This document shows, in pieces, positions 1-7,486 of a stretch of DNA of 7,486 nucleotides. Every line of letters begins with the position of its first letter. Positions within the stretch are counted from its first letter, which is position 1. The stretch lies in NCBI GenBank assembly GCA_000004985.1, contig GG739136.1; one strand, given 5' to 3'. The stretch is from Naegleria gruberi. Lineage: Eukaryota. The position numbers and the translations under genes are program-made. The notes beneath the pieces are model-generated. The model saw nothing but the letters and a program-made list of their open reading frames with translations, was not told the DNA's origin and did no database searches.

Positions 1-330
1 GAAATTAATTGCACAGAGCTGACAGGTTAATAGCCCTTTCTTGATTGTGTGGTGGGTAGTGCATGGCCGTTTCCAGTTCGTGGAGTGATCTGTCTTGTTA
101 ATTCAGATAACGAACGAGACCTAAGCCTTTAACTAGCCGTAGGCCTTTTCCTTCGGGGAAGGGTTAGTTTGTCGGAACAGGTTTCGGCCTGTTCCAAAAC
201 CTACGAGACTTTTGTCAGCTTCTTAAAGGGACTTCATTCGTAAACTAGGATGAGGAAGATTTAGGCCATAACAGGTCTGTGATGCTCTTAGATGTCCTGG
301 GCTGCACGCGTACAACCAGCGAGCGCTATG
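1..330 (+). rRNA. Eukaryotic-type SSU (18S-like) rRNA fragment covering the 3' major domain, partial at the window edge. Degenerate similarity trails on to ~400. The conserved 3' minor domain is missing, so this is likely a truncated or pseudogenised rDNA-derived segment, not a complete functional gene.
   Basis: Read directly against conserved 18S blocks recalled from memory. 'gacaggttaatagccctttcttgattg..ggtgggtagtgcatggccgtt' corresponds to GACAGATTGATAGCTCTTTCTCGATTC..GGTGGTGGTGCATGGCCGTT. 'gtcttgttaattcagataacgaacgagacc' corresponds to GTCTGGTTAATTCCGATAACGAACGAGAC. 'cagcttcttaaagggac' corresponds to CTTCTTAGAGGGAC. 'ataacaggtctgtgatgctcttagatgtcctgggctgcacgcg' corresponds to AATAACAGGTCTGTGATGCCCTTAGATGTCCGGGGCTGCACGCG. 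This is the eukaryotic cytoplasmic signature, not the bacterial/organellar one. Variable-region hairpins are intact (150-162 ccttc/ggg/gaagg; 174-195 ggaacagg/tttcgg/cctgttcc). Several universally conserved positions are substituted. No GTACACACCGCCCGTC or GTAACAAGG/GATCATTA 3' motifs occur anywhere downstream. Confidence 0.7.
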
Positions 331-526
331 GTTTTATAACCCCTTATCCTAATAGGATTGGGAAAACTTTTCAAACAGTAATCATGCCAAGTTTGGCCAA
401 TGGATAACATGGAAAGATTTAAAGCTTAAAACTAGTCATTGTGAGGAGGAGATTTTACTTGTTGATTATTTTGCAAATAATTTAACATTACCAACTGCTG
501 TTGTGGATAGTAATGTAACAGAGATC

Positions 527-1061
527 ATGGTTCAACACTTGAAGGAGTTGGATGGTGCAGTTCTTGTTTGTGAATTTAGCGTTGAGAAGACTGATGCAGA
601 GTTTGATGTATGCTTGTCATTCTTTCAAGTAGATGCCACAATATTGAAACGTATCAGCTCTTCATTCCAAATAGTTCAAGATCTGTTCAAATATGAAGAG
701 TACGGTAGATGTGGACTTATTTTTGAGCTATTGGATGAGTATTTTGTAGATGTACTTTTTTCTATTGATGGAATTGAGTGGAATATCATTAACAGAGGAA
801 GTGACTGGAAATTAATTCAAAAAGATCCAAGCCAATACATTTTTGTGACTCCAAAGTTAGAAAGTGAAAGGGAGTACTTTTTCAAACTTGTGGTCATTTC
901 AAAGAGAAATACGTGGATATATCATGACTTGGGTCAATTATATCCAGAATCAGTACTTTCTTCAGGTCTGTTGCCCTCATTGGTCAATGAAAATGTAAAA
1001 CATATTGTTGATGGTTGTGTCCTTGCTTCAACTCATCCAAACATGTTCCACCTTAAATTTG
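527..1061 (+). CDS. Partial CDS for a hypothetical protein with no recognisable domain. The 5' end is at the first in-frame ATG and the 3' end is truncated by the N-run.
   Basis: The frame is open for 186 codons from 503 to the last real base 1061, long for AT-rich DNA. An in-frame TAG lies upstream at 434-436. The track start at 503 is GTG. The first ATG is at 527 with A at -3 and G at +4. Codon usage is A/T-ending with AGA/AGG arginine, matching the minus-strand gene on the other flank. No motif was recognised in MVQHLKELDGAVLVCEFSVEKTDAEFDVC...HIVDGCVLASTHPNMFHLKF. An upstream exon or a different true start cannot be excluded. Confidence 0.5.
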
Positions 1062-4000
1062 NNNNNNNNNNNNNNNNNNNNNNNNNNNNNNNNNNNNNNN
1101 NNNNNNNNNNNNNNNNNNNNNNNNNNNNNNNNNNNNNNNNNNNNNNNNNNNNNNNNNNNNNNNNNNNNNNNNNNNNNNNNNNNNNNNNNNNNNNNNNNNN
1201 NNNNNNNNNNNNNNNNNNNNNNNNNNNNNNNNNNNNNNNNNNNNNNNNNNNNNNNNNNNNNNNNNNNNNNNNNNNNNNNNNNNNNNNNNNNNNNNNNNNN
1301 NNNNNNNNNNNNNNNNNNNNNNNNNNNNNNNNNNNNNNNNNNNNNNNNNNNNNNNNNNNNNNNNNNNNNNNNNNNNNNNNNNNNNNNNNNNNNNNNNNNN
1401 NNNNNNNNNNNNNNNNNNNNNNNNNNNNNNNNNNNNNNNNNNNNNNNNNNNNNNNNNNNNNNNNNNNNNNNNNNNNNNNNNNNNNNNNNNNNNNNNNNNN
1501 NNNNNNNNNNNNNNNNNNNNNNNNNNNNNNNNNNNNNNNNNNNNNNNNNNNNNNNNNNNNNNNNNNNNNNNNNNNNNNNNNNNNNNNNNNNNNNNNNNNN
1601 NNNNNNNNNNNNNNNNNNNNNNNNNNNNNNNNNNNNNNNNNNNNNNNNNNNNNNNNNNNNNNNNNNNNNNNNNNNNNNNNNNNNNNNNNNNNNNNNNNNN
1701 NNNNNNNNNNNNNNNNNNNNNNNNNNNNNNNNNNNNNNNNNNNNNNNNNNNNNNNNNNNNNNNNNNNNNNNNNNNNNNNNNNNNNNNNNNNNNNNNNNNN
1801 NNNNNNNNNNNNNNNNNNNNNNNNNNNNNNNNNNNNNNNNNNNNNNNNNNNNNNNNNNNNNNNNNNNNNNNNNNNNNNNNNNNNNNNNNNNNNNNNNNNN
1901 NNNNNNNNNNNNNNNNNNNNNNNNNNNNNNNNNNNNNNNNNNNNNNNNNNNNNNNNNNNNNNNNNNNNNNNNNNNNNNNNNNNNNNNNNNNNNNNNNNNN
2001 NNNNNNNNNNNNNNNNNNNNNNNNNNNNNNNNNNNNNNNNNNNNNNNNNNNNNNNNNNNNNNNNNNNNNNNNNNNNNNNNNNNNNNNNNNNNNNNNNNNN
2101 NNNNNNNNNNNNNNNNNNNNNNNNNNNNNNNNNNNNNNNNNNNNNNNNNNNNNNNNNNNNNNNNNNNNNNNNNNNNNNNNNNNNNNNNNNNNNNNNNNNN
2201 NNNNNNNNNNNNNNNNNNNNNNNNNNNNNNNNNNNNNNNNNNNNNNNNNNNNNNNNNNNNNNNNNNNNNNNNNNNNNNNNNNNNNNNNNNNNNNNNNNNN
2301 NNNNNNNNNNNNNNNNNNNNNNNNNNNNNNNNNNNNNNNNNNNNNNNNNNNNNNNNNNNNNNNNNNNNNNNNNNNNNNNNNNNNNNNNNNNNNNNNNNNN
2401 NNNNNNNNNNNNNNNNNNNNNNNNNNNNNNNNNNNNNNNNNNNNNNNNNNNNNNNNNNNNNNNNNNNNNNNNNNNNNNNNNNNNNNNNNNNNNNNNNNNN
2501 NNNNNNNNNNNNNNNNNNNNNNNNNNNNNNNNNNNNNNNNNNNNNNNNNNNNNNNNNNNNNNNNNNNNNNNNNNNNNNNNNNNNNNNNNNNNNNNNNNNN
2601 NNNNNNNNNNNNNNNNNNNNNNNNNNNNNNNNNNNNNNNNNNNNNNNNNNNNNNNNNNNNNNNNNNNNNNNNNNNNNNNNNNNNNNNNNNNNNNNNNNNN
2701 NNNNNNNNNNNNNNNNNNNNNNNNNNNNNNNNNNNNNNNNNNNNNNNNNNNNNNNNNNNNNNNNNNNNNNNNNNNNNNNNNNNNNNNNNNNNNNNNNNNN
2801 NNNNNNNNNNNNNNNNNNNNNNNNNNNNNNNNNNNNNNNNNNNNNNNNNNNNNNNNNNNNNNNNNNNNNNNNNNNNNNNNNNNNNNNNNNNNNNNNNNNN
2901 NNNNNNNNNNNNNNNNNNNNNNNNNNNNNNNNNNNNNNNNNNNNNNNNNNNNNNNNNNNNNNNNNNNNNNNNNNNNNNNNNNNNNNNNNNNNNNNNNNNN
3001 NNNNNNNNNNNNNNNNNNNNNNNNNNNNNNNNNNNNNNNNNNNNNNNNNNNNNNNNNNNNNNNNNNNNNNNNNNNNNNNNNNNNNNNNNNNNNNNNNNNN
3101 NNNNNNNNNNNNNNNNNNNNNNNNNNNNNNNNNNNNNNNNNNNNNNNNNNNNNNNNNNNNNNNNNNNNNNNNNNNNNNNNNNNNNNNNNNNNNNNNNNNN
3201 NNNNNNNNNNNNNNNNNNNNNNNNNNNNNNNNNNNNNNNNNNNNNNNNNNNNNNNNNNNNNNNNNNNNNNNNNNNNNNNNNNNNNNNNNNNNNNNNNNNN
3301 NNNNNNNNNNNNNNNNNNNNNNNNNNNNNNNNNNNNNNNNNNNNNNNNNNNNNNNNNNNNNNNNNNNNNNNNNNNNNNNNNNNNNNNNNNNNNNNNNNNN
3401 NNNNNNNNNNNNNNNNNNNNNNNNNNNNNNNNNNNNNNNNNNNNNNNNNNNNNNNNNNNNNNNNNNNNNNNNNNNNNNNNNNNNNNNNNNNNNNNNNNNN
3501 NNNNNNNNNNNNNNNNNNNNNNNNNNNNNNNNNNNNNNNNNNNNNNNNNNNNNNNNNNNNNNNNNNNNNNNNNNNNNNNNNNNNNNNNNNNNNNNNNNNN
3601 NNNNNNNNNNNNNNNNNNNNNNNNNNNNNNNNNNNNNNNNNNNNNNNNNNNNNNNNNNNNNNNNNNNNNNNNNNNNNNNNNNNNNNNNNNNNNNNNNNNN
3701 NNNNNNNNNNNNNNNNNNNNNNNNNNNNNNNNNNNNNNNNNNNNNNNNNNNNNNNNNNNNNNNNNNNNNNNNNNNNNNNNNNNNNNNNNNNNNNNNNNNN
3801 NNNNNNNNNNNNNNNNNNNNNNNNNNNNNNNNNNNNNNNNNNNNNNNNNNNNNNNNNNNNNNNNNNNNNNNNNNNNNNNNNNNNNNNNNNNNNNNNNNNN
3901 NNNNNNNNNNNNNNNNNNNNNNNNNNNNNNNNNNNNNNNNNNNNNNNNNNNNNNNNNNNNNNNNNNNNNNNNNNNNNNNNNNNNNNNNNNNNNNNNNNNN

Positions 4001-6181
4001 NNNNNNNNNNNNNNNNNNNNNNNNNNNNNNNNNNNNNNNNNNNNNNNNNNNNNNNNNNNNNNNNNNNNNNNNNNNNNNNNNNNNNNNNNNNNNNNNNNNN
4101 NNNNNNNNNNNNNNNNNNNNNNNNNNNNNNNNNNNNNNNNNNNNNNNNNNNNNNNNNNNNNNNNNNNNNNNNNNNNNNNNNNNNNNNNNNNNNNNNNNNN
4201 NNNNNNNNNNNNNNNNNNNNNNNNNNNNNNNNNNNNNNNNNNNNNNNNNNNNNNNNNNNNNNNNNNNNNNNNNNNNNNNNNNNNNNNNNNNNNNNNNNNN
4301 NNNNNNNNNNNNNNNNNNNNNNNNNNNNNNNNNNNNNNNNNNNNNNNNNNNNNNNNNNNNNNNNNNNNNNNNNNNNNNNNNNNNNNNNNNNNNNNNNNNN
4401 NNNNNNNNNNNNNNNNNNNNNNNNNNNNNNNNNNNNNNNNNNNNNNNNNNNNNNNNNNNNNNNNNNNNNNNNNNNNNNNNNNNNNNNNNNNNNNNNNNNN
4501 NNNNNNNNNNNNNNNNNNNNNNNNNNNNNNNNNNNNNNNNNNNNNNNNNNNNNNNNNNNNNNNNNNNNNNNNNNNNNNNNNNNNNNNNNNNNNNNNNNNN
4601 NNNNNNNNNNNNNNNNNNNNNNNNNNNNNNNNNNNNNNNNNNNNNNNNNNNNNNNNNNNNNNNNNNNNNNNNNNNNNNNNNNNNNNNNNNNNNNNNNNNN
4701 NNNNNNNNNNNNNNNNNNNNNNNNNNNNNNNNNNNNNNNNNNNNNNNNNNNNNNNNNNNNNNNNNNNNNNNNNNNNNNNNNNNNNNNNNNNNNNNNNNNN
4801 NNNNNNNNNNNNNNNNNNNNNNNNNNNNNNNNNNNNNNNNNNNNNNNNNNNNNNNNNNNNNNNNNNNNNNNNNNNNNNNNNNNNNNNNNNNNNNNNNNNN
4901 NNNNNNNNNNNNNNNNNNNNNNNNNNNNNNNNNNNNNNNNNNNNNNNNNNNNNNNNNNNNNNNNNNNNNNNNNNNNNNNNNNNNNNNNNNNNNNNNNNNN
5001 NNNNNNNNNNNNNNNNNNNNNNNNNNNNNNNNNNNNNNNNNNNNNNNNNNNNNNNNNNNNNNNNNNNNNNNNNNNNNNNNNNNNNNNNNNNNNNNNNNNN
5101 NNNNNNNNNNNNNNNNNNNNNNNNNNNNNNNNNNNNNNNNNNNNNNNNNNNNNNNNNNNNNNNNNNNNNNNNNNNNNNNNNNNNNNNNNNNNNNNNNNNN
5201 NNNNNNNNNNNNNNNNNNNNNNNNNNNNNNNNNNNNNNNNNNNNNNNNNNNNNNNNNNNNNNNNNNNNNNNNNNNNNNNNNNNNNNNNNNNNNNNNNNNN
5301 NNNNNNNNNNNNNNNNNNNNNNNNNNNNNNNNNNNNNNNNNNNNNNNNNNNNNNNNNNNNNNNNNNNNNNNNNNNNNNNNNNNNNNNNNNNNNNNNNNNN
5401 NNNNNNNNNNNNNNNNNNNNNNNNNNNNNNNNNNNNNNNNNNNNNNNNNNNNNNNNNNNNNNNNNNNNNNNNNNNNNNNNNNNNNNNNNNNNNNNNNNNN
5501 NNNNNNNNNNNNNNNNNNNNNNNNNNNNNNNNNNNNNNNNNNNNNNNNNNNNNNNNNNNNNNNNNNNNNNNNNNNNNNNNNNNNNNNNNNNNNNNNNNNN
5601 NNNNNNNNNNNNNNNNNNNNNNNNNNNNNNNNNNNNNNNNNNNNNNNNNNNNNNNNNNNNNNNNNNNNNNNNNNNNNNNNNNNNNNNNNNNNNNNNNNNN
5701 NNNNNNNNNNNNNNNNNNNNNNNNNNNNNNNNNNNNNNNNNNNNNNNNNNNNNNNNNNNNNNNNNNNNNNNNNNNNNNNNNNNNNNNNNNNNNNNNNNNN
5801 NNNNNNNNNNNNNNNNNNNNNNNNNNNNNNNNNNNNNNNNNNNNNNNNNNNNNNNNNNNNNNNNNNNNNNNNNNNNNNNNNNNNNNNNNNNNNNNNNNNN
5901 NNNNNNNNNNNNNNNNNNNNNNNNNNNNNNNNNNNNNNNNNNNNNNNNNNNNNNNNNNNNNNNNNNNNNNNNNNNNNNNNNNNNNNNNNNNNNNNNNNNN
6001 NNNNNNNNNNNNNNNNNNNNNNNNNNNNNNNNNNNNNNNNNNNNNNNNNNNNNNNNNNNNNNNNNNNNNNNNNNNNNNNNNNNNNNNNNNNNNNNNNNNN
6101 NNNNNNNNNNNNNNNNNNNNNNNNNNNNNNNNNNNNNNNNNNNNNNNNNNNNNNNNNNNNNNNNNNNNNNNNNNNNNNNNN
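1062..6181. other. A run of 5,120 consecutive N, either an assembly gap or a deliberately masked region. It carries no sequence information.
   Basis: N begins immediately after g1061 and ends before t6182, and 6181-1062+1 = 5120. All translated X in the ORF track derive from it. Confidence 0.98.
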
Positions 6182-7486
6182 TCTTATAGCTGCTGGTAAA
6201 TTTGAGGTATGAAGAATGGATCTCAGAATACTGACATTTTGTTTCATAGGTTCCTGTAGTCTTGTTATAATTATAGCTATAAGTTTTGCTTTCTTCCAAA
6301 TATAAATTAAGCCTTTGATAGTAATAATCCTTCCAGTATTGATCTTCTGAGGTGAGCTTGCAAATTCTCAATTTCTTAGAGACCAACTCTAATTTACACA
6401 AATCTGTGATTGTCATGAATGAGAGAACCAATCTGAAAATGTCATCATTCATTACATTATCAAATACTTCAATATTAAATGTTGGCTCATTAACTTGCTT
6501 CTTTTTTTCAACCTCAATCTTGTGATAGGTACCACCAAATACAAAGTAATTCATAGCAATACTATCATCTTCATTGGTCGCTTGGAATGGAACAGTTGTA
6601 TGAAAGACGGGTCCAACATCTTGGCTTGTAAAAGTTTGAGAAAGTGAGTGAGTGTGGGTTACATCCCAACCATTCTTGATATTAATTAAATCAATATAGA
6701 TACAATCCAAACGGTCAATTCTATCATTACAACCTCCAATGGAGTAAAGTCTTTTACCATTTTCTGATTTTTCCAACACCAATGAATGACCAAATCTTGG
6801 AGCAAAGCCATCAAGTTCAGAAATTAATACCTCCGATTGACAAGTACCCTCTTTCACATCCAGAGTAGACAATTTAATCTTTACAAAATCTTTAACAAGA
6901 CCAGTAGCCGATTTACCACCCAAAATATACCAATCGCCAGTTTCCTCATCCAAAACACTAGCATGATAATATCTTCCCTTAAGTTCAACGCTCAATTCCA
7001 TCAATTTCCATTCTCTACTCTTCAAATTGAAAATAAACAATTCATTCGATGGGAAACTGTTGTTATCATCATACCCACCAAACACAACCAAATAATCACC
7101 ATAAATAGTTGCTGATTGACCATAACGTGGAGTGATAATCTCATCACCACTAGGCTCCAGTAATCCCCACTCAAAAGTATCAAATCGATACGACCAAACA
7201 TCATTATGAAAACCATTTGATTTCCCGCCAAAAATTACCATCTCATCACTACAATCATTCGATTTTCTTTTCACTAGACACGAGGAGTGGAAGTTACGAG
7301 CACTTGGTCCCCTATTATGTATTGTCTTGTTTTCCCACTTTTGTGAGGAAACATCCACTTGAATGAGATCGTTTACAAGTAGTTCGGAATTGACAAAGCC
7401 TCCGAAAAGATAAACTTTATCGTTATGAAAGATACCACTGTGACCAACACGAGAGGTTAATTGACCGAGGGGCAACGAAGATGTTA
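6182..7486 (-). CDS. Partial CDS for a Kelch-repeat beta-propeller protein with a C-terminal F-box-like motif. The N-terminus lies beyond the window end and the C-terminal part runs into the N gap.
   Basis: The minus-strand frame is open from the window edge at 7486 down to 6183 (431 aa) and continues into N. The track's TTG 'start' at 7473-7475 is only the first bacterial-type start; codons upstream of it remain open. Six Kelch blades are recognisable from the spaced GG doublet, the aromatic/W and the R/Y/F-G-H motifs: GHSGIFHNDKVYLFGG..W; RNFHSSCLV..MVIFGG..W..W; PRYGQSATIYGDYLVVFGG..W; GRYYHASVL..WYILGG; PRFGHSLVL..LYSIGG..W; FHTTVPF..YFVFGG. These span roughly nt 6456-7454. Then DDIFRLVLSFMTITDLCKLELVSKKLRICKLTSEDQYWKDYY (about nt 6321-6446) fits the F-box consensus (hydrophobic-I/L-x-x-I/L..L..L..L..VSKxW). 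A Y/S/T/N-rich tail follows (YSYNYNKTTGTYETKCQYSEIHSSYLKFTSSYK). Confidence 0.85.

What the first reader, a model, noticed from the sequence alone, without database searches (positions are those of the whole stretch)
1..400. 18S-like rRNA segment that is structurally intact but mutated at universally conserved sites and lacks the whole 3' minor domain
The fragment aligns block by block with the eukaryotic SSU 3' major domain. It carries substitutions at positions that are near-invariant across eukaryotes: GCCCTTAGATG became gcTcttagatg, CTTCTTAGAGGGAC became cttcttaAagggac, TTAATTCCGATAACGA became ttaattcAgataacga, and GTTCTTAGTTGGTGG became gtttccagttcgtgg. About 8-10 nt are deleted around CTACACTGA. 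Similarity fades after ~330, and the decoding-centre helix (GTACACACCGCCCGTCGC) and the 3' end are absent. Even so, variable-region hairpins remain perfectly complementary (150-162, 174-195), which argues for recent origin from a functional rRNA. Candidate explanations are an orphon/rDNA pseudogene fragment outside the array, a truncated rDNA unit at an array edge, a chimeric scaffold join, or captured host rRNA sequence in a large DNA virus.
Basis: partly seen in the sequence, partly recalled or inferred. Interest (0 to 1): 0.5.

Follow-up and report, generated by a model that had tools for sequence, protein, structure and literature searches.

The report
rDNA-plasmid fragment inserted in Naegleria gene
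A 358-base piece of normal Naegleria 18S rRNA sequence, from an organism that keeps its rRNA genes on a free plasmid, sits inside one copy of a nuclear protein-coding gene with the junction marks of DNA-break repair; it is not a decaying rRNA gene, but it rests on one tiny leftover scaffold.

Summary
The window is an entire 7,486-bp Naegleria gruberi mini-scaffold: two contigs (1-1061 and 6182-7486) joined by 5,120 N. Only window 20-377 is rDNA. It matches complete Naegleria-type 18S genes from metagenomes at 357 of 358 bases. All four "mutated universal sites" occur in every canonical contig, so they are lineage-specific, not decay. The real anomalies are an 11-nt net deletion at 313/314 and two sharp junctions. 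Both flanks belong to one nuclear gene, NAEGRDRAFT_63106. An intact copy from an independent assembly (L019) is 100% identical to window 1-22 and 376-1061 and has 19 nt where the window has rDNA. The junctions carry 3-nt (TGA) and 2-nt (CA) microhomologies. There is no target-site duplication and no poly(A). The insertion stops the reading frame after three codons. Best reading: an rDNA fragment was captured or copied during end-joining repair of a chromosomal break, much as mitochondrial DNA inserts into nuclear genomes (NUMTs). This is notable because Naegleria is reported to have no chromosomal rDNA. The caveat is that support is probably a single Sanger read, so a rare somatic event or an artefact is not excluded. 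Modest interest.

The parts
1..22 (+). Left flank: coding sequence of a copy of N. gruberi gene NAEGRDRAFT_63106 (codons E-I-N-C-T-E-L). It is also the start of the scaffold.
   Evidence: 100% identical to L019 188-209. P0024 reads ...HPEINCTELNK....
20..22 (+). 5' junction microhomology TGA, shared by the native gene (GAGCTGA|ATAAG) and by 18S (GAT|TGACAGG).
   Evidence: Base-by-base extension of both matches.
20..377 (+). 18S rDNA-derived fragment, 358 nt (353 nt, 23-375, are unambiguously rDNA). It is part of the SSU 3' major domain, about Rfam RF01960 positions 1241-1561 of 1831, in the sense orientation relative to the host gene.
   Evidence: 357/358 identity to L012, plus one gap. Alignment. 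Rfam alignment.
313..316 (+). Internal lesion of the fragment. The canonical 13 nt TACAATAACGGTA are replaced by AA (window 314-315), a net loss of 11 nt. Equivalently, an 11-nt deletion plus one T>A change. It removes the conserved CUACAAUG motif.
   Evidence: All 17 Naegleria-type contigs carry the full sequence; only the window lacks it.
28..33 (+). Premature stop codons TAA TAG in the host gene's frame, three codons into the insertion. The net length change is +334 nt, which also shifts the frame.
   Evidence: Translation EINCTELTG**.
376..377 (+). 3' junction microhomology CA, shared by 18S (CAAACA|CCG) and by the native gene (TTTGG|CAGTAAT).
376..1061 (+). Right flank: continuation of the same gene (codons SNHAKFGQW...HLKF, P0024 residues 61-288). 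It runs into the gap.
   Evidence: 686/686 identical to L019 229-914. 100% identical to P0024 residues 76-288.
1062..6181 (.). Scaffold gap of 5,120 N.
6182..7486 (-). Kelch-repeat/F-box gene fragment (P0031 = EFC35580.1). It is a 98%-identical second copy or allele of NAEGRDRAFT_63109, a near neighbour of 63106 on the 850-kb scaffold.
   Evidence: Pfam kelch and F-box. 416/416 to P0031, which is on a 7,486-bp contig. 327/335 to P0001.

Best explanation
In a Naegleria gruberi nucleus, one copy of gene NAEGRDRAFT_63106 suffered a double-strand break. The ends lost 19 nt. Repair by end joining then filled the break with a ~355-nt piece of 18S sequence from the cell's most abundant nuclear DNA, the ~4,000-copy extrachromosomal rDNA circle (CERE). 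The piece was either physically captured or copied from microhomology-primed ends. Short microhomologies (TGA, CA) guided the two joins. The fragment has no rRNA function; its only effect is to knock out that gene copy through a stop after three codons and a frameshift. Because the read carrying it could not be merged with the intact allele in the 850-kb scaffold, the assembler left it and its mate as a separate 7.5-kb mini-scaffold. Shown: the identity of the fragment, the empty-site allele, the junctions, the 19-nt loss and the gene disruption. Inferred: that the event happened in vivo by end joining, that the donor was CERE DNA rather than rRNA-derived cDNA, and how common the allele is.
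For: (1) The fragment is normal Naegleria-type 18S: 357/358 identity to a complete rDNA unit. (2) An empty site exists: L019 is 100% identical to window 1-22 and 376-1061 and has 19 nt in place of the rDNA. The reference protein P0024 and the independent P0030 are both uninterrupted. (3) Both flanks come from one locus, in the same orientation and 19 nt apart. The mate-pair contig is the neighbouring kelch gene, as on the 850-kb scaffold. So the context is chromosomal and collinear. (4) Junction microhomologies of 3 nt and 2 nt have a joint chance expectation of about 1.5% under random blunt joins of these sequences. (5) There is no target-site duplication and no poly(A) (sequence). (6) Size and architecture match experimentally captured fragments at yeast breaks: 22-492 bp, microhomology, NHEJ-dependent, about 12% complex. 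In aged yeast, the inserts of genomic origin came mostly from rDNA (PMC11372161). (7) The donor is very abundant: 3,000-5,000 CERE copies per cell (PMC5805870). (8) N. gruberi is listed among species with a DNA-PKcs orthologue, which suggests NHEJ machinery is present (PMC8021618).
Against: The insertion is seen only in this mini-scaffold. Its left contig is 1,061 nt and starts 19 nt before the junction, which suggests a single Sanger read. If a haplotype carried the insertion at normal coverage, other reads should have extended the contig leftward. Two other assemblies of the gene are intact. I could not obtain strain NEG-M's own CERE sequence or any raw reads. The internal 11-nt lesion is not explained by simple capture.
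Confidence: 0.72

Rival explanations
1. Library or assembly artefact. The rDNA plasmid contributes a large share of shotgun clones, so a small rDNA fragment became joined to nuclear DNA during cloning, or the assembler mis-joined reads. On this reading no such allele ever existed in a cell.
For: It is a leftover mini-scaffold with a read-length contig that starts 19 nt from the junction. The donor is highly abundant. The intact allele is found twice elsewhere.
Against: A co-ligation chimera joins unrelated fragments. Here it would need three pieces, one only 19-22 nt long, with the two nuclear pieces coming from the same gene, in the same orientation, exactly 19 nt apart. Blunt ligation does not predict microhomology at both joins (p about 0.015). 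There is no vector-like sequence in the flanks. An assembler cannot join reads on 2-3 nt overlaps.
Confidence: 0.2
2. Same in vivo break-repair event, but the donor was cDNA reverse-transcribed from mature 18S rRNA, not CERE DNA. This is a variant of the best explanation and overlaps with it.
For: The fragment lies wholly within mature 18S, so an RNA origin cannot be excluded. A reverse-transcriptase jump could produce the internal 11-nt lesion. Ty cDNA is captured at yeast breaks.
Against: There is no poly(A), no target-site duplication and no adjacent retroelement. CERE DNA is already in the nucleus at thousands of copies. No reverse-transcriptase source was examined.
Confidence: 0.1
3. One reading: an old orphon or pseudogene, or a truncated unit at an rDNA array edge, that is accumulating mutations at conserved sites.
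For: The segment deviates from the pan-eukaryote consensus at conserved positions and lacks the 3' minor domain.
Against: Every listed deviation is the normal Naegleria sequence. There is 1 difference in 358 nt besides the deletion. An empty-site allele that is 100% identical in the flanks shows the event is very recent. Naegleria is reported to have no chromosomal array.
Confidence: 0.02

Closest known systems
NUMTs/NUPTs and other 'filler DNA' captured at double-strand breaks by NHEJ (yeast Break-Ins data, PMC11372161)
   Same: A short fragment (here ~355 nt; yeast 22-492 bp) from an abundant non-chromosomal DNA. Sharp junctions with 2-3 nt microhomology. A small deletion at the target. No target-site duplication and no poly(A). 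Near-identity to the donor. An internal complexity.
   Different: The donor is a nuclear (nucleolar) rDNA plasmid, not an organelle genome. Heritability was not demonstrated here.
rDNA-derived insertions at breaks in aged yeast cells (PMC11372161) and in dna2 yeast mutants (the latter from my own recollection of Yu et al. 2018, not read here)
   Same: rDNA sequence is used as filler in end-joining repair. The yeast cases are associated, from my own knowledge, with accumulation of extrachromosomal rDNA circles.
   Different: In yeast, extrachromosomal rDNA circles are a by-product of a chromosomal array. In Naegleria, the circle is reported to be the only rDNA.
rRNA retro-pseudogenes and LINE-mediated chimeric retrocopies (own knowledge)
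   Same: An rRNA fragment in sense orientation at an ectopic site.
   Different: No poly(A), no target-site duplication and no LINE partner. The target shows a deletion instead.
Functional eukaryotic SSU rRNA gene (Rfam RF01960)
   Same: The sequence of helices in the 3' major domain, including lineage-specific expansion hairpins, is intact.
   Different: It covers only about 320 of 1,831 model positions. It lacks the 5' and central domains, h44 and the 3' end, and the CUACAAUG motif. It is embedded in an ORF.

Membership tests
Functional SSU rRNA gene (RF01960) | Full-length coverage of the model, including the decoding-centre helix and the 3' end | tested here: not met
   True rDNA covers about model 1241-1561 only. 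The canonical contigs continue through GTACACACCGCCCGTCGC to the 3' end; the window does not.
Functional SSU rRNA gene (RF01960) | Lies in an rDNA unit with 5.8S and LSU | tested here: not met
   The only Rfam hit in the window is the fragment. The flanks are a protein-coding gene. L012 shows the normal unit.
Decaying rDNA pseudogene / orphon | Excess substitutions relative to the organism's functional rRNA, including at conserved sites | tested here: not met
   357/358 identical to canonical Naegleria-type 18S. The four 'mutated' sites are in all canonical contigs. NEG-M's own CERE sequence (AB298288) was not available.
End-joining capture of filler DNA at a DSB (NUMT-like) | An empty-site allele exists, and both flanks are contiguous in it | tested here: met
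   L019 is 100% identical to window 1-22 and 376-1061, with 19 nt between them. P0024 and P0030 are uninterrupted.
End-joining capture of filler DNA at a DSB (NUMT-like) | Junctions are blunt or have a few nt of microhomology, often with a small target deletion and no target-site duplication | tested here: met
   TGA (3 nt) and CA (2 nt). 19-nt loss. No duplication. Chance of such microhomology is about 0.015.
End-joining capture of filler DNA at a DSB (NUMT-like) | The donor is an abundant extrachromosomal or fragmented DNA, and the insert is tens to hundreds of bp | tested here: met
   The insert is 353-358 nt of 18S. The donor is the CERE at 3,000-5,000 copies per cell, according to the literature. 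The yeast size range is 22-492 bp.
End-joining capture of filler DNA at a DSB (NUMT-like) | Present in genomic DNA of the organism, supported by independent molecules | not testable with these tools
   No raw reads were available. Junction-spanning ORF look-ups found nothing.
LINE/TPRT-mediated rRNA retrocopy | 3' poly(A) and flanking target-site duplication | tested here: not met
   The fragment ends ...TTTTCAAACA and joins directly to the gene. The target shows a 19-nt deletion, not a duplication.
Co-ligation cloning chimera | The junction joins sequences from unrelated genomic places | tested here: not met
   Both flanks come from the same gene, in the same orientation, 19 nt apart.

The most novel reading that the evidence does not exclude
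The insertion is a heritable allele on one N. gruberi NEG-M haplotype. That would make it the first documented transfer of rDNA-plasmid sequence into a Naegleria chromosome. It would show that an organism described as having no chromosomal rDNA does carry plasmid-derived rDNA pieces, that such pieces can knock out genes, and that assembly pipelines which discard rDNA-mapping reads before assembly hide them.
Probability: 0.25. Interest if true: 0.45.

Novelty: new member of a known kind. Interest (0 to 1): 0.3.

Why it matters
Naegleria is a textbook case of a eukaryote whose rRNA genes are said to be only on an extrachromosomal circle. A chromosomal insertion of circle-derived 18S sequence would show that DNA flows from that circle into the chromosomes by the same break-repair route that makes NUMTs, and that it can inactivate genes. 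It also carries two practical warnings. First, deviations from a pan-eukaryote rRNA consensus must be judged against the lineage's own rRNA. Second, filtering rDNA-plasmid reads before assembly, as later Naegleria projects did (PMC6831594), would remove exactly the reads that reveal such events. A single event with probably single-read support is a curiosity, not a discovery.

Tried and rejected
(1) The word-indexed protein search with the ORF at 422-1060 found nothing. This was a false negative. The exhaustive HMMER search found P0024 at 100% identity. (2) Early on I misread 419-421 as a stop codon; it is TTA. The frame is open from the 3' junction onward. (3) I considered a template-switch chimera between rRNA and a retroelement ORF. 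I rejected it because the ORF is an ordinary Naegleria-specific gene, both flanks belong to it, and there is no poly(A) or target-site duplication. (4) I considered a group I intron or homing-endonuclease ORF interrupting the SSU. I rejected it because the canonical 18S runs straight through both junction positions, and the Naegleria-type intron marker GIR1 lies far upstream in L012. (5) Vector or bacterial plasmid origin of the flanks: no hits. The only PLSDB hits covered the 18S part. (6) Giant-virus origin of the ORF: no relative in viral contigs. (7) Exact-product look-ups for P0001, P0024 and two junction-spanning small ORFs returned no record. (8) The Fritz-Laylin 2010 and Clark & Cross 1987 papers are not held. 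PRJEB11402 is not mentioned in any held paper. (9) Pfam finds nothing in P0024, so the function of the interrupted gene is unknown.

Full report
WHAT THE WINDOW IS. Real sequence is only 1-1061 and 6182-7486; 1062-6181 is 5,120 N. The minus-strand ORF at 6182-7486 is a kelch-repeat/F-box protein. It is 416/416 identical to P0031 (EFC35580.1, 'predicted protein, partial [Naegleria gruberi]'), which is recorded on a contig of exactly 7,486 bp. So the window is a complete mini-scaffold of the N. gruberi draft assembly. The same gene exists at 98% identity (327/335, with scattered substitutions and a 2-residue indel) as NAEGRDRAFT_63109 on an 850,158-bp scaffold. The window is therefore a second, slightly different copy, either an unmerged allele or a leftover, of a region already present in the main assembly.

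CHECKING THE OBSERVATION. Rfam reports one hit: SSU_rRNA_eukarya, window 1-417, model positions 1222-1606 of 1831, 200 bits (203 bits with permissive filters). To judge the 'mutations' I needed Naegleria's own 18S. One of them, L012 (14,434 bp), carries SSU, 5.8S, a full LSU and a GIR1 branching ribozyme. GIR1 is, from my own knowledge, a hallmark of the Naegleria SSU twin-ribozyme intron. The contig size is that of a whole rDNA circle; 14,007 bp is reported for N. gruberi EGB (PMC5805870).

BLASTN and MAFFT show that only window 20-377 is homologous to these rDNAs. The best match, L012, covers 358 window bases with 1 mismatch and one 11-nt gap. They are the normal Naegleria sequence. The canonical genes continue through the decoding centre to the 3' end, and the window does not. 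The deletion is real. All 17 Naegleria-type contigs read GCGTAC TACAATAACGGTA CCAGCG, and the window reads GCGTAC AA CCAGCG. The similarity does not fade; it ends abruptly at 377.

WHAT FLANKS IT. The open frame downstream found no homologue in the word-indexed search. The exhaustive search found P0024, which is N. gruberi NAEGRDRAFT_63106 (724 aa, on the same 850-kb scaffold as the kelch gene), at 100% identity over residues 76-288. P0024 reads ...HPEINCTELNKILSFGSNHAKFGQW.... Window 1-18 encodes EINCTE, and window 377 onward encodes SNHAKFGQW. So both sides of the rDNA piece are one coding sequence.

A cluster mate, P0030, differs from P0024 at 1 of 724 residues. It gave access to DNA of an intact copy in an independent ENA assembly (L019). 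Window 1-22 equals L019 188-209, and window 376-1061 equals L019 229-914, both at 100%. The 19 nt at L019 210-228 (ATAAGATCTTATCCTTTGG) are absent from the window and are replaced by the rDNA. L019 alone gives no Rfam hit. This confirms that the ends of the window's Rfam hit (1-19 and 378-417) are over-extension into gene sequence.

ANATOMY OF THE EVENT.
- 5' junction: the native gene reads ...GAGCTGA|ATAAG and the 18S reads ...TTTGAT|TGACAGG. They share TGA at window 20-22.
- 3' junction: the 18S reads ...CAAACA|CCGTT and the native gene reads ...TTTGG|CAGTAAT. They share CA at window 376-377.
- The unambiguous rDNA is 23-375 (353 nt). The net change is +334 nt.
- The host frame reads EINCTELTG** and stops at 28-33.
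- There is no target-site duplication and no poly(A).
- In random joins of these same sequences, microhomology of at least 3 nt at one junction and at least 2 nt at the other occurs about 1.5% of the time.

HOW IT MOST LIKELY AROSE. The set of features is: an empty-site allele, a small target deletion, short microhomologies, a few-hundred-bp insert nearly identical to an abundant donor, and a small internal complexity. This is the known signature of fragment capture, or microhomology-primed copying, during end-joining repair of a double-strand break. In yeast, such inserts are 22-492 bp, NHEJ-dependent and show junction microhomology. About 12% are complex. In aged cells, the inserts of genomic origin came mostly from rDNA (PMC11372161).

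In Naegleria the rDNA is reported to be exclusively on 3,000-5,000 extrachromosomal circles, with 'no rRNA genes in the nuclear DNA' (PMC5805870; PMC10586121). That makes the circle the most abundant potential filler. N. gruberi is listed among species with DNA-PKcs (PMC8021618), which is consistent with NHEJ capacity.

Several points remain inferred. I cannot tell whether the donor was CERE DNA or 18S cDNA, because the fragment lies wholly within mature 18S. I cannot tell whether the 11-nt lesion pre-existed in a defective circle, arose by processing of a nicked fragment, or reflects a template jump.

ARTEFACT OR REAL? A co-ligation chimera is very unlikely. It would need three pieces, one only about 20 nt long, with the two nuclear pieces from the same gene, collinear and 19 nt apart. 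No vector-like sequence was found. The mate contig is the expected chromosomal neighbour.

However, the left contig is read-length (1,061 nt) and begins 19 nt before the junction. The intact gene is seen in two other assemblies. So the insertion is probably supported by a single clone. That fits a rare or subclonal in vivo event at least as well as a haplotype-fixed allele, and it leaves some room for an unrecognised artefact. My estimates are: an in vivo break-repair insertion about 0.7-0.75; an artefact about 0.2; heritable on a haplotype about 0.25.

COMPARISON WITH THE KNOWN, AND NOVELTY. Functionally this is a NUMT-like insertion whose donor is a nuclear rDNA plasmid. It is not a member of the functional SSU gene family, since it fails coverage, the 3' minor domain and unit context. 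It is not a decaying orphon, since it has no excess substitutions. It is not a LINE-mediated retrocopy, since it has no poly(A) and no target-site duplication. I found no report of CERE-derived sequence in Naegleria chromosomes in the searchable literature. Later assemblies remove rDNA-plasmid reads before assembly (PMC6831594), which would hide such events. I class it as a new member of a known kind, of modest interest.

Noticed in passing
L019 210-228 (the native site missing between window 22 and 376): The 19 nt lost at the insertion site begin with a perfect 12-nt palindrome, ATAAGATCTTAT. Such palindromes occur 3 times in L019's 3,433 nt, so roughly a 2-3% coincidence. It may be a hairpin-prone or fragile site that seeded the break.
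   Followed up: partly
window 6182-7486 versus window 1-22 and 376-1061: Divergence from the main-scaffold copy is very uneven within about 6 kb. The kelch gene differs at 6 residues plus a 2-residue indel in 335 aa, while the left contig is 708/708 nt identical to the intact copy in L019. This could be patchy heterozygosity or a paralogous duplicate.
   Followed up: no
PLSDB hits H1-H6 (e.g. NZ_CP117868.1, NZ_CP050525.1, NZ_CP087163.1): Several unannotated records deposited as bacterial plasmids match window 20-310 at 80-86%. They appear to contain eukaryotic 18S rDNA and are probably contaminants.
   Followed up: no
L012 14046-14242 (-), and L002/L012 as whole contigs: L012 carries a GIR1 branching ribozyme upstream of the reported SSU match, which points to a twin-ribozyme group I intron in the SSU. 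L002 (14,161 bp) and L012 (14,434 bp) are the size of complete Naegleria rDNA circles recovered from metagenomes.
   Followed up: partly
window 422-1060 / P0024: The interrupted gene belongs to a family with no Pfam domain. The exhaustive search gave only a few convincing full-length relatives, P0026 (822 aa) and P0027 (730 aa), whose source organisms were not checked. The word-indexed protein search missed the 100%-identical P0024 entirely.
   Followed up: partly
L019 (ENA ERZ929261 / ERR1078381, PRJEB11402): A contig labelled as metagenome is 100% identical to N. gruberi NEG-M sequence over 708 nt and encodes a protein 723/724 identical to the reference. So that sample evidently contains N. 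gruberi or a very close strain. No held paper mentions the project.
   Followed up: partly

Follow-up and report, generated by a model that had tools for sequence, protein, structure and literature searches.

Kelch repeats and an F-box occur together in plant FBK proteins and in FBXO42, where the F-box comes first. A gene fragment on a small scaffold of Naegleria gruberi (assembly GCA_000004985.1, contig GG739136.1; 7,486 bp, analysed in full and called the window here) presents the opposite order, and it raises the question of whether the encoded protein ends in its F-box or continues into something larger. An earlier note on this DNA had favoured a repeat module followed by a terminal F-box-like domain, as in PRANC proteins, and had offered as an alternative an F-box in the middle of a longer protein. 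In this report, we give a probability of about 0.6 to the explanation that the visible frame is the N-terminal ~60% of a heterolobosean protein with the layout Kelch, F-box, linker, Rho GTPase and CxxQ tail, which serves GTPase-coupled ubiquitination at membranes. The gene and its Kelch/F-box/Rac design are already catalogued and published, and the architecture is unusual but not new; the value of the finding is mainly corrective, in that it recognizes a known gene across an assembly gap and not a new PRANC-like class.

The visible part of the gene is a 434-codon open frame on the minus strand (6183..7484), defined by an ORF scan and by its identity to the N. gruberi partial protein XP_002668324.1, which it matches without a difference across the 416 aa of that model. 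The frame is uninterrupted and open at both ends, leaving the window at 7486 and entering a run of N at 6182. The near-identical reference model XP_002681858.1 (P0001), which shares 98% identity with the window fragment (97.6% across aa 1-335), begins with MLL followed by TSSLPLGQ, so the window is short of its N-terminus by only about 3 residues. At the other end, aa 416 (...TGTYETK) is the last residue of the partial model XP_002668324.1, and the frame stays open for 18 further codons (6183-6236, minus strand; aa 417-434). Because these codons are open and can be aligned with paralogues (YL..S.YK), the coding sequence almost certainly runs beyond aa 416 to the edge of the gap. The window protein is collinear with the N. 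lovaniensis orthologue (42% identity), with N. gruberi XP_002672610.1 over aa 6-434 (46%) and with XP_002670347.1* (77%), a manually corrected sequence printed in the literature. Its Kelch repeats, F-box and conserved linker are all collinear with those of the heterolobosean Kelch-F-box-Rho members, and every family-invariant Kelch and F-box residue is kept in the alignment.

Two other close sequences differ from the window in ways that deserve mention. XP_002681858.1 departs from it at 6480 (minus strand; aa 336) by a 2-residue indel (HKID-KKK versus HKIEVEKKK), and after ...KKKQVNEPT, just before the F-box, it carries a 31-residue tail with no counterpart in the visible window. A translated short-read contig, P0002 (locus L004, Logan SRR19859314, 1165 nt), is 79% identical over blades 1-4, and its last 57 residues come from translating the F-box region in antisense and correspond to the window ORF at 6352-6525 on the plus strand, which indicates that its source is a chimeric or inverted short-read contig and not biology.

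Herman et al. (2021, BMC Biol 19:142; PMC8296547) curated the Ras superfamily in both N. gruberi and N. fowleri, and the window gene is the same as one of their entries and nothing different in kind. In their Additional file 10, Table S8, XP_002668324.1 is entered as 'Rac' with the additional domains Kelch and F-box and carries no pseudogene mark, and the paralogues XP_002672610.1, XP_002670347.1*, XP_002677266.1* and XP_002672362.1* are listed as well. The same table gives XP_002681858.1 as a putative pseudogene with the label 'BTB', despite which we found only Kelch blades in its sequence; the true RhoBTB genes of Naegleria have separate entries in that study. Additional file 4 names the F-box as the commonest extra domain on the Rab, Rho and Ran as well as the G-alpha GTPases of Naegleria, mentions Kelch combinations and proposes 'GTPase-dependent ubiquitination', and the paper describes birth-and-death evolution in some Naegleria GTPase families, namely the divergent Rab-like clades. 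Beyond the table entry and a general suggestion on ubiquitination, the accessible text of the paper takes up neither the order of the domains nor the change from Gln61 to Pro and says nothing of the CxxQ tail, an LZTR1-like propeller or the wider heterolobosean distribution, and Table S8 enters XP_002668324.1 by accession only, without the window peptide strings. In the literature searched, we found no experiment on Skp1 binding, substrates, nucleotide binding or localisation for any family member, and nothing specific on Skp1 or SCF in Naegleria.

Most of the visible frame encodes a six-blade Kelch beta-propeller (aa 1-317; 6534..7484, minus strand), and on this point Pfam, AlphaFold2 and Foldseek all bear out the earlier note, which had placed six Kelch blades first. 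The Pfam matches are strong, with PF24681 at 5.8e-52, PF24981 ('Attractin/LZTR1 beta-propeller') at 2.4e-48 and Kelch_1/3/4/6 at 1e-18 to 1e-21. In the AlphaFold2 model (22-sequence alignment, mean pLDDT 82), aa ~10-320 form a closed propeller of repeated motifs, with six blades of four strands each at pLDDT >90; the strands of the blades lie at 7329-7439, 7161-7286, 6993-7127, 6822-6962, 6657-6785 and 6534-6599 on the minus strand, and N-terminal strands at 7446-7484 (minus strand) probably close blade 6. A Foldseek search of the PDB returned the LZTR1 Kelch domain first (9mey, 9mez and 9mf0; E 2.4e-19 to 3e-18, TM 0.73-0.75 normalised to the target, sequence identity only 20-22%), in structures that are crystals with GDP-bound RIT1, MRAS and KRAS, followed by KLHDC10, KLHDC2 and KLHDC3 at about 1e-16 to 1e-17 and further down by FBXO42 (9o04, 1.8e-14) and Keap1 (about 1e-14). 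Most of these nearest structural neighbours are substrate receptors of cullin-RING ligases. The propeller is joined to the next domain by a Lys/Glu-rich connector (aa 318-343; 6456..6533, minus strand), which was delimited by alignment, is modelled at pLDDT 40-47 and varies in length between relatives.

The F-box (VMNDDIFRLVLSFMTITDLCKLELVSKKLRICKLTSEDQYWKDYY) follows at aa 344-388 (6321..6455, minus strand), where the earlier note had placed it, and its assignment draws on PF00646, a Pfam scan of the family, a profile search of the PDB and the hhalign register. In the Pfam check that the note had suggested, the F-box, beside the strong Kelch matches, was borderline in the whole fragment (PF00646 at aa 345-374, 19.5 bits, just below the 20.5 cutoff) and exceeded this cutoff in the isolated 66-aa segment (23.5 bits, E 4.9e-5). 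When this segment was scanned together with those of 15 relatives, and matches were counted at E<=0.1, PF12937 was matched by 16/16 and PF00646 by 15/16, with a best E of 8.7e-7. When a profile built from the 16 segments was run against PDB sequences, it matched mostly F-box domains, and at the known F-box positions, with FBXO3 at 8.7e-6 and weaker matches to beta-TrCP1, FBXL5, FBXW11, FBXL2 and FBXO4. In addition, a textbook F-box (MPEELALAIFSKLGLRDLCMVGGVCKRWRQISMDNSLW; PF12937, 49.8 bits) occupies the identical position in the environmental member P0148, and the register in which hhalign aligns the family motif agrees with this F-box (E 2e-4, weak statistics) and, weakly, with that of SKP2 (E 0.015).

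The canonical Leu-Pro at the start of helix 1 is absent from this F-box. The window has Met-Asn and the family Leu-Asn, aligned to Leu-Pro in SKP2 and to Met-Pro in P0148; the missing Leu-Pro weakens the assignment without excluding an F-box, since many accepted F-boxes are without the proline. Willaertia has Lys-Lys at two hydrophobic positions of helix 1, and the Pfam F-box scores of most family members are 12-24 bits. The AlphaFold2 confidence across the motif is low, as would be expected because isolated F-boxes typically fold only on Skp1. On its sequence, the window motif is a genuine, somewhat degenerate F-box.

The frame continues past this motif into the start of a further domain (aa 389-434; 6183..6320, minus strand), recognized by paralogue alignment, by the AlphaFold2 model and by collinearity with XP_002672610.1, in which the linker is collinear through aa 452. 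The earlier note had called this stretch a low-complexity linker, a description that falls short: paralogues can be aligned with it (TGTY[ED]T ... YL..S.YK), and the model shows a helix, a beta-hairpin and a second helix there at pLDDT 65-83. In relatives, the linker is conserved, helical and ~100 aa long, and it runs up to the GTPase. All full-length relatives extend about 300 residues downstream of the F-box, which contradicts the idea of a C-terminal F-box and agrees with the alternative that the same note had offered, a mid-protein F-box with a second domain hidden beyond it; by homology, this second domain would be a Rho/Rac GTPase with a CaaX tail.

In the relatives, the GTPase belongs to the Ras superfamily (PF00071, 1e-28 to 1e-37) and ends in CxxQ. 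It has the Rho signatures GDGAxGKT, YIPTVFDNY and WDTAGPEDYDRLRPLSYP (WDTAGxEDYDRLRPLSYP), as well as a Rho-insert-like segment following the TKxD motif. Pro takes the place of the catalytic Gln61 in the Kelch-bearing orthologues of N. lovaniensis, N. fowleri, Willaertia, Acrasis and two environmental contigs. Switch II reads WDTAGPE[DE]YDRLRPLSYP in P0004, P0046, P0183, P0007, P0008, P0024, P0084, P0082 and P0075; Pro61-bearing orthologues come from four heterolobosean genera plus the two environmental contigs, and paralogues show Gln, Leu, Ser, Gly or degenerate motifs at this position. The C-terminus is C-[LFY]-[LVIM]-Q in nearly all complete members. Substitutions at the Gln61 position reduce GTP hydrolysis in Ras, and under the usual CaaX rules a terminal Gln leads to farnesylation. 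Because Pro replaces the catalytic Gln61, the Rho domain of the orthologues is probably hydrolysis-deficient, and it is probably an atypical, slowly cycling module like RhoBTB, Rnd and RhoH.

The run of N into which the frame disappears is the only one in the window (1062..6181, 5120 N). It is the assembly gap of the original N. gruberi scaffold, which the window represents in its entirety, and not the masked region that the earlier note had assumed. We infer that the GTPase of the window copy itself sits in this gap; by homology, the right-hand ~1 kb of the gap should hold the remainder of the linker, the Rho/Rac GTPase domain, probably split by introns, and the CxxQ tail.

Homologues with the same domain order, for which the earlier note had proposed a search, were found. 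The full layout from Kelch to CxxQ occurs in N. lovaniensis (749 aa) and in two copies in N. fowleri (731 and 734 aa), and the same layout is present in N. gruberi XP_002672610.1, a protein of 700 aa whose annotation reads 'rho family small GTPase', in several Willaertia magna proteins, in Acrasis kona and in some metagenomic eukaryotic contigs; N. lovaniensis C9374_001827 and N. fowleri XP_044568862.1 are among the full-length members. Judged from these sequences, the range of the family is the Heterolobosea (Naegleria, Willaertia and Acrasis) together with some environmental eukaryotic contigs. Many Willaertia and N. gruberi paralogues have the F-box, linker and Rho domain without Kelch repeats, and in the corrected F-box-Rab sequences that Table S8 prints, the F-box likewise precedes the GTPase; the core unit, as read from these proteins, is therefore F-box, linker and GTPase in canonical order, to which a subset adds the Kelch propeller at the N-terminus. 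Thus, the word 'inverted' used in the earlier note applies insofar as the F-box does follow the Kelch repeats, but relative to the GTPase it occupies the usual N-terminal position with a helical linker behind it, a pattern shared by the many F-box-Rab/Ran/Rho proteins of Naegleria. An upstream exon with an F-box ahead of the propeller is not plausible. Besides the MLL start of the reference model, the propeller begins within about 10 residues of the N-terminus and all orthologues start <= ~30 aa ahead of blade 1; in N. lovaniensis, the Kelch repeats, F-box, linker and GTPase start lie on a single exon and the preceding gene ends 180 nt before the start codon, which rules out an F-box exon further upstream.

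A related observation concerns a 146-kb contig of JGI metagenome 3300062347 (L002), on which an environmental family member at 3001-5130 is divided by the gene caller into one ORF with Kelch, F-box and GTPase start and a second Ras ORF 100 nt downstream. This split is consistent with an intron in the GTPase domain, situated about where N. lovaniensis has one (L001, 7716/7775).

Our data suggest a model whereby the F-box would dock Skp1-Cul1-Rbx1, making the protein an SCF substrate receptor, and the lipidated Rho tail (CxxQ, a farnesyl-type CaaX) would keep the ligase on the membrane. The position of the Rho domain, behind F-box and helical linker, would be that of the substrate-binding module in ordinary F-box proteins; with its Pro61 and putative hydrolysis deficiency, the domain may recruit partners specific for a nucleotide state, or it may gate the ligase. 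The Kelch propeller, of the cullin-RING receptor type and in its predicted fold closest to LZTR1, may provide a second face for binding substrates or regulators. The outcome would be GTPase-coupled ubiquitination at membranes, a functional parallel to RhoBTB with Cul3. Counting against this model are that the GTPase of the window copy is hidden in the gap, that a 98%-identical sister is a putative pseudogene and that the F-box is without Leu-Pro and borderline in its full-length Pfam score.

Several known systems resemble parts of this model. As in RhoBTB, a covalent link connects an atypical and probably GTPase-deficient Rho domain with an adaptor module of cullin-RING ligases, and the protein may act as both adaptor and regulated element; in contrast, RhoBTB has an N-terminal Rho domain followed by tandem BTB domains (Cul3) and the present family an F-box (Cul1/Skp1), with the GTPase at the C-terminal side and with a CaaX tail and Kelch propeller added, and Pfam found no BTB domain in the window protein or in the full-length relatives. 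LZTR1, a Cul3 receptor for RAS, RIT1 and MRAS that consists of Kelch repeats and two BTB-BACK modules, has the closest solved propeller and is likewise a cullin-RING receptor linked to small GTPases; however, the identity is low, the propellers of KLHDC2/3/10 score nearly as well, BTB is absent here and the GTPase is present in cis. The plant FBK proteins and FBXO42, the latter among our structural matches, share the two domain types but have neither the order found here nor the Rho GTPase and lipid anchor. FBXL2 is an SCF receptor anchored through its CaaX box. FBXO10 is a geranylgeranylated one, and prenylated SCF receptors are an established concept (PMC11042265). These two proteins and the present family all pair an F-box with a C-terminal CaaX, by which an SCF ligase is, or in the present family would be, brought to membranes; in FBXL2 and FBXO10 the CaaX comes behind repeats, LRR or others, whereas here it is part of a complete Rho domain.

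A less likely alternative keeps the protein but gives its degenerate F-box no SCF role, so that the motif would be a structural connector or intramolecular clamp, or would bind Skp1 in a non-SCF complex. There is a precedent in yeast Rcy1, an F-box protein with a CaaX box that forms a non-SCF complex with Skp1 and works with Rab GTPases in recycling. The replacement of Leu-Pro by Leu/Met-Asn across the family, the Lys-Lys of Willaertia, the low Pfam scores of most members and the low model confidence over the motif all fit this alternative, but the motif is conserved in Naegleria, Willaertia and Acrasis, it matches F-box models in 15-16 of 16 segments, the environmental member retains a fully canonical F-box in the same place, and low confidence is what an isolated F-box should give. 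The family-wide, position-specific and collinear matches to F-box models and solved F-boxes also contradict the suggestion, raised in the earlier note, that the motif is a chance leucine-rich helix; this reading is effectively refuted and retains hardly any probability. Much the same applies to the two-module protein with a terminal F-box/PRANC-like domain behind its repeats, as in ankyrin-PRANC proteins of poxviruses, Wolbachia, Orientia and parasitoid wasps. These proteins do resemble the visible fragment in having an F-box-related motif downstream of repeats, but their repeats are ankyrin and not Kelch, PF09372 gave no match at E<=10 in the window protein or in the 16-member scan, the reading frame runs on without a stop through another 46 conserved residues to the gap, and the GTPase-containing extension of all full-length relatives refutes a two-module layout for the family, leaving it very improbable for the window.

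It is also improbable that the window copy represents a dead or truncated allele, reduced to a remnant of Kelch repeats and F-box with no working GTPase and located on a small unplaced haplotype scaffold. The pseudogene flag on its sister and the birth-and-death evolution in some Naegleria GTPase families described in PMC8296547 point in this direction, as does the scaffold, which may be mis-assembled because it is tiny, contains a 5.1-kb gap and begins within an rRNA-like fragment. On the other hand, 434 stop-free codons in DNA of about 35% G+C (the value to the right of the gap), the retention of all family-invariant Kelch and F-box residues and the lack of a pseudogene mark in Table S8 argue for an intact gene. 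A more far-reaching proposal, which we consider rather unlikely, is that the family is a self-contained nucleotide-gated SCF receptor whose LZTR1-like propeller binds a GTPase domain in cis or in trans, uniting substrate capture, membrane anchoring and Cul1 recruitment in a single polypeptide. In cis, the propeller would bind its own Gln61-to-Pro Rho domain, and a nucleotide or membrane signal would relieve the resulting autoinhibition; in trans, it would bind other Rho/Ras proteins. This speculation arises because the closest solved propeller, that of LZTR1, binds GDP-Ras proteins.

Returning to the membrane-bound SCF receptor as the preferred reading, a small GTPase fused to a cullin-RING adaptor module is rare outside RhoBTB. 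Dozens of heterolobosean genes for F-box GTPases suggest a largely unexplored coupling between GTPase state and ubiquitination in amoeboid cells, among them N. fowleri, a pathogen with two orthologues. The Kelch-bearing subfamily may reveal how targets are selected, because it unites a switch II in which the change of Gln61 to Pro is conserved, a tail of the farnesylation type and a propeller like that of LZTR1. If the nucleotide-gated receptor proved true, it would be an F-box/Cul1 counterpart of RhoBTB plus LZTR1 that originated independently in Heterolobosea.

On the left side of the gap, the scaffold begins from its first base with a fragment of eukaryotic SSU rRNA (RF01960, 200-203 bits; window 1-417, plus strand), which covers positions 1222-1606 of the 1831 in the model. 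Up to about position 375 of the window the match is good, from 376 to 417 it is poor, and there it ends with ~225 model positions left. Naegleria rDNA is normally carried on an extrachromosomal plasmid, and with this rRNA-like left end the scaffold may thus have been joined wrongly across the gap, or it may contain a piece of nuclear rDNA. A long open frame at 357-1061 on the plus strand (listed ORF start 503, >=185-235 aa) also reaches the gap. It had no Pfam match at E<=10 and no homologue among the 5.8 billion proteins searched, and may not be a real gene; the left flank showed no synteny with the neighbourhood of the N. lovaniensis locus.

In Willaertia magna, seven F-box-Rho paralogues (P0025, P0026, P0031, P0032, P0036, P0038 and P0039) have nearby locus tags, ABK040_007636 to ABK040_007661, on one 790-kb contig. 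They occur with and without Kelch repeats, and some are truncated or fused to unrelated domains. This cluster suggests tandem expansion with birth-and-death evolution.
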